A stretch of DNA of 61,891 nucleotides, filler included. It is 3 parts of 3 records of this genome, joined end to end, with 100 filler letters (N's around TTAATTAATTAA, not from the genome) between each part and the next. Parts side by side here need not be neighbours in the genome. Positions count along the whole stretch, not along the records: positions 31,170 to 50,784 come from SRR31156797_2159; 2 more parts are not named here. One strand, 5' to 3'. The notes beneath the pieces are model-generated. The model saw nothing but the letters and a program-made list of their open reading frames with translations, was not told the origin of the DNA and searched no databases. The translations under genes were made by a program, and so were the position numbers. Position 1 is the first letter of the stretch; each line of letters starts with the position of its first letter. Of this stretch, positions 1 to 61,891 are shown piece after piece.

Positions 1-70
1 ATGTCAGATCAAGTCGGAACTCTTACAATTTATGACAGGCATTGTTTGAAATGTTTTGGATGATTAAAAA

Positions 71-100
71 GAAACGGCGAAGCACAAGCTTCGCCGTTTC
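71..100. terminator. Rho-independent terminator hairpin, probably bidirectional
   Basis: GAAACGGCGAAGC-acaa-GCTTCGCCGTTTC perfect 13-bp stem, A-run on the left side (U-tract for the minus strand), just beyond the stop of the 120-278 gene. Confidence 0.75.
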
Positions 101-119
101 TGGCTTTCAGGTTTAATTT

Positions 120-278
120 TTATGCGGAAGGGCTTTGCGGTGGTAAGGCCTTTCCACATTTATCACATTTTATAGTTTTATCTTTGTCTTTAAGGTTGAC
201 TATGGTGACTTTGCCGCATTGCGAGCATTTACGTTTGCGTTTAAAGGCCGCCAGAAGGCTCGAATATATACCCCACAT
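120..278 (-). CDS. Small zinc-ribbon protein, 52 aa (MWGIYSSLLAAFKRKRKCSQCGKVTIVNLKDKDKTIKCDKCGKALPPQSPSA)
   Basis: Manually translated, not in ORF track; two CxxCGK knuckles, AGGA RBS before ATG, terminator downstream, same strand as the upstream gene. Confidence 0.7.
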   Translation of the reverse strand: MWGIYSSLLAAFKRKRKCSQCGKVTIVNLKDKDKTIKCDKCGKALPPQSPSA

Positions 279-317
279 GTTGATCCTGCATTGCTGCCGA
301 TTAAAGGGTCTCTCTGG

Positions 318-1466
318 TTAATGCCACTCACACTTCCAGCCTGCATAGCCGCTCTCTGCGAACATTTGGATTCTATATACGCCGGGGCTGACAGTGATAT
401 GTTCGGACATGCCTACAACCCTTTCTTCCACTACTTGCCCGTCTTTGGTCAAGATTTTTACGCGATATCTTTGCTGGCCCTTCTTATAGGGATCAGCAAA
501 GCGCAGGGTGGTGCCGGATACGGTACTCAGTTCCCATTCTCCTCTATGGTCAGAGGTTCCTGCGTTGAGGCTTCCGTGTGCCATGCGCCAGCTGGCAGCC
601 AGGTTTCCTCTTACTTTTCTGGCGAAGTTCATCTTGGGTCTCGGCTGCAGGGGAGTTTCCACCTGCTGTGTCGGACGGGAAATCCTTGTTCCCCAGACCC
701 GGTTACCTACCTGATTCTGCCCGTCAACCCTGCTGCCGTCTTTAGATATGGTCAGGAGGTCCACCCATTTGCCATTGCTCCAGACTACTTTGACCTTGCC
801 CTGTGCAGGGTCGACACATTCCCAGTAGTTGCCATTTCCAGGCATGCTTCCGTCAGCAAAAAATTCAGCTTGCGATCCGGTGAACCATTTCCATTTTCCT
901 ACCATTTTTTCACATGCATTGCCGGAGCCATAAGGAGTGCTGCTTCCTGAAGTGTGTGGTGAAGAGAAACGCAGGCTGTTGATACTTTGGTAGACAAGGT
1001 TTTGGTATTGGTGGGCAAGGTCTTCGGCAAAGACTCCGATCGCCACGGCAGCACCGCCGTTGGCATAGGTGAAGATAGCGTAAGCGTGTAGCCTGTTACC
1101 ATTGTATAATGAACTGTACTCCCGGAAAATAGCTGGGTGGTTATCCTGCATGATATTGCGGCTGGCAATTCTGTTTTGGAAATAGGCACCTCCGCGTTGG
1201 AGGATTCCTTGTTCCATGCCGTCGGCAATGGTTTGCAGTCCGGGATTATTGCCTGCTGCAGCGTATACTTCAATGAAAGCGTTGCGGTCCGGGGAGATGA
1301 CCTGTTTTTTCAGGTCTTCGGATAATCCTTGGGTGTTGTGAGTCCACCCGGTGGGTGTCTGTATCCAGAAGTCGTAGTCATCGTAAGCATTAGTGGGCTC
1401 GGCACAGCAAAGCAAAAAGGTCACTGCCAGCAGAATGAATAAAATGTGGCGTTTATGGATATGCAT
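318..1466 (-). CDS. Secreted hypothetical multi-domain protein
   Basis: ATG 1466 (MHIHKRHILFILLAVTFLLCCA signal peptide) preceded by GGAGGGG RBS; long ORF; function not recognised. Confidence 0.7.
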   Translation of the reverse strand: MHIHKRHILFILLAVTFLLCCAEPTNAYDDYDFWIQTPTGWTHNTQGLSEDLKKQVISPDRNAFIEVYAAAGNNPGLQTIADGMEQGILQRGGAYFQNRIASRNIMQDNHPAIFREYSSLYNGNRLHAYAIFTYANGGAAVAIGVFAEDLAHQYQNLVYQSINSLRFSSPHTSGSSTPYGSGNACEKMVGKWKWFTGSQAEFFADGSMPGNGNYWECVDPAQGKVKVVWSNGKWVDLLTISKDGSRVDGQNQVGNRVWGTRISRPTQQVETPLQPRPKMNFARKVRGNLAASWRMAHGSLNAGTSDHRGEWELSTVSGTTLRFADPYKKGQQRYRVKILTKDGQVVEERVVGMSEHITVSPGVYRIQMFAESGYAGWKCEWH

Positions 1467-1703
1467 ATTTCCCCTCCGGCAGAAAATGTTTTTAGACCTG
1501 ATCAGATCATAACATAGGAGCAAAAGTTTTTGAAAATTTATATGTGAATGGAGTGGGGCTTTTGGAAGGAGGGCGTTGGGCAATAAAAAAAAATTTAAAG
1601 TTAATATTTCTTAATATGATCCGGTCTCGTTGTTGCTGCATCCCCGGTCAGACAGAGGAACAGGCAAATATTGCCTCTTTAAAATATGATCAGGAGGATA
1701 ACT

Positions 1704-2294
1704 ATGAGCGTTTCCGGTATAGGCAGTTCATCAGTAAGCGGTCTGTTTTCAGATCAGATGAACCAGATGAAACGTCCTGAAGATTTTGATTCAACGGAAG
1801 ATTTTGTAGATTCCGTACTCAGCGATCAGGACAGTGATGATGACGGGCTGCTGAGTTCGTCCGAATCCAAGTTTAGGGAAGATCATTTTAACCAGATTGA
1901 TTCCGACGGTGACGGCTATCTTTCACAGGAAGAGCTTGTTGCCGATGTGGAAAATATGCAGCAGATGAAAGCTGCTATGGGAAATATGTCTGTCGTCATG
2001 GGAGGTGGGAGCAGTTCTTCGGAAAGCTCTTCCAGTGAAGAGGCCGAGGAAGAATATGATGAATACGATTACAATCAGGACGGCGTAGTAACTCTTGATG
2101 AATTACAGCAGGCTTTTGCCAGCGGGGATACTTCCCTTGAGGACATAGTCGGTCGCCGGGGTGATATGAATCAACAGCAGGCCGGTGAAGAAGGCCAGTC
2201 TGGACAGTCCGTTCTGCAACGCATGGCCATGCGAGCTTATTCTGAACAGACTGCAAATGCTTCTACAAGCAGTTTGCTCGGTTCCAGTGTATAA
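1704..2294 (+). CDS. EF-hand calcium-binding acidic protein
   Basis: EF-hand loops DSDDDGLLSSSE, DSDGDGYLSQEE, DYNQDGVVTLDE; AGGAGG RBS before ATG 1704. Confidence 0.8.
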   Translation: MSVSGIGSSSVSGLFSDQMNQMKRPEDFDSTEDFVDSVLSDQDSDDDGLLSSSESKFREDHFNQIDSDGDGYLSQEELVADVENMQQMKAAMGNMSVVMGGGSSSSESSSSEEAEEEYDEYDYNQDGVVTLDELQQAFASGDTSLEDIVGRRGDMNQQQAGEEGQSGQSVLQRMAMRAYSEQTANASTSSLLGSSV

Positions 2295-2380
2295 TTCAGC
2301 ATCATGCATAAGGCTGTGAACGGATTCACGGCCTGACGTATCAACTCAAAGTAAGGGAATATGTCGTGAACATGGATGTA

Positions 2381-2416
2381 GAAAAAGGCTTACCTTTCGT
2401 TGGGTAAGCCTTTTTC
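2381..2416. terminator. Bidirectional terminator between convergent genes
   Basis: GAAAAAGGCTTACC...GGTAAGCCTTTTTC inverted repeat. Confidence 0.75.
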
Positions 2417-2417
2417 A

Positions 2418-3572
2418 TTAAAGTGCGTTCTTTAAAATTTCCAGCAATTCAGTTTCAGTAAGTTCAATGGGGTTGCCTTTCATGCTGCTGGCCCGCGCGG
2501 CTTTGGCGGCGAGAGTTTTGAAATTTTTTTCCTGTACCCCAATTTCCCCCAGTCCGGGGATTTTCATTTCCACGCAGATGTTTTTGACCCATTCAATTCC
2601 GTCCGCAGCATGAGCTGCATTGTTTCCGGTCAGGAGTTGCGCGATCTCATCATAAGCTGCAAGGGCAGGGTGTTGTGGACCGCGTTTTTTCAGGGCGCGG
2701 ATATTTATCTCCATTACATAGGGTAGCAGGGCAGCGCAGACCGCTCCGTGCGGGGCCTTGAATTCTCCTCCCAACGGGGCGGCGAAACCGTGCACTGCGC
2801 CGAGCTTTGCATTGGCGAGGGTGATGCCGGAAAAGAGGCTGGCTAAAGCCATGCCTGTGCGGGCTTTAATGTCCTGACCGTCTTTGTATGCCTTCAGCAG
2901 GCTTTCGGACCCATGTTTTAAGCCCTCGCGACAGAGCGCATTAGTCATGGGTGAGGCGAATTTTGAAACAAAGGATTCCATGAGTTGGGTCAGAGCATCC
3001 AGCCCAGTTGCGGCAGTTACTGCCGGGGGAGCGGAAAGGGTCAGCAACGGGTCGACCACGGCAATGTCCGGGATCATGCCCGCAGAACGTAGGCTGACTT
3101 TGACCTTCTGGTCTGCGCAGAGCAGGACCGCGTTGGTAGTTACTTCTGAACCTGTACCCGAGGTGGTTGGTGCGGCAATGAGCGGCAGGGGCTTTTCGGT
3201 CAGGGCCATGCCTTTGCCGACCACTTCCAGATAATCGAGTACATCCCGTTTGTTGGGGATAAGTGCGGCAATGGCTTTGCCTGCATCCAGAACACTTCCT
3301 CCGCCTACTGCCACGACGATGTCGCTTTTTTTTTCGCGGGCTTGTGCAGCGTGTCCGGCAATCAGTTCCGTGTCCGGTTCTCCGGCAATGGAAACAATGT
3401 GCAGTGATAAGCCTTTTTCTTGTAATCCATCAATGAGCCATTGAATTCTTTGTGGGGATTTTCCGGTTACAAGGCAGACATTGTTGCCCATGGCTACTGC
3501 GTGTTCTGGAATGGAACGGGCACTTTCAGGGCCGAAGACGATTTTGGGTGCGGTGGAAAATTGAAAATTCAT
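2418..3572 (-). CDS. Iron-containing alcohol dehydrogenase
   Basis: GGGSVLDAGK, PTTSGTGSEVT, DALTQ, LGAVHG, HGAVC motifs. Confidence 0.9.
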   Translation of the reverse strand: MNFQFSTAPKIVFGPESARSIPEHAVAMGNNVCLVTGKSPQRIQWLIDGLQEKGLSLHIVSIAGEPDTELIAGHAAQAREKKSDIVVAVGGGSVLDAGKAIAALIPNKRDVLDYLEVVGKGMALTEKPLPLIAAPTTSGTGSEVTTNAVLLCADQKVKVSLRSAGMIPDIAVVDPLLTLSAPPAVTAATGLDALTQLMESFVSKFASPMTNALCREGLKHGSESLLKAYKDGQDIKARTGMALASLFSGITLANAKLGAVHGFAAPLGGEFKAPHGAVCAALLPYVMEINIRALKKRGPQHPALAAYDEIAQLLTGNNAAHAADGIEWVKNICVEMKIPGLGEIGVQEKNFKTLAAKAARASSMKGNPIELTETELLEILKNAL

Positions 3573-3814
3573 ACTTCATAATAACACTACCTACGATGGG
3601 CGGCAAATTGTTTTCATGTTTGAAAATTAAGGATTGAGTAATATGGACTTGCTTAGTGTTGTTTTCGTTAGTGAAAACTGTTGAAGTAAGGTTATAACGA
3701 TGTTAACCGACTTGTAACATTCACGAATTATTTTTGTTTATTGGAGTGTGTACGCTTTTTAATGTCGAGGAAAGTTTTGTGGCTGTAACATGAAATAACA
3801 TTCAGGAGTGAACA

Positions 3815-5071
3815 ATGAATTTTCGTAAACTTGCTAATTATGCGCTCATGGTCGGTATGGCCGGACTTATACTTGTTGGGTCCGGCTGTGCTGCTAAGAA
3901 TAGTGGGATTCAGGTCGGTCCCCGTCCTTACTATCTGGTAAATGATTTGGATGAAGGTAAGCTGAAGGCTGAGCTGAAAAAGAATCAGGATGTACCCTTG
4001 CAGCGTACAGATTTTTCTATCGCTCATCGCGGGGCCTGTATGCAGTTTCCCGAGCATACCAAAGAATCATACGAAGCTGCGGCCCGCATGGGAGCTGGTA
4101 TCTGTGAGTGTGACGTGACCTTTACCAAAGACCGTGAACTGGTTTGTCGTCACTCCCAGTGCGATCTTGCCACAACTACCAATATTCTTCTCATCCCCGA
4201 ACTTGCCGCCAAGTGTACCCAGCCTTTTCAGCCAGCCGAGTACGATGTAGACGGAAAGATGATCAAATCTGCTTCTGCGAAATGTTGCACCAGCGATATT
4301 ACCCTTGCCGAGTTCAAGCAACTGCAGGGTAAGATGGATACTTCCAATCCTAAAGCTAAAACAGTTGCAGGATTTCTTGATGCTACTCCCCGTTGGAGAA
4401 CCGATCGTTATTCCGGTACCGGAACTCTCATGACTCATGCTGAAAGTATAGAGCTTTTTAAAAAATTGGGCATGAAGATGACTCCTGAATTGAAAAGTCC
4501 CAGCGTAGCCATGCCTTTTCAGGGTGATTACACACAGCAGCAGTATGCGCAGCAGATGATTGATGAATATAAGACTGCCGGGGTTGATCCGAAAAACGTT
4601 TTCGCCCAGTCTTTCAATCTTGAGGATGTTAAATACTGGCTTAAGAATGATCCCGCTTTCGGTCAGCAGGCTGTATTTCTTGATGACCGTTATGATGACA
4701 AGAATTTCGATTACCAGAACCCCGCAACATGGTCTCCTTCCATGGAAGAATTGGTTGCCGATGGCGTAAAAATTATTGCTCCCCCGCTGTGGATGCTGGT
4801 TACAGCAGATAATGGCAAGATGGTTCCTTCTGTTTATGCCAAGAAAGCCAAGGCTGCAGGGTTGGATATAATTGCCTGGTCATTTGAGCGTTCCGGTCTG
4901 CTTAAGAATGGTGGTGGCTGGTATTATCAGTCTGTAAAGGACATCGTTACCAAGGATGCTGATACTCTGGTTTTACTGAATGTTCTTGCTGTAGATGTGG
5001 GCGTGATCGGTGTGTTCTCCGACTGGCCCGGCACGGTGACTTACTTTGCGAATAAAAAAGGTTTGAAGTAG
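3815..5071 (+). CDS. glpQ: Glycerophosphodiester phosphodiesterase, lipoprotein
   Basis: [21 protein letters not shown] and C-terminal GVFSDWP motifs; lipobox LVGSGC. Confidence 0.85.
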
Positions 5072-5096
5072 TATTTGATACAGATATTGTGGTCTG

Positions 5097-5127
5097 AAAG
5101 GACGTCCTCCGGGGCGTCCTTTTTTTG
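5097..5127 (+). terminator. Rho-independent terminator
   Basis: AAAGGACGTCC-tcc-GGGGCGTCCTTT hairpin followed by a T-run. Confidence 0.75.
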
Positions 5128-5203
5128 TTAACTCATCCGAAATACTGATTGCTATGCAGCCTTCCTCTGGTACATTTTAATTATACAATCCGTGGAGGCT
5201 TTC

Positions 5204-5824
5204 ATGAAACCGATCAAAGTTACCATATTTTCAGACTATATCTGACCTTACTGCTACATCGGCAAAGGTATTGTCGAAAAATTGAAACAGGAATTCGCCC
5301 AAGAATTGGTCATTGAAGATGAATGGCTGCCCTATGAAATCCATCCTGATACCCCGGCGGAGGGTGTACGGCTGGATGAATATTTTCCGGGCATGAAGCC
5401 GGAACTGTTTTTTGAAGAGATAAACCAGCGCGGCAAGCGTTACGATGTTTTCTTCGGTCCACAGCAGATTATGAGTAATTCTCGGCTTTCACTCATGGGT
5501 GGGGAATTCGCTAAGGAACATGGACGTTACCACGAGTATCACGAAGCAGTGTTCAAAGCCTTTTTTACTGATTGTAAGAACATCGGTGATATGGGCGTTC
5601 TGCTGGAGGCGGCACGTGAATCAGATCTTGAAGAACTGCTTTTCAAGGAAGCATTGGAGCAGAGTGTTTATCTGGACAAACTAAAGGAAACGACTCAGCT
5701 GGCCCGTGATAAATGGGTTAATGCGGCACCTACTTTTGTTATTGAAGGGCATGGCAATGTGACCGGAGCTGCATCTATTGACAGTTTCCGGGAAATTTTT
5801 AGCAAGTTGATAGACCCGCAGTAA
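5204..5824 (+). CDS. DsbA/FrnE-family thiol-disulfide oxidoreductase, selenoprotein (UxxC; TGA 5243-5245 read as Sec)
   Basis: GGAGG RBS + ATG 5204 give MKPIKVTIFSDYI-U-PYCYIGK in frame with the 5282 ORF; family motif DxxCPxCxxG; cis-Pro loop VNAAPTF. Confidence 0.85.
5259..5277 (+). promoter_or_regulatory. Candidate bacterial SECIS hairpin
   Basis: TCGGCAA-AGGTA-TTGTCGA 7-bp stem, G-containing loop about 20 nt after the in-frame TGA. Confidence 0.65.
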
Positions 5825-6029
5825 TAGAAAATATTGATTCACGAAGAATTCACACCAGCCAAGGCAAGGTCTGTTCCTGATAGGGCGGATCTTGTTCTTT
5901 TTTGTTTAAGAAATATTAAAAATGTAAATTATGAAGGTTTCTAATTTACCTTTTACTAGCTTCTGTTTATGGAAGCGCTTCTTTGGCTGTTCTATGGTCA
6001 AATTAGATTTTGTGTTTTTGGAGTTAAAT

Positions 6030-6215
6030 ATGTCTTTTAAGCCTTTCCGCGCATTTTTTGCCATCTCCTGCCTGATCGGGCTGATGTTTTTGAATACCGG
6101 ATGCTCAGTAGTAGCCTATTCTGATTTCGAGCCTGAGAATCCTTACGAGGATCTGCCCAAGTCTTCCATTCCCGAGGTAATGGGATTCAACTCTCTTTTC
6201 AGCGAACATTGCTAG
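6030..6215 (+). CDS. Small putative lipoprotein
   Basis: GGAG RBS, ATG 6030, hydrophobic stretch ending LNTGC-S. Confidence 0.5.
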   Translation: MSFKPFRAFFAISCLIGLMFLNTGCSVVAYSDFEPENPYEDLPKSSIPEVMGFNSLFSEHC

Positions 6216-6356
6216 CCTTCGGTCCTGTTCTGTGTTCTGGGACTGACACAATGTTGTAATATAAACGGGGTCTTATCGTAATCTGTTTGTCAAAAATATC
6301 GCGCATATATTCCATGTCCGAGGGGAGGACTAATTAAGTATACAAGGAGTTGTACT

Positions 6357-7466
6357 ATGGAAAGACGCGAATTTTTGAAGATGGGTATTGTTGCCGGGGC
6401 CGCTGTTGCCGTTTCCGCCATGCCCGCCATGGCTGAGGCTTCCTACACTGAATTTACAATTAAAGAATGCATGAAATTGACTCCGCAACAGATGGCTGAG
6501 AATTCCGGCACGGTCATGGAGTCATGGAAGTATGTCCAGAGGCAGGCTGCGAGCATCAAGAATCCCAAGCTGCGCAAAGCAGTGCAGGATATCATTGCCA
6601 ATCCTGCTCCCAAGCTCATGAGTACTGTTTCCGGGCGCAAGAAGGATGTTTACCGGGAATTCGAAAAGAACGGCTGGCTCAAGGGTGTTTCTTATGATGC
6701 CTTCCTGCCTGAAAACGGTTCCCCCCGAAAAGCAAACCAGCCTTTCTACACTGCTCCCGGCAGTGGATACACCAGTCACCACAGCTATCCCGGCGGACTC
6801 GCCACTCACACAGCCCTTAACGTTGAGATGTCTCTGGCTCTCTACGACAACTACGATAAAATTTACGGCTTCAACCTTGACCGCGATGTGGTTGTTGCTG
6901 CCCAGATTCTGCACGACCTGCACAAGCCTTGGGTTTTCCAGTGGCAGAAAGACGGCTCCAGCCGCACTGAGAACAAGCTTGCCGGAACTGGTGAACATCA
7001 CGTTCTCGGTGTTGCTGAATCCATTGTGCGCGGGCTTCCTGCTGAAGTCTGTGTTGCACAGGCCTGTGCCCACAACCATCCCGGCTTTTCCAAAGACGAA
7101 GAAGGTCCGGTGCGCTGGCTCAAGGCCGCAGCCATTATCGCTGATGTTGATCCGGTCAAGTATGGCCTGCTTGCTGCCGACGGCAAGACCCTTCCCCTGC
7201 AGCGTAGCATGGAAGCTTTTGTCACCCATCTCGGCGACCACGACTGGGTGCTGACCGTACCTGCTGCCAAGTGGCTTATCCCGGCCATGGAAGAAATTGC
7301 CATGCAGGATTACGGTATGAACAAGGCTGATCTTAAGTCTGCGAAGTTCTATGCTTTCAGGAATACTGTGTTCAGTCAGGCCACTATCATGACTCTTTAT
7401 CATCTGATGCAGAAGGATGGTGAGGAAGCCTTGCGCAAGCAGGTCCACTCCATTGTGAAAGCTTAG
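6357..7466 (+). CDS. Tat-exported HD-domain metal-dependent hydrolase
   Basis: MERREFLK twin-arginine signal; SHHSYPGGLATH...LHDLHK HD motifs. Confidence 0.8.
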   Translation: MERREFLKMGIVAGAAVAVSAMPAMAEASYTEFTIKECMKLTPQQMAENSGTVMESWKYVQRQAASIKNPKLRKAVQDIIANPAPKLMSTVSGRKKDVYREFEKNGWLKGVSYDAFLPENGSPRKANQPFYTAPGSGYTSHHSYPGGLATHTALNVEMSLALYDNYDKIYGFNLDRDVVVAAQILHDLHKPWVFQWQKDGSSRTENKLAGTGEHHVLGVAESIVRGLPAEVCVAQACAHNHPGFSKDEEGPVRWLKAAAIIADVDPVKYGLLAADGKTLPLQRSMEAFVTHLGDHDWVLTVPAAKWLIPAMEEIAMQDYGMNKADLKSAKFYAFRNTVFSQATIMTLYHLMQKDGEEALRKQVHSIVKA

Positions 7467-7489
7467 CTTTTACAGACATAAACACCAAA

Positions 7490-7530
7490 CGAAAAAGGCG
7501 GTTGTCGATAATCGACAACCGCCTTTTTCG
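7490..7530. terminator. Bidirectional terminator
   Basis: CGAAAAAGGCGGTTGTCGA-taa-TCGACAACCGCCTTTTTCG perfect inverted repeat between convergent genes. Confidence 0.85.
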
Positions 7531-7547
7531 TGACAATGAAAATCGTC

Positions 7548-7859
7548 TTAACTTTCCATGTACTCGTGCAGGGCCTTGCAGAGTTGGTCCGCACAGGAAG
7601 TGGATTTTTTACCACAGGTGATACCTTCAAGAGTATCAATGATCTTGGGAAGTTCCATTCCTTCCACAAGGGCAGAGATAGCCTTGAGGTTGCCGTCGCA
7701 GCCACCGGTGAAGTTTACAAAGGTAAGTTTGTCACCTTCCACTTTAAAGCGGATCAGTTTAGCACAGACGCCTTTAGGGGTGAAAACATGGGTGTCCGTA
7801 GGTGCTTCTACTCCGCCTAGGGGAGAGAGCATGGTCGGTTGAAGTGAGATGTTTTCCAT
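7548..7859 (-). CDS. TSCPD-domain protein (TIGR03905-like, 4 Cys)
   Basis: PKGVC, FTGGCDGNL, GITCGKKSTSCADQL motifs. Confidence 0.85.
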   Translation of the reverse strand: MENISLQPTMLSPLGGVEAPTDTHVFTPKGVCAKLIRFKVEGDKLTFVNFTGGCDGNLKAISALVEGMELPKIIDTLEGITCGKKSTSCADQLCKALHEYMES

Positions 7860-8081
7860 TTCGTCCTCTGTATTTGATTAAAGTCATGTCCGCTGCGGGA
7901 TGCTGCGGGTAATAGTGAATTGATTGTGCTGAGAGTTTTTCATCATGAAAATGCAGGTCAGGTCAAGGGGCTTTTGTGCGAGCTTTGACGCCTGTGCTTT
8001 GACTTTTGCGACTTATTATGAAATTTTATAGTTTTGCTGTTTGGCAAAAAAAGAAAATTAATTTGAACATAATATATAAGG

Positions 8082-9440
8082 ATGGGTGGAATGCTGAAAA
8101 CAATTGCTGACAGCCCCTTAAAATCATTTTCCGCAGCTTTTCGTAATTATCCTGCACGGCTTCAAGTGGAGGTGACCACCCGTTGTAATATGAACTGTTC
8201 CATGTGTGTAAAATATGCGCCGGAAAGTGATATCTCCGAATCGGATTTTAGTCTTGATGATTTCAAAAAACTCGGACCGGCCTTGGAGCATTGCGAGAAA
8301 TTGGTCCTGAACGGTATTGGCGAACCCTTGTTGCATCCTGATCTTGCGGCAATGGCTTCCTTTGCCCGGGAACGCATGCCAAAGCGTGGTTCCATTGGTT
8401 TTCAGACCAACGGTTTGCTCTTTACTGAGCAGCGGGCCCGGGAGTTGGTTGAGGGTGGGGTGGACACCTTTTGTGTTTCTGTTGATTCGCTGGATTCATC
8501 TGATACAGCAGGGGAATTGCACGGGCAGTCCAGCACAAACCGCTTAGCGCGCACTTTTTCATTTTTGGATCGGGCTGGTCAGCAGAGTGGAAAAAAGGTC
8601 AGGCTGGGCGCAGAGTTTGTGCTTATGGCCGATACGTATAAGCAATTGCCCGATGTAATTAGTTGGGCCGCAGGGCAGGGGGTGGAATTCATCCTTTGTT
8701 CTCATGTGCTGGCCTACCATGCTTCTATGCAGGAACAGTCCCTGTTCAATCCCAATACTCCTGCAGCGGTTGAGATATTTGACAAGTGGAAGAACATTGC
8801 CCGTGAACGCGGTCAGGATTTGCAGAATTATTTTGATTTTGTCTGGACTCCGGGACGGAGCATGAAGCGGGAGCAACTTTTCGACCTGATCCGCGAAATG
8901 CGTGCTGAAGCTGAGAGCAGTGATGTCTGGATCAACTTGCGTAGCCTTGCTGATTGGGATCAACGCAGCCAGACAGAAGAGTACCGGAAGTTAAGGGAAA
9001 TCTATGTCCGCTCAGAAGAATTGGCCACTGAATTGGGAGTGGAGTTGCGTCTGCCTCCACTTATGGCCGAAAACGAACTGCGTTGTTCTTTTATGGAAGA
9101 CGGGGCTGCATTTATTACTTCAAAAGGTGAGGTCTCGCCTTGTCAGTTCCTCTGGCACAGTTGTACCTGTTATCTGGACGGTAGTGAAAAGCTGCTACGC
9201 CAGAAAAAATTCGGGAATGTTGCTGAGATTGATTTAGGTGAAATTTGGAAGTCTGCACCTTATGAGGGTTTTCGTGCCGAGGTCCTTGAATATGAATACC
9301 CGTATTGTTCCAACTGTCCCATGGTCCCCTGTGATGATATTATCGGGCGTAGTAATGATTTTGAGTACGATTGTCTGGGTGTGGAAGTGCCTTGCGGACA
9401 TTGCCCATGGGCTATGGGCGGATTGCAGTGTTTAATGTGA
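8082..9440 (+). CDS. Radical SAM/SPASM protein (deltaproteobacterial putative metalloenzyme maturase type)
   Basis: CNMNCSMC, GIGEPLLHP, TNG, Cys-rich C-terminus CSNCPMVPC...CGHCPW. Confidence 0.85.
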   Translation: MGGMLKTIADSPLKSFSAAFRNYPARLQVEVTTRCNMNCSMCVKYAPESDISESDFSLDDFKKLGPALEHCEKLVLNGIGEPLLHPDLAAMASFARERMPKRGSIGFQTNGLLFTEQRARELVEGGVDTFCVSVDSLDSSDTAGELHGQSSTNRLARTFSFLDRAGQQSGKKVRLGAEFVLMADTYKQLPDVISWAAGQGVEFILCSHVLAYHASMQEQSLFNPNTPAAVEIFDKWKNIARERGQDLQNYFDFVWTPGRSMKREQLFDLIREMRAEAESSDVWINLRSLADWDQRSQTEEYRKLREIYVRSEELATELGVELRLPPLMAENELRCSFMEDGAAFITSKGEVSPCQFLWHSCTCYLDGSEKLLRQKKFGNVAEIDLGEIWKSAPYEGFRAEVLEYEYPYCSNCPMVPCDDIIGRSNDFEYDCLGVEVPCGHCPWAMGGLQCLM

Positions 9441-9468
9441 TCCTTTTTTTGAAAATGAACATTTAAAT

Positions 9469-9499
9469 GAAAAAGGCGGCATTCAATGCCGCCTTTTTT
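9469..9499. terminator. Bidirectional terminator
   Basis: AAAAAGGCGGCAT-tca-ATGCCGCCTTTTT. Confidence 0.75.
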
Positions 9500-10292
9500 A
9501 TTCTTCGTCTTCGGGATCTCTTTCAGTTACAAAAAGATCCACTTCTTTGCTCTTCATGAGGTCGCAGAACACCTGAGGTGGACGCTTGTCAGTAAATATT
9601 GCGTCGATTTCACCGAGGTCGGCAATGCGGACCATGGCGTTGCGGTTGAATTTGGTGTGGTCGGTGACCAGAAATATATTGCGGGCATTGTTGATGATTT
9701 CACGGGCCACACGCACTTCGTGGTAATCGTAGTCGAGCAGGGTGCCGTCTTCATCTATGCCGGAAACTCCGATAATGCCGTAATCCACCTTGAACTGTTT
9801 GATGAATTCAACAGTGGCTTCCCCGGTAATTCCCTTATCGCGCTGGCGGACCATGCCTCCGGCCACGATGACTTCACAGTCGTTGTTACTCATAGTCTGG
9901 GCAACATTGAGGTTGTTGGTGATTATGCGCAGGGATTTGTGGTTGGAAAGAGCCTTGGCTACTTCCTCGGTGGTTGTTCCGATATTTATGAACATGGAAG
10001 CATGTTCGGGAATATGCTTGGCAACCATTTCCGCAATGAGCCGTTTTTCCTGATGCAGAATGTTTCTGCGTGCGCTGTAATCAACATTTTCAACACTGGA
10101 AGCCCTTCCTGCTCCGCCGTGAAAGCGTTGCAGAAGGTTGTTTTTACAGAGTTTGTTGATATCCCGTCTGATTGTCTGGGGAGTTACTTCAAAATGTTGT
10201 GCAAGGGACTCAATGGGAGTGAAGCCTCTTTCATTTACAATGTTAAAGATTTCCCGTTGTCTTTTGGATAATGATTCGAGGTTGAACTTCAT
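9498..10292 (-). CDS. glpR: DeoR-family glycerol-3-phosphate regulon repressor
   Basis: VTPQTIRRD HTH, GTTTE, ITNNL; divergent from glpD; start codon uncertain. Confidence 0.9.
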   Translation of the reverse strand: MKFNLESLSKRQREIFNIVNERGFTPIESLAQHFEVTPQTIRRDINKLCKNNLLQRFHGGAGRASSVENVDYSARRNILHQEKRLIAEMVAKHIPEHASMFINIGTTTEEVAKALSNHKSLRIITNNLNVAQTMSNNDCEVIVAGGMVRQRDKGITGEATVEFIKQFKVDYGIIGVSGIDEDGTLLDYDYHEVRVAREIINNARNIFLVTDHTKFNRNAMVRIADLGEIDAIFTDKRPPQVFCDLMKSKEVDLFVTERDPEDEE

Positions 10293-10735
10293 GCCTTTCT
10301 GTTTTCTTTTTTGTCTTTCAGTCAAAATGACCACTCCTTCCTTTCGCCAGCGAACAATTTTGCTTATATAATGAGAGGCTTCGGTATTTTTGGTTGTTTT
10401 TCTACCCAAGGGAATTCATTTCATGTAAAATGAAAATTGATCGTTAATAAGTTTTCTTTAGCAGCACTCGCGTTCACAAGCAAGGTAAACCATTTCCTTT
10501 TTATCACTGTTGGAATTGGTGCATTGTTTGTTTTGTTCATTTTAAATGACAATAAATGCTAAACCGAAAGATTTTAAAAGGTTTTGATTGCAGATTACAA
10601 TGAATAGGTGCTTATTTTGATTCGCTGATCGAAAATGTATTTTGGGTCGTAAGGTCTGGGTTTTATTTTCTTTTTATATAAATGTCTTGCAAAATGAAAA
10701 TAAATTCTTGTCATATTGTTTTCAATATGTCACAT

Positions 10736-10846
10736 TTTGTTCAAAAGCGAAACGGAAAGAGGTGGTTTAGAAATTTTCAGCGTTTCGTTTTGAAATATGA
10801 CGCGTGGGAGGAACCCGGTCTTCCGGAAGCCTTTTTTCGGTTTCGG
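10736..10846. promoter_or_regulatory. Candidate GlpR operators upstream of glpD
   Basis: TGTTCAAAAGCGAAAC and repeated TTTCG/CGAAA half-sites resembling the E. coli GlpR consensus. Confidence 0.45.
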
Positions 10847-10907
10847 GTTCATATGTTCATTACAATTTTATCCGGCATTTCCGGTCGGTTTATAGAGTGG
10901 GTGTTGC

Positions 10908-12470
10908 ATGAAACGTTCAGATTATATTCAGCAGATGGAAGATAGCTCAAAAGTCTGGGATTTCATTATTATAGGTGGTGGTGCTACCGGTCTTGGTTCC
11001 GGTCTTGATGCTGCTGCCCGTGGTTATTCCGTTCTTCTTCTTGAGCAGGGCGATTTCGCCGAAGCTACTTCCAGCCGTAGTACCAAGATGGTTCACGGTG
11101 GTGTCAGATACCTTGCTCAGGGTAATATTTCTCTGGTTATGGAAGCTCTGTATGAGCGTGGAATTCTCAAGCAGAACGCTCCGCACATGTGCTACAATCA
11201 GAAATTCATCGTTCCCGACTATAAATGGTGGGGGCTTCCCTACTACGGAATTGGCCTGAAATGTTATGACATGCTGGCTAGAAAATACAGCTTCGGTCCT
11301 TCTCAGATCTTTACTAAAGGTAAAGTCATGCAGGAAGTTCCCGGGGTTCTCGCTAAAGGTCTCAAAGGTGGCGTAACCTACCATGACGGCCAGTTTGACG
11401 ATGCCCGTTTGGCTCTGACTCTTGCCCGTACCATGGCTGACATGGGCGGTTGTCCCATGAACCATACCAAGGTGACCGATCTCGTTAAGAATTCCACTGG
11501 TTACGTCTGCGGTGTTCAGGCTGAGGACAAGCTTACCGGCAAGACTTACGAGCTCAAGGCCAAAGCTGTTATCAATGCTACCGGTATTTTCACAGATGAC
11601 ATCATGAACATGGATAACGGTGAACACAAGAATCTCATCGCACCCAGCCAGGGTATTCATATCGTTATCGACCGTGAATTTCTTGGCGGTGAAACCGGTA
11701 TCATGGTTCCTAAGACAGATGATGGTCGCGTAATATTCTTCGTGCCCTGGCATGGCAAGGTTGTTGTCGGTACCACCGATACCGCTCTTGATGGTGTTTG
11801 CATGGAACCCAAGCCTCTTGAAGAGGAGATCAACTTCCTTGTTGAGCACTCTGCAAGATATCTTTCCAAACCGCCCACCCGCGCTGACGTACGCAGTGTT
11901 TTCACCGGTATCCGTCCTCTAATCGCAGCAGGTGATTCAGAATCCACCTCTGCACTTTCAAGGGATCACTACCTGACCGTGTCTCCCAATAAACTGCTGA
12001 CCATTGCCGGCGGTAAATGGACTACTTACAGGCATATGGCTGAAGACTGCATCGACAACGCAATCCAGATGGGGGGCCTGTCTTTCCGTCCTTGCGTGAC
12101 CAAGAATGTAAAGCTTCACGGTTACACAGAAGAGTTCGACCACAACGATCATATGCATGTTTATGGCAGTGAAGCTGCTGAGATTATGGCTCTGGCTGAA
12201 GAGTACCCCGAGCTTGATGCTCGCATGCATGAAAGATTGCCTTATTCCTGGCTTGAAGTTGTCTGGGCTGCTCGTCACGAATGGGCACAGACCGTTGGTG
12301 ATGCTCTGTCCCGCAGGACCAGAGCACTGATTATCGACGCTAAGGCTGCAAATGAAGTTGCGCCCAAAGCTGCTGAAATTATGGCTAAAGAGCTTGGTAA
12401 AGATGACGCTTGGGTAAAAGAGCAGGTTGAACAGTTTCAGGAACTGGCTAAGAACTACATTGTAGATTAA
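10908..12470 (+). CDS. glpD: FAD-dependent glycerol-3-phosphate dehydrogenase
   Basis: IGGGATG, TSSRSTKMVHGGVRYL, DGQFDD, GGKWTTYR. Confidence 0.95.
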   Translation: MKRSDYIQQMEDSSKVWDFIIIGGGATGLGSGLDAAARGYSVLLLEQGDFAEATSSRSTKMVHGGVRYLAQGNISLVMEALYERGILKQNAPHMCYNQKFIVPDYKWWGLPYYGIGLKCYDMLARKYSFGPSQIFTKGKVMQEVPGVLAKGLKGGVTYHDGQFDDARLALTLARTMADMGGCPMNHTKVTDLVKNSTGYVCGVQAEDKLTGKTYELKAKAVINATGIFTDDIMNMDNGEHKNLIAPSQGIHIVIDREFLGGETGIMVPKTDDGRVIFFVPWHGKVVVGTTDTALDGVCMEPKPLEEEINFLVEHSARYLSKPPTRADVRSVFTGIRPLIAAGDSESTSALSRDHYLTVSPNKLLTIAGGKWTTYRHMAEDCIDNAIQMGGLSFRPCVTKNVKLHGYTEEFDHNDHMHVYGSEAAEIMALAEEYPELDARMHERLPYSWLEVVWAARHEWAQTVGDALSRRTRALIIDAKAANEVAPKAAEIMAKELGKDDAWVKEQVEQFQELAKNYIVD

Positions 12471-12495
12471 TATATAATAGATTGCGATTTTCCCG

Positions 12496-12668
12496 GTCCG
12501 GGTGTTGATGCATCCCTACTGCATCAACACCCATTCGGACAATTGCATGAACATATTTCGCACTGTTTTCAGTGTACCATATTCTCCAAAGAACGACGGG
12601 GGGCTTCCCTACCTCCGTCACCACTTCCCTTTGCCGTCGGTCGCCTGGGCCGACGGCTTCTTTTTTTT
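12496..12668 (+). ncRNA. Candidate structured sRNA or 3'UTR with UCCCU loops, ending in a terminator
   Basis: Hairpins at 12496-12540 (loop TCCCTAC) and 12595-12619 (loop GCTTCCCTA), linker CTTCCCTT, terminator 12633-12668. Confidence 0.4.
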
Positions 12669-12800
12669 CAATTTAGTGCAAAAAAATAGTGTGTCCGTGT
12701 TGGAAATCGAGTATATTCCATTTCAATTTCTTTACACAGATGTTCATTTGGCATGCATAAATGTCTACATGGAGCCGTTTGTGTTAACGGAGGCGTGACG

Positions 12801-13093
12801 TTTTCGTTTCAGGTAAAAGGGGCGGAGACGTTGTTATGTGTCATAAAACCCGCACTGCTGATGGGGAAGGAGGATTTGAAAGAGAAAGAATATTTCGAAA
12901 CGAAGTGTTGCAACTGTTTAATATCAAACTATTTTTACTAAACCGAAAGCTTAAAGTGAAAGTTTCTTTTCGATTTTGAACATTATGGGGTTGATTTTTT
13001 GTTTGTTACAAAATAGTGTTAGCTCATAGGAAATGGAAAAAGCGTGAGATACATTCGAGCGCGAGGTGGTATTCGTTTCCGAAAAGAAACGAA
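12801..13093. promoter_or_regulatory. Candidate GlpR operators upstream of glpFK
   Basis: TTTTCGTTT, TTTCGAAACGAA, AACCGAAA, TTTCGATTTTGAACAT, TTCGTTTCCGAAAAGAAACGAA. Confidence 0.45.
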
Positions 13094-13131
13094 TTTGTGT
13101 TTTAACTGCTTTAAGAGATGTGGGAGTGATT

Positions 13132-13839
13132 ATGAGTCCTTTCTTAGGCGAAGTAATTGGTACTTTGATTCTTACCCTTTTCGGTTGCGGCGTAGTTGCC
13201 AACGTCCTTCTTGAAAAATCCAAAGGTCAGAACGGTGGTTGGATTGTTATCACCATGGGTTGGGGTTTCGCAGTTGCATTTGCAATCTACGTAGCCGGTA
13301 AATACTCCGGTGCACACATCAACCCTGCTGTCACCATCGGTCTTGCTGCTGGCGGATATTTCCCTTGGGCAAGTGTTCCTGTTTACATTGCAGGCCAGAT
13401 GCTCGGCGCATTCCTCGGTGCTGTAATCTGCTACTTTACCTACAAATGCCATTGGGAACCCACTACAGATGCAGGCCTGAAACTGGCTGTATTCTCCACT
13501 GGCCCCGCTATTCGCTGCACTGGCGAAAACTTTCTCTGCGAATTTATCGGTACCTTCTTTCTGGTATTCATCATCCTCGGTATTGGTGCCAACGAATTCA
13601 CTCAGGGTCTTAACCCCCTCGTTGTAGGTTTCTTTATCATGGCTATCGGCCTCTCCCTTGGTGGCCCCACCGGTTACGCTATCAACCCTGCTCGTGACCT
13701 CGGTCCCCGTATTGCTCACGCCATCCTGCCCATTCCCGGCAAAGGCGACAGCGACTGGGGATACTCCTGGATTCCTGTTGTAGCACCTATCTGCGGTGGT
13801 GTTGCAGGCGCCCTGGTTTACAAAGCTCTTGTTGGCTAA
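13132..13839 (+). CDS. glpF: Glycerol uptake facilitator (MIP family)
   Basis: HINPAVT and AINPARD NPA motifs; GGGAG RBS before ATG 13132. Confidence 0.95.
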   Translation: MSPFLGEVIGTLILTLFGCGVVANVLLEKSKGQNGGWIVITMGWGFAVAFAIYVAGKYSGAHINPAVTIGLAAGGYFPWASVPVYIAGQMLGAFLGAVICYFTYKCHWEPTTDAGLKLAVFSTGPAIRCTGENFLCEFIGTFFLVFIILGIGANEFTQGLNPLVVGFFIMAIGLSLGGPTGYAINPARDLGPRIAHAILPIPGKGDSDWGYSWIPVVAPICGGVAGALVYKALVG

Positions 13840-13873
13840 TTGTCACGATTGATAGATAAAACTTAAATGATAA

Positions 13874-15412
<1,539 letters not shown>

Positions 15413-15454
15413 TAGAACATACGCAGCTTAATCGCTGTATCTCACTGTATATAA

Positions 15455-15493
15455 GAAGGGGCACCGTTTGCGCGGTGCCCCTTCTGCTTTTTG
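15455..15493. terminator. Terminator after glpK
   Basis: AGAAGGGGCACCG-tttgcg-CGGTGCCCCTTCT hairpin. Confidence 0.75.
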
Positions 15494-15513
15494 ATAAAGT
15501 AGTTTGTTGCTGC

Positions 15514-17406
15514 TTATTTGAGGGGAAGCTTGATGGTGAACTTCGTCCATTCACCGGGAACAGAATTAACTTCCATGGTTCCGCTATGCTGGTCGGAAAT
15601 AATAAAATAGGAAACTGAGAGCCCTAAACCTGTGCCTTTGCCTATTCCCTTGGTGGTGAAAAATGGGTCGAATATTCTGTGCATCGGTTCTGTATGGATA
15701 CCCGGACCGTTATCTTCTATTTCAGCGACTGCCATGCCGTCTTCGGTCTTTATGCGGCAAATGAATTTCGGGCGGTCCTGTACATAATTTTTTTCGATCA
15801 TAGCTTCCGCACCGTTTTTGAGCAGATTCAGGAAAACCTGCTGTATTTCGTTGCCATCGCAATATACCGCAGGCGTGTTTTCTTCGTACTGGCGGATAAT
15901 GTGTATTTTTCTGAAGTCATAATGTTTTTTCAAGTTGTAATCGTTGGCTACTAGCTCAATGGTCTTATCCAGCAGCTCTGCTAATTGATAGCGTCTGTTT
16001 ATTTTGTCGCTTTTGCGGCTGAAGCTGAGCATGTTGGAGACAATTTTTGCTGCACGGCTTCCCGATTCCATAATCCCATTTATCATTTTGGGGATTTGGC
16101 GTTTGTCCATGTACTGGCGTAAATTTACAAGCGAGATGTCGCATTCAGCGGCTGCGGACTTATTTTTTTCCATATCGCTGAACAAACGTTTTTCTATGTT
16201 TTGGGTATGCCCGAGAATTCCGGCAAGCGGGTTGTTGATCTCGTGAGCCATTCCAGCTGCCAGCCCACCTACAGACATCATTTTTTCGGATTGGATCATC
16301 ATTTGCTCCAGATTCATCCGTTCGGTCACATCGTCAATGCGGATTACTGCACCTTCAACTCCGTTTGCTATTAACGGATAAATGGTGATGTCGTCGTAGC
16401 GGGTAATTCCTTTGTCGGTTTTAGTCTGCACGGAGTCAGTCTCGATTACCCGGTTTTTCATTGCTGTAAGAATTCTTTCCAGTTCGTTTTGCATATCAGG
16501 CAGTGCTTGGGCCAAGGGCAGGCCTACGGCTTCATTGGAACTGATGCTGCTTATTTTTTCAGCTTCCATGTTCCAATGGGTAATTTTCCCTTCCGGGTCT
16601 ACTCCAACAAGGATTGATGGCATGGAGTTGATGATATTGGCCAGATAGTTTTTGGTTTTGCCTAATTCCTCTTCGGCTTTGCTGCGCGCCCGTTCATATC
16701 GACTGATGGTGTTGAAGACGATGATTATGGATAAAATTCCAGCTACCCAGATAGTGATGAATGAGTTATTTGTTTCAGCAACGAATGCCTTCATGGTTTG
16801 CTGATATCCTGACATAGGCACTGTCACACTGACTCCGCCTCTAATTTCCCCTTTCTTGTAGCCCTGCTGAGCATGGCATTTGAGACAGATCTCTTCTGTT
16901 ACCATAGGACGCATGAAATGAAGGACCGGCTTTCCGTTCTCAGTTGCCAGTGCGTGAAAATCAACAGGGCTGGCCTTGAATGATTTTAAGACAGTGGCTT
17001 CCCATTCAGACGGTCCGTTGTCGGGTCGTATGGGATTGAGGCTGGTTATGTGCCCGTGCAATCCTGCCTCTTTATTCATCATCCCGTATAACATGCGCAT
17101 CATAAAAGCAGGGTTTATCATGGTCATTTCTTTGCCTTCGGTCGTGGTGACGTCGCGCTGAGGAACATGAAGGTATTTGTTGGGCTGGAGTTTTGAAGAT
17201 ACTTCGGCGTAAAGACCACCCAGTTCTGCCACCCAGCGGCGGTAGGTCAGGTCTTTTTCAAAGGCCACTTCCGCTTCTCTCAGAGCAGATCTGTATATGT
17301 TATCTTTTTCAGCCTGAACGATTCTGTTGTAGAAGAAAAATATTGATCCAGTCCAAACCAGAGCCAAAATCAGGCCTAAAAGAAGCAATTTGTAATAATA
17401 TTTCAA
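15514..17406 (-). CDS. Sensor histidine kinase with periplasmic c-type heme (DUF3365/Tll0287-like) and PAS domains
   Basis: CLKCH heme motif between two TM segments; AHEINNPL H-box; DNGPG, GTGLGL. Confidence 0.88.
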   Translation of the reverse strand: MKYYYKLLLLGLILALVWTGSIFFFYNRIVQAEKDNIYRSALREAEVAFEKDLTYRRWVAELGGLYAEVSSKLQPNKYLHVPQRDVTTTEGKEMTMINPAFMMRMLYGMMNKEAGLHGHITSLNPIRPDNGPSEWEATVLKSFKASPVDFHALATENGKPVLHFMRPMVTEEICLKCHAQQGYKKGEIRGGVSVTVPMSGYQQTMKAFVAETNNSFITIWVAGILSIIIVFNTISRYERARSKAEEELGKTKNYLANIINSMPSILVGVDPEGKITHWNMEAEKISSISSNEAVGLPLAQALPDMQNELERILTAMKNRVIETDSVQTKTDKGITRYDDITIYPLIANGVEGAVIRIDDVTERMNLEQMMIQSEKMMSVGGLAAGMAHEINNPLAGILGHTQNIEKRLFSDMEKNKSAAAECDISLVNLRQYMDKRQIPKMINGIMESGSRAAKIVSNMLSFSRKSDKINRRYQLAELLDKTIELVANDYNLKKHYDFRKIHIIRQYEENTPAVYCDGNEIQQVFLNLLKNGAEAMIEKNYVQDRPKFICRIKTEDGMAVAEIEDNGPGIHTEPMHRIFDPFFTTKGIGKGTGLGLSVSYFIISDQHSGTMEVNSVPGEWTKFTIKLPLK

Positions 17407-17528
17407 TGCTTCTTCCCTTTGCTAGGGTTATAATTATGACCATCATAACAAATAGCGGGGAAGGCTTCCATAGTGATCTAAAAATAAATTGATGTCTCCG
17501 AGTGCTTGAAATTGGTAGTAGACATGAA

Positions 17529-19199
17529 TTATTCCACATCAAGACGTTTTATCTGGTGCGTGGTATTAAAGAATTCAATAGGTTTGATTCCGTCATTTTC
17601 AACTACTCCTTCAGTTTTTGAATACACGTAGAGTTTGATCGGGGTTGAAAGTATGCCGGTTAATTTCTTTTCTATCTTTTTAATTTCCTTACTCTGAACA
17701 AGTCTTGAGCCGGTAACGTCTGCCATGATTTTCCAGCCTTTTTTCATTTGCTGGGCCTCAACATGGATGGGGAATATGTTTCTAATCTCGCCAATAAACT
17801 TTGCGGTTTGCTGCTCAACCTTTTTAGCCTGCGGGGATTCTTTACCTGAATAGTGTACTCCGAAAAGATTCCTGCCGTTGCGGGTTATATCATAGCTTTT
17901 GTAGTAGCGGATGATTAGGGACAGATTGCTGACTCCGGTGTTTTTGCGTAGGACATTCTCCAATTTTTCAACTGATTCCGGCATGGGCCGTTCCGGGCCG
18001 CTGATCTCGATGATCAGGCCCGGTCCACTTCTGAGTTTTGCGTAGTTGATTCCTGAAAGAGTGTACCATGGGAATTCTGATATAATACTGCGGAGCAAAA
18101 GTTCGGCCTGCTCTAGAATCATGGCGCTTTGTTCCAGTTTGATATGTTGTTTCTTGGCATGAGCGTTGAGCAGGGCACTTGTTGATTGCGGTGAGGATGA
18201 AATGCTTTGGGTGATGCTGGTGCGGACAATGATTTTTACAGGTTTATGCAAAGTTTTGGATGCATTCTCTTCCATTTTTTTTATGGCATTGGCCTTGAGT
18301 GAAGTTGGACCGTTGAGCGTAATAAAGCCGTTAACAGCACCTTCGTCGATCTCGTGGCTAATCTTATCAATGGTTGTGTTGGGGATTGAAGTAATGGCTT
18401 GAGTTGCCACGGTTCGCAAACTGTTGTCGATCTGACGGGAGAGGGCAACTTCCACAAGGGATTTAGTCAGAAAGGCCGCAACAATGATCAGCCCCACAGT
18501 GCTGATGGAAAAGTGTTTTATCAGTCGCGGCAAGGGTTCATCTTCAGAGTGGGGGATAAATCCGGTAATAATGAAAAGTCCGCTGGCAACTGAAAGGATA
18601 ACCAGAAAGTTGGCAAAGAAGAGCAGGAAAGCCCCCCATCCATCCGAGTATTGATGCAGTGCGATACAAAGACCGCTGGCACATAGCGGCGGGACAAGAG
18701 AGGTGGCTATGGCGATTCCGGGCATGACCGGGCTGACCCGTTCATCAATGAGGGCCACTGTTCCGGCAATTCCGGCAAATGCGGCAACTCCAAGATCAAG
18801 CAAATTCGGTTTTGTCCTTGATATTACTTCATGGGTAAGCTCAAAGAAGATAGGGAGGCTGCCGATAAGTATGCCGCCCAGTATTCCGATTAGAATTCCG
18901 GCAGTTACCGAGAAGACTGAATCGCGGATGAGACTCATTTCTCCACGTACCAGTCCAAGTGAAAGTCCGAAGATCGGGGTCATTAACGGTGAAACGAGCA
19001 TCGCTCCGATAACTACGGCGGGGCTGTCGGCTGTCAGGCCGATGGAGCCGATGATGACAGCTACACCCATGAGCAGATAGTACATGCCGCTTGGGACTGA
19101 ATTGCGGGTAATATCGGCAAGAAGAAATTCACGGCGTACATCGCTGACAAATAGCAACGGCGGTTTAGTTGCATTTTTATGTCTGAATATCAGCCCCAT
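17529..19199 (-). CDS. DUF389/TIGR00341-family membrane protein with long C-terminal extension
   Basis: SPAVVIGAMLVSPLMTPI, GIAIATSLVPPL. Confidence 0.85.
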   Translation of the reverse strand: MGLIFRHKNATKPPLLFVSDVRREFLLADITRNSVPSGMYYLLMGVAVIIGSIGLTADSPAVVIGAMLVSPLMTPIFGLSLGLVRGEMSLIRDSVFSVTAGILIGILGGILIGSLPIFFELTHEVISRTKPNLLDLGVAAFAGIAGTVALIDERVSPVMPGIAIATSLVPPLCASGLCIALHQYSDGWGAFLLFFANFLVILSVASGLFIITGFIPHSEDEPLPRLIKHFSISTVGLIIVAAFLTKSLVEVALSRQIDNSLRTVATQAITSIPNTTIDKISHEIDEGAVNGFITLNGPTSLKANAIKKMEENASKTLHKPVKIIVRTSITQSISSSPQSTSALLNAHAKKQHIKLEQSAMILEQAELLLRSIISEFPWYTLSGINYAKLRSGPGLIIEISGPERPMPESVEKLENVLRKNTGVSNLSLIIRYYKSYDITRNGRNLFGVHYSGKESPQAKKVEQQTAKFIGEIRNIFPIHVEAQQMKKGWKIMADVTGSRLVQSKEIKKIEKKLTGILSTPIKLYVYSKTEGVVENDGIKPIEFFNTTHQIKRLDVE

Positions 19200-19431
19200 A
19201 CGTCCTCCGAGTGTCCGTTTCAGTGTTTGAGTATAATATGAAAAATACGACTAAGCAGAGGATGGGTCAACAGGGTTTGAAATTAATTGGTTCAGACAAG
19301 CTGTTTGCGGTCTTACGGAGCCTGTTCCTGTTTATGCAGGGACAGGCTTTTTTATTTATCATTCTTGGCGTTCAGTGCCCTTTCAGGTTATACTCTAGTA
19401 AGCCTTTGTGGTCTTAATGCAGGAGGAGTGA

Positions 19432-20577
19432 ATGTTGAGAGTTTGTTTTCAGTTCGGCAAAAAGGGCGCTTTTTTGTGGTTGTTGTTCATTTGTCTGTTC
19501 TTGAGTGCATGTTCTGATGATCCCATACGTCTTGGTTTTTCAGGAACCCTCAAGGGTAAATATTCAGATCTCGGCGTGCAGGGGCGCAACGGAGCTTTAC
19601 TGGCCGTAGAGGATATCAATGAAGCTGACGGTATTGATGGCCGCATGATTGAGTTTATTGTCCGTGATGACCAGAACACTCCTGAAGGGTCCGTTAAGGC
19701 AGACACGGAACTTGTTGCCGAAGGAGTTTCCGCTATTATCGGTCACATGACCAGTTCACAATCTATGGCGGCTCTTCGTAATATGAAGGATAGCGGGATC
19801 ATTTATATTGCTCCAACCACCTCAACTCCTCTGTTGCAGGGGATTAAGGATAATTTTTTCAGAGTAATTCCGACTCTCACAGATCTATCAAAAGCACTCG
19901 CAGAATACTCTGTGGATAAGCTTGGAAAAAAGAAACTGGCTGTAGTCTGGGATACTTCAAATCAGGCATTTTCCGGTTCATATAAAAATGTTTTTGTTGA
20001 AACATTTGTAGAAAAGGGCGGTAAGCTTGTTGGGGAGGTAAGTATTGGTAAGCAGAAAAGTTCCATAGACTGGCAGCAAATTGTAGATGAGTTGAAGAGT
20101 ATGAATCCTGATGCAGTGATTATGGTTACCTCGGCGCGTGATCTAGCTGTGTTTGCTCAGTTCTGTACCCTGAACAAAACGGACTGGACAATTCTGAGCA
20201 GTATGTGGGGATATACGAAAGAGTTGATCCAGACCGGCGGCAAGAGCGTAGAAGGAATACTTTTTGTGGTTCATTTTGCTGAGGATGATCCGGAAGAACT
20301 TTACGTGGATTTTAGAAATAGGTTTATTAGCCGTTTTGGCTGGCCTCCCAATTTTGCAGCTGTCTTCGGCTATCAGGCAGTGCAGGTTTTCGCGGAGGCA
20401 GTGAAGAGAAATGGAGGTCATACAAAAGGACTGGCTACCGTAATCCCCGGAATTAGTTTTGATGATAGTTTAATCGGACCGTTTGAAATTGATGAGTTCG
20501 GGGATGTAAAGCGTAACGGACATATTGTGATGGTTAAAGATGGTCATTTTGTCACAGTGTCAAAGAGAGAGAAATGA
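19432..20577 (+). CDS. Type-1 periplasmic-binding lipoprotein (LivJ-like), coupled to the downstream kinase
   Basis: Lipobox LSAC, GALLAVEDIN, AIIGHMTSS; stop overlaps next start (ATGA). Confidence 0.85.
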   Translation: MLRVCFQFGKKGAFLWLLFICLFLSACSDDPIRLGFSGTLKGKYSDLGVQGRNGALLAVEDINEADGIDGRMIEFIVRDDQNTPEGSVKADTELVAEGVSAIIGHMTSSQSMAALRNMKDSGIIYIAPTTSTPLLQGIKDNFFRVIPTLTDLSKALAEYSVDKLGKKKLAVVWDTSNQAFSGSYKNVFVETFVEKGGKLVGEVSIGKQKSSIDWQQIVDELKSMNPDAVIMVTSARDLAVFAQFCTLNKTDWTILSSMWGYTKELIQTGGKSVEGILFVVHFAEDDPEELYVDFRNRFISRFGWPPNFAAVFGYQAVQVFAEAVKRNGGHTKGLATVIPGISFDDSLIGPFEIDEFGDVKRNGHIVMVKDGHFVTVSKREK

Positions 20578-22772
20578 GCAGGGCTTCGGTTGTTGAGCTT
20601 TTTCAGGGCAAGCTGGTCCAATGGATCCTTGTGCCTGGGTTGATCATGACCGTCATTCTGGTTTCCATTGTGGGATTGAATCAGATTAACACCATGGAAC
20701 GGGAGATCGTGCAGCTTTCAAGATCCCTGTCCCGCAATGTGGAATTTTACATTGATGGCGCCGAGGATGTGCTGCGTTCAGTGGCAATCATGAGCGGGGA
20801 AGGTGATGTTGATAGTCTTCGTAGTTATTTTAGTGGTTTGCATGATCGTTTTGGGCAGTTTGATCGTCTCCTCCTTTTGGATAAAAATGAAAATATTATA
20901 GCCGTGGCTCCATATGGAATTAAAGGTGTTGATTTCCCTATTCGGTTCAGCGGTTCGGACAAATCAAAGCGGATACTGACTTCCCCGGTAATATCACCTC
21001 ATTCAGGTAAGCTGGTGGTTTATATCAGTATACCGGTTCATGGGGGAGGCAAGCTTGTTGCCGAACTTGATCTCGGTGCTCTTCAGAAATTTATTTACGG
21101 CTTTTTGTCTTCCGACAGGATAATAATCCTTGCAGATTCTTATGGTAACCTGATTGTTCACCCTGAGCGGGAATTGGTTAAGATACAGGCTAATGTTGGA
21201 AATATGGATATTTTCAACATTAGCCTGGCCCCTGAGGATGTGGAATTCTACCGAGCGGAAAACAGGCTTTCCTTTGGCCGTGTTGTGAAAATTACGGGAA
21301 CAGGCTGGAAGCTTCTGGTCGGGTGTTCGGCCTATTACTTGTTTCAACCTGTAATTGCTCTTGGTTTGTTGATAGGTGTGCTGGTTGTTTTTTTCTTCAT
21401 GGTGTTGCTTTTTGCTTTGAAAAAGGAATTTCATGAAGGTGTAGTAACTCCACTGGTGGGGTATGTCAGAAAGCTTTCCGCCGTTGCCAAGGGGGATTAT
21501 CCAACATCAGCTTCACAGGAAAGCGGCTTTGTTGAGCTGGATGAATTGGGCAGAGTCTTTGATTCCATGGCCGAACAGGTTCGTGAGCGGGAGCATGATC
21601 TTATTGTTTCGAAAAGATATTTTCAGAGTGTTATTGATTCCATGCCTTCGGCCCTGATCTGGGTTAATGAGGATATGGATGTCTGCCAGTGTAACAGTCG
21701 TGCTTTGGAGCTGTTTAACCTGGATTCAACTGAGATTGAACCGGAAAAGGTAGAAGTCTTTTTTTCAGGTCGAGAAGGTATTGTGGATGTGATCGCTGAA
21801 GCCAAGAAGTTCAATTCACCGAAGACCATTGAACGGATCGTAATCAGGAAAGATTCAACAGAGGTGTTTGATGTTACGGCTTTTCCATTGCGTGGTTTTG
21901 AAGTCAAAGGGGTGGTGGTCAGGATTGATGATGTCACGTCCCGTGTGCGCATGGAAGAAATTATGGTTCAGACCGAAAAAATGATGTCTGTGGGCGGACT
22001 TGCAGCAGGAATGGCCCATGAAATCAACAATCCTCTGGGTGGTATAATGCAGGGGGCTCAGAATCTGGAGCGTAGGTTTGCCCCGGACATAAGGGCTAAT
22101 ATCACTGCTGCAGATGAGTCAGGATGCTCGCTTGAAGCCATGCATGAATACCTTGAGTCACGGAAGATTAATTCCATCATTAAAGGGATTAAGGATTCCG
22201 GAATGCGTGCAGCCAGAATTGTTTCCAATATGCTGGAATTCAGCAAGCCCGGGAAGGATGTAGTAACAACTGTTAATGTTCATGAGTTGATTGAAACGTC
22301 TTTGGAACTTTCCGCTAAGGATTATGATCTAAAGCGTAAATATGACTTCACACATATTAATATAGTGCGTGAGTTTTCTCCGGATGTGTCGGATATAATT
22401 TGTTCGCAGACTGAGATTGAACAGGTCTTTTTTAATCTTTTTAAAAATTCCGCACAGGCCATGAGTGAACATGGATTTTCCGGCGCAACACCGCATATTT
22501 ATGTGCGGACGCGCAGTTGTGGAGATTCTGTGGTTATTGAGATTGAAGATAACGGTCCCGGAATACAACCTGAGGTCCGGAAAAGGATTTTTGAACCGTT
22601 CTTCACCACCAAGTCTACCGGCGTGGGAACCGGTCTGGGGCTTTCGGTGTCGTATTTCATAATCACCCAGAACCATGGCGGAACTTTTACGGTTAGTTCT
22701 GCTCCCGGTCAGGGAGCTCGGTTTACCATTACCCTTCCCGTGAGAAAGGGGAGTGGTCAATTAATAAAGTAA
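20574..22772 (+). CDS. Sensor histidine kinase (Cache-HAMP-PAS-HisKA-HATPase)
   Basis: Two TM segments, HAMP-like ELDELGRVFDSM, AHEINNPL, DNGPG, GTGLGL. Confidence 0.88.
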   Translation: MSRASVVELFQGKLVQWILVPGLIMTVILVSIVGLNQINTMEREIVQLSRSLSRNVEFYIDGAEDVLRSVAIMSGEGDVDSLRSYFSGLHDRFGQFDRLLLLDKNENIIAVAPYGIKGVDFPIRFSGSDKSKRILTSPVISPHSGKLVVYISIPVHGGGKLVAELDLGALQKFIYGFLSSDRIIILADSYGNLIVHPERELVKIQANVGNMDIFNISLAPEDVEFYRAENRLSFGRVVKITGTGWKLLVGCSAYYLFQPVIALGLLIGVLVVFFFMVLLFALKKEFHEGVVTPLVGYVRKLSAVAKGDYPTSASQESGFVELDELGRVFDSMAEQVREREHDLIVSKRYFQSVIDSMPSALIWVNEDMDVCQCNSRALELFNLDSTEIEPEKVEVFFSGREGIVDVIAEAKKFNSPKTIERIVIRKDSTEVFDVTAFPLRGFEVKGVVVRIDDVTSRVRMEEIMVQTEKMMSVGGLAAGMAHEINNPLGGIMQGAQNLERRFAPDIRANITAADESGCSLEAMHEYLESRKINSIIKGIKDSGMRAARIVSNMLEFSKPGKDVVTTVNVHELIETSLELSAKDYDLKRKYDFTHINIVREFSPDVSDIICSQTEIEQVFFNLFKNSAQAMSEHGFSGATPHIYVRTRSCGDSVVIEIEDNGPGIQPEVRKRIFEPFFTTKSTGVGTGLGLSVSYFIITQNHGGTFTVSSAPGQGARFTITLPVRKGSGQLIK

Positions 22773-22905
22773 AACTAACTTTATTAAAATATATGTGTAT
22801 TTTTTCTTTGCACCAGCTATTTGCGTATGAGCTGTGGAAGGGCTTTCAGTTGATTTGTCCTCTCCAAGAAAGACTTTCTCGGCAATAAATATAGTGAGGT
22901 GCAAA

Positions 22906-23352
22906 ATGAAATTGAAATATATCATTCTTTTTATTCTGTTATTCTCTGTCGTCAGTGGGTGTTCCAGTCATGATCATCGAGATAGATTTTCTTCTTCCAG
23001 TGAACGCAAGCAGGAATTATTTACCCCGAATAAGAAGCTGTATCTGTTGAAGGAACGTCTTGAACTCAGTAATGCTCAGGTGCAGCAGATGAAGCCTGTC
23101 TTTGTAGTCGAATATAAGGCGTTGAAAGCCTTGCAGGATGAGGATCTTGATTTTAAGGAAATTGAGAAAAGAAAGTCCGACATTGAGTGGGAAGTATATA
23201 AAAAGCTGAATAAGATTTTGAATGAAAAGCAGATGTACGCCTATCTGAAATTCGTTGAGGAGCAGAAGAAGGAAACGGCTCCCTCGCCCGGAGGACGGAG
23301 TGGAAAAAAAGGTGGGTCTCGCTCCGGCGGACGTCGCGGTGGTATGTTTTAA
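22906..23352 (+). CDS. Hypothetical lipoprotein (helical, Gly/Arg-rich tail)
   Basis: GAGG RBS, ATG 22906, lipobox VSGC. Confidence 0.7.
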   Translation: MKLKYIILFILLFSVVSGCSSHDHRDRFSSSSERKQELFTPNKKLYLLKERLELSNAQVQQMKPVFVVEYKALKALQDEDLDFKEIEKRKSDIEWEVYKKLNKILNEKQMYAYLKFVEEQKKETAPSPGGRSGKKGGSRSGGRRGGMF

Positions 23353-23399
23353 CTGCTGAAAAAATACAAGCCCACGAAGTTACTTTGTGGGCTTTGCTT

Positions 23400-23621
23400 T
23401 TACATTCCTGCCTTTTTTGCGGGATTTCCCCTTTATCCATAAAAACAATTGTCGGGGAAAATGAGGTAAGCACCCGGATAGAGCTTTTTTTCAGCATCCC
23501 GGGAAGGTCATGGGTGGTCTGTGCTGCTACCCGTGAAAAAGCGGGAACTTTATCACCCGCATATACGGATTGGGTACATAAGAATGTTGCCACGAGGACT
23601 ATTGTGGCTATGAGAGAGCAT
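23400..23621 (-). pseudogene. Truncated relic of a substrate-binding/MltF-like lytic transglycosylase gene
   Basis: Signal-like LIATIVLVATFLCTQSVYA then DLPGMLKKSSIRVLTSFSPTIVFMDKG; ATG 23621 is out of frame across a CT run; similarity ends abruptly. Confidence 0.35.
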
Positions 23622-23623
23622 GT

Positions 23624-25918
23624 TTATTCAAACGGAATTCTGATAGTGAAACGGGTCCAGTTTCCGAGGCTGGAATCCACGCTCATGCTGCCGTTGTGAT
23701 GACTGGTTATTATGAAATATGAGACTGAAAGCCCCAGCCCGGTACCTTTGCCCACTTCTTTGGTTGTGTAGAAAGGTTCAAAAATTCTGGAGCGAGTTTC
23801 ATAGTCTATGCCCGGACCGTTATCTTCAATTTCAACGATGACAGATTCGCGGGTTTTACGTGTCCGGCAGGTGAAATGTGGAGAGTCCTGTTCATATTCC
23901 TTTTCCATCATCGCTTCCGCTCCATTTTTCAGGAGGTTCATGAAGACCTGTTGTATTTCAGTGCCTTCACAATAAACCGGTGGAATTTGGGACTCATATT
24001 CACGGATTATTTTTATCTGTCTGAAGTCGTAGAATTTTTCCAGATTGTAGTCGCTGGCAGATAGGTCAATGGCTTTCTCCAGAAGAGTCGTAATATCATG
24101 AAGAGAATACTCTTTTTCGCTTTGACGACTGAAGCTGAGCATGTTGGCTACAATTTTTGCTGCCCTGTTGCCTGCTGTTCGAATTCCTTCGATCATTCTG
24201 GGTATGTCTCGGTCAGTCATGTAGTCCTGAATCTGTTGTAGCTCGATACCGTGTTTTTCGGCCGTACGAAGGTTGGCTTTTGTCTGACTGAACAATCTAT
24301 TACGCATGTTTTGGCTATGACCGAGAATTCCTGCAAGAGGGTTGTTTATTTCATGGGCCATGCCTGCAGCCAGCCCGCCGATGGACATCATTTTTTCTGT
24401 CTGGACCATTAATTGTTCAGTCTTTTTGCGTTCCGTTATGTCCATATGCGTTCCAATCAGCCTGACCGGATTTCCTTGTTCATCTAATTCAGGAACTCGT
24501 CCTCGGGAGAAAATCCATTTCCAATCACCGTCTTTGGTCAGCATTCTGAATTCCAGAGAAAATAAAGAATCTCGATCAATCTCAGGAAATTTATCCAGAT
24601 AAGTGGTTACTATTTCAGAAGCCCGATTTCTGTCGTCTGGATGCATCAAATGGAGCCATGTCTCATATTCCTGAGGAAGTTCGTCTGACTCGTAGCCCAG
24701 CATTTCAAAATAGCGAGGGCTGAAGTAAACTTCATTGGTTTGTAAGTTCCAGTCCCAAAGTCCGTCACTTACAGCCCGCAAGGCCATGTCGTAGCGCTCT
24801 TCGCTGATCTTCAAGTCTCTCTGGATGCGTTCTCGTTCATCCAATTCTGCTCTTAGAGCTTCTGTGCGCTGGGCAATTTTCTTTTTAAGTGTCCGGTTTA
24901 TGGTTACAAACAGTCCTGTTACGATAAGCAAGGTCAATAAACCTAGAAATGCGTATCTTTTTGCTTCCGATGTGCTGATGCCCGGTTCATAATTAACAGA
25001 GAGCCAGGTGTTATGGATTGCCGCCACATCTTTATGCGACATGGCTTGGATTGTTTTGGATATGATGGAAGTTAGTTCCGGCCAGTCATTGCGTATTCCC
25101 ATAGACAGCTTGAGAGCATTGAATTTTGCAGGGGCCGCCACTTTCAGGTTTGAAAGTCCGTAGTGCTTGATAAAGTATACGACTACCGGAAGAGCATTGA
25201 TGGTGGCATAGGTTTCTTTCGTCGCCACATCTTTGAGTGAATCAAGTGTAGGGGTTCTTGATTTTACTATTCTAAGCTTAAGATTCGGGTATTGTTTTTC
25301 AATTTGTTTTTGCAGGATGAACCGGTCCTGAACTGAAACTGATTTGCTTTCCAGATCACTTAGTCCGCCAACGAATTGAGCGTCATCACGGGTGACAATA
25401 ACCCAGGGCAGGGTTTGGTAAGGAGCGCTAAAAGACATGAAATCCTTGCGGGCTTCGGTTTGCTGGATGGCTGGCACCATGTCGATACCGTTATGTGCGC
25501 GAATAGATTTTAATGCTTCAGGCCACGAGACTTCATTTTGGGTCACGTATTTGAATTTGATCCCATGGATTGCTGAAATTAGATCGAGGTAATCAATTGA
25601 TATTCCGGATACTTCATTATCCGTCATCATGAATGGCGGCCAGTCTCCAACTCTTACTGTGACTGTTTCATTTTGTTTGAGCCATGCAAGTTCTGAATCG
25701 CTGAGTGTTATTTTTTTCTTGATGGTTTCTGGATTGATACCGTCCATATTGGCTTTTGCTTCAATCAATGTTCCTGAAACAGTCAGCAGACTTATCAGGA
25801 AAACAGAACAGCAAAAGAGCAGGCAATTATATGTCGTTTTGAATCGATGCATCATGATGGAAAATATTTCGTGAGTTCTTTTCAATAGTGGACAGATACT
25901 ATGCTGAAATTCTAGCAT
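23624..25918 (-). CDS. Sensor histidine kinase (SBP_bac_3-PAS-HisKA-HATPase)
   Basis: LSDSELAWL/WPPF binding domain, GLWDWN...HPDD PAS, AHEINNPL; start uncertain. Confidence 0.88.
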   Translation of the reverse strand: MLEFQHSICPLLKRTHEIFSIMMHRFKTTYNCLLFCCSVFLISLLTVSGTLIEAKANMDGINPETIKKKITLSDSELAWLKQNETVTVRVGDWPPFMMTDNEVSGISIDYLDLISAIHGIKFKYVTQNEVSWPEALKSIRAHNGIDMVPAIQQTEARKDFMSFSAPYQTLPWVIVTRDDAQFVGGLSDLESKSVSVQDRFILQKQIEKQYPNLKLRIVKSRTPTLDSLKDVATKETYATINALPVVVYFIKHYGLSNLKVAAPAKFNALKLSMGIRNDWPELTSIISKTIQAMSHKDVAAIHNTWLSVNYEPGISTSEAKRYAFLGLLTLLIVTGLFVTINRTLKKKIAQRTEALRAELDERERIQRDLKISEERYDMALRAVSDGLWDWNLQTNEVYFSPRYFEMLGYESDELPQEYETWLHLMHPDDRNRASEIVTTYLDKFPEIDRDSLFSLEFRMLTKDGDWKWIFSRGRVPELDEQGNPVRLIGTHMDITERKKTEQLMVQTEKMMSIGGLAAGMAHEINNPLAGILGHSQNMRNRLFSQTKANLRTAEKHGIELQQIQDYMTDRDIPRMIEGIRTAGNRAAKIVANMLSFSRQSEKEYSLHDITTLLEKAIDLSASDYNLEKFYDFRQIKIIREYESQIPPVYCEGTEIQQVFMNLLKNGAEAMMEKEYEQDSPHFTCRTRKTRESVIVEIEDNGPGIDYETRSRIFEPFYTTKEVGKGTGLGLSVSYFIITSHHNGSMSVDSSLGNWTRFTIRIPFE

Positions 25919-26017
25919 ATAACGTGTATAAAAGGAATTCCTAATGTATTATTTATTTGTTTTGGGTGGATGGTGCCGGATTGACATGAAATTGCATGGA
26001 GACATATCATTGCATGC

Positions 26018-26311
26018 ATGATTGATAAGGCTTCAGCAATAGAAACCGTCATGCGCAAGCTCAAGAAAATTAAGGTCGGACATGGGCTTGATTTACGCAC
26101 TTATAAACGTGATCGTTCAGTGGTCATTTTGCGCAGGGGCGAAGATTTATTCTCAGTGATTGAGGACGGCTTTGGTAAGGAATATTTTACGGAAGATTTC
26201 AAGGGCTTGAAAAAGTTGCTTAAGAAGCTTTTGAAAAAGGAGTTTCCGCGTAGCAATAAGATTCGTGTTTATGATGTTTATGATGTTGATGAGGGGGATG
26301 TAAGGGCATGA
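26018..26311 (+). CDS. Small basic hypothetical protein
   Basis: 97-aa ORF with coding-like composition. Confidence 0.65.
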   Translation: MIDKASAIETVMRKLKKIKVGHGLDLRTYKRDRSVVILRRGEDLFSVIEDGFGKEYFTEDFKGLKKLLKKLLKKEFPRSNKIRVYDVYDVDEGDVRA

Positions 26312-26486
26312 ATTTAAATAGGACAGAATCAATGGGGGCAGTTGAATCTGGTCTTGCTTGGCGTTTAATAGATTTTTTGAGTTGAAAAAGACCGACATTC
26401 AAAGAGGCTCGTCGGTCTTTTTCGATTTTGGTGTTTATGGCATAGGGGAGATTACTTTCAAATGAGTGCAGAGCACATCCCGCGTC

Positions 26487-26885
26487 TTAGTTTACCCATT
26501 CCACTTTGCATTTATCTATATTTCCGGTGATTTTAAATTCCGATTTGCCTGTTCCGAGAGAAGAGTATCCCTCGCATCGCTTTTCTTTGCCGTCAGCCTT
26601 AAGGGTGGCGTGGATGTCATATATCAAGCACGCGCCACGAGAATGCTGCCACTTGGCGCCTGGGTTTATCGTAAAATTATCATTTTTACAGAATGTGGTC
26701 GCTCCGTAGCTTACTGTTCCTGTAGCATAGTACGAAGTGTAATTTTTAATATTTACGGGTGCATAATTCGGATTAGCCTCTTTTCCCTTGTCAGCAGCCA
26801 AAGCAGCACAAGCCAGTCCCAAAGTAAGACAACAGGCCAGAATAGTAGTCAGGATAAAACGTTTGTTGATGTTTTTGATCATCAT
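26487..26885 (-). CDS. Small secreted Cys-containing hypothetical protein
   Basis: AAGGAG RBS, signal peptide ending AALA, four Cys in the mature part. Confidence 0.7.
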   Translation of the reverse strand: MMIKNINKRFILTTILACCLTLGLACAALAADKGKEANPNYAPVNIKNYTSYYATGTVSYGATTFCKNDNFTINPGAKWQHSRGACLIYDIHATLKADGKEKRCEGYSSLGTGKSEFKITGNIDKCKVEWVN

Positions 26886-27199
26886 TTTTCTCCTTCGCGG
26901 AATGGGTTCTGTCCGACTTGGACGATTCAAACATGACTGGGCTATGCACCATTGATAGTCAGTCTTCTGCTATTGTTATTATAAATCATATTCTGCTCGT
27001 GATGTCCATTCAATGTACTTTTATGTTCACCTAAAGTGACGTTGGTGTTTTTTAAACGTGATCTTCTTTTGTTTGGTTACACTTTAAAGACAATACCTTT
27101 TTTCGTTTAAGAACAATGGGTTATGGCGAGCGTTTGGCCACTCTCGAAAGGTGGGGATTTTATTTTGATATAGAGGGTAAATTTCTTGATTCAAAAAAT

Positions 27200-27230
27200 A
27201 TCTTGATATAAAGAATCTTCATGTAGAGAT
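27200..27230. promoter_or_regulatory. Tandem MarR (PecS/TamR-type) operator palindromes
   Basis: ATCTTGATATAAAGA and ATCTTCATGTAGAGAT immediately upstream of the MarR gene. Confidence 0.65.
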
Positions 27231-27254
27231 AATTTAAAACGCAGGTGAGTAAAA

Positions 27255-27737
27255 ATGGATAGAATTGGTTTGATGACTGAGCAGTGGGCAAAGGAGCGAC
27301 CTGAGCTGGAAGCAGAATCAATGGAGATATATGGCAGGTTGATGCTTGTTAATAAGCTTGCCGAGAAATCCATGGGAGGATTTTTGAGATCCCATGGACT
27401 CACAAATCCTGAGTTTGATGTTTTGGCTGTGCTTCGCCGTGCAGGGGAGCCATATAAATTATCAGTAGGCGAATTGTGTGAAGCTGCATTGTTGACAAGT
27501 GGAGCTATGACTAATCGCATTGATAAATTGGTGAAGAAAAAACTGGTTGAACGGGAAATTAATGCGGATGACCGACGAGGAGTCCATGTTGTTTTAACGG
27601 CTGCTGGTTTCGAGCTGATTGACTCAATAGTTCATGAGCGTTTTGATATTACAGATAAATTTATCGGATGCCTCGCGGCTGATGATCGTAAGTCTTTGAA
27701 TAATATTTTGAAAAAATTATTAAGTTACTATGAATAG
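27255..27737 (+). CDS. MarR-family regulator, UrtR/PecS/TamR subfamily
   Basis: EQWAKERPELE...GRL N-terminal helix, EFDVLAVLRR, TSGAMTNRIDKL, DRR. Confidence 0.88.
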   Translation: MDRIGLMTEQWAKERPELEAESMEIYGRLMLVNKLAEKSMGGFLRSHGLTNPEFDVLAVLRRAGEPYKLSVGELCEAALLTSGAMTNRIDKLVKKKLVEREINADDRRGVHVVLTAAGFELIDSIVHERFDITDKFIGCLAADDRKSLNNILKKLLSYYE

Positions 27738-27759
27738 TCGCTCATAGTTGGAGTTTGTT

Positions 27760-28305
27760 ATGAATTCGATTTGTATATTTTTAGGATCAAATACTGGAAA
27801 TGATCCTATGTACATGCAGGCAGCCAGGGAAACAGGGCTGGAACTTGCTAAACGGGATCTTACGTGTGTTTATGGCGGGTCCTGTACAGGGATGATGAAT
27901 GAACTTGCTGATTCTGTATTAGCTGCCGGGGGAAAAGTTATAGGAGTGACTGTTCAGGCTTTGAAAGATAAGGAGCAGTTTCATAAGAATCTAACTGAAC
28001 TTCATGTTACGCCGACAATGCATGAAAGAAAAAGAATGATGATTGAGCTTTCTGACGGATTCATTGCTCTTCCGGGTGGGATAGGAACTTATGAGGAATT
28101 TTTTGAAGTATACACCCTTAAGCAGTTGGGTTTTCATTCCAAGCCGTGCGGTTTGTTGAACGTGAATAATTTTTATCAGCCACTTGAGCTTATGATGAGT
28201 ACAGCAGAAGGAGAGGGCTTTTTGAAAACGCCTTATGCAGAATCCGTATCTGTTTCCGCAAGTGTTCCTGAATTGTTCGATCAATTATTGAACGTTCCAG
28301 CTTAA
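27760..28305 (+). CDS. LOG family (TIGR00730) nucleotide phosphoribohydrolase
   Basis: VYGG, MHERK, PGGIGTYEE. Confidence 0.92.
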   Translation: MNSICIFLGSNTGNDPMYMQAARETGLELAKRDLTCVYGGSCTGMMNELADSVLAAGGKVIGVTVQALKDKEQFHKNLTELHVTPTMHERKRMMIELSDGFIALPGGIGTYEEFFEVYTLKQLGFHSKPCGLLNVNNFYQPLELMMSTAEGEGFLKTPYAESVSVSASVPELFDQLLNVPA

Positions 28306-28515
28306 TCCGTTGGGTCTTTTCGTACCCCAAAGCATGCAAAATATCGGGTCGCTCTCGCAAGAGGTCGGCCTTTTTTTTGCCCTGCGGTGGGTGATGAATA
28401 TGAAATCCATTTACCAAATATCCAAACTCATGGACATCTTGCAGCCGTATATTTTACATGTAGAGAGCGGAATACCTTTGCCATTAAATCATAACTATTT
28501 CTGTCAGGAGTTAAT

Positions 28516-29634
28516 ATGGGTGAACTTGTCCTTGCCGGTGCCGGTCACGCGCACATGCTGCTTCTGGAAGCCATCCCGGAGATCATTGCAGACGGCCATC
28601 GCGTTACGGTTATCGGTCCGGATGAGCGTCATTACTATTCGGGAATGGGTCCGGGTATGCTCGGAGGTGTTTACCACCCCAACGAAATCAGTTTTTCCGT
28701 GAAGTCCATGGTGGAAAGCCAAGGTGGTGTTTTCGTACTCGGCAAGGTTGCACGCATAGATCCGCACAGGCAGTTGGTCATCCTTGAAGCGGGTCAAGAA
28801 GTCCCCTATGACGTGCTTTCCTGCAATCTTGGTAGTTTCGTACCCAGCGGTCTTGCGGGCGAGGCTCGCACCGATGTTTATACCGTAAAACCTATACAAA
28901 ACCTTTTGCTGGCTCGTATGAGGATTCAGGAAATCGGTTCCGAACGCCCGGTGCGTATCGGTATATGCGGGGGCGGCCCTGCGGCACTTGAAATCGCGGG
29001 AAACGTTTGGGCGGCGGCCAAGGAGCAGTGCCGCTTCGGTGCTAAAGTCCAGATTTTTACGGGCAGTGCATTTCTGCATAACCTGCCGGATAGGGTACGC
29101 AATCTTGCGGTTAAAAGTTTGAACAAACGCGGAGTCGAGATTGTCCAAGGCAGTTACGTGGAGCGTGTGGCAACAGGCAGCATCACATTGCAAAACGGGC
29201 AACACTACGAACAAGACATCATTTTTATGGCTCTGGGTGTGAAGCCTTCTACGGTTTTTATTGCTTCGGGTATGCCCACAGGGAAGGATGGCGGTTTAGC
29301 GGTTAACCGCTATCTGCAATCCATTTCCCATCCTGAAATTTTCGGTGGAGGAGATTGTATCTGGTTTGAACCGACTCCACTGGACAAAGTGGGCGTCTAT
29401 GCCGTCCGCCAGAATCCAGTGCTTGTCTACAATGTTCGGGCGCAACTTGAGGGACGCAGTTTGAAGGCATTCGACCCGGGCGGTTCCTATCTTCTCATAT
29501 TCAATACCGGGGGCGGGAAAGGCATATTGCACAAAAACGGATTGAGCTTCGGTGGGCCGCCCGCTTTCTGGATCAAGGACTATATTGACAAGAAATTTAT
29601 TAAGCGATTTAAGGTGAAGATGAATGAGGGCTGA
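28516..29634 (+). CDS. FAD-dependent pyridine nucleotide-disulfide oxidoreductase (like the domain fused N-terminally to SelD)
   Basis: LVLAGAGHAH, YYSGMGPG, GGGPAALE, GVYAVRQ. Confidence 0.82.
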   Translation: MGELVLAGAGHAHMLLLEAIPEIIADGHRVTVIGPDERHYYSGMGPGMLGGVYHPNEISFSVKSMVESQGGVFVLGKVARIDPHRQLVILEAGQEVPYDVLSCNLGSFVPSGLAGEARTDVYTVKPIQNLLLARMRIQEIGSERPVRIGICGGGPAALEIAGNVWAAAKEQCRFGAKVQIFTGSAFLHNLPDRVRNLAVKSLNKRGVEIVQGSYVERVATGSITLQNGQHYEQDIIFMALGVKPSTVFIASGMPTGKDGGLAVNRYLQSISHPEIFGGGDCIWFEPTPLDKVGVYAVRQNPVLVYNVRAQLEGRSLKAFDPGGSYLLIFNTGGGKGILHKNGLSFGGPPAFWIKDYIDKKFIKRFKVKMNEG

Positions 29635-29703
29635 GCAGGAGTGCCCTTAAGTCATAAAAATAAGGCCGTCTTAATTCTCGGTAATCGGGGCAGGATAATT
29701 AAC

Positions 29704-30756
29704 TCAAACAGCTAGCTCTCGATAATTGTTGGGGAATGTCAGATGGTGCTGAAGTTTTACGTAACTTTTCCGGTTGGTTGTATCCTGTGTTCTGGGGGAG
29801 TTGTACAACAAGCCGTTCAGAAAAGGGCTTTTGTAGCATGGATTGGAAAATACCTTATCTAATTCTGACTGAATCATACCATAACCATCTAGCGTGAAGT
29901 GGCATAAGGTCTGATTGATCTCAGCCCACTCTGCTGTGGGTACTTCTTCATCATATGGGAAATTAACGAAATTTTTTCTTCCCATGTTTATGTAGGCTAG
30001 AGAATTCTGTGCCTTCTCAAATTTTTTATTAATTGATTTCAGATAATCATCCGACATGATTTCACACAACACATTCAGAAGATTGCTTTTTAAGCTGCCC
30101 TTAACAACATTCAATACTGTGTTGCCGGCAAGCCAGGATGCAACATCAAGACCCTCGACTTTTCCGTTTCCGCAGCCAAGCTCTTTTACTGGGTTGTGTG
30201 CGATGGGGGTAAATTCCTCTATCTCTTTTGAAAAAACTGACTGAGCATCGTATGGAATACAGTCCCGGAACTGATCACTTAATCTTCCATGTCGTTCTTT
30301 TTTTACTATTTTTAGCAGCAGGCCTTGTTCGACAAAATGAAATAGCAAAGCTGGGTCAACAACCATTTTTCCCAGATCTTCAGAGTATTGGCTACCAATA
30401 CACTCATGTACTTGTTTCTTGAACCAAAGCGGAATACTGTCATTAATACCGTAATCTTCTTTTATTAATCGAGTATTTAAGATGCAGACGTCGATGTGCC
30501 TAGGGTTTATCACAAGGTCCCCAAAATCCGTGATTTGGCAATTGTCAGCATACTTGCCAGCTAATAAAACGGTTAACTCCATTAATTTGGCATAGCTTAA
30601 GGCAATAAACGGAAAATGTTTAACATCGGAATTTTTTGATATCCCCTCTAGCTCGACTTGTCTTAACGTAATAAATTCCTCATCTAAATTCTTTGGATCT
30701 ATTGTCGAATCTAGGAAGTCATTGAATTTTATCAAATCACCAATTGTCATATCCAT
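29704..30756 (-). CDS. AT-rich hypothetical protein downstream of tRNA-Pro
   Basis: 350-aa ORF with GGAG RBS; no family recognised. Confidence 0.7.
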   Translation of the reverse strand: MDMTIGDLIKFNDFLDSTIDPKNLDEEFITLRQVELEGISKNSDVKHFPFIALSYAKLMELTVLLAGKYADNCQITDFGDLVINPRHIDVCILNTRLIKEDYGINDSIPLWFKKQVHECIGSQYSEDLGKMVVDPALLFHFVEQGLLLKIVKKERHGRLSDQFRDCIPYDAQSVFSKEIEEFTPIAHNPVKELGCGNGKVEGLDVASWLAGNTVLNVVKGSLKSNLLNVLCEIMSDDYLKSINKKFEKAQNSLAYINMGRKNFVNFPYDEEVPTAEWAEINQTLCHFTLDGYGMIQSELDKVFSNPCYKSPFLNGLLYNSPRTQDTTNRKSYVKLQHHLTFPNNYRELAV

Positions 30757-30965
30757 CTGTCACTCCGTATGCCAAGTGGGAAAAATCTGTCTGCTATGTT
30801 TCCGCCAGTTAGTTGCTATCGCTAATGGTAAGTTGAAGAACGATTCTAAGTATAGTTAGTGCAATATGTGCTCAGGTTGGCACAATATCTTCCAAGCAAG
30901 ATTATCGGCACCAAAAAGAAAAGGAGATTAATCTAACTGATTGATCTCCTTCGGTAATCCCAACG

Positions 30966-31001
30966 AAAAAAGGCTTACAACAATGAATGCTGTAAGCCTT
31001 T
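30966..31001 (-). terminator. Terminator after tRNA-Pro
   Basis: AAAAAAGGCTTACA...TGTAAGCCTTT. Confidence 0.7.
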
Positions 31002-31009
31002 GAATTTAC

Positions 31010-31069
31010 TGGTCGGGGCAGGATGATTTGAACACCCGGCATCTTGCTCCCAAAGCAAGCGCGCTACCA
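31010..31069 (-). tRNA. tRNA-Pro(UGG), 5' end cut off by contig end
   Basis: Minus strand TGGTAGCGCG-CTTGC-TTTGGGA-GCAAG...GTTCAAATC...CCCCGACCA; anticodon TGG, T-loop, encoded CCA. Confidence 0.9.
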
Positions 31070-31169
31070 NNNNNNNNNNNNNNNNNNNNNNNNNNNNNNN
31101 NNNNNNNNNNNNNTTAATTAATTAANNNNNNNNNNNNNNNNNNNNNNNNNNNNNNNNNNNNNNNNNNNN
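31070..31169. other. Artificial contig spacer
   Basis: N44-TTAATTAATTAA-N44; gene content and composition differ on each side. Confidence 0.98.
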
Positions 31170-31221
31170 CATGACAAATTCACGCTAATCCGCGATGAGG
31201 CAAAAAAATTAAGGTAAAACT

Positions 31222-32022
31222 ATGCTAACGGAATTTCAGTGGTTTTCGTTGTTCATCATTCTGGCCTGTACATTCGCGGGCGGCTTCATGCCGCTTTTTC
31301 ATACCGAAAGGGCCAGGAAGCTGCACGGCTTTCCCATGGGGCAGGCCTTTGGCGCAGGGGTCTTTCTGGCGCTCTCACTGACCATGATGCTGCCGAGCGC
31401 ATCCCATCTGTTCTCCCATGCATTCCCCGAACACGACTTTCCATTGGCGTCGGTCATGGCCATTTCAGCCTTTCTTTTTTTGCTGCTCATCGAACAGGGT
31501 GTTGAGCAACTGCAACATTCCAGGGAAAAGAAAACAGGGGAGCCCAATTCTCCCATTATCCCCGTCATCATGACCTGTATGATTGCCGTTCCATCCTTTT
31601 TTCTGGGAACGGCTCTCGGCATCAGCAATACCGAGGCGGCCGTTTTTATCCTCATCGCCATTTTAGCCCACAAATCATCCGCCGGGTTTGCCCTGGCCCT
31701 CAAAATGGTCAGAAGCACCCTTTCCCGGAGCAAGGTGTTTTGGCTCTTTATCATGTTTGCCTGTGCAACGCCCGCGGGCATTGTTGTGGGCCAGCACCTG
31801 CACGCCATGCTGGGGATCCATGTCATGCTGATGGTGAAAGCCTTTGTGCTCTCCATCGCCTCCGGTGTATTTCTTTACATGAGCACCCTTCATGAGCTTA
31901 AGGATACCCCTCTGATTGTGGATTGCAGCAGCCGGAAAGGGTTCGCCGTGGCCGTTTCAGGTTTTGCCCTCACGGCCCTGGTGCGACTGCTCATCGGTGA
32001 AGCCCATCGGTTGGGAGGATAA
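31222..32022 (+). CDS. ZIP-family metal (zinc/iron) transporter
   Basis: [32 protein letters not shown]; about 8 TM segments. Confidence 0.85.
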
Positions 32023-32060
32023 AAAATATCATTTGTGATGGAAGGGGCATTTTAACCAAC

Positions 32061-33836
32061 ATGATCCGACTGTTTTCCCTCATAACGGTTATGATTCTCT
32101 CTTATTTTTGCCCGGCCCGTGGGGCGGAGACGGGTCCAAAGACCGCCGCCAGAGCGGAAGCGGAGAGCTACTGGGTAACCACGGCCGGGAATGACACCAC
32201 CGGGGACGGCTCCGCCCTGAAACCGTGGAGCACCATAACGCACGCCCTTGGCCAGGTGCCCGACGGAACCACCATTTCAGTGGGACCGGGGACCTACACG
32301 GGGAGGGTGAGTTTAACCGGGAACTTTGCCCAAGGGGTCACGGTCCTTTCCCGGCCCCTCTACCAGGCCCGCCTTCGAAACGACGGCACGGTGGTCATCT
32401 GTTTCTACGGCCGGGGCATCACCCTGGAAGGGTTCGACATCGCCCATTCCGGCCCGGGAGGAGGCGCCCTGGTGATTCAGATCCAGGACCTGATCGGACC
32501 TCCCGGAGGCGATGAATATGTGTCCCGCATCACCCTTAGAAACAATATCCTGCACGACAGCTACAACAACGACATCCTGAAAATCAACAATGGGGCGGGG
32601 AATATTACGGTTGCGGGGAACCTCTTCTACAATCAAACGGGCCGGGATGAACATGTGGACATCAACAGCGTCACCCATGTTACCCTTCAGGACAACATCT
32701 TCTTTAACGATTTCGCGGGGAGCGGCCGGATTAACGGTAACGACACCGGCAGCTTTGTGGTCATCAAGGACAGCAACGGGGACAGCGACAGCAACCTGGG
32801 GAGCCGTAATATTGTTGTCAGGCGGAACATCTTCCTCAACTGGGAGGGATCCACGGGAAGCAACTTCGTGCTGGTGGGGGAAGACGGCAAATCGTACTTC
32901 GAGGCCCGGGACGTGCTGGTGGAAAACAATCTGATGCTGGGAAATTCCATTCATGTCATGCGGGCGCCCTTCGGGGTCAAGGGAGGGCGGGACATCACCT
33001 TCCGAAACAACACGGTGGTGGGTGACCTGCCGTCCTATGCCTATGCCATGCGGCTCAACACGGAAGGGGAGAACCCGCCCAACGACAATATCCTTTTCTA
33101 CAACAATATCTGGTCTGATCCCACCGGCACCATGGGGGCGGAAAACCCTTCGAGACCCAATGATTTTTCGGACACGCCCAAAGAAGAGACCCTCGCCTTT
33201 GCCCTGAACATCAATCTCTACTGGAACGGGGGCCAGCCCATTCCGTGGGACGGAGATGAAAAAATCAATTATACGGACGATGCCGGAGCGGTCATGGATG
33301 ATCCCCTCCTGAAGGGACAGACCGGGTTGATCCCGCCCCGGTGGAACCCCGGGGAAAACCGCTTCGGGGACGGTTCCACCACCATCAGACAGGCCTTTGC
33401 GGCCCTGGTCACCCGATACGGCGCCCTTGGCGCGGGGAGTCCCGCCTTGGACAGGGCCGATGCGGCCCATGCCCCTGCCCACGACATCTTGGGGAACCCC
33501 CGGTCCCTTGGGGCCGCCGTCCCCGACCTGGGGGCATATGAACTTCAGAGCACACCCCTGGTGGTGTACGTGTCGCCGGATGGTTCCTGCGACGGACGGA
33601 TCCCCTGTTATGGAAAGCTTCAGGAAGGGATGGATCATCCACATGCCGTTTTTACCATCCGGGTGGCCCAGGGCACCTATGATGAAAATGTAACATTGAA
33701 TGAAACCAAAGAGATCACCCTTCAGGCCGGATGGGATTCAACCTTTTCCGAACAAACCCCTCACGTAACCGTGATCCGCGCCCCCACGGTTACAAAAGGG
33801 AGTATCACCCTTCAGAACCTCATCATCAAACCATAA
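32061..33836 (+). CDS. Secreted right-handed beta-helix protein with a small C-terminal domain
   Basis: Signal peptide, [17 protein letters not shown], repeated xRNNx strands, PDLGAYE motif. Confidence 0.8.
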
Positions 33837-34467
33837 AACACACATTAAAAAGGGATTGATACCAAGCTGGCATGCCATATACGGCAACCGACGATCCTTT
33901 TTTTAATAATTCAGATGCCAATTCATGGGATGCCATGACCCGGAACAGGGGATACAAGGGGTTTTTTCTATAAAGATCCAGACATTGCATATGCATCTGC
34001 TCAGAAAAAGCGGTCGAGCAATCCTCGACAATGACAGCTTTAAAATTATGGCACACGGCATCCATTGCAGTGGTCAGGACACAAAAATTGGTGGCAATCC
34101 CGGCAACAGCACAAAGGGTGATCTGCCGGTCTCTGAGAATATTTTCAAGACCGGTATCAAAAAAGGCTGAAAACCTCGGTTTGGGAAGCCAGAGATCTTC
34201 GGATACCATGTCAAGATCAGCCACAACTTCCGCACCTTGGGTCCCCTTGATGGCGTGGGGGTGCATTTTGCCTGTAAAGAGAAAATCATCCTCTGAAAAG
34301 GCATCGGTTGAAAAAATAACGGGAAATCCTTTTTCACGAAACCCTTTGATCAAAAGATTGATCCGGGGAATAATTTTTCTGGCCAGAGGGGTTATGGGAT
34401 AATGATTTTCATCCTTAAAATAATCTTCTACCATATCAATGATCAACAATGCCGGTTTTTCTGTCAT
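33826..34467 (-). CDS. Isochorismatase-family cysteine hydrolase
   Basis: [22 protein letters not shown]. Confidence 0.9.
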
Positions 34468-35023
34468 GACCGCTCCTTTGGGATTTTTTTTTAATGATAA
34501 GGGAAACCCATGGCAAGGGGCTGATGAACCCTTGCCGTGGGGAATCGGAGTGATTTTTCTTATCTTAGGCTGTCGGACACATATAAATCCACCAAAATAA
34601 CGGTATAATAATAACGGCGATCTGATCGAAACTCAAAATTCGAGCAGATCAGATGAAGATATCAGGAGTATTTTAGTGGCATAAATTTCGTGAAAATCGG
34701 TCTTGAAATGGGATCCACTTAAATAATAACACATGCGGTGGTTCCTTTTTCTTGACCCAGAAGCCGATTTTCGCTATGCTTTTTGCTGAAAAAAGGATGT
34801 CTTATCGTCTATAGATATCCACTGCATTTATCTCGACCTCCTTCTGAATTCGATTTCTATTGTTCCGGCAGCACCTGGAATCCGCTGAATGCACCCTCGC
34901 TTGTAACGCTGAAGAAGTTGTTACATGGTGTCAGAACCGCTTTTGAACGAATTGCGGGAGAGCGGTTAAGCTCGAATCGGTACTGAATCAAATTGCTGTA
35001 TTGCCGAATTTCGTGACGTGTGA

Positions 35024-35095
35024 ATGACCGATGTTGACAATAAAGTTATGGTGGTGATCGCCCATCGGTTATGGACCATGCAAAACGTCGAACAG
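35024..35095 (+). pseudogene. Fragment of an ABC ATPase C-terminus
   Basis: NKVMVVIAHRLWTMQNV resembles the IAHRLSTI switch motif; no upstream ABC domain. Confidence 0.35.
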
Positions 35096-35232
35096 GGGTT
35101 GTTCTCAATCAGGGACCCATTACGGAACAGGGATCATGGGGGATGCTTCAATAGGGGAGAGAAAAGCGTCTTCCCTCGGATTAACCGTCATATCAAGACA
35201 GAAAAGCCGTCAGCGAACTTGGCACATTCATT

Positions 35233-36132
35233 ATGGCGACATACCATCACGTTATATTCGGTTTGGGCATCGAATCCGAGATCAAGTTATATGATCTGCC
35301 GATTCAAAAATGTGAACCGGATGTCGTGATTCAATACGGCAAGGTTCCGGATAGCCTGCCCGAACCGAAAGCAAAGGGTGTCCTCTACGAGGCCTCGCCG
35401 AACGCGTTCCTTTTAAAGATGGATCGTGTTGCCCGCTATTATGTCAGCGGCGGCAACCGTATCATTATCGAACCGGATCAAATGGGTCATACGGAAGATA
35501 TGCTGCTCTTTCTTATGGGATCAGCCATGGGGGCGCTACTACATCAGCGTAACATTTTGCCCCTGCACGGAAGCGCCGTGAAGGTGAACGGGAAAGGCGT
35601 TCTTTTTTCGGGTCCATCGGGCGCCGGCAAATCGACCCTGGCGGCCGGGTTCCATAAACAGGGCCACCCGGTGATAGCGGATGATATTTGCTCCCTCTCC
35701 GTCGAAAGCAACGGCCGGGCCAGGGTGGTTACCGGTCTCCCCCATCTCAAATTGTGGGCCGATGCCCTCAACAAACTGGAAACCGATCCAGCCAACTTAA
35801 ATCCAGTGCGGCATAACGGGAAGATAAAAAAATTCTATCTGCCCGCGGACCGGATTTGTGATACCCCGATCCCCGTTCAATCCGTTTTTGTCCTCGGAAC
35901 CACCAATACGGACCGGTTAGAGATCAAGCAGTTGAACGGGATGGATAAGGCGCAGACCCTTATCAAGAACACCTTCAGGATGAATTTTCTCAAAGGGCTT
36001 GGCGGAAAGGAGAAACACTTCGAGACCTGCGCGAAGGTTGCGGCGAAAACATCCATATTCAAGGTTACACGACCCAAAAGTCCTTTTCTTTTGAATGAAC
36101 TGATGGAACTTGTTGCGGACAAACTACCATGA
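35233..36132 (+). CDS. HPr-kinase-related lasso peptide kinase (PadeK-like)
   Basis: LHGSAV, GPSGAGKSTLA, IADD motifs; lasso cluster context. Confidence 0.85.
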   Translation: MATYHHVIFGLGIESEIKLYDLPIQKCEPDVVIQYGKVPDSLPEPKAKGVLYEASPNAFLLKMDRVARYYVSGGNRIIIEPDQMGHTEDMLLFLMGSAMGALLHQRNILPLHGSAVKVNGKGVLFSGPSGAGKSTLAAGFHKQGHPVIADDICSLSVESNGRARVVTGLPHLKLWADALNKLETDPANLNPVRHNGKIKKFYLPADRICDTPIPVQSVFVLGTTNTDRLEIKQLNGMDKAQTLIKNTFRMNFLKGLGGKEKHFETCAKVAAKTSIFKVTRPKSPFLLNELMELVADKLP

Positions 36133-36986
36133 AAGGGATTGCCTGGCTGGCCTCTTATCCCAAATCCGGCAATACCTGGTTTCGGGTTTTCTTGGCCAAC
36201 CTGCTTCAAAAATACGAAGCGCCTGCATCCATCAACACGCTGGAGTTGACAACCATTGCAAGCACAAGGGGGATTTTCGATGACAGTGTGGGTATCGAAT
36301 CATCGGATCTTACAATGGATGAAATCGAAAGGCTTCGCCCCCAAGTGTATATCCATCTGGCCGCAACCGCTGATGAAACACTATTCTTGAAAGCCCATGA
36401 CGCATATACCCATATTGATGAAAACACACTGTTATTCCCGGTTCAGGCGACCTTCGGGGCTGTCTATTTTATTCGCAATCCGCTGGATGTGGCGGTCTCC
36501 TTTGCACATCACCTGGGAGTTGATTATGACACGGCGATCTCAACAATGGCCGATGGAACCTGTAGCTTTTGTGATCACCATGACAGGCTTCCGAATCAAC
36601 TCCGCCAGAGGCTCCTCTCCTGGAGCGGTCACGTCCTGAGTTGGACGGAGGCGAAAATACCGACCTGTGTCCTGAAATATGAAGACATGAAAAATAAGCC
36701 GTTTAAGACCTTTGAAAGGGCTGCCCGCTTCTTGGGACTGAAACACGGAAAAAGCCGGATTCAAAAGGCCTTGTCATTAAGTCTATTTGAAGAGCTGCAA
36801 CGCCAGGAAATGGTAGAAGGTTTCAGGGAAAAGAGCCCGAAAACCAAATTGTTTTTTCGAAAAGGTGACGTCGGCTCATGGCGGGAGGAGTTGATTGAAG
36901 AGCAGGTGAAACAGATCATAAATGACCATGGAGAAGTCATGCATCGCTTCGGCTATCTCGGCGGGGATGGTGAAATCGTCTATTAA
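36129..36986 (+). CDS. PAPS-dependent sulfotransferase
   Basis: WLASYPKSGNTW (5'-PSB), IRNPLDVAVS (3'-PB), FFRKGDVGSW; ATGA overlap with kinase. Confidence 0.9.
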   Translation: MKGIAWLASYPKSGNTWFRVFLANLLQKYEAPASINTLELTTIASTRGIFDDSVGIESSDLTMDEIERLRPQVYIHLAATADETLFLKAHDAYTHIDENTLLFPVQATFGAVYFIRNPLDVAVSFAHHLGVDYDTAISTMADGTCSFCDHHDRLPNQLRQRLLSWSGHVLSWTEAKIPTCVLKYEDMKNKPFKTFERAARFLGLKHGKSRIQKALSLSLFEELQRQEMVEGFREKSPKTKLFFRKGDVGSWREELIEEQVKQIINDHGEVMHRFGYLGGDGEIVY

Positions 36987-37196
36987 CACGTATAATCAGG
37001 CATTTCACCGCTGAGTCGCGGATGACGAAGGTGTCATTATGATTATTGAATGTCCCATAAGAGACCGGAAGAATCAGCAATCAAATTATGAATCGTTATG
37101 GGTTGGATGGGTTCGCCCAAGAGGAAAGGATAGAGGGCAACATCTCCTTTAACGGTTCCGGACTTCCTGAATGAAGACAACTTGACAGGGGGGAAT

Positions 37197-37502
37197 ATGA
37201 CATCGGAGAGGATTCCAACAGTTACACTGAATACCGTTGTATGCCGGAGTGACGATATCATTAGCACCAAGATCGAAGATGAGGCGGTCATGATGAGCAT
37301 TCAAAAAGGGAAATATTTCGGCATGGATGATATCGCCAGCCGCATATGGGAATTGATCAAAACACCCTGCAAAGTAAAGGACCTGATTAATACCCTGATT
37401 GCGGAATACGCCGTGGATCACATAACATGTGAGCAGGATATTGTGCCGTTTTTGGAACAGTTATTGACAGAAGGTATTGTTGGCGTCGATACCCCAAGTT
37501 GA
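37197..37502 (+). CDS. Lasso peptide RRE, PqqD-family chaperone (B1)
   Basis: EAVMMSIQKGKYFGMDDIASRIWELI...EYAVD...CEQD. Confidence 0.9.
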   Translation: MTSERIPTVTLNTVVCRSDDIISTKIEDEAVMMSIQKGKYFGMDDIASRIWELIKTPCKVKDLINTLIAEYAVDHITCEQDIVPFLEQLLTEGIVGVDTPS

Positions 37503-37662
37503 GAGATTCCATCTTGCGGGCAAGAAAACCGCCTTCCGCCGAATGACCCTCCATCTTTCAGGTAACGCTTTGTTGGACTTCAATATCTTTTTTTTATGCT
37601 GCAATACCAAATGCTTGTCCTAAAGGAAAGGGTCTTTTCTTCAGGAATCACCCAGCCCAAGT

Positions 37663-37842
37663 CTAAGAAGAATATTGATAGGCAGTTCCATCTGTGTATC
37701 CGTCTCCTCCTGAAAAAGTATCTTCCATATGCAGAACTTTCGACTTCGGCTTATGCCAAGTCCGTTTAAAACCGGGATGCTTTTCTCCATCTTTCGACAA
37801 GGCATGGTCTTTTTTGGTTTGTTTGTTTGTCATATCAGACAT
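37663..37842 (-). CDS. Paeninodin-type lasso peptide precursor, 59 aa (MSDMTNKQTKKDHALSKDGEKHPGFKRTWHKPKSKVLHMEDTF-SGGDGYTDGTAYQYSS)
   Basis: Manually translated; AAGGAGGG RBS 6 nt upstream; WxxP..VL leader motif, Thr at -2, Asp8 acceptor, C-terminal Ser; directly downstream of the cyclase. Confidence 0.88.
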   Translation of the reverse strand: MSDMTNKQTKKDHALSKDGEKHPGFKRTWHKPKSKVLHMEDTFSGGDGYTDGTAYQYSS

Positions 37843-37920
37843 CTGTAGCCCTCCTTGTAGGCGCCTGTTGCAGATTGCAGGCGTTTGAACATATCCCCAT
37901 TCCTTTTGGAAAATGGTAAT

Positions 37921-39852
37921 TCATTGAAATTTTGTTAGAAAAAGTCCAATATCCAAGCCTCTCATCAATAGAAGCCTGGCCTGTTTCGCTGATTCTTGAT
38001 TAAGATGATAGCGAACCATGGCCAAGGTGGTCCACATGCGCGGCAGGTCCAGTATTTCACGGGCCAAGTCATTTCGTTCCAACTTTTTAAGAGCCGCAGC
38101 AATCTTATCATAATGTTTACAGATGCGTTGGCAGATGTCAGCACTTTGAAGGCCTCTTTTCGAATCAAACAATACCTTATGCGGGAGACGACCAGCCATG
38201 GCTCTTCTGATGAGCCATCGGGTTTGACCTTTATGGATATATTGATCCACGGGGATGCCCATGCAAAATTCCAATATCCTTTTGTCAGATGTTGGATCGC
38301 GTATTTCCATCCCATACCCGGCACCGAATGCTTGATACTTGACCAGCGAGGGACAACGACCCGGACGGATTATGGCGTAACGGTTCCGGATTGGATTATG
38401 AAGGATTCTGTTGGCGGGATCATATCCCCGGCTGTACATTAGACGGGTCAACTTCAACCGCTTGGCAAAGTCAGGGTTTAACGCGCTATTTGCGGCCCAG
38501 GGTTCATTGCCGTCCAGTCCGTAACGCATTTGATTGATTGCCCGCCAAGGCAGCATCGGCCGAATCACTTGCCCTAAAAACATCCTCACCGATCGCTTGG
38601 TGTATTTGCCGTCCTTATCTTTCAGTTCGGACAACAACCTGCCCCAGTCTCCCTTTCGGAACAATTCGGACAACCACCCCGTACCATTCCAAGAGATGGT
38701 GCCGTTACCTTTGTTCCCCGTTAAAAGGGAATCGACCCCCATTCGCCGCGCCAGAGCCATACGCGATATCAGCCATGGATAATTGGATGCGCTCGTACCG
38801 GGTTCGTCCCACAGCTCATGCATCCGTAATATGGCCGAGACCGGACTGACATGTTTTCCGGTTACATAGTGGAGATCCACGTTGCCTATATGGCGGCAGG
38901 TTGCCTCGATACACGGCGTTTCATCACCCCGATGGGTGGGAGACAGGGCGGAATCAAGATTGTACCCCGGCACGGCGCCGAAGGCGGCCAAACGGCGATC
39001 CCGTGCCGCCAATTCCTTTGCGGCAACCGCGGCTATGGATCCCGAATCCAGCCCCCCGCTCAGGCTTATGCCGATTTTGAACCTGCTTCGAAGCCTACAG
39101 CGAACCGCCTCTTCGAAAACTTCCGTAAAAGCGTGAACATAATCCTCATCCTTTTTGAATCGGATTTGGGGGCAGTCTTCCAGACGCCAGTACTGCTCCA
39201 TCCGTTCACCGTCATCCCCTACGAGCAAGCGATGGGCGGGCAGAAGTTGGTCAATATGGTTATGGCATGTTTTTGAACCGATCCCGCTTGGCCACCGTGC
39301 GCAGAGCTGTGCGATCGAAAGAAGATCAGGTCTTTTTTCCACCCACGGCAGGGCCAGCAATCCCTTCAAGCTCGAGGCAAATGCAAAAAGAGGCCCCCTT
39401 CGCAAAAAATAGAGGCCCGTATTGCCGCAATGATCCCGGGTCAAGAGCAGACGTTTCCCTTTGACATCCCAGAGGGCAAAGGCCCAGTCTCCCAAAAGAT
39501 GCGAAACACAGTTCATCCCCCATTTCTCATGGGCGGCCAGGATCAGGTCGCTGTCGGGGATATGGCTGGCTTCGCGCCATGGAAGACCCAGGGTTTCGAA
39601 TAGGTCTTCTCGGTTGTCGATCCTGGCCCTGGCCGTGAGGATTACGGTGTTTCCCGCATCGGCCCTGGGCATGCGGTCCCCCACTGCCTCGGGGGTATTA
39701 TGGGTCATCAGGTGCCCCAGACCGATGCAACCCCGGGTCCATATGTCTGAGCCATCCAATCCCCAGTACGACATCGCATTGCGCATGCGGATTAAATCAT
39801 CCCTATCCACCGGTTGATTGTCCGATCGGTATATGCCGAATATGCCGCTCAT
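37921..39852 (-). CDS. Lasso peptide cyclase (asparagine synthetase-like, C protein)
   Basis: MSGIFG (no glutaminase Cys), LSGGLDSGS ATP motif, RDPTSDKRILEFC, RRAMAG. Confidence 0.88.
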   Translation of the reverse strand: MSGIFGIYRSDNQPVDRDDLIRMRNAMSYWGLDGSDIWTRGCIGLGHLMTHNTPEAVGDRMPRADAGNTVILTARARIDNREDLFETLGLPWREASHIPDSDLILAAHEKWGMNCVSHLLGDWAFALWDVKGKRLLLTRDHCGNTGLYFLRRGPLFAFASSLKGLLALPWVEKRPDLLSIAQLCARWPSGIGSKTCHNHIDQLLPAHRLLVGDDGERMEQYWRLEDCPQIRFKKDEDYVHAFTEVFEEAVRCRLRSRFKIGISLSGGLDSGSIAAVAAKELAARDRRLAAFGAVPGYNLDSALSPTHRGDETPCIEATCRHIGNVDLHYVTGKHVSPVSAILRMHELWDEPGTSASNYPWLISRMALARRMGVDSLLTGNKGNGTISWNGTGWLSELFRKGDWGRLLSELKDKDGKYTKRSVRMFLGQVIRPMLPWRAINQMRYGLDGNEPWAANSALNPDFAKRLKLTRLMYSRGYDPANRILHNPIRNRYAIIRPGRCPSLVKYQAFGAGYGMEIRDPTSDKRILEFCMGIPVDQYIHKGQTRWLIRRAMAGRLPHKVLFDSKRGLQSADICQRICKHYDKIAAALKKLERNDLAREILDLPRMWTTLAMVRYHLNQESAKQARLLLMRGLDIGLFLTKFQ

Positions 39853-39885
39853 CTCGCGTCAATGCATTTCAGGGCACCGCCCTGA

Positions 39886-40446
39886 TCAGGGCCTTGGTGG
39901 CATGACGCCAGACTGAGCGATACAAAAATTCAGGCCCAAATATGGCTGACGGTTCAAATGGGCCCGACTTTCCCCGGCAGTCGCCATGGCGCTGGCGGAC
40001 ATTCGAACCTTTTTTTGGTCGTCGAAAACACAGAAGCTAAACGCATTGTCTCCATCCTCGTCTTCATCTGTTTTATTTCTTTGTATTTGAGCCGGATAGA
40101 CATTGCTGTCGGGTAAAGGCTTATTAGACGCAGATATAACCGCCCTCGGGGTATGGTCATGTTTGGGCAAGTTGGCTTCCGTCAATTTTACGGATGCGGA
40201 GCCGAACGATTGTCCGATGGCCCGATCCGTAAGGCCAGAGCCCTTGCCCCGGTGCATGGGGGTTCGCCCCTGCAGATTCGGAAGGGCAAAGTTTATTCTC
40301 CCGTCTCCGCCGTAAATATTTCCGATAATATTAAACAGTGAGGAGTTTTGAGATATTGGCATGATTTGTCCATTGCACCAAGCCCAGCCACGGGGTGGAA
40401 AGGTGTACGGAAAGATACGGATTTCACCGATAAATGGTTCCGCCAT
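39886..40446 (-). CDS. Phage tail-collar domain protein (microcystin-dependent/MdpB-like) 3
   Basis: MAEPFIGEIR, PRGWAWCNGQ, YGGDG, FALPNLQGR, LPKHDH, HLNRQP. Confidence 0.9.
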   Translation of the reverse strand: MAEPFIGEIRIFPYTFPPRGWAWCNGQIMPISQNSSLFNIIGNIYGGDGRINFALPNLQGRTPMHRGKGSGLTDRAIGQSFGSASVKLTEANLPKHDHTPRAVISASNKPLPDSNVYPAQIQRNKTDEDEDGDNAFSFCVFDDQKKVRMSASAMATAGESRAHLNRQPYLGLNFCIAQSGVMPPRP

Positions 40447-40457
40447 ATTGGCCTCCT

Positions 40458-41006
40458 TTAATTTCCGTTTGGAATTATCTTGCTCCAATAACATATGATG
40501 AAGCTGATGCAAAGCGTTGGCATCAGGTTTGTATGGGGAACATATTGACCGACCCGTGATACCGCCTTCTTCGCCAGGTTCACGATATATAATTCATCCG
40601 GTTCGAATATGAATCCTTTGGCGTCATATCCCTCTTCCCCATCAGGCTTGGACAACAGGGCGGCGGAAGACGGCTCGTCAAGGGTGCCGTCATCCTGACT
40701 TGCCTGCAGGGGATGATTGTGATACGGCATTTGGAAGTCCCTCACGTCAATCGCTTCAACGCCGAACTTGCTACCTTGAGGATGAGGGCTTAATCCGGGC
40801 CCCTGCCCGGCATGAACGGGAATTCTGCCTCGAAAGTCAGGCAATTTAAAGGTTTTTATTCCGTCTCCGCCATAGAGGTTCCCCAAGAGTGAAAAAAGAG
40901 GCTGGTAATCGGCTATGGCTAATTCCTGACCGTCACAAAAGGCCCAGTTTCTCGGGGCAAAAGGGCCCGCAAACATACGGATTTCTCCAAGAAAAGGATC
41001 ACTCAT
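40458..41006 (-). CDS. Phage tail-collar domain protein 2
   Basis: MSDPFLGEIR, WAFCDGQ, YGGDG, LPDFRGR, MPYHNH, HTNLMP. Confidence 0.9.
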   Translation of the reverse strand: MSDPFLGEIRMFAGPFAPRNWAFCDGQELAIADYQPLFSLLGNLYGGDGIKTFKLPDFRGRIPVHAGQGPGLSPHPQGSKFGVEAIDVRDFQMPYHNHPLQASQDDGTLDEPSSAALLSKPDGEEGYDAKGFIFEPDELYIVNLAKKAVSRVGQYVPHTNLMPTLCISFIICYWSKIIPNGN

Positions 41007-41544
41007 TGTTTTGCCTCCTTTCTTTGCGGGTGGGGTACACCCCATCAAGGGCGATAATGAACAGGATCACCAGAGAGGGTTGCATGTTTTCATGGCCTAG
41101 CGATCCGCCTGTGCCGGTACAGGTATCGGGATTCAGTTGCGTTAAATTTGTCGGGTCATTATAGACATTGGCCGGTTTACCGGTTTTTTTCCATATGGCC
41201 TTTGCATAAGTTTTTCCAGAGAAACGCCCTTTGGTGCCTTCACTGGTGGTACCCATGAACGGATGCGTATGCCGGGGGAGCTCCGAAGCGCTGAGGGTGA
41301 CCAATTCGGCTCCCCCCTGTTTTCCCTGCCGGGGTACGTCATGGCCGGGGTGGACCGGGACCCGGCCGCGAAGATCCGGAAGCCCGAAAGTGTATACCCC
41401 GTCTCCTCCGAATTGGGTGCCCAGCACTGAATACAACACCTCATGATCGCGCATATACATTAGTCCGCCATCGCATTTGGCCCATTTTCGGGGCGCAAAC
41501 GTAAATCCCGCCATTCTGATTTCTCCCATAAAAGGTTCCGCCAT
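40999..41544 (-). CDS. Phage tail-collar domain protein 1
   Basis: MAEPFMGEIR, WAKCDG, FGGDG, LPDLRGR, LPRHTH, HENMQP. Confidence 0.9.
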   Translation of the reverse strand: MAEPFMGEIRMAGFTFAPRKWAKCDGGLMYMRDHEVLYSVLGTQFGGDGVYTFGLPDLRGRVPVHPGHDVPRQGKQGGAELVTLSASELPRHTHPFMGTTSEGTKGRFSGKTYAKAIWKKTGKPANVYNDPTNLTQLNPDTCTGTGGSLGHENMQPSLVILFIIALDGVYPTRKERRQNNE

Positions 41545-41620
41545 TTTGGCACCTCCTTATCTTAAGGGTTGAAAAAGACCGTTTAAAGGGTGGGTTTGCC
41601 GCATTTGCTGCAATCCCCTA

Positions 41621-41950
41621 TTATTCTTTCAGACGGTTGATGATGGCCTCATACTGGTAACCGGTATCGTTCTTGCCCACCGGCACGATGAAAAGTTCGA
41701 AATCGCCCATCTTGCCATGGGTGAATTTGTGGATCTGCTGATCCAAGAAGAGATCCCCCGCACCCTGGAACAGGAGAGAAAACCCTTCGGTGGCATCGGT
41801 CTCCTTCTTCACGGCCTCCACCAGTTCCACCTCGGTTTCCGTTGGACCGATATCCTCCTCTTCCAGGTCTTCCATGGCTTCGCCGAATCTGATTTTGAAG
41901 CGGGAATTGAGATGTTCGGCAAACGTGTCATAGGTTATCTTTTCGGACAT
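41621..41950 (-). CDS. DUF6916-like protein
   Basis: TFAEHLNSRF, FSLLFQG, DQQIH, LFIVPVG, YEAIIN pattern. Confidence 0.75.
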   Translation of the reverse strand: MSEKITYDTFAEHLNSRFKIRFGEAMEDLEEEDIGPTETEVELVEAVKKETDATEGFSLLFQGAGDLFLDQQIHKFTHGKMGDFELFIVPVGKNDTGYQYEAIINRLKE

Positions 41951-41977
41951 GCCTTTCTCCTTTCTGCTCTTTGCATT

Positions 41978-42481
41978 TTAGGGTTTGTGATCGCCTACCG
42001 GCGCCTCCTCAGACTGCCACTCCATATATTGATAGGCCCCTTCCGTTTTCAGGACCTTGAATCCCAAACGCCGATACAGACGCAAAGCCGGATTGTTCGG
42101 CTCCACATGGAGACTGACCCGAGCCCCTTTCCGGCGCCCCTCTTCAAGCAGTTCCCTTACCAGGCAGGTGCCGATCCCTTGGTTGCGGTGCTCCCGCAGC
42201 AAGGTGATGTCCATCAATCGGATGTGGTGGTCCTGGCGGTGGACGTAGATCCGGCCGATCTTCGTATCTTCCAGACGGATGAGATGGAAATCCCCTCCCT
42301 CGTAGTGTGTTTGATAATGATGATGCTGAAGTTGGAACTGCCATTTTAGAAAGCGGATCTTCTCCTCTTCGCTCCAGGGGTAATGGATCATTTCAAAATC
42401 CCGGGAAACGCAGTAGATCCGCCGCAGGAAGTCCATGTGCCCGGGCTTGATCGGTTCCAGATGGATTCGGGAGCGGTCCAT
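41978..42481 (-). CDS. GNAT N-acetyltransferase
   Basis: QFQLQHHHY, DITLLREHRNQGIGT, LHVEPNNPALRLYRRLGF; start could be GTG 42499. Confidence 0.88.
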   Translation of the reverse strand: MDRSRIHLEPIKPGHMDFLRRIYCVSRDFEMIHYPWSEEEKIRFLKWQFQLQHHHYQTHYEGGDFHLIRLEDTKIGRIYVHRQDHHIRLMDITLLREHRNQGIGTCLVRELLEEGRRKGARVSLHVEPNNPALRLYRRLGFKVLKTEGAYQYMEWQSEEAPVGDHKP

Positions 42482-42833
42482 GGTTTTAGCTGCTCTCACC
42501 TCCTTTCAGTCTTGCCTCGGAAAGAAGTTCCGGGGTCCCTTTCTATAATCCTGATCCGCGGGTACGGACCCTTAATAAACGGCTTAGCGTGAAAATGGTG
42601 AAGAGGTTTCGTGCTTTTCAGATGAGAACGAGGAGAGGTGTCATGTTCGGACCCTTCCCCGTGGTGGAAAGGCCCTTCAGAATACCAGCAGCAGCAGAGT
42701 TCAACGGAGAATCAACATATTATACTTAATTAGACACTCTAACATAAAAATCAAGAATAAATGAGAATATTTATTTTTTATAGATAACATGCTTAGATGG
42801 CGACTGAACCGACCTCATCCTGGTAAGACGCGA

Positions 42834-44588
42834 TCACGAATCCACCGATTTGCCAGTTACTTCAGTAATCAATCCTTTATCAAGTGTTACGACCTTGTCA
42901 GCCATCAGGAGGGTGGATGACCGGTGGGCGATCACCACAATGGTGATCTCTCCATTGAGCCCGTTTATGGCCTTTTGTATTTGGCGTTCGCTTTCAGAGT
43001 CCACCGAACTTGTGGCCTCATCCAGCAGCAGCAAATCGGGTTTGCGCAGCAAAGCCCTCGCCAGCGCAATCCTCTGCCGCTCGCCGCCGGAAACCCGTAC
43101 CCCCCGATCTCCCACCACCGTGTCCAGCCCATCGGGCATACGGGATACAAACCCATCGGCCGCGGCCGAACGAAGGGCGGACCAGAGTTCCGAATCCGTG
43201 GCGCCGGGCAAAGCCCAGCGCAGGTTGGCCCGAATGGTATCGTGAAAAAGAAAGCTCTCCTGGGGTACATACCCCACCGATCGCCTCCATCGGTGCAGCA
43301 GCGATCCGCTCAGGGGTTGATCATCGATCCTTACCTCCCCCTTTTCAGGGAAAAGCAACCCTAATATCAGATCGGCCAAGGTGCTTTTTCCGGCTCCCGA
43401 TGGCCCGACAACGGCCGTTATGCCTCGGGCCGGAATCGTCACATCCACATCCCGCAGGGCCCAGACCTCCCTTCGGTCTTCATAGCGAAACGACACATGA
43501 AACAACCGGATTTCCCTCCTTATCCGCATGGGGTTCGTGGCGCCTTTAACGGGCTCTTTCATCGATTCAAACCGTTTTTTCATCTCAAGGGCCGCCTCAA
43601 AGGAAGGGAGGGCGTTTGCGATCCGCTGAAAGCATTGCTGGAGCATGGAAAACCGGGGCAGAAGGCGGGCGAAAAGAAAAACAATGATGAGTAAACCGGC
43701 AGCCGGTATATGTGCCACTTCCACCGCCACGAAAAAGAATGCCGCAAGGGCCGCGGCCGCCCCGATTTCGTAGTACATGCGCGTGGCCGAATTAATCCTG
43801 GTAAAACGGACCATCTGGCCTGTAACGCCGCCGGTGATGCTTTTAAAATTTTTCTCGTGGACATCCTCCAGGCTGAAGCTTTTGGCTATTTTAATGCCGC
43901 CCAGATGCTCCGTAACGGCCGAATACATGTCATTCATGGAACTCCGAAATGCCTTTCCCGCACCGTGAGCCCGACGATTGTGAGGTCGCAGCATCAGAAG
44001 GAACGCGCCGCCGCAGATCAATGCAAAGAGCGTCATGGGAACTGAAATCATGAATGCCACGGCGATATGAACCCCTACAATGACGATGGTTCCGGTCAAC
44101 TGGAGCAATTGCTGGGTTGCAAAACCCACCCGCTGAATATCCGCCGTCAGAACATGGGTCACGTCCGATGCCTTTGTCTTCAGAAAACAGAGCCACTGAG
44201 CACTGCAAAGGCCGTGGTAAAGGCTATTGCGCAGTGATTCGGTAAACTTATAGATAATGCGCGAGTTGAGGACTTCCCGGTATCGGGTGACCGCGGCATG
44301 GATTGCCACAATGCCCACGTATACGCACAGGATGGATGGAAGGGTCAGCGGCAGGCCGAGCCATATGAAAAGTTTACCCACATGATTTGTAAGTCCCATC
44401 GGACCGACCAGACCGATTACGCTCAAAAAGGGGATGAGCATCAGAAGCCCCACCCCTTGGGTCAATCCCAAAAGCACCATCAGGGCAAGGGAAAGCCATG
44501 CCCTGAAACCCGAATACTCAAGCAGTGTTCTCATATAGGGAAATACCGCGCCCTGTCCGAAGTTTTTCCCCAAGAGTTTCCTATTCAT
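42834..44588 (-). CDS. ABC exporter, fused permease/ATPase (lasso D protein)
   Basis: Six TM segments, GPSGAGKST, VSGGERQR, LLLDEAT, IAHR. Confidence 0.92.
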   Translation of the reverse strand: MNRKLLGKNFGQGAVFPYMRTLLEYSGFRAWLSLALMVLLGLTQGVGLLMLIPFLSVIGLVGPMGLTNHVGKLFIWLGLPLTLPSILCVYVGIVAIHAAVTRYREVLNSRIIYKFTESLRNSLYHGLCSAQWLCFLKTKASDVTHVLTADIQRVGFATQQLLQLTGTIVIVGVHIAVAFMISVPMTLFALICGGAFLLMLRPHNRRAHGAGKAFRSSMNDMYSAVTEHLGGIKIAKSFSLEDVHEKNFKSITGGVTGQMVRFTRINSATRMYYEIGAAAALAAFFFVAVEVAHIPAAGLLIIVFLFARLLPRFSMLQQCFQRIANALPSFEAALEMKKRFESMKEPVKGATNPMRIRREIRLFHVSFRYEDRREVWALRDVDVTIPARGITAVVGPSGAGKSTLADLILGLLFPEKGEVRIDDQPLSGSLLHRWRRSVGYVPQESFLFHDTIRANLRWALPGATDSELWSALRSAAADGFVSRMPDGLDTVVGDRGVRVSGGERQRIALARALLRKPDLLLLDEATSSVDSESERQIQKAINGLNGEITIVVIAHRSSTLLMADKVVTLDKGLITEVTGKSVDS

Positions 44589-44615
44589 GGCCCATGGGCC
44601 TTTCCACGTAAATCT

Positions 44616-45137
44616 TCATTTCCGGTACCAGGAGATCGGCAACCTTGTTGTTTGTGAGATCCCTTTCAAAAATCGGTCCCCAAAGGTGGCTATCACCGTG
44701 AATTGGCGGTGGCCTGGAGCACCCGTCAGGACCGTGTCGCCACAGCGAATCCAGGCGTGGGCGCTCAGGCCGTTCGACCCTTCTTTTGAAAGGCCCAGAT
44801 AGAGAGTACTTGGTATATCACGGCGCTTGAGCATTATTTTGGCGGTCATGGCCCGGGCCAGGCATTTGCTTTCCCAGGGGGTATAACGGCCCGCTGCCTG
44901 AACCGCCCAGGAAATAATGCGTGCCAATCGGTTACATTCGGAAGCCTCTTGGGGTGTTTTATGAAGGCCGTGCCCCAGAAAGGGAGCGATTCGGCGAAAG
45001 GGCACCAGCAGAATCGCCAGTCGGGAGATTCCTAGGCAGAAAAAGGCTTCCAAAAACAACCGCTGCTCCGTGGCTGATCGCGAGTGGAACTTTGTCCAAA
45101 CAGTCCATAAACCATGAAAAGTATTCTCTTTGGTCAT
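44616..45137 (-). CDS. Lasso peptide leader peptidase (B2, transglutaminase-like)
   Basis: PWESKCLARA (catalytic Cys), LYLG, LSAHAW (His); start placed at ATG 45137. Confidence 0.88.
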   Translation of the reverse strand: MTKENTFHGLWTVWTKFHSRSATEQRLFLEAFFCLGISRLAILLVPFRRIAPFLGHGLHKTPQEASECNRLARIISWAVQAAGRYTPWESKCLARAMTAKIMLKRRDIPSTLYLGLSKEGSNGLSAHAWIRCGDTVLTGAPGHRQFTVIATFGDRFLKGISQTTRLPISWYRK

Positions 45138-45158
45138 CTTGGCCTGAACTATTTTAAA

Positions 45159-45197
45159 GTCATGAGCGACGCTCTTTACATCCCTACATTTCGCATC
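45159..45197 (+). repeat. Direct repeat copy 1 (34/39 identical to 46703-46741)
   Basis: GTCATGAGCGACGCTCTTTACATCCCTACATTTCGCATC. Confidence 0.75.
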
Positions 45198-45414
45198 AAA
45201 CTCAAGTTTGAAAGATAGCACCTTCATTACCGGGTCTTCAAACTTCAGCCAGAATAAAAAACAAGACGGCAAATCATCAAGGAAAAGAGTGATTGCCAAT
45301 ACCGGGTTCGTCCGATTCATTTGTGGCCCAACGGCCGGTTATTTCGTGAAGATTCTCCGCCGCCGAACTACAAATGAATCCAAGTCAGTGCTATAAATTC
45401 GGCTTTACCAAGCT

Positions 45415-45915
45415 TTATCCCAGTATAACCGGCGTATACTGCCCGTTTATATTTATCAACGCCATGGGCAGGAATATCAGGGTCGACCCAATGGACATTC
45501 TTTCGCTTGCCTCCTCCTTGTTTCCCATCACAGACACGAGCAGGTACTCATAATGTATTTCACGTATGGACTCTACCAGGCCGGCAATCTGCTGGAGGTT
45601 GTCATACTCTGTACCGGCGCCGTTGTTTTTAAGGAAGGCATCCAGCTCGCCTGTGGGACAATGACGGCACGTAAAATTATGAGAGGTCGCAATAAGGATA
45701 TAGTCCTGGTTTCCGTCATACTTCTTGACGGCAGACGGTACGGTGTTCACGGAATCAGACGCCACATTGGCGACAACTTTCAGGTCCTTGCGATCTACGA
45801 TTACCATCCAGTAATAGGGATTACCCGGCAGACCCACATCTTTCAGGTCGTAACGGGCTGTGCCGATTCCGATAGCCTCATTAAAAACGCTTAACGGCAG
45901 TTTTTCATAACTCAT
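45415..45915 (-). CDS. Hypothetical protein
   Basis: 166-aa ORF with AAGGAG RBS; no family recognised. Confidence 0.7.
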   Translation of the reverse strand: MSYEKLPLSVFNEAIGIGTARYDLKDVGLPGNPYYWMVIVDRKDLKVVANVASDSVNTVPSAVKKYDGNQDYILIATSHNFTCRHCPTGELDAFLKNNGAGTEYDNLQQIAGLVESIREIHYEYLLVSVMGNKEEASERMSIGSTLIFLPMALININGQYTPVILG

Positions 45916-46057
45916 TTCCGGCTCCTTTCATCTTTTAAGTTATCGGTTAAATTGCCGTGCTGTCTTCTGCCTGCGACTCTCTCCGTATGGCTCTCACAGG
46001 CACCTGCGGTTACTTCACTTAAATTATGCCAAAGCACGCGTGCTTTCAGGAAAAGGT

Positions 46058-46570
46058 CTAAAAGTCCAGGGGACTTTCCGCCTCTTTCGCCGTTTTGCTG
46101 GGTACCCAGTGGGTATAGATCATTGTCGTTCTCACATGGGCATAACCTGACATTCTTTGAATCGTTCGGATATCGTGGCCCGACGCAAGCAAATGCGTAG
46201 AAAAAGAATGCCGGAATTTGCGGCAAGCGGCATGTTTTATCACTCGTCCATTCCGCACGGATTCCTTCACGGCGTGTTGAAAAATTGTCTCATGGAGATG
46301 ATGCCGACTCTCCCTCTTCGCCGGTTTCTTATTTTTTAACGATTCTCTTGTGGAAACACCCATTGAAATCTCCGGTCCGCGCATACGTCGGGGTATTTGC
46401 GATCGAGGGCACCCGGGCATTTGGACACCCCCCAACCATCATTGGGATCTTTCTCGCGAATTGTTCTGACCTTTTTCGAATGGTCCTGAAGTGGGATTTT
46501 GAGGGAGACGGGAAGCTTCGGTTTGGCAGTGGCTGCCGATAATGGGTGCGATGATTCCCGGCCGGACATT
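46058..46570 (-). pseudogene. Degenerate integron integrase (IntI-like tyrosine recombinase)
   Basis: ALDRKYP...QWVFPQENR in one frame; RHHLHE...[20 protein letters not shown]...TTMIYTH in another; N-terminus missing. Confidence 0.85.
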
Positions 46571-46702
46571 CCTGTTGTCCCCGCTGTTGAAGGTTACGGT
46601 CTACACTGCGGAATAAGGCGGATTTAAAAGAATCACTACTCCCCAATAGATGAAAACTTTCTGAATGTCAAGCTGAATATACCATTAATAGTGAATTCCT
46701 GG

Positions 46703-46787
46703 GTCATAAGGGACGCTCTTTATATCTTTACATTTCGCATCCAAAAAACCCTCAATGGGAATCGTTTTCCATGAAATGTAAAGATAT
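46703..46787. repeat. Direct repeat copy 2, with a 15-bp internal inverted repeat (REP/MITE-like)
   Basis: GTCATAAGGGACGCTCTTTATATCTTTACATTTCGCATC; ATATCTTTACATTTC (46722-46736) / GAAATGTAAAGATAT (46773-46787). Confidence 0.7.
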
Positions 46788-46818
46788 GGGATCTCCCCTT
46801 ACTCGTGAGAGTGTAAGT

Positions 46819-48558
46819 TTAAATGGATGTGTTACGATCCCCTCTTAACTCCTGCCGCTTTTCCCCAGTTTCCGCGGCATCGACTACGCCCGTTTCGGGA
46901 TGGATGATCACACCGTAACTGTTTTCAGCCGCTTCCATACTCACATACCCTTCCCGGACGTCCGCTTCAACCCGCTCCGGGTCCCGTTCCAGGGGATCGC
47001 CGTACCCCCCGCCGCCGGCAGCATCCATGGTGACCACATCCCCCGGCATCAGCTGGCTGAGGCCGTAGGGGTTGCCGGGGTTCCCGTTTACGAGGAAGGC
47101 CGCTTTGGCGCCCTCGCCGCCTCCGAAGAGCCCTTCGGGGGCATACCGGTGCCGTCCCGACTGAATCCCCAGGTTGACGGGCGGAAGGGGTGCGTATGCA
47201 TCGTCCGGGATTCTCAAAATCATGCGCCGACCCAGGCCCCCCTTCATGCGGCCGATGCCGCCGGAGTCGGTCAGCAGCGCCCGTTTTTCCACGATGAGGG
47301 GGGTGTCGCTCTCTAAAATCTCCACCGGGGTGTTGGCACCGTTGGCGGGAAAAATAAATACGTAATTACCGTCCCCCCGGGAGCTTGCCCCCATGCCGCC
47401 GCCCCGGATCCGCACCGAGTGCCAGGGCCGTCCGTCACCGTGTTTGCCGTAGAGCACATTCATATTGGCGGGGGTCCCGCCGCTCCCGGCGATGACCCGG
47501 TCCGGCAGTACATCGGCCATGGCCCGGTAGATAATCTCCGTTATGAAGTGGCCGATCTGCATGCGGGCCGCAACGGCCGCCGGAAATTTGCAGTTGACCA
47601 CGCTCCCCAGGGGCGCCTCCATACTGATGGGGGCGGTGCAGCCGTCATTGTTGGGGATATCCGGGTCGAACATGCTTTTCATGGCCATGAACACATAGGC
47701 GTAGGTAAAATTGAAGACCACATTGCCGCCCCAGTCCACCTGGGGGGAAGAGCCGGCCAGATCCACCATGATATGGCTCCCTTTCACATGCACGGCCGCC
47801 TTGATGACGATATCGTCCTTCCCTTCCATCTGCTCAATAATCCCTTCCGAAGTATATACCCCGTCAGGGACTTTCAAGATGGCTTCCCGCATGCTCTTTT
47901 CCGTGCGGTCGATGATTTCATCGGCCAGATCATCCAGTCCATTAAGCCGGTATTCATCCAGCATCTGGGAGATTTTCTCCCCACACACATGGTTGGCGGC
48001 GATCTGGCTCCGGATGTCCCCGATCACCTCGTCCGGGGTCCGCACATTCCACTTGATCATTTCCACCACCGATTCATTGATCAGGTCCCGGTCGTAGAGC
48101 TTCACCAGGGGGATAAAAAGACCATCCTCATAAACATCATGGTTGTCGGAGGAGACCCTGCCGCCGATGTCCGAATGGTGAAAAACACAGGCGGTAAAAG
48201 CGGTCAGTTTACCGTTATGAAAGATGGGGCTGAAGACGCACACATCATTTAGATGGCCCGCGAGAGCCCAGGGGTCGTTTGTGATATAAACATCCCCTTC
48301 ATGGTAGCTCTCCTCCGGAATCCGGGTCACCAGTTTTTTGATGCCCAACGCCATGGCGCCGGACTGTCCGGGGGTGGCAAAGGAGCCTTGTGCCAGCTCA
48401 CGTCCTTTGCGGTCCGTAAACATGCAGGTATAGTCGTGGGCGTCCCTCAGCAGGCTCGAAAAAGCCGTGCGCGAAACAGCGGTGTCCGCTTCATCCACAA
48501 TGGATATGAGCCTCCGCCAGAGTATTTCGATGGTGATGGGATCAAAATGTTGACCCAT
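46819..48558 (-). CDS. Hydantoinase B/oxoprolinase family protein
   Basis: DPITIEIL, TNDPWALAGHLND, HHSDIGG, DSGGIG, GGGGYGDP. Confidence 0.92.
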   Translation of the reverse strand: MGQHFDPITIEILWRRLISIVDEADTAVSRTAFSSLLRDAHDYTCMFTDRKGRELAQGSFATPGQSGAMALGIKKLVTRIPEESYHEGDVYITNDPWALAGHLNDVCVFSPIFHNGKLTAFTACVFHHSDIGGRVSSDNHDVYEDGLFIPLVKLYDRDLINESVVEMIKWNVRTPDEVIGDIRSQIAANHVCGEKISQMLDEYRLNGLDDLADEIIDRTEKSMREAILKVPDGVYTSEGIIEQMEGKDDIVIKAAVHVKGSHIMVDLAGSSPQVDWGGNVVFNFTYAYVFMAMKSMFDPDIPNNDGCTAPISMEAPLGSVVNCKFPAAVAARMQIGHFITEIIYRAMADVLPDRVIAGSGGTPANMNVLYGKHGDGRPWHSVRIRGGGMGASSRGDGNYVFIFPANGANTPVEILESDTPLIVEKRALLTDSGGIGRMKGGLGRRMILRIPDDAYAPLPPVNLGIQSGRHRYAPEGLFGGGEGAKAAFLVNGNPGNPYGLSQLMPGDVVTMDAAGGGGYGDPLERDPERVEADVREGYVSMEAAENSYGVIIHPETGVVDAAETGEKRQELRGDRNTSI

Positions 48559-48653
48559 GGTCTCCTCCGTTTTTCAAAGGGGGCAGTTGTCAGGGGGCAG
48601 GGGGCAGAAAAATCAGCTTCAAGTTTCATCCTGCCCCCTGCACCCTCTAATAA

Positions 48654-50741
48654 TCAATCCAGTTCAATCCACAAGAACCCGTATTTGTCCACGGAAACAG
48701 AGGCATCCTCCCCCACAATCACCGTGGATTCCCGCTCTTCAATGATGGCGGGTCCTCGAAATTTTGCGCCGCTGCTCAGTTTGTACCGGTCATATACCGT
48801 ATGGGGAACAAAGGATTTGGCAACCCCTGAAAACGCCTGCCGCTCCCCCTTGACCGCATGGGACAGGGTGTAGCGGCTCTTTTTCAGCTCGGGTAATTTC
48901 AAGAGGCGCTCGGGCAGGGAGGCCCGAACCTTGAAGTTGATGAATTCCACCGGGGAATCGGGATAAGTCCGTCCGTACAGCTTTTCATATACCTGATCAA
49001 ACCGTTTGCGGATCTCCCGGGGATCAACTTTTGAAAAATCCCCTTCGGGAACGGAAACGTTTGTTTCCGATCCCTGCCCCACAAACCGCACATCAACGGA
49101 CCGGTCAAAGCGGATCCCTTCACTTTCCCCGCCTGCTTCCAGGGTTCTGGCACCTTCCGTCTCCATACGGGAAAAAATCTCTTCAATTTCCGGAAAATCC
49201 GCTTCCAGAAGCGGGCTTTTATGACTCCGCACCAGATCAAAAGCCCTGGGGGCCGTAAAAAATCCCAGGGCGGAACCGACCCCCGCATTGGGGGGGACAA
49301 TCAACCGTTTGGCGCCCAGTTTTTTGGTTAACCCATAGGCATGTACCGGTCCGGCCCCGCCGAACGCGATCACCGTCACCAGTTTGGGATTGCCCCCTTT
49401 TTCGGCGATATGGGTCTTTGCGGCACCGGCCATGGTTTCGTTGATAAGGTCGTGAATGCCCCAGACCGCCTGCACGGAAGAGACGTTCAGCGGTTCGGCA
49501 ATACTCCTTTCAATCCCTTTCATGGCGGCATCCTTGTCCAGCTTCATCTCGCCGCCCAGGAAATAGTCCGCATCCAGGTATCCCAGGGCCAGATCCGCAT
49601 CGGTAACACAGGGCAAATCCCCTCCCCTGCCGTAGCAGATGGGTCCGGGCTCCGCGCTGGAACTCTCAGGCCCCACCTGAAGGGTCCCCAGCTTACTCAC
49701 TTGCGCAATACTCCCGCCGCCGGCGCCGATCTCCATGAGATCCACCACCGGTACCTGGATGGTCAGGCCGCTCCCTTTCATGAACCGCTGCACCCGTCCC
49801 ACCTCAAAGGTGGGCACCACGCTGGCGACCCCTCCCTGGATAAGGCACGACTTGGCGGTGGTCCCCCCCATATCAAAGCAGAAAATCTCGGGGATATCAA
49901 AAAGCTTTCCGTAATACTGACCGGAGATGACCGCTGCGGTGGGACCCGACTCAATGATGCGCACCGGAAATTCGGCCGCCGTCTTGATGGCGGTAATGCC
50001 GCCGCTGCTGAGCATGATGAAGAGTTTACCGGTGGAACCCAAACGCTCCAGCCTTTTGGCCAGTTTATAGAGATATTTTCCGGTAAGCGGCTTCACATAG
50101 GCGTTGGTGGCCGTGGTGCTGGTCCGCTCATACTCCCGGATCTGGGGGAGCACCTCGTAGGAGATACACACGGAAATATCCGGTGCCACCTCCAGAACGA
50201 TTTCCTTGATTTTTTGCTCGTGGGACGGGTTTTCAAAGGAGTTCATGAGGCAGACGGCGATGGATTCCACCCCCGCTTCAAGCATTTGACGCACCACCCG
50301 CCGCACTTCATCCGGGTCCAGGGGTTTCAATACCGTGCCGTCGCTCCGCAACCGTTCATCCACTTCAAACCGAAGGCTGCGGGGGATCAGGGGTTTGGGG
50401 AATTCCGCAAAGACATCGTAAGGGGCGTAGCGGATCTCGCGACCCAGCTCCAGCACGTCCTTGAACCCCTTGGTGGTGATCAACCCGGTCCTGGCACCCT
50501 TTCGCTCGATGATGGAATTGATCACCAGGGTGGTACCGTGAATCACCTCATCGAGGCTTTTCACAAAACCGGGGACCATCCCCTCCAGTTGCCGGATCCC
50601 GTACTCCACCGCGTCGGACGGATCACTGGGCGTGGTCAGGCATTTGTTGATGGTGAGTTCCCCGGTCCGGTCATTGAGCAGCACAAAATCGGTGAATGTG
50701 CCGCCGATATCACAGCCCAGCCGGTATATTCTATCAGACAT
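48654..50741 (-). CDS. Hydantoinase A/oxoprolinase family protein
   Basis: DIGGTFTD, HGTT, ESGP, DMGGTT, GAGGGSIA, FGGAGP. Confidence 0.92.
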   Translation of the reverse strand: MSDRIYRLGCDIGGTFTDFVLLNDRTGELTINKCLTTPSDPSDAVEYGIRQLEGMVPGFVKSLDEVIHGTTLVINSIIERKGARTGLITTKGFKDVLELGREIRYAPYDVFAEFPKPLIPRSLRFEVDERLRSDGTVLKPLDPDEVRRVVRQMLEAGVESIAVCLMNSFENPSHEQKIKEIVLEVAPDISVCISYEVLPQIREYERTSTTATNAYVKPLTGKYLYKLAKRLERLGSTGKLFIMLSSGGITAIKTAAEFPVRIIESGPTAAVISGQYYGKLFDIPEIFCFDMGGTTAKSCLIQGGVASVVPTFEVGRVQRFMKGSGLTIQVPVVDLMEIGAGGGSIAQVSKLGTLQVGPESSSAEPGPICYGRGGDLPCVTDADLALGYLDADYFLGGEMKLDKDAAMKGIERSIAEPLNVSSVQAVWGIHDLINETMAGAAKTHIAEKGGNPKLVTVIAFGGAGPVHAYGLTKKLGAKRLIVPPNAGVGSALGFFTAPRAFDLVRSHKSPLLEADFPEIEEIFSRMETEGARTLEAGGESEGIRFDRSVDVRFVGQGSETNVSVPEGDFSKVDPREIRKRFDQVYEKLYGRTYPDSPVEFINFKVRASLPERLLKLPELKKSRYTLSHAVKGERQAFSGVAKSFVPHTVYDRYKLSSGAKFRGPAIIEERESTVIVGEDASVSVDKYGFLWIELD

Positions 50742-50755
50742 GCATGCCTCCTAAA

Positions 50756-50784
50756 TAGCTGTTAGCTGTTAGCTGTTAGCTGTT
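50756..50784 (+). repeat. Heptamer tandem repeat (TAGCTGT)x4 at contig end
   Basis: Directly visible; probably caused the assembly break. Confidence 0.85.
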
Positions 50785-50884
50785 NNNNNNNNNNNNNNNN
50801 NNNNNNNNNNNNNNNNNNNNNNNNNNNNTTAATTAATTAANNNNNNNNNNNNNNNNNNNNNNNNNNNNNNNNNNNNNNNNNNNN
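50785..50884. other. Artificial contig spacer
   Basis: N44-TTAATTAATTAA-N44. Confidence 0.98.
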
Positions 50885-51124
50885 TGTGTTTATGACCTTT
50901 ATACAACCCTCGATATCCCCTTAATTGGAGTCGGTGGGGTTTACACATGGGAAGATGCCATCGAAATGATGATGGGAGGTGCCAGTGCAGTACAGATAGG
51001 TTCTGCAGTCTATGAAGGGCTGGAAGTCTTCAGTTCTGTTGCAACAGGGATCGAGAACTTCATTTCTGAAAAAGGATACAGTGATGTAACAGATATCATC
51101 GGAATTGCACACGAGAGGATATAA
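50885..51124 (+). CDS. pyrD: Dihydroorotate dehydrogenase catalytic subunit, C-terminal part (partial)
   Basis: CVYDLY...IPLIGVGGV...[15 protein letters not shown] overlap with pyrK. Confidence 0.88.
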
Positions 51125-51903
51125 TGTACCCCATCAATGTCACAATTACCAAAGTAATCAAGGAAACTCCATCAACAAAGACATTCGTATTCGACAGACA
51201 TTTTGATGAGGCCATTGCCGGCCAGTTCGTTATGGTCTGGATACGAGGAGTTGATGAGATCCCCATGGGACTTACAAGCAAGAACTCCATCACTGTGCAA
51301 AAGGTAGGAGATGCAACTGAAAAGACATTCGAGCTTGAAAAAGGGGACACTCTCGGGATAAGAGGACCTTTCGGAAAGGGATTCACACTTCCCGGCAAGG
51401 ATGAAAGAATACTCCTTATCGCAGGCGGGGTTGGAACCGTACCAATTGCACATCTTGCAGAATACGCATCTTCTGCAGGCATTTGCATGACCACCATACT
51501 CGGAGCCAGGAATGCAGATGAATTGCTCTTTGTTGACCATTTCACATCATGTGGTGAATTGCACCTGACAACAGATGATGGTTCTGCACACAGATGTGGT
51601 TTTGTAACTGATGTCCTTGCTGAAACCGACATCAAAGCCTATGACAGGATATATACCTGTGGCCCTGAAATGATGATGAAAGTCATTTTCGGAATGCTTG
51701 AAAAAGAGGATGCTCTTGAAAAGACAGAATTCAGCCTGCACCGGTATTTCAAATGTGGAATCGGTGTTTGTGGCGCCTGCTGCATGGATAAGGAAGGTCT
51801 GCGAGTCTGCAAGGACGGACCTGTGTTTAATGGTTTGCAACTTGTTGATTCTGAGTTTGGAAACTATATGAGAGGACCAAGCGGAAACAAGAAAGAATTC
51901 TGA
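51124..51903 (+). CDS. pyrK: Dihydroorotate dehydrogenase electron transfer subunit
   Basis: [25 protein letters not shown]...CKDGPVF. Confidence 0.93.
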
Positions 51904-51972
51904 ACCTCTCATTACTGTTTTAAAAATAAAATTAAGAGATATATTAATTTTACAAAAAAGAAGTAATGGAAA

Positions 51973-52209
51973 TTATGCAGGACATTCCTGCACCATTATT
52001 TTTGAAGCCATTCCCATGCCAAGAGCATAGTCAGATCCGTTGACGGATACAATCAGAGAACCATTAACACCTTTTTTCACTTTAAGAAGCCTGTTCTCTA
52101 TAAAACCCATTGATCTGAGGCGGTTGAGCAGGCAATTTCCTGCGTTGATAGAAATAATCTTGATGTCCTTCCCTTCGGGCATCATTACGAGTGGTACTAT
52201 CGGAGCCAT
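51973..52209 (-). CDS. feoA: Ferrous iron transport protein A
   Basis: RLRSMGF, YALGMGMASKIMV. Confidence 0.85.
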   Translation of the reverse strand: MAPIVPLVMMPEGKDIKIISINAGNCLLNRLRSMGFIENRLLKVKKGVNGSLIVSVNGSDYALGMGMASKIMVQECPA

Positions 52210-52289
52210 TTTTTAACCTCTATCTTTTTTTGTCGAATCTGATATTTGAAGTAAATTTAAGTAAATATCATGATTTAACATTCCCTTGC

Positions 52290-52311
52290 AATATTAGGAA
52301 AGCCTAATATT
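52290..52311. promoter_or_regulatory. DtxR/IdeR-type metal-repressor operator
   Basis: AATATTAGG-aaag-CCTAATATT perfect palindrome upstream of feoA. Confidence 0.7.
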
Positions 52312-52441
52312 ACTTGATACTGCAATATAGTGTTTAATCGTATATATATGTTCCCGGGTGCGAACAAAAGTTGTTCTTTGAACAATTAAACTTGCCTTTC
52401 CAACACAAGTGATTTAAATATTAATTTGAATCCATACAACA

Positions 52442-53665
52442 ATGTCTCTTAACAAAAACGAAGACAAACTACCGGAACTTACAATGGGTGTAAGAAACCT
52501 GGCTGCTCTGAATGCATGCAGTAAGAATGCAGATGCAGTTTACTTCTCACTTGATAAACTCAGTCTCAGGTCCAGAGCACAGGAGATCACCACTGAAAAC
52601 CTTGCCGGTTTTGTTGACGAGATACATAACAAGGAAATGAAAGCTTACCTGGCAGTTAATTCCGTGATATACCCGGACAATCTCAGTGAGCTGGAGGAAG
52701 TACTTGAATGCGCTGCATCTGCAGATGTAGATGCAGTAATCGCATGGGACCCCGCCACGATAATGAAAGCCGCTGACATGGACCTCAGAATACATATTTC
52801 AACACAAGCCAACGTATCAAATCAGGTAACTGCAGAATTCTACAGGTCACTTGGAGCAAGCAGGGTAGTGCTTGCAAGGGAACTAAGTCTTGAGCAAATC
52901 GAAGTAATTAGCCATGATACTGATATTGAACTTGAAGTTTTTGTCCATGGTGCTGTATGCCAGGCAATCTCCGGCAGATGTTATCTTTCAGCTTACCTGC
53001 TGGGTAAATCAGGAAACTGCGGAGAATGCAGCCAGCCCTGTCGCTGGGAATGGTCCCTGCATTCAGACAACGGGGCACTGGTGGATATTGAAGGCAAATA
53101 CCTTATGAGTGCAAAAGATCTCTGCATGATAGAATACATACCTGAACTTGTTGAGGCAGGCGTGGATGCATTCAAGGTAGAAGGCAGGCTCCGAAACCCA
53201 GGATATACTTCAACTGTTTCAAAATGTTACCGGCAGGCACTTGAACTTTTCAGGGATGGCACATATGAGAAAAGCAAAGTGCTATCACTAAAAGAAGAAA
53301 TGGCACTTGAATACAACAGGGGCTTTTCAACAGGCTTCTATTTCGGTTATCCCGGACCTGATAGCCTTGCATATGATTTTGATATGAATGCATCACCTGT
53401 TAAACGTGAAGCTGTTGGTGTAGTTACAAATTACTATCCAAAAAGATCAGCTGCAGCAATCAAACTCCTTGAGCAGGGACTGGAGCTTGGAGACAACATA
53501 ATAATTGAAGGCAATACTACTTACCTGGAGCAGGAAGTCACTTCTATTTTCCATGAAGGTGAGATTATCAGTAAAGCAGAAAGTGGAACTGAAATAGGAC
53601 TTGCTGTGGAAGATATTGTCCGCAAAAATGACAGAGTTTTCAAGGTCAGAAGAGAGAGCATTTAG
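52442..53665 (+). CDS. Peptidase U32 family protein (Fe-S hydroxylation type)
   Basis: ADAVY, HISTQAN, RVVLAREL, FVHGAVC...SGRC...CSQPCR, FKVEGR. Confidence 0.9.
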   Translation: MSLNKNEDKLPELTMGVRNLAALNACSKNADAVYFSLDKLSLRSRAQEITTENLAGFVDEIHNKEMKAYLAVNSVIYPDNLSELEEVLECAASADVDAVIAWDPATIMKAADMDLRIHISTQANVSNQVTAEFYRSLGASRVVLARELSLEQIEVISHDTDIELEVFVHGAVCQAISGRCYLSAYLLGKSGNCGECSQPCRWEWSLHSDNGALVDIEGKYLMSAKDLCMIEYIPELVEAGVDAFKVEGRLRNPGYTSTVSKCYRQALELFRDGTYEKSKVLSLKEEMALEYNRGFSTGFYFGYPGPDSLAYDFDMNASPVKREAVGVVTNYYPKRSAAAIKLLEQGLELGDNIIIEGNTTYLEQEVTSIFHEGEIISKAESGTEIGLAVEDIVRKNDRVFKVRRESI

Positions 53666-53855
53666 TCTTTTACCACTTGTTTTAGGCATTTACTCTATCT
53701 TTTTTCCGAAAATATATTAACTATATAGATTTCGTAATAAAATATATATCTAGTAGATAAAGTTCTTATGAAAATAGAAGTTAGAAGTGTCAGGATGCGA
53801 GGAACATCCTAAAGCCAAAATTATCAAGAACGATATCATAGGATGTGATGAAATC

Positions 53856-54173
53856 ATGAATGATGGCAATTCTACTAAAATGGAACTTATCAACAAGGCT
53901 AAAAATTCTGTCATAAACTTTAATGATGCCGAAGCAACCAACGTTGCATTGGAAACCATAAGCTCAGGAATAGACCCTGTGGATATTATCGAAGAAGGAT
54001 TCATAGAGGGAATAAAGATCATAGGTGACGGGTTCGAAGAGGGAACAATGTCACTTATGGATATTCTAATTGCTTCCAAAACCATGAACAAGGGAATCTC
54101 AATGCTTAAACCTGCAGCAATTTGCACACATGAAGACAGCTGCTTTTTTGGAAATCTTATGCTGACACTATAA
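53856..54173 (+). CDS. Stand-alone corrinoid-protein cap domain (B12-binding_2)
   Basis: GIDPVDIIEEGFIEGIKIIGDGFEEG...LIASKTM; no DxHxxG domain. Confidence 0.7.
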   Translation: MNDGNSTKMELINKAKNSVINFNDAEATNVALETISSGIDPVDIIEEGFIEGIKIIGDGFEEGTMSLMDILIASKTMNKGISMLKPAAICTHEDSCFFGNLMLTL

Positions 54174-54293
54174 ACTAATACAATGCAAAACATACGGCTA
54201 CTCGTCTTGTTTTAATTTTACATTCTTTTTAGCAACAACGAATATATTTGAATAAAATATATAGGAATATGTTTCTTAATAGCGGAGGATTCC

Positions 54294-54725
54294 ATGGATA
54301 ATTTTATGCAGGCAGCCATAGAAGAGGCTAAAAAAGGACTTGAAGAGGGAGGAATACCCATTGGTTCTGTTCTTGTGAGAAAGGGAGAAATTATAGGAAG
54401 GGGACACAACAGAAGGGTGCAACATGATGACCCTCTGGCCCATGCTGAGATTAATTGCATACGCAGCGCAGGAAGAATTGTAAAATACAATGATACAGTT
54501 ATTTACTCCACACTTATGCCATGCTATCTTTGTGCAGGAGCAATAGTCCAGTTTGGAATAAAAAAAGTAATTGCAGGGGAATCTGAAACTTTTGAAGGAG
54601 CATCAGATTTTATGCAAGAGCATGGAGTCGAAATAATTGATCTTAATATTGATGAGTGCAAGAATCTTATGAAAAAATTCATTCAGGAAAAACCTGAACT
54701 ATGGAATGAAGACATTGGAGAATAA
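54294..54725 (+). CDS. Cytosine/nucleoside deaminase
   Basis: PIGSVLV, HAE, PCYLC. Confidence 0.9.
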   Translation: MDNFMQAAIEEAKKGLEEGGIPIGSVLVRKGEIIGRGHNRRVQHDDPLAHAEINCIRSAGRIVKYNDTVIYSTLMPCYLCAGAIVQFGIKKVIAGESETFEGASDFMQEHGVEIIDLNIDECKNLMKKFIQEKPELWNEDIGE

Positions 54726-54751
54726 CTATAGCCCGATGAATCAAATGACTC

Positions 54752-56578
54752 CTATGCTTTTTTCACAGTAGCCCAGAACACACTACCTTTTCCAGAAGGA
54801 TTATCATCAACGCCTATTTTGCCACCATGTAGCTCAATCGTCCTTTTGGCTATTGCAAGACCAAGACCGGAACCCTTTACAGTTTTTTTCTTTGTTGGAA
54901 GACGGTTAAAACGATTGAAGATCAACTGTTTATCCCTGTCAGGTATACCGTCACCTGAATCGAAGACGAGTACTTTCCACTCATCACCAGCATCCTGTAT
55001 ATCAATTATGACTTTACTGTCAGAGGGACCATACTTTATGGCATTGGACACAAAATTAGAAAAAACTGTTTCAATAAGAGAGTTTGCAATCGCCGGATAT
55101 GCGTCTTTGGTTTTAATGTCAAGTTCTATACCTTTTTCCCTGAACTGTGTATCAAATTCCTCAACAACGTTGCGGAGAATAGCAGCAAGATCCATTGATT
55201 TAAAGTCCAGTTTTTCAATATCCTCAAGCCTTGCAAGCTGAGCTGCCGATTCGATCATTTCTATCAGGCGTGAAGCATTATTATGTATCAGCTTAAGCTT
55301 GTACTTTTTTTCTTCATCTGATTCCTCACTTAAAAGCATATCAGAAAAACCTTTAATTACACCTGCAGGATTTAGAAGATCATGCCTCAATATATCTGTA
55401 AAGAGATCCTTTAGCTCATTCGAACTTTTGAGTTGGGAAGCATACAGGTCCATTCTGGCCTCCACATCCTTGCGCTCAGATATATCCCTGACAACTGATA
55501 TAATTCCACCATCAAGAGCTGTCATTGAAGCTTCCTGGAAGAAAATAGTCCCATCCTTTTTCATTCCATGTAACTCACCCTTCCATTCGCCCTTCAAACG
55601 GAATTTTGGTAATATTTCATTGTGGATAACGGCTCTTTCTGAATCATTATAAAGTGAATCCCACTTTTTACCAATAAGCTCGCCAGGACTATCGTAGCCA
55701 AAGATACTGGCATGGGCATTGTTGACATATGTATAGAGACCACCCTCGTCTATAATGGCCATACCATCAATAGAGGCTTCCATGGCACGGGTTTGTACCT
55801 TTAATTTCTCCTCGGCATTCTTTCTTTTTGTAATGTCCTGGCCTGAGCAAAGAATTCCAACGATACTTCCGTCCCTGCCTGTCAGCGACTTTGAGTACCA
55901 GGATACAACTCGTTTTTCACCGTTTTTCGTTAAAACAGAGAACTCGTGGTAATTGGTACTATGCTTCTCACTTGCATCATTAAAAATACGTTCTGCCTCC
56001 CTCCGGGATTCTTCAGATATGAAATGGTGCAACAAGTTCTTTCCCAGTACCTCATGCTCTTCATAACCAAGAATCTCAAGGCCTCTTTTGTTTATCAGAG
56101 AGATATTATGATCAAGATCCAGAGCTAGCATCACCACTGATGCTACATCAAGATAATTCTGAGCCTGGTCCCTTTCCCTTACAAGATTATCCTGAAGTTG
56201 CTTTATGCGAAGTAAAGACGTTACTCTCATTTTGAGTTCAAGCCTGTCAACAGGCTTTGTCAGGAAATCATCGGCTTTCGCATCTATACCCCTTAGTCGA
56301 TCCTCTCTTCCAGACAATGCAGTTACCAGAACAACAGGTATGAATTTGGTTCTTTCTGAGTTTTTTATCTGCTCACATACCTGATAACCATTTAGTCCAG
56401 GCATCATTACATCAAGAAGTATGATATCAGGAAGATCCCTGGAAACTATATCCAGTGCTTCGCTTCCAGCAGTTGCTGAAAGGATTGTATAATCCGATTG
56501 CAGGTAGGCTTTGAGCAATTCTATATTCATTGGCTCATCATCTACAATCAGGATCCGGGGTTTATCAGATTGCACCAT
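54752..56578 (-). CDS. Hybrid REC-PAS-PAS histidine kinase
   Basis: ILIVDD...LLDVMMP...KP receiver, RHDLLNP H-box, NAIKY, GSGLGL. Confidence 0.9.
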   Translation of the reverse strand: MVQSDKPRILIVDDEPMNIELLKAYLQSDYTILSATAGSEALDIVSRDLPDIILLDVMMPGLNGYQVCEQIKNSERTKFIPVVLVTALSGREDRLRGIDAKADDFLTKPVDRLELKMRVTSLLRIKQLQDNLVRERDQAQNYLDVASVVMLALDLDHNISLINKRGLEILGYEEHEVLGKNLLHHFISEESRREAERIFNDASEKHSTNYHEFSVLTKNGEKRVVSWYSKSLTGRDGSIVGILCSGQDITKRKNAEEKLKVQTRAMEASIDGMAIIDEGGLYTYVNNAHASIFGYDSPGELIGKKWDSLYNDSERAVIHNEILPKFRLKGEWKGELHGMKKDGTIFFQEASMTALDGGIISVVRDISERKDVEARMDLYASQLKSSNELKDLFTDILRHDLLNPAGVIKGFSDMLLSEESDEEKKYKLKLIHNNASRLIEMIESAAQLARLEDIEKLDFKSMDLAAILRNVVEEFDTQFREKGIELDIKTKDAYPAIANSLIETVFSNFVSNAIKYGPSDSKVIIDIQDAGDEWKVLVFDSGDGIPDRDKQLIFNRFNRLPTKKKTVKGSGLGLAIAKRTIELHGGKIGVDDNPSGKGSVFWATVKKA

Positions 56579-56965
56579 GATTATTTTAGCTGAACTTTAT
56601 TGGTGGCAGGTTATTTTACTCCTTTAACCCAACATACACCACCATTTGTGGCTGTCATTAAGAATCTTATAATAGTACATAAGGATTACTAAATTTTATA
56701 TATATCATATTTTAATTAAGCATCGAGAGATAATATATTTATAAAAATAATGAAGTTGCAATTTGATCATAAATATACCGCGAACTCGCTTCAGTAAGCA
56801 GAATCAAGAGAAAAAGGACAAGGTTTACGCTTAAAATATAGCAGCATAAACATAATTAAATCGGCAACTATAGCATAAAATCATTGTATCAAAGAAGATA
56901 TATCCTTTCAAAGAGTATGAACACCCAGGATATATAATACCATTTTTCTGAAATGAGAATTTATT

Positions 56966-57739
56966 ATGGCAAGCCAAAAAATGATAGTAAAAGACGTCAT
57001 GAAAAAGGCTGACGTTCTTCTGGAAGTAGTTGATGCCCGTTTTCCGAATGAAACACGGCACAGTGAGATTGAGCGTGAGCTTAAACGTCTTAGAAAACCG
57101 TTCATTATAGTACTCAACAAATGTGATCTTGTACCAAAGGATAAACTTGAGAAAGACCGGTCCAGAATGGCAAAGATAGCTCCTTCTGTATTTGTTTCTT
57201 CAAAGGAAAGATTTGGTACAACGATGCTGAGACATAAAATACTGGAAGTTGCAGACATACAGGGCAAGAATATAATCGTTGGATGCATAGGCTATCCAAA
57301 CACCGGTAAATCCTCTGTAATCAATGGTGTTGTAGGAAGAGGAAAAGCCTCAACATCTGCCATATCAGGACATACCAAAGGAATACAGAAAATCAATGCA
57401 GGTTCCCGCATTGTTTTCCTGGATACGCCGGGAGTGTTTCCCTTTGATGAGCATGATGAATACATACAGGGCCTTCTTGGAATTAAGGATTCAACACACC
57501 TTAAGGATCCTATAGGAGTGGCATTGAAGATCATTGAAAAAATGGTCTCTGAAAACAAAGAAGTCCTTGAATCCTTCTATAAAGTAAGCATAGGAGATGA
57601 GAATTCCTATGACATACTGGAAATGATAGGAAAACAATGTAATTTCCTGAAAAAAAAGGGAGAGATTGATGAGAACAGGGCTGCTGTCAAAATCATCAGT
57701 GACTGGCAGAAAGGAACACTTCTGACAGAACAATTGTAA
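56966..57739 (+). CDS. Circularly permuted GTPase, RbgA/YlqF family
   Basis: DARFP, NKCD, GYPNTGKSS, DTPG order. Confidence 0.9.
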   Translation: MASQKMIVKDVMKKADVLLEVVDARFPNETRHSEIERELKRLRKPFIIVLNKCDLVPKDKLEKDRSRMAKIAPSVFVSSKERFGTTMLRHKILEVADIQGKNIIVGCIGYPNTGKSSVINGVVGRGKASTSAISGHTKGIQKINAGSRIVFLDTPGVFPFDEHDEYIQGLLGIKDSTHLKDPIGVALKIIEKMVSENKEVLESFYKVSIGDENSYDILEMIGKQCNFLKKKGEIDENRAAVKIISDWQKGTLLTEQL

Positions 57740-57809
57740 TTCCTTAATTTTTGATAAAAAATATATGAACTTAACAACATTACACTAATGTCTAAAAGAG
57801 GTATGTAAA

Positions 57810-58685
57810 ATGGTAGAGTGGAAAAGAGATCTCGGCCTTGAAGGGAGAATGATATTTACCATGTTTCTACTGGCTGTGGTTTATCTTGGTTTCCTCGTAT
57901 TCCTTTCCCAGTATGCATCTGCGAGCTTTGTACTGCTTTTTGTCATGCTGTTCATGGGAGCACAGTATTACTATTCTGATAAACTGGTACTATGGACAAC
58001 TGGTGCAAGAGTCGTCAGCGAAGCTGAAGAGCCTAAACTTCATGAAACAATTACAAGGCTCTGTGTAATTGCAGGTCTTCCAAAACCAACTGTTGCAGTT
58101 GTGGATAGCTCAGTACCCAATGCTTTTGCAACCGGAAGAGGTCCGAAAAAAGCTGTTGTTGCCGTAACAAGCGGACTTATGCACAAACTGGACCAGGGAG
58201 AACTTGAGGCGGTGCTTGCACACGAACTAAGCCATGTGAAAAACAGGGATATGGCAGTATTGACCATAGCCAGTTTCATCTCAACCCTGGCATTCTACAT
58301 TGTAAGATACAGTTTCTATTTCGGTGGATTTGGAGGTGGACGCAGGAATAATGGTGGAATGGTTGCCATATGGATAGTTTCTATAATTGTATGGATAATC
58401 AGTTTCCTGCTAATACGTGCTCTTTCAAGATACAGGGAGTTTGCAGCAGACAGAGGAGCAGCACTTATCACAGGACGTCCTGCACAGCTAATATCAGCAC
58501 TGAGAAAGATCAGCGGAACAATGGCTAACGTGCCAACTGAAGACCTGCGCAAAGTTGAAGGCATGAATGCGTTTTTCATCATACCTGCCATATCAGGATC
58601 AATGATGAACCTGTTGTCAACCCACCCTTCAATGGAAAAGAGGATTGCTGCACTTGAAAAGATACAGAGGGAGATCGAATACTAA
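57810..58685 (+). CDS. htpX: Zinc metalloprotease HtpX
   Basis: PNAFATG, HELSH, SRYREFAAD, STHP. Confidence 0.93.
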   Translation: MVEWKRDLGLEGRMIFTMFLLAVVYLGFLVFLSQYASASFVLLFVMLFMGAQYYYSDKLVLWTTGARVVSEAEEPKLHETITRLCVIAGLPKPTVAVVDSSVPNAFATGRGPKKAVVAVTSGLMHKLDQGELEAVLAHELSHVKNRDMAVLTIASFISTLAFYIVRYSFYFGGFGGGRRNNGGMVAIWIVSIIVWIISFLLIRALSRYREFAADRGAALITGRPAQLISALRKISGTMANVPTEDLRKVEGMNAFFIIPAISGSMMNLLSTHPSMEKRIAALEKIQREIEY

Positions 58686-59257
58686 TGGGCTTTCGTGATC
58701 TGCTAAGTTCTGTGCTTGGAAGCAGTAAAGTACCCGAAGCAAAGACTGACAGGCTTTTTGCCATTTCCACAGCAGTTGTCACCCTGGAACTTAATCTGAA
58801 CCTGAAGCCTTCTGCTGTTGCAGGAATATGCTTTAAGGCCATGGATATGTCAAAGTACCAGAACACCAGGGATGATATTGAACAATTACTTGAGTTCAGC
58901 ACCAAAGAAACCGGTACGGAATTTAAGATCGAGAAAGATGAGTACAATTTCATGTGGACCATACTGAAAGACAAGGACTTCGAAGACCTTGTAACAACTA
59001 TTCACATGATATCCCAGACTCTCATCGAGCAGGGATTCGGGGAACAGATATTGTGTGCTGTGTACAGGTTTGAAAGTGAAGGACCTGTATACTGGATCTA
59101 TAACTTCAAACAATCAAATTATTATCCTTTTGCACCCACAGGGAAGAATGACAGGGACAGTAATCTGGAATTCAGGCTCAAATCCCTCATGGAAAAAGAG
59201 CTGCCTATAGAAAAAGAAGTGGGGAAATGGTATCCCCTGTGGAGTATGCCTTTTTAG
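58685..59257 (+). CDS. PspA-associated protein PspAB
   Basis: DRLFAISTA, VYWIYNFK, YYPFAP, WYPLW; coupled to htpX. Confidence 0.75.
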   Translation: MGFRDLLSSVLGSSKVPEAKTDRLFAISTAVVTLELNLNLKPSAVAGICFKAMDMSKYQNTRDDIEQLLEFSTKETGTEFKIEKDEYNFMWTILKDKDFEDLVTTIHMISQTLIEQGFGEQILCAVYRFESEGPVYWIYNFKQSNYYPFAPTGKNDRDSNLEFRLKSLMEKELPIEKEVGKWYPLWSMPF

Positions 59258-59304
59258 GCATAATCCATTTTTATGTTTTAAGTATTAGATGTTGGTCTTA
59301 AAGT

Positions 59305-59583
59305 TCAGTCCTCAATGACCCCTACACCTGTAAAGATGCCTTTGGCTTCTTCGAATGTCAGGTCCCCAGGTGGAACTATGATGTCAGATTCTACAATATC
59401 TGCATCATCCAGCTGTTTTCCACTGGATTTTATCTTTTCAATCAGATTTGACAATTCTGTTTTGTAGTCTTCTTCCTTGTCCTGGGATACAAGCTCGACA
59501 ATCTTGTTGTCAATTACATTCAACTCGTCATAGAGAGCATCCGGAACCTCGTACTGACCCTCTTCCGATATTCTGATAATCAT
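59305..59583 (-). CDS. PspA-associated protein PspAA
   Basis: MIIRISEEGQYEV...SDIIVPP; directly downstream of pspA. Confidence 0.78.
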   Translation of the reverse strand: MIIRISEEGQYEVPDALYDELNVIDNKIVELVSQDKEEDYKTELSNLIEKIKSSGKQLDDADIVESDIIVPPGDLTFEEAKGIFTGVGVIED

Positions 59584-60278
59584 TTGCCTGCCTCCTTCTT
59601 AAGTTTCTCAAGTTCAAGATCAACGCTTGTATTTGCATTTATTTTTGCAAGTTCCCTGTCAATGTCATCTCCACTGCTGGTAAGGTCATCAAGTACGCCT
59701 ACCTCTATGAGCTCATCAAGTGCTGATGCACGTGCCTTCATTTCCTCGGTTTTGTTCTCAGCCCTGTCTATTGCCATACCCACATCTGCCATTTCCTCGC
59801 TTATGCCGGAAACAGACTCATTGATCTTTACCTGGGCTTCAGCTGCGGAATACTGGGCTTTGATGGTTTCTTTCTTTGTCCTGAAGACTTCTACCTTGGT
59901 TGAAAGGCGTTTCTCAGCTGCAACAAGTTTCTCCTGTTCCTGCTCCAGATCAGCTATCTGCTGGTCGAGTCCCTGCATCTGTACAACAAGGGCGCTCTTT
60001 CTCTCAAGTGCAAGACGTGCAAGGTCTTCCCTGTCAGCCTGAATGGATTCTTTTGCCTGAGAATCAAGTTTTGCAATGTTCTGCTGCAGTTTGGACTTTT
60101 GCAACTGAAGTCTCTTTTTGGATGTTGTTACTTCTGCAACACCTTTTTTCACATCCTGGAGCATTTCAAGTTGTTTTTCATATGAATAATCCAGTGTCTC
60201 CCTGGGATCTTCCATACGATTCATTAGTTTATTCATTTTTGATTTGACTACTATTCCCATTCTGTCAAAAAATCCCAT
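59580..60278 (-). CDS. pspA: Phage shock protein A (PspA/IM30)
   Basis: MGFFDR, EDP, REDLARLAL coiled coil. Confidence 0.92.
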   Translation of the reverse strand: MGFFDRMGIVVKSKMNKLMNRMEDPRETLDYSYEKQLEMLQDVKKGVAEVTTSKKRLQLQKSKLQQNIAKLDSQAKESIQADREDLARLALERKSALVVQMQGLDQQIADLEQEQEKLVAAEKRLSTKVEVFRTKKETIKAQYSAAEAQVKINESVSGISEEMADVGMAIDRAENKTEEMKARASALDELIEVGVLDDLTSSGDDIDRELAKINANTSVDLELEKLKKEAGK

Positions 60279-60436
60279 GTAATTCCTCCTTAGATTACAA
60301 TACTACAAATAATCATATAAAGTGCAAACTTGCATAAATGCCTTGCCAAATATCTGGAATATAGTATAAAATGAAAAAATGAATAGAGCCAAAAACTACC
60401 ATAAACCCAATTAAAGATAAGAATTAACTTATTCCT

Positions 60437-61876
60437 ATGTCAGGCAGGTATAAGTTACCGGATCCTATTTCACTAATTCATCCGCGTTCGTTAAAGAACC
60501 TCAATCACCATCTCCAGGAGCTTGTAAAGGGCCGGCTCTGGCTAAAGATAATAATCGGAATGTTGCTGGGTATTGTTACAGGCCTTGTGCTTGGTCCCTC
60601 AACCGGCACTTTAAGCCAGGAAATGGCTTATACGATTGGTGAATGGTTGGCACTGCCAGGATATCTGTTCCTTGCATTGCTCCAGATGATAGTCGTACCC
60701 CTTGTTTTTGCCTCGATAATCAGGGGAATTGCAGCAGGAGAGGATATGGAGCAACTAAAGAAAATAGGATTGAGGACAGTTGCTTATTTCCTGGTTACAA
60801 CTGCACTGGCAATTCTTATAGGACTGACACTTGCACTATCAATCAACCCCGGTACATACATCAGCAGCGACCTTGTACAGGGTTCAGTGACATCAGATAC
60901 AACTCAGACGGAAAATTCGGGAATAGGTTCATTTGAGATATCGGAACTTCCCGGAATGATTACAACTATTGTGCCTACAAATCCCCTTGGATCACTTGCA
61001 ACAGGGCAGATGCTACAGGTAGTAATATTTTCCATTATAATAGGGATTGCCCTTGTGTCTATGTCACCAGCCCAATCCAAGCCTCTGCTTGAACTCTTGG
61101 GGTCATTGCAGGAAGTTACCATGACAGTTGTGCGCTGGAGCATGCTTCTTGCACCTATAGCTGTTTTTGGCCTCATGAGCAAATTCACCCTGAATCTGGG
61201 AATTGATGCTTTAAAAGGAATGCTGGTCTATGTTGGAACGGTTCTTTTAGGACTGCTTTTGATGTTGATCATGTATATGCTTGTCATTATGATATTTGCC
61301 GGCAAGAACCCTTTTGCATTCCTCAGGTCGATAAAGGATGTACTATTACTCGCATTCTCAACATCCAGTTCTGCTGCGGTAATGCCACTTTCAATTAAGA
61401 CCGCTGAGGAAAATATTGGTGTCAGGCCATCGATATCCCAGTTTGTTATTCCCCTTGGTGCTACCATCAATATGAACGGTACGGCTCTTTACCAGAGTAT
61501 AGCAGCTGTATTCCTTGCGCAGGCATTTGGCATAGATCTTGGATTTGGAGAATTGTTGCTGATCATGGTCACTGTGGTTGGAGCCTCCATAGGTACACCA
61601 TCAACCCCAGGTGTTGGTATTGTTATCCTTGCCATGATCCTGAATAGTGTTGGCATACCCACCTCAGGTATTGCACTTATTATCGGAGTGGACAGGATAC
61701 TTGACATGAGTCGTACTGCCGTTAATGTGACAGGCGACCTTGTTACATGTACTATTATGGACAAGTGGGTCACAGGTAAGAAAACAGCTAGCGAGGAGTT
61801 CATTGACGTATCAAACCGTGAGGCACAAAGAAGAGTTCTCGACGAAGATGTTATCGTTACTGTACCTGAAGAATGA
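60437..61876 (+). CDS. Dicarboxylate/amino acid:cation symporter (DAACS)
   Basis: AFSTSSSAAVMP, GATINMNGT, VDRILDMSRTAVNVTGD. Confidence 0.93.
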   Translation: MSGRYKLPDPISLIHPRSLKNLNHHLQELVKGRLWLKIIIGMLLGIVTGLVLGPSTGTLSQEMAYTIGEWLALPGYLFLALLQMIVVPLVFASIIRGIAAGEDMEQLKKIGLRTVAYFLVTTALAILIGLTLALSINPGTYISSDLVQGSVTSDTTQTENSGIGSFEISELPGMITTIVPTNPLGSLATGQMLQVVIFSIIIGIALVSMSPAQSKPLLELLGSLQEVTMTVVRWSMLLAPIAVFGLMSKFTLNLGIDALKGMLVYVGTVLLGLLLMLIMYMLVIMIFAGKNPFAFLRSIKDVLLLAFSTSSSAAVMPLSIKTAEENIGVRPSISQFVIPLGATINMNGTALYQSIAAVFLAQAFGIDLGFGELLLIMVTVVGASIGTPSTPGVGIVILAMILNSVGIPTSGIALIIGVDRILDMSRTAVNVTGDLVTCTIMDKWVTGKKTASEEFIDVSNREAQRRVLDEDVIVTVPEE

Positions 61877-61891
61877 TCGTGATGTATGCCT

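Follow-up and report, generated by a model that had tools for sequence, protein, structure and literature searches.

The lasso peptide gene cluster in the 61,891-nt stretch of DNA analysed here (the window) carries an embedded block of five genes, encoding a GNAT N-acetyltransferase, a DUF6916 protein and three ancient Collar-domain paralogues resembling phage fibre tips. Sequence comparison indicates that this block is almost certainly a complete instance of a non-phage cassette that is widespread. It is quite probably coupled in function to the lasso pathway. The best explanation of the whole that we can offer, and we offer it tentatively, is a recruited collar head that serves as a protein partner of the lasso peptide.

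The gene order on the minus strand is the one described in an earlier, sequence-only reading of the window: B2, ABC exporter, GNAT, DUF6916, collar1 to collar3, lasso cyclase and precursor (Table 1). The gene coordinates also reproduce the 33-nt spacer reported between collar3 and the cyclase. For the GNAT gene an alternative start exists, the next ATG lying at 42481, which is the end given in that reading. Rfam models matched nothing in 34000-46800. The DUF1565 protein, orf166 and the isochorismatase of the window had no counterpart in any other locus retrieved.

Table 1. Features of the lasso cluster and its surroundings, by position in the window.
Feature	Position	Strand	Basis
B2 leader peptidase (lasso)	44616-45320	-	NF033537 E 8.3e-32, 110 bits vs cut-off 33
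ABC exporter, permease-ATPase fusion	42834-44588	-	Pfam ABC_tran + ABC_membrane
ABC-GNAT gap, 334 nt, sole long spacer	42500-42833	.	spacing
GNAT N-acetyltransferase of the collar cassette	41978-42499	-	GTG start; Pfam PF00583 E 8.3e-16
DUF6916 small beta-rich protein	41621-41950	-	Pfam PF21880 E 5.3e-22
collar1, fibre-tip paralogue, 181 aa, RHTH	40999-41544	-	PF07484 E 1e-21, 77.1 bits
collar2, fibre-tip paralogue, 182 aa, YHNH	40458-41006	-	PF07484 E 1.1e-26, 93.0 bits
collar3, fibre-tip paralogue, 186 aa, KHDH	39886-40446	-	PF07484 E 5e-25, 87.7 bits
Lasso cyclase, asparagine-synthetase-like, 643 aa	37921-39852	-	NF033535 E 1.6e-119; Pfam Asn_synthase
Lasso precursor, 59 aa	37663-37842	-	AAGGAGG ribosome-binding site; predicted 16-residue core ending Ser-Ser
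Lasso B1, PqqD-type leader-binding protein	37182-37502	+	NF033536 88.9 bits, cut-off 80
Sulfotransferase	36129-36986	+	Pfam Sulfotransfer_1 E 1.9e-24
HPr-kinase-like lasso kinase	35233-36132	+	Pfam Hpr_kinase_C 39.1 bits, cut-off 33.3
Truncated tyrosine-recombinase gene (integrase fragment) beside the cluster	46058-46435		
Secreted DUF1565 protein, 591 aa	32061-33836		

The lasso cluster is of the kinase type, with B1, B2 and the HPr-kinase homologue scoring above their cut-offs and the cyclase matching NF033535 at 400 bits, below its curated cut-off of 525. The predicted core, SGGDGYTDGTAYQYSS, has an acidic residue within positions 7-9 (Asp8) and a terminal Ser. The leader type of the precursor recurs in related loci, whose precursors were read from intergenic ORFs, earlier sequence patterns having been too strict. 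We know of no sulfated product shown for a kinase-type lasso cluster.

The cassette genes are tightly packed in an operon-like fashion. The start of collar2 overlaps the stop of collar1 by 8 nt, and the spacers, cyclase junction included, measure 11, 33, 27 and 76 nt, none exceeding 76 nt. Terminator-like sites were found in none of the minus-strand intergenic spacers from the GNAT gene to the precursor; the sole terminator-like match on this strand between the two lies within the DUF6916 gene. Promoter-like matches occurred at chance level (8 against 7.2 expected). The gap between the ABC exporter and the GNAT gene probably marks the start of a transcription unit that extends to the precursor. 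GC and GC3 of the cassette genes fall inside the range of the lasso genes and composition is unbroken between the two sets. This continuity and the deep lineages in the cassette tree described below argue that the cassette is not a recent insertion.

All three paralogues carry the Collar domain claimed for them, scoring well above the gathering cut-off of 24 bits for PF07484, and the HxH motifs RHTH, YHNH and KHDH are present as had been read. The HxH of T4-type tail fibres binds metal. Across an alignment of collars, 27 of 27 keep both the HxH and an H-x-N further on, and the HxH aligns with that of the fibre 8kec. Profile matches in the PDB are phage fibres and include the HxH stretch (8kec, E 9.1e-10; T4 gp12, 1ocy, E 1.4e-6), while matches to PHROG tail proteins span the collars almost end to end (for collar1, phrog_9116, E 1.8e-19, residues 7-167). 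The Collar domain starts at residue 7 in these proteins of about 180 aa, which are thus without a fibre shaft. By eye, the collar N-termini show no hydrophobic signal-like stretch, in agreement with the signal peptides said to be absent. Against profiles of three paralogue families, the collars of the window map one to each, with a margin of 136 bits.

The proposal that the three collars form a 1:1:1 heterotrimer is weakly supported by structure prediction and by analogy. The three-chain complex scored 0.58, against 0.16 for the best of three controls, in a test that is blind to heterotrimer versus homotrimers and whose pass may reflect likeness to solved phage fibres. Of 78 solved complexes, 51 attain the score mark, as do two of 108 mismatched pairs; with scores of 0.60 or less, however, only five of the same 78 complexes attain it, and all four passing mismatches (out of 180) lie there. 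Between runs, the three-chain prediction agrees in at least 96% of contacts, and partner pLDDT is at least 81. The model of collar3 as a monomer is poor (pLDDT 42.8). A precedent exists in virophage DSLV2, for whose collar proteins the accessible part of the report describes co-purification, a native PAGE species near 55 kDa and fibres in electron micrographs (PMC12724248).

The DUF6916 protein, put forward in the earlier reading as a possible chaperone, was modelled by AlphaFold2 with high confidence (pLDDT 90.1) as an all-beta fold. Searches of BFVD and the PDB with this fold returned nothing at E <=0.001; the best weak likenesses were phage head-tail adaptor or stopper proteins and '43 kDa tail protein' barrels (BFVD E 0.02-0.3; PDB 0.36). 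The protein is unmatched among PHROGs, and the local copy has no Tat or other export signal.

Copies of the cassette are common outside lasso clusters. A metagenome scan with six collar2 orthologues as query, the 27-row collar alignment being too diverse, recovered 80 loci, 25 of them at least 8 kb long. In nineteen of these 25 there is an open frame 800 aa or longer, and lasso genes occur in two; the window itself has no ORF of this size. Proteins of cassettes beside such giant proteins are 34-46% identical to those of the window. Among 401 sampled Bacteroidota genomes, 84 had Collar matches, which were adjacent to a cyclase in only two (the seed genome and G788). Twenty genomes of Sporomusaceae yielded five triplets, two of lasso type and two of giant-protein type. 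As a single-gene collar tree was poorly resolved, a concatenated tree was used for the cassettes. Here, a few deep lineages account for the lasso-linked cassettes and lie apart from a main clade of 28, all of whose members are giant-protein-adjacent or of unknown context. Labels change four times on this tree, compared with a mean of 9.3 after shuffling, and none of 500 shuffles gave so low a number.

Nevertheless, the pairing with lasso genes is not a peculiarity of the window, as it would be if the cassette had landed there by chance. Eleven more loci, spread over at least four phyla, show it, each with a lasso kinase, and it persists across phyla at 30-40% cyclase identity. Because it recurs in such distant bacteria, cassette and lasso pathway probably work together. 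Relatives were found with a cyclase alignment, a single cyclase query having given none. Collars were present in five of 80 genome loci centred on cyclase homologues (a Syntrophobacter MAG, Sporomusa silvacetica DSM 10669, a Wallbacteria MAG and two Bacteroidota), with four among the 29 loci that have both kinase and sulfotransferase and one among the 51 others. The other pairing loci include L096, L083, L114, L127, L179 and L182. In five other pairing genomes, 20 of 23 Collar matches sit inside lasso-type clusters, and on this ground the pairing is more than chance; in three of five, the lasso cluster holds the only Collar genes of the genome. The interleaving of the genes varies from lineage to lineage: in L034, L065 and L054 the collars and the cyclase have the precursor between them, in L179 it is the collars that separate B2 from the cyclase, and in L127 they adjoin a radical-SAM gene. 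Triplet and lasso cyclase are non-adjacent in two genomes, 82 kb apart in G260 and on different contigs in G776. The remaining 75 of the 80 cyclase loci are collar-free. Since close relatives of the collar-bearing clusters are among them, the collars are accessory rather than core and appear dispensable for making the peptide. Two kinase copies, considered as a collar-linked trait, proved instead to be a feature of one cyclase clade (3/5 vs 6/75 loci). We found no paper on the pairing; supplementary co-occurrence tables of lasso genome-mining studies may list PF07484 near lasso genes.

Several other explanations for the embedded genes have to be considered. That they are the remnant of a decayed prophage or tailocin would fit the Collar domains, the tail-fibre PHROG matches and the integrase fragment nearby. 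Yet among the genes compared with Pfam and PHROGs, which lie between about 28.5 and 52 kb, there was no family of phage capsid, sheath, tube or baseplate proteins, nor any other phage structural family; the frames are intact and the three paralogues are conserved across phyla together with bacterial partners. A remnant is therefore extremely improbable. Very unlikely, too, is that the GNAT tailors the lasso peptide, as happens in albusnodin, with the collar genes as passengers. GNAT-type acetylation is known for a lasso peptide, according to the accessible part of a published account (PMC8498205), and in L001 the GNAT gene sits between the sulfotransferase and PqqD genes. GNAT homologues, however, track the collars: they occur in three of five collar-bearing lasso loci and in one of 75 collar-free ones, which argues that the five genes are one module separate from lasso tailoring, and they likewise stand next to collars where a giant protein, and no lasso gene, is present. 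Moreover, Bacteroidota cassettes have a formyltransferase-like gene in place of the GNAT gene, and the same gene follows a lasso-free collar triplet (L097). The predicted core of the window lacks Lys, and ring closure uses up its N-terminal amine. The best NCBIfam match of the GNAT is RimI, under its cut-off. In GNAT-bearing loci, 108 of the 122 collar N-termini with a recognised start have Ala or Ser as their second residue, and such collar N-termini are the probable substrate of the enzyme.

A more serious alternative, which we nevertheless consider somewhat unlikely, is that cassette and lasso genes are mere neighbours, that is, two accessory modules, both directed at other cells, which are inherited together and perhaps under common regulation on mobile islands but act separately, the cassette as an adhesion or recognition head and the lasso product as an antimicrobial or signalling peptide. 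In line with this, the cluster is a compositionally distinct block (GC 0.51 vs 0.46 and 0.41 in the flanks) next to the truncated tyrosine-recombinase gene, most cassettes lack lasso genes just as most lasso clusters lack the cassette, and both contexts occur within Sporomusaceae. Mere neighbours would not be expected to be interleaved rather than abutting, and differently so in each lineage; nor do the survival of the arrangement across phyla, the genomes in which the only collar genes are those of the lasso cluster and the continuous composition from cassette into lasso genes favour this view. Alternatively, the head might serve inside the cell, where, with DUF6916, it would protect the producer by sequestering the finished peptide before export, or scaffold tailoring enzymes on the precursor. 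The lack of export signals in the collars and the local DUF6916 protein would be explained, as would the position of the cassette directly upstream of precursor and cyclase and the unusual wealth of tailoring genes in collar-bearing clusters (radical SAM, methyltransferases, 2OG oxygenase, Asp/Asn hydroxylase, nucleotidyltransferase). We regard an intracellular role as unlikely: it makes little sense beside the secreted giant proteins that the cassette mostly accompanies, and close collar-free clusters possess the same kinase and sulfotransferase.

The reading that we prefer, a recruited head as partner of the peptide, may be pictured as follows. The cassette would have been recruited as an optional accessory of a kinase/sulfotransferase-type lasso pathway. 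Its three collars would assemble through the invariant HxH and H-x-N into a 1:1:1 metal-clamped trimeric head, as in virophage DSLV2, the Ala or Ser N-termini of which the GNAT would probably acetylate. The mature peptide would carry a phosphate on its C-terminal Ser and probably a sulfate on Tyr, and the head would hold, escort or aim it. The lasso partner would thereby occupy the place of the giant surface protein found beside most other cassette copies. Such direct partnership between cassette and peptide is possible and, in our estimate, on the doubtful side. Counted against our preferred reading were the missing export signal of the collars and the missing Tat signal of the local DUF6916 protein, which make it hard to see how the head would meet an exported peptide outside the cell. 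Counted against it, too, were the rarity of lasso-linked cassettes, as in the long metagenome loci and the Collar-positive Bacteroidota genomes, the many collar-free lasso clusters of this class, and the separate triplet and cyclase of G260 and G776. One simple form of binding, in which the head would be basic and the peptide anionic, is not supported: lasso-linked heads are no more basic than others and lean, if at all, to the acidic side (mean variable-region charge -6.6 vs -2.2 and -3.8; Mann-Whitney p 0.03, uncorrected for kinship). A two-part device, in which a heterotrimeric head would specifically bind the phosphorylated or sulfated tail of the peptide and carry it to a target cell surface or present it, is rather unlikely. 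If true, a protein carrier descended from a phage fibre tip would be dedicated to a ribosomal natural product, and lasso peptide and giant surface protein would be interchangeable partners of one ancient recognition module.

Lasso clusters are heavily mined, and their accessory genes are usually taken as tailoring enzymes. As the five accessory genes appear to be a separate conserved module of phage origin, annotations of this GNAT as a tailoring enzyme are probably wrong. The conserved link provides phosphorylated lasso peptides and the collar cassette (MdpB/COG4675 proteins) each with a concrete, testable partner, and the partnership is probably a manner of working that nobody has described. 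Since the cultured Sporomusa silvacetica DSM 10669 has the same arrangement, bench study is feasible.

Among known systems, kinase-type lasso clusters such as those for paeninodin (PadeK/ThcoK), SyanK and pseudomycoidin share with the locus of the window the split B1/B2, the cyclase, the ABC exporter, the HPr-kinase homologue and a core ending in Ser, and putative sulfotransferase and nucleotidyltransferase genes have been noted in them; in the accessible part of that account, collar, DUF6916 and cassette GNAT genes go unmentioned (PMC8498205). Albusnodin-type acetylated lasso peptides differ in that here the GNAT co-occurs with collars and a core devoid of Lys is predicted. The short and long tail fibres of T4, gp12 and gp37 (PDB 1ocy, 5iv5; also 8kec), have the same succession of Collar domain and HxH head (E 1.4e-6 to 9.1e-10), but they are homotrimers attached to a tail and baseplate, whereas the collars described here are three different chains with no shaft, tail or baseplate. 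Virophage DSLV2, as far as the accessible text of its report goes, likewise has three consecutive small genes with Collar domain PF07484; their products form a 1:1:1 heterotrimer and short fibres that bind Synechococcus cells, and they are virion parts encoded beside capsid genes (J Virol 2025, PMC12724248). In contrast, the genes of the window are bacterial, lie with GNAT and DUF6916 genes within a lasso cluster, and encode an assembly that is predicted. For the collar cassette beside giant surface proteins we found no paper; those cassettes have the same three paralogues, GNAT and DUF6916, and differ in that here the giant protein is absent and a lasso pathway stands in its place.

In the window, the collar cassette (a GNAT gene, DUF6916 and three Collar-domain paralogues) is interleaved with the genes of a lasso-peptide cluster. 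The gene order and spacing claimed in the sequence-only reading were correct in every detail checked by coordinates and domain searches. A gap of 334 nt separates the ABC exporter from the GNAT gene, and the genes from GNAT to cyclase are tightly packed, with an 8-nt overlap and spacers of 11, 33, 27 and 76 nt. No terminator-like site was found in any minus-strand intergenic spacer from GNAT to the precursor, and a strong AAGGAGG site lies 7 nt before the precursor ATG. B1 also scores above its NCBIfam curated cut-off, kinase and sulfotransferase have Pfam matches, and the three collars match PF07484 with E values of 1e-21 to 1.1e-26. The predicted core, SGGDGYTDGTAYQYSS, contains Asp8 as the ring-closing residue, three Tyr and no Lys, and it ends in Ser, the site of phosphorylation by lasso kinases (PMC8498205).

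Features of the window and of the comparison loci (L-numbers)
Feature	Locus	Position	Strand	Remark
B2	window	44616-45320	-	above NCBIfam curated cut-off
ABC exporter	window	42834-44588	-	first after B2 in transcription order
GNAT	window	41978-42499 (42481 if first ATG used)	-	domain search
DUF6916	window	41621-41950	-	PF21880, E 5.3e-22
collar1	window	40999-41544	-	Collar PF07484
collar2	window	40458-41006	-	Collar PF07484
collar3	window	39886-40446	-	Collar PF07484
Lasso cyclase	window	37921-39852	-	lasso-cyclase model 1.6e-119, below cut-off of model
Precursor	window	37663-37842	-	59 codons
HPr-kinase homologue, sulfotransferase, PqqD-type B1	window	35233-37502	+	convergent with minus-strand genes
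Truncated tyrosine recombinase	window	46058-46435	-	C-terminal third of Phage_integrase model only, E 2.5e-12
591-aa protein	window	32061-33836	+	weak DUF1565 (beta-helix) match
Candidate precursors	L054	3008-3136; 9397-9525
Candidate precursor	L065	6129-6254
Candidate precursor	L114	6659-6838
Candidate precursor	L127	6998-7186
Candidate precursor	L034	9809-9985
Formyltransferase-like	L065	5191-6111		Formyl_trans_N + Formyl_trans_C
Formyltransferase-like	L054	1995-2918; 8406-9323		Formyl_trans_N + Formyl_trans_C
Formyltransferase-like	L097	8545-9468		Formyl_trans_N + Formyl_trans_C
Formyltransferase-like	L179	11755-12678		Formyl_trans_N + Formyl_trans_C
Reverse transcriptase/maturase	L097	2891-4504	-	group II intron
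Sulfate-activation genes	L034	2406-5086		PAPS_reduct-domain protein, GTPase/APS-kinase fusion
Tailoring genes	L127	3793-5175; 10343-12373
Tailoring genes	L179	5933-7615; 12717-13463; 17677-19491

In GC and GC3 the cassette genes are within the range of the lasso genes, and by these measures the window gives no sign of a recent insertion of the cassette. The 30-51 kb block as a whole has a GC content of 0.51 against 0.46 and 0.41 in its flanks, suggesting an acquired island. The recombinase fragment lies about 740 nt beyond B2. No counterpart of the 591-aa protein, which has a signal-like N-terminus and is encoded 1.4 kb from the kinase gene, occurs in the other lasso-collar loci.

Absence of the pairing from other genomes had been named among the grounds for giving up a functional tie; the pairing does recur in other genomes. 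We aligned 58 cyclase relatives (38-60% identical) and retrieved the surroundings of such cyclases as 80 genome loci, five of which carry collars: those of a Syntrophobacter MAG (L001, whose cyclase shares 60% identity with that of the window), Sporomusa silvacetica DSM 10669 (L034), a Wallbacteria MAG (L043), a Prolixibacteraceae MAG (L054) and a Bacteroidales MAG (L065). Kinase and sulfotransferase occur together in 29 of the 80 loci, among them four of these five; in the fifth, a contig of 10 kb, a kinase fragment lies at the contig edge. When the five genomes were searched for Collar domains, 20 of 23 matches fell inside lasso-type clusters (3/3 in each of three genomes, 8/8 in two clusters, L043 and L096, of the Wallbacteria genome and 3/6 in the Prolixibacteraceae genome). 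By chance, two random loci in a 5-Mb genome lie within 5 kb about twice per thousand. Unbiased samples added further cases. On a 3.2-kb contig (L083), kinase, sulfotransferase, DUF6916 and one collar all run in the same direction, and two metagenome contigs (L114, L127) show the pairing. In a third Bacteroidota genome (L179) the cyclase is preceded by PqqD, B2, three collars and a formyltransferase-like gene. A second Sporomusa species (L182) repeats the arrangement of L034 and belongs to the same lineage, as the collars are 88-92% identical. Each of the two separate Wallbacteria clusters has its own collar triplet and GNAT; a third, two-gene collar set with GNAT lies on the far side of a 1269-aa protein that adjoins the first of these clusters and belongs to no Pfam family.

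The pairing is a minority state on the collar side and the lasso side alike. A metagenome contig scan with collar2 orthologues yielded 80 loci, 25 of them at least 8 kb long; lasso genes occur in 2 of these 25. Among 401 Desulfobacterota genomes, including the genome of a known collar and lasso locus as seed, 27 had a Collar match, 15 a cyclase (E 1e-80 or better) and four both. Of these four, only the seed is linked, one is unlinked at 82 kb and two have the genes on separate small contigs. The 401 Bacteroidota genomes, likewise seeded, include 84 with Collar matches and 31 with cyclase-like matches at a cut-off of E 1e-60, the lower-scoring of which may be asparagine synthases; collars adjoin the cyclase in the seed and in one other genome (G788).

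The longer metagenome loci mostly hold three collars with a GNAT and/or DUF6916 homologue, and open frames of 800 aa or more occur in 19 of the 25, a mechanical count in which some frames in GC-rich DNA may be spurious. Such a giant protein stands beside the cassette in, for example, L085, L180 and L181. GNAT homologues were found in 3/5 collar-bearing versus 1/75 collar-free lasso loci and also flank collars at loci without lasso genes; the GNAT is therefore part of the cassette and not of the lasso pathway. The five genes are one module.

In a tree of 86 cyclases, holding the ten collar-linked cyclases together was rejected (log-likelihood 638 lower, p-AU 4.4e-9), the tested group having been defined by the trait but after a first tree had been seen, and the branches with good support require the collar trait to have changed at least five times. 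When 48 cassettes were placed on a concatenated tree, 4 changes sufficed for the lasso label, against a shuffled mean of 9.3 (0/500 shuffles as low). Lasso-linked cassettes form a few deep groups, namely the window with L001, L114 and L127, L043 with L096, L034 alone, and the Bacteroidota, all outside a clade of 28 cassettes of giant-protein or unknown context. Among 20 Sporomusaceae genomes, five triplets include two of lasso type and two of giant-protein type, and these triplets are no closer than 50% identical. We read this as an old association, often lost or moved between cluster lineages, and long kept either way. The cassette is optional for making the peptide, as shown by close collar-free relatives that have the same kinase and sulfotransferase.

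The order of the genes varies between lineages. Window and Sporomusa share, on one strand, ABC, GNAT, DUF6916, collars, (precursor) and cyclase, while in L001 the GNAT lies between sulfotransferase and PqqD on the other strand. The order in L065 and L054 is collars, formyltransferase-like gene, precursor, cyclase; the collars of L179 lie between B2 and cyclase, and in L127 the collars are followed by a radical-SAM gene and then by kinase and PqqD. Candidate precursors in related loci have leaders of the same type, carry an acidic residue at position 8 or 9 and, but for a single case, end in Ser. Lasso cores that have been characterised mostly start with Gly, Ala, Ser or Cys. The predicted cores of the tabulated candidate precursors, with cleavage sites placed from Thr at -2 only, start with Tyr, Asp, Asn, Gln or Leu.

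Several neighbouring genes deserve mention. In Bacteroidota a formyltransferase-like gene follows the collar triplet in place of GNAT and DUF6916, and L097 has this combination without lasso genes. There, triplet and formyltransferase form a near-identical second copy at a distance of 4 kb from the group II intron gene, which suggests a recent duplication in the Prolixibacteraceae genome. The sulfate-activation genes of L034, between B2 and exporter, fit a sulfated product. Collar-bearing lasso clusters are rich in extra tailoring genes; the set in L127 and L179 comprises two radical-SAM enzymes (one of them matching a B12-binding domain weakly, below threshold), a methyltransferase, a 2OG-Fe(II) oxygenase, an Asp/Asn beta-hydroxylase, a second sulfotransferase and a glycosyltransferase.

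The cluster is thus a lasso cluster that carries a conserved, undescribed protein module. Collar genes together with lasso clusters were not found in the literature, supplementary tables of lasso genome-mining papers lying outside the search, nor was a paper on DUF6916. By title and abstract, no PF07484 paper concerned a lasso pairing and none of the matches listed for COG4675 or 'microcystin-dependent protein' was about this family. Neighbourhoods conserved yet re-shuffled across phyla are a classic signature of proteins acting together, and on this ground the cassette is probably coupled to the lasso pathway. More tentatively, the collar head might hold, escort or aim the modified peptide as its partner. 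We favour this doubtful but possible role because the ancestry of the head is that of a binding module and because most cassettes adjoin a giant surface protein, which the lasso pathway replaces here. Against the partner role, the collars carry no signal for export, the Tat signal present in some further cassettes (L131, L136, L150) is missing from the local DUF6916, and lasso-linked heads are no more basic than others.

The GNAT, whose best NCBIfam likeness is RimI (below cut-off), may acetylate the collar N-termini. At GNAT-bearing loci, 108 of the 122 collar N-termini whose start was recognised have Ala or Ser as residue 2; in Bacteroidota cassettes with the formyltransferase-like gene this residue is Asp, Thr or Glu in 11/11, a contrast confounded with phylogeny and with one sequence counted twice. 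DUF6916 is confidently modelled as a small, all-beta protein (pLDDT 90.1) for which fold searches gave no significant structural relative; a chaperone role is a guess.

The collars are kin to phage fibres. They match phage tail and tail-fibre families near full length (phrog_9116, E 1.8e-19 to 4.9e-16), and a profile of 27 collars, in all of which the HxH and a later H-x-N are invariant, matches solved fibres with the HxH stretch included (8kec, 9.1e-10; T4 gp12 1ocy, 1.4e-6). Unlike phage fibres, the collars of the window have no shaft, since the Collar domain begins at residue 7. As the sequence-only reading had held, no capsid, sheath, tube or baseplate family occurs in the genes scanned between ~28.5 and 52 kb; the module is not phage debris. 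The three collars would form one mixed trimer. A three-chain prediction scored 0.58 against 0.16 for the best control, graded 'weak support' in a test that does not separate hetero- from homotrimer and may be passed through likeness to solved fibres. In calibration, 51 of 78 solved complexes passed the mark for complex scores, as did 2 of 108 mismatched pairs; the passes with a score of 0.60 or less comprised only 5 of those 78 and every one of the 4 mismatches (of 180) that passed. Agreement between runs is at least 96% of contacts, with partner pLDDT of at least 81. Besides this prediction, the mixed trimer is suggested by the paralogues themselves, which are ancient, distinct and present in one copy each, and by the precedent of the virophage DSLV2, whose three consecutive collar proteins, as described in PMC12724248, co-purify 1:1:1 and form short fibres.
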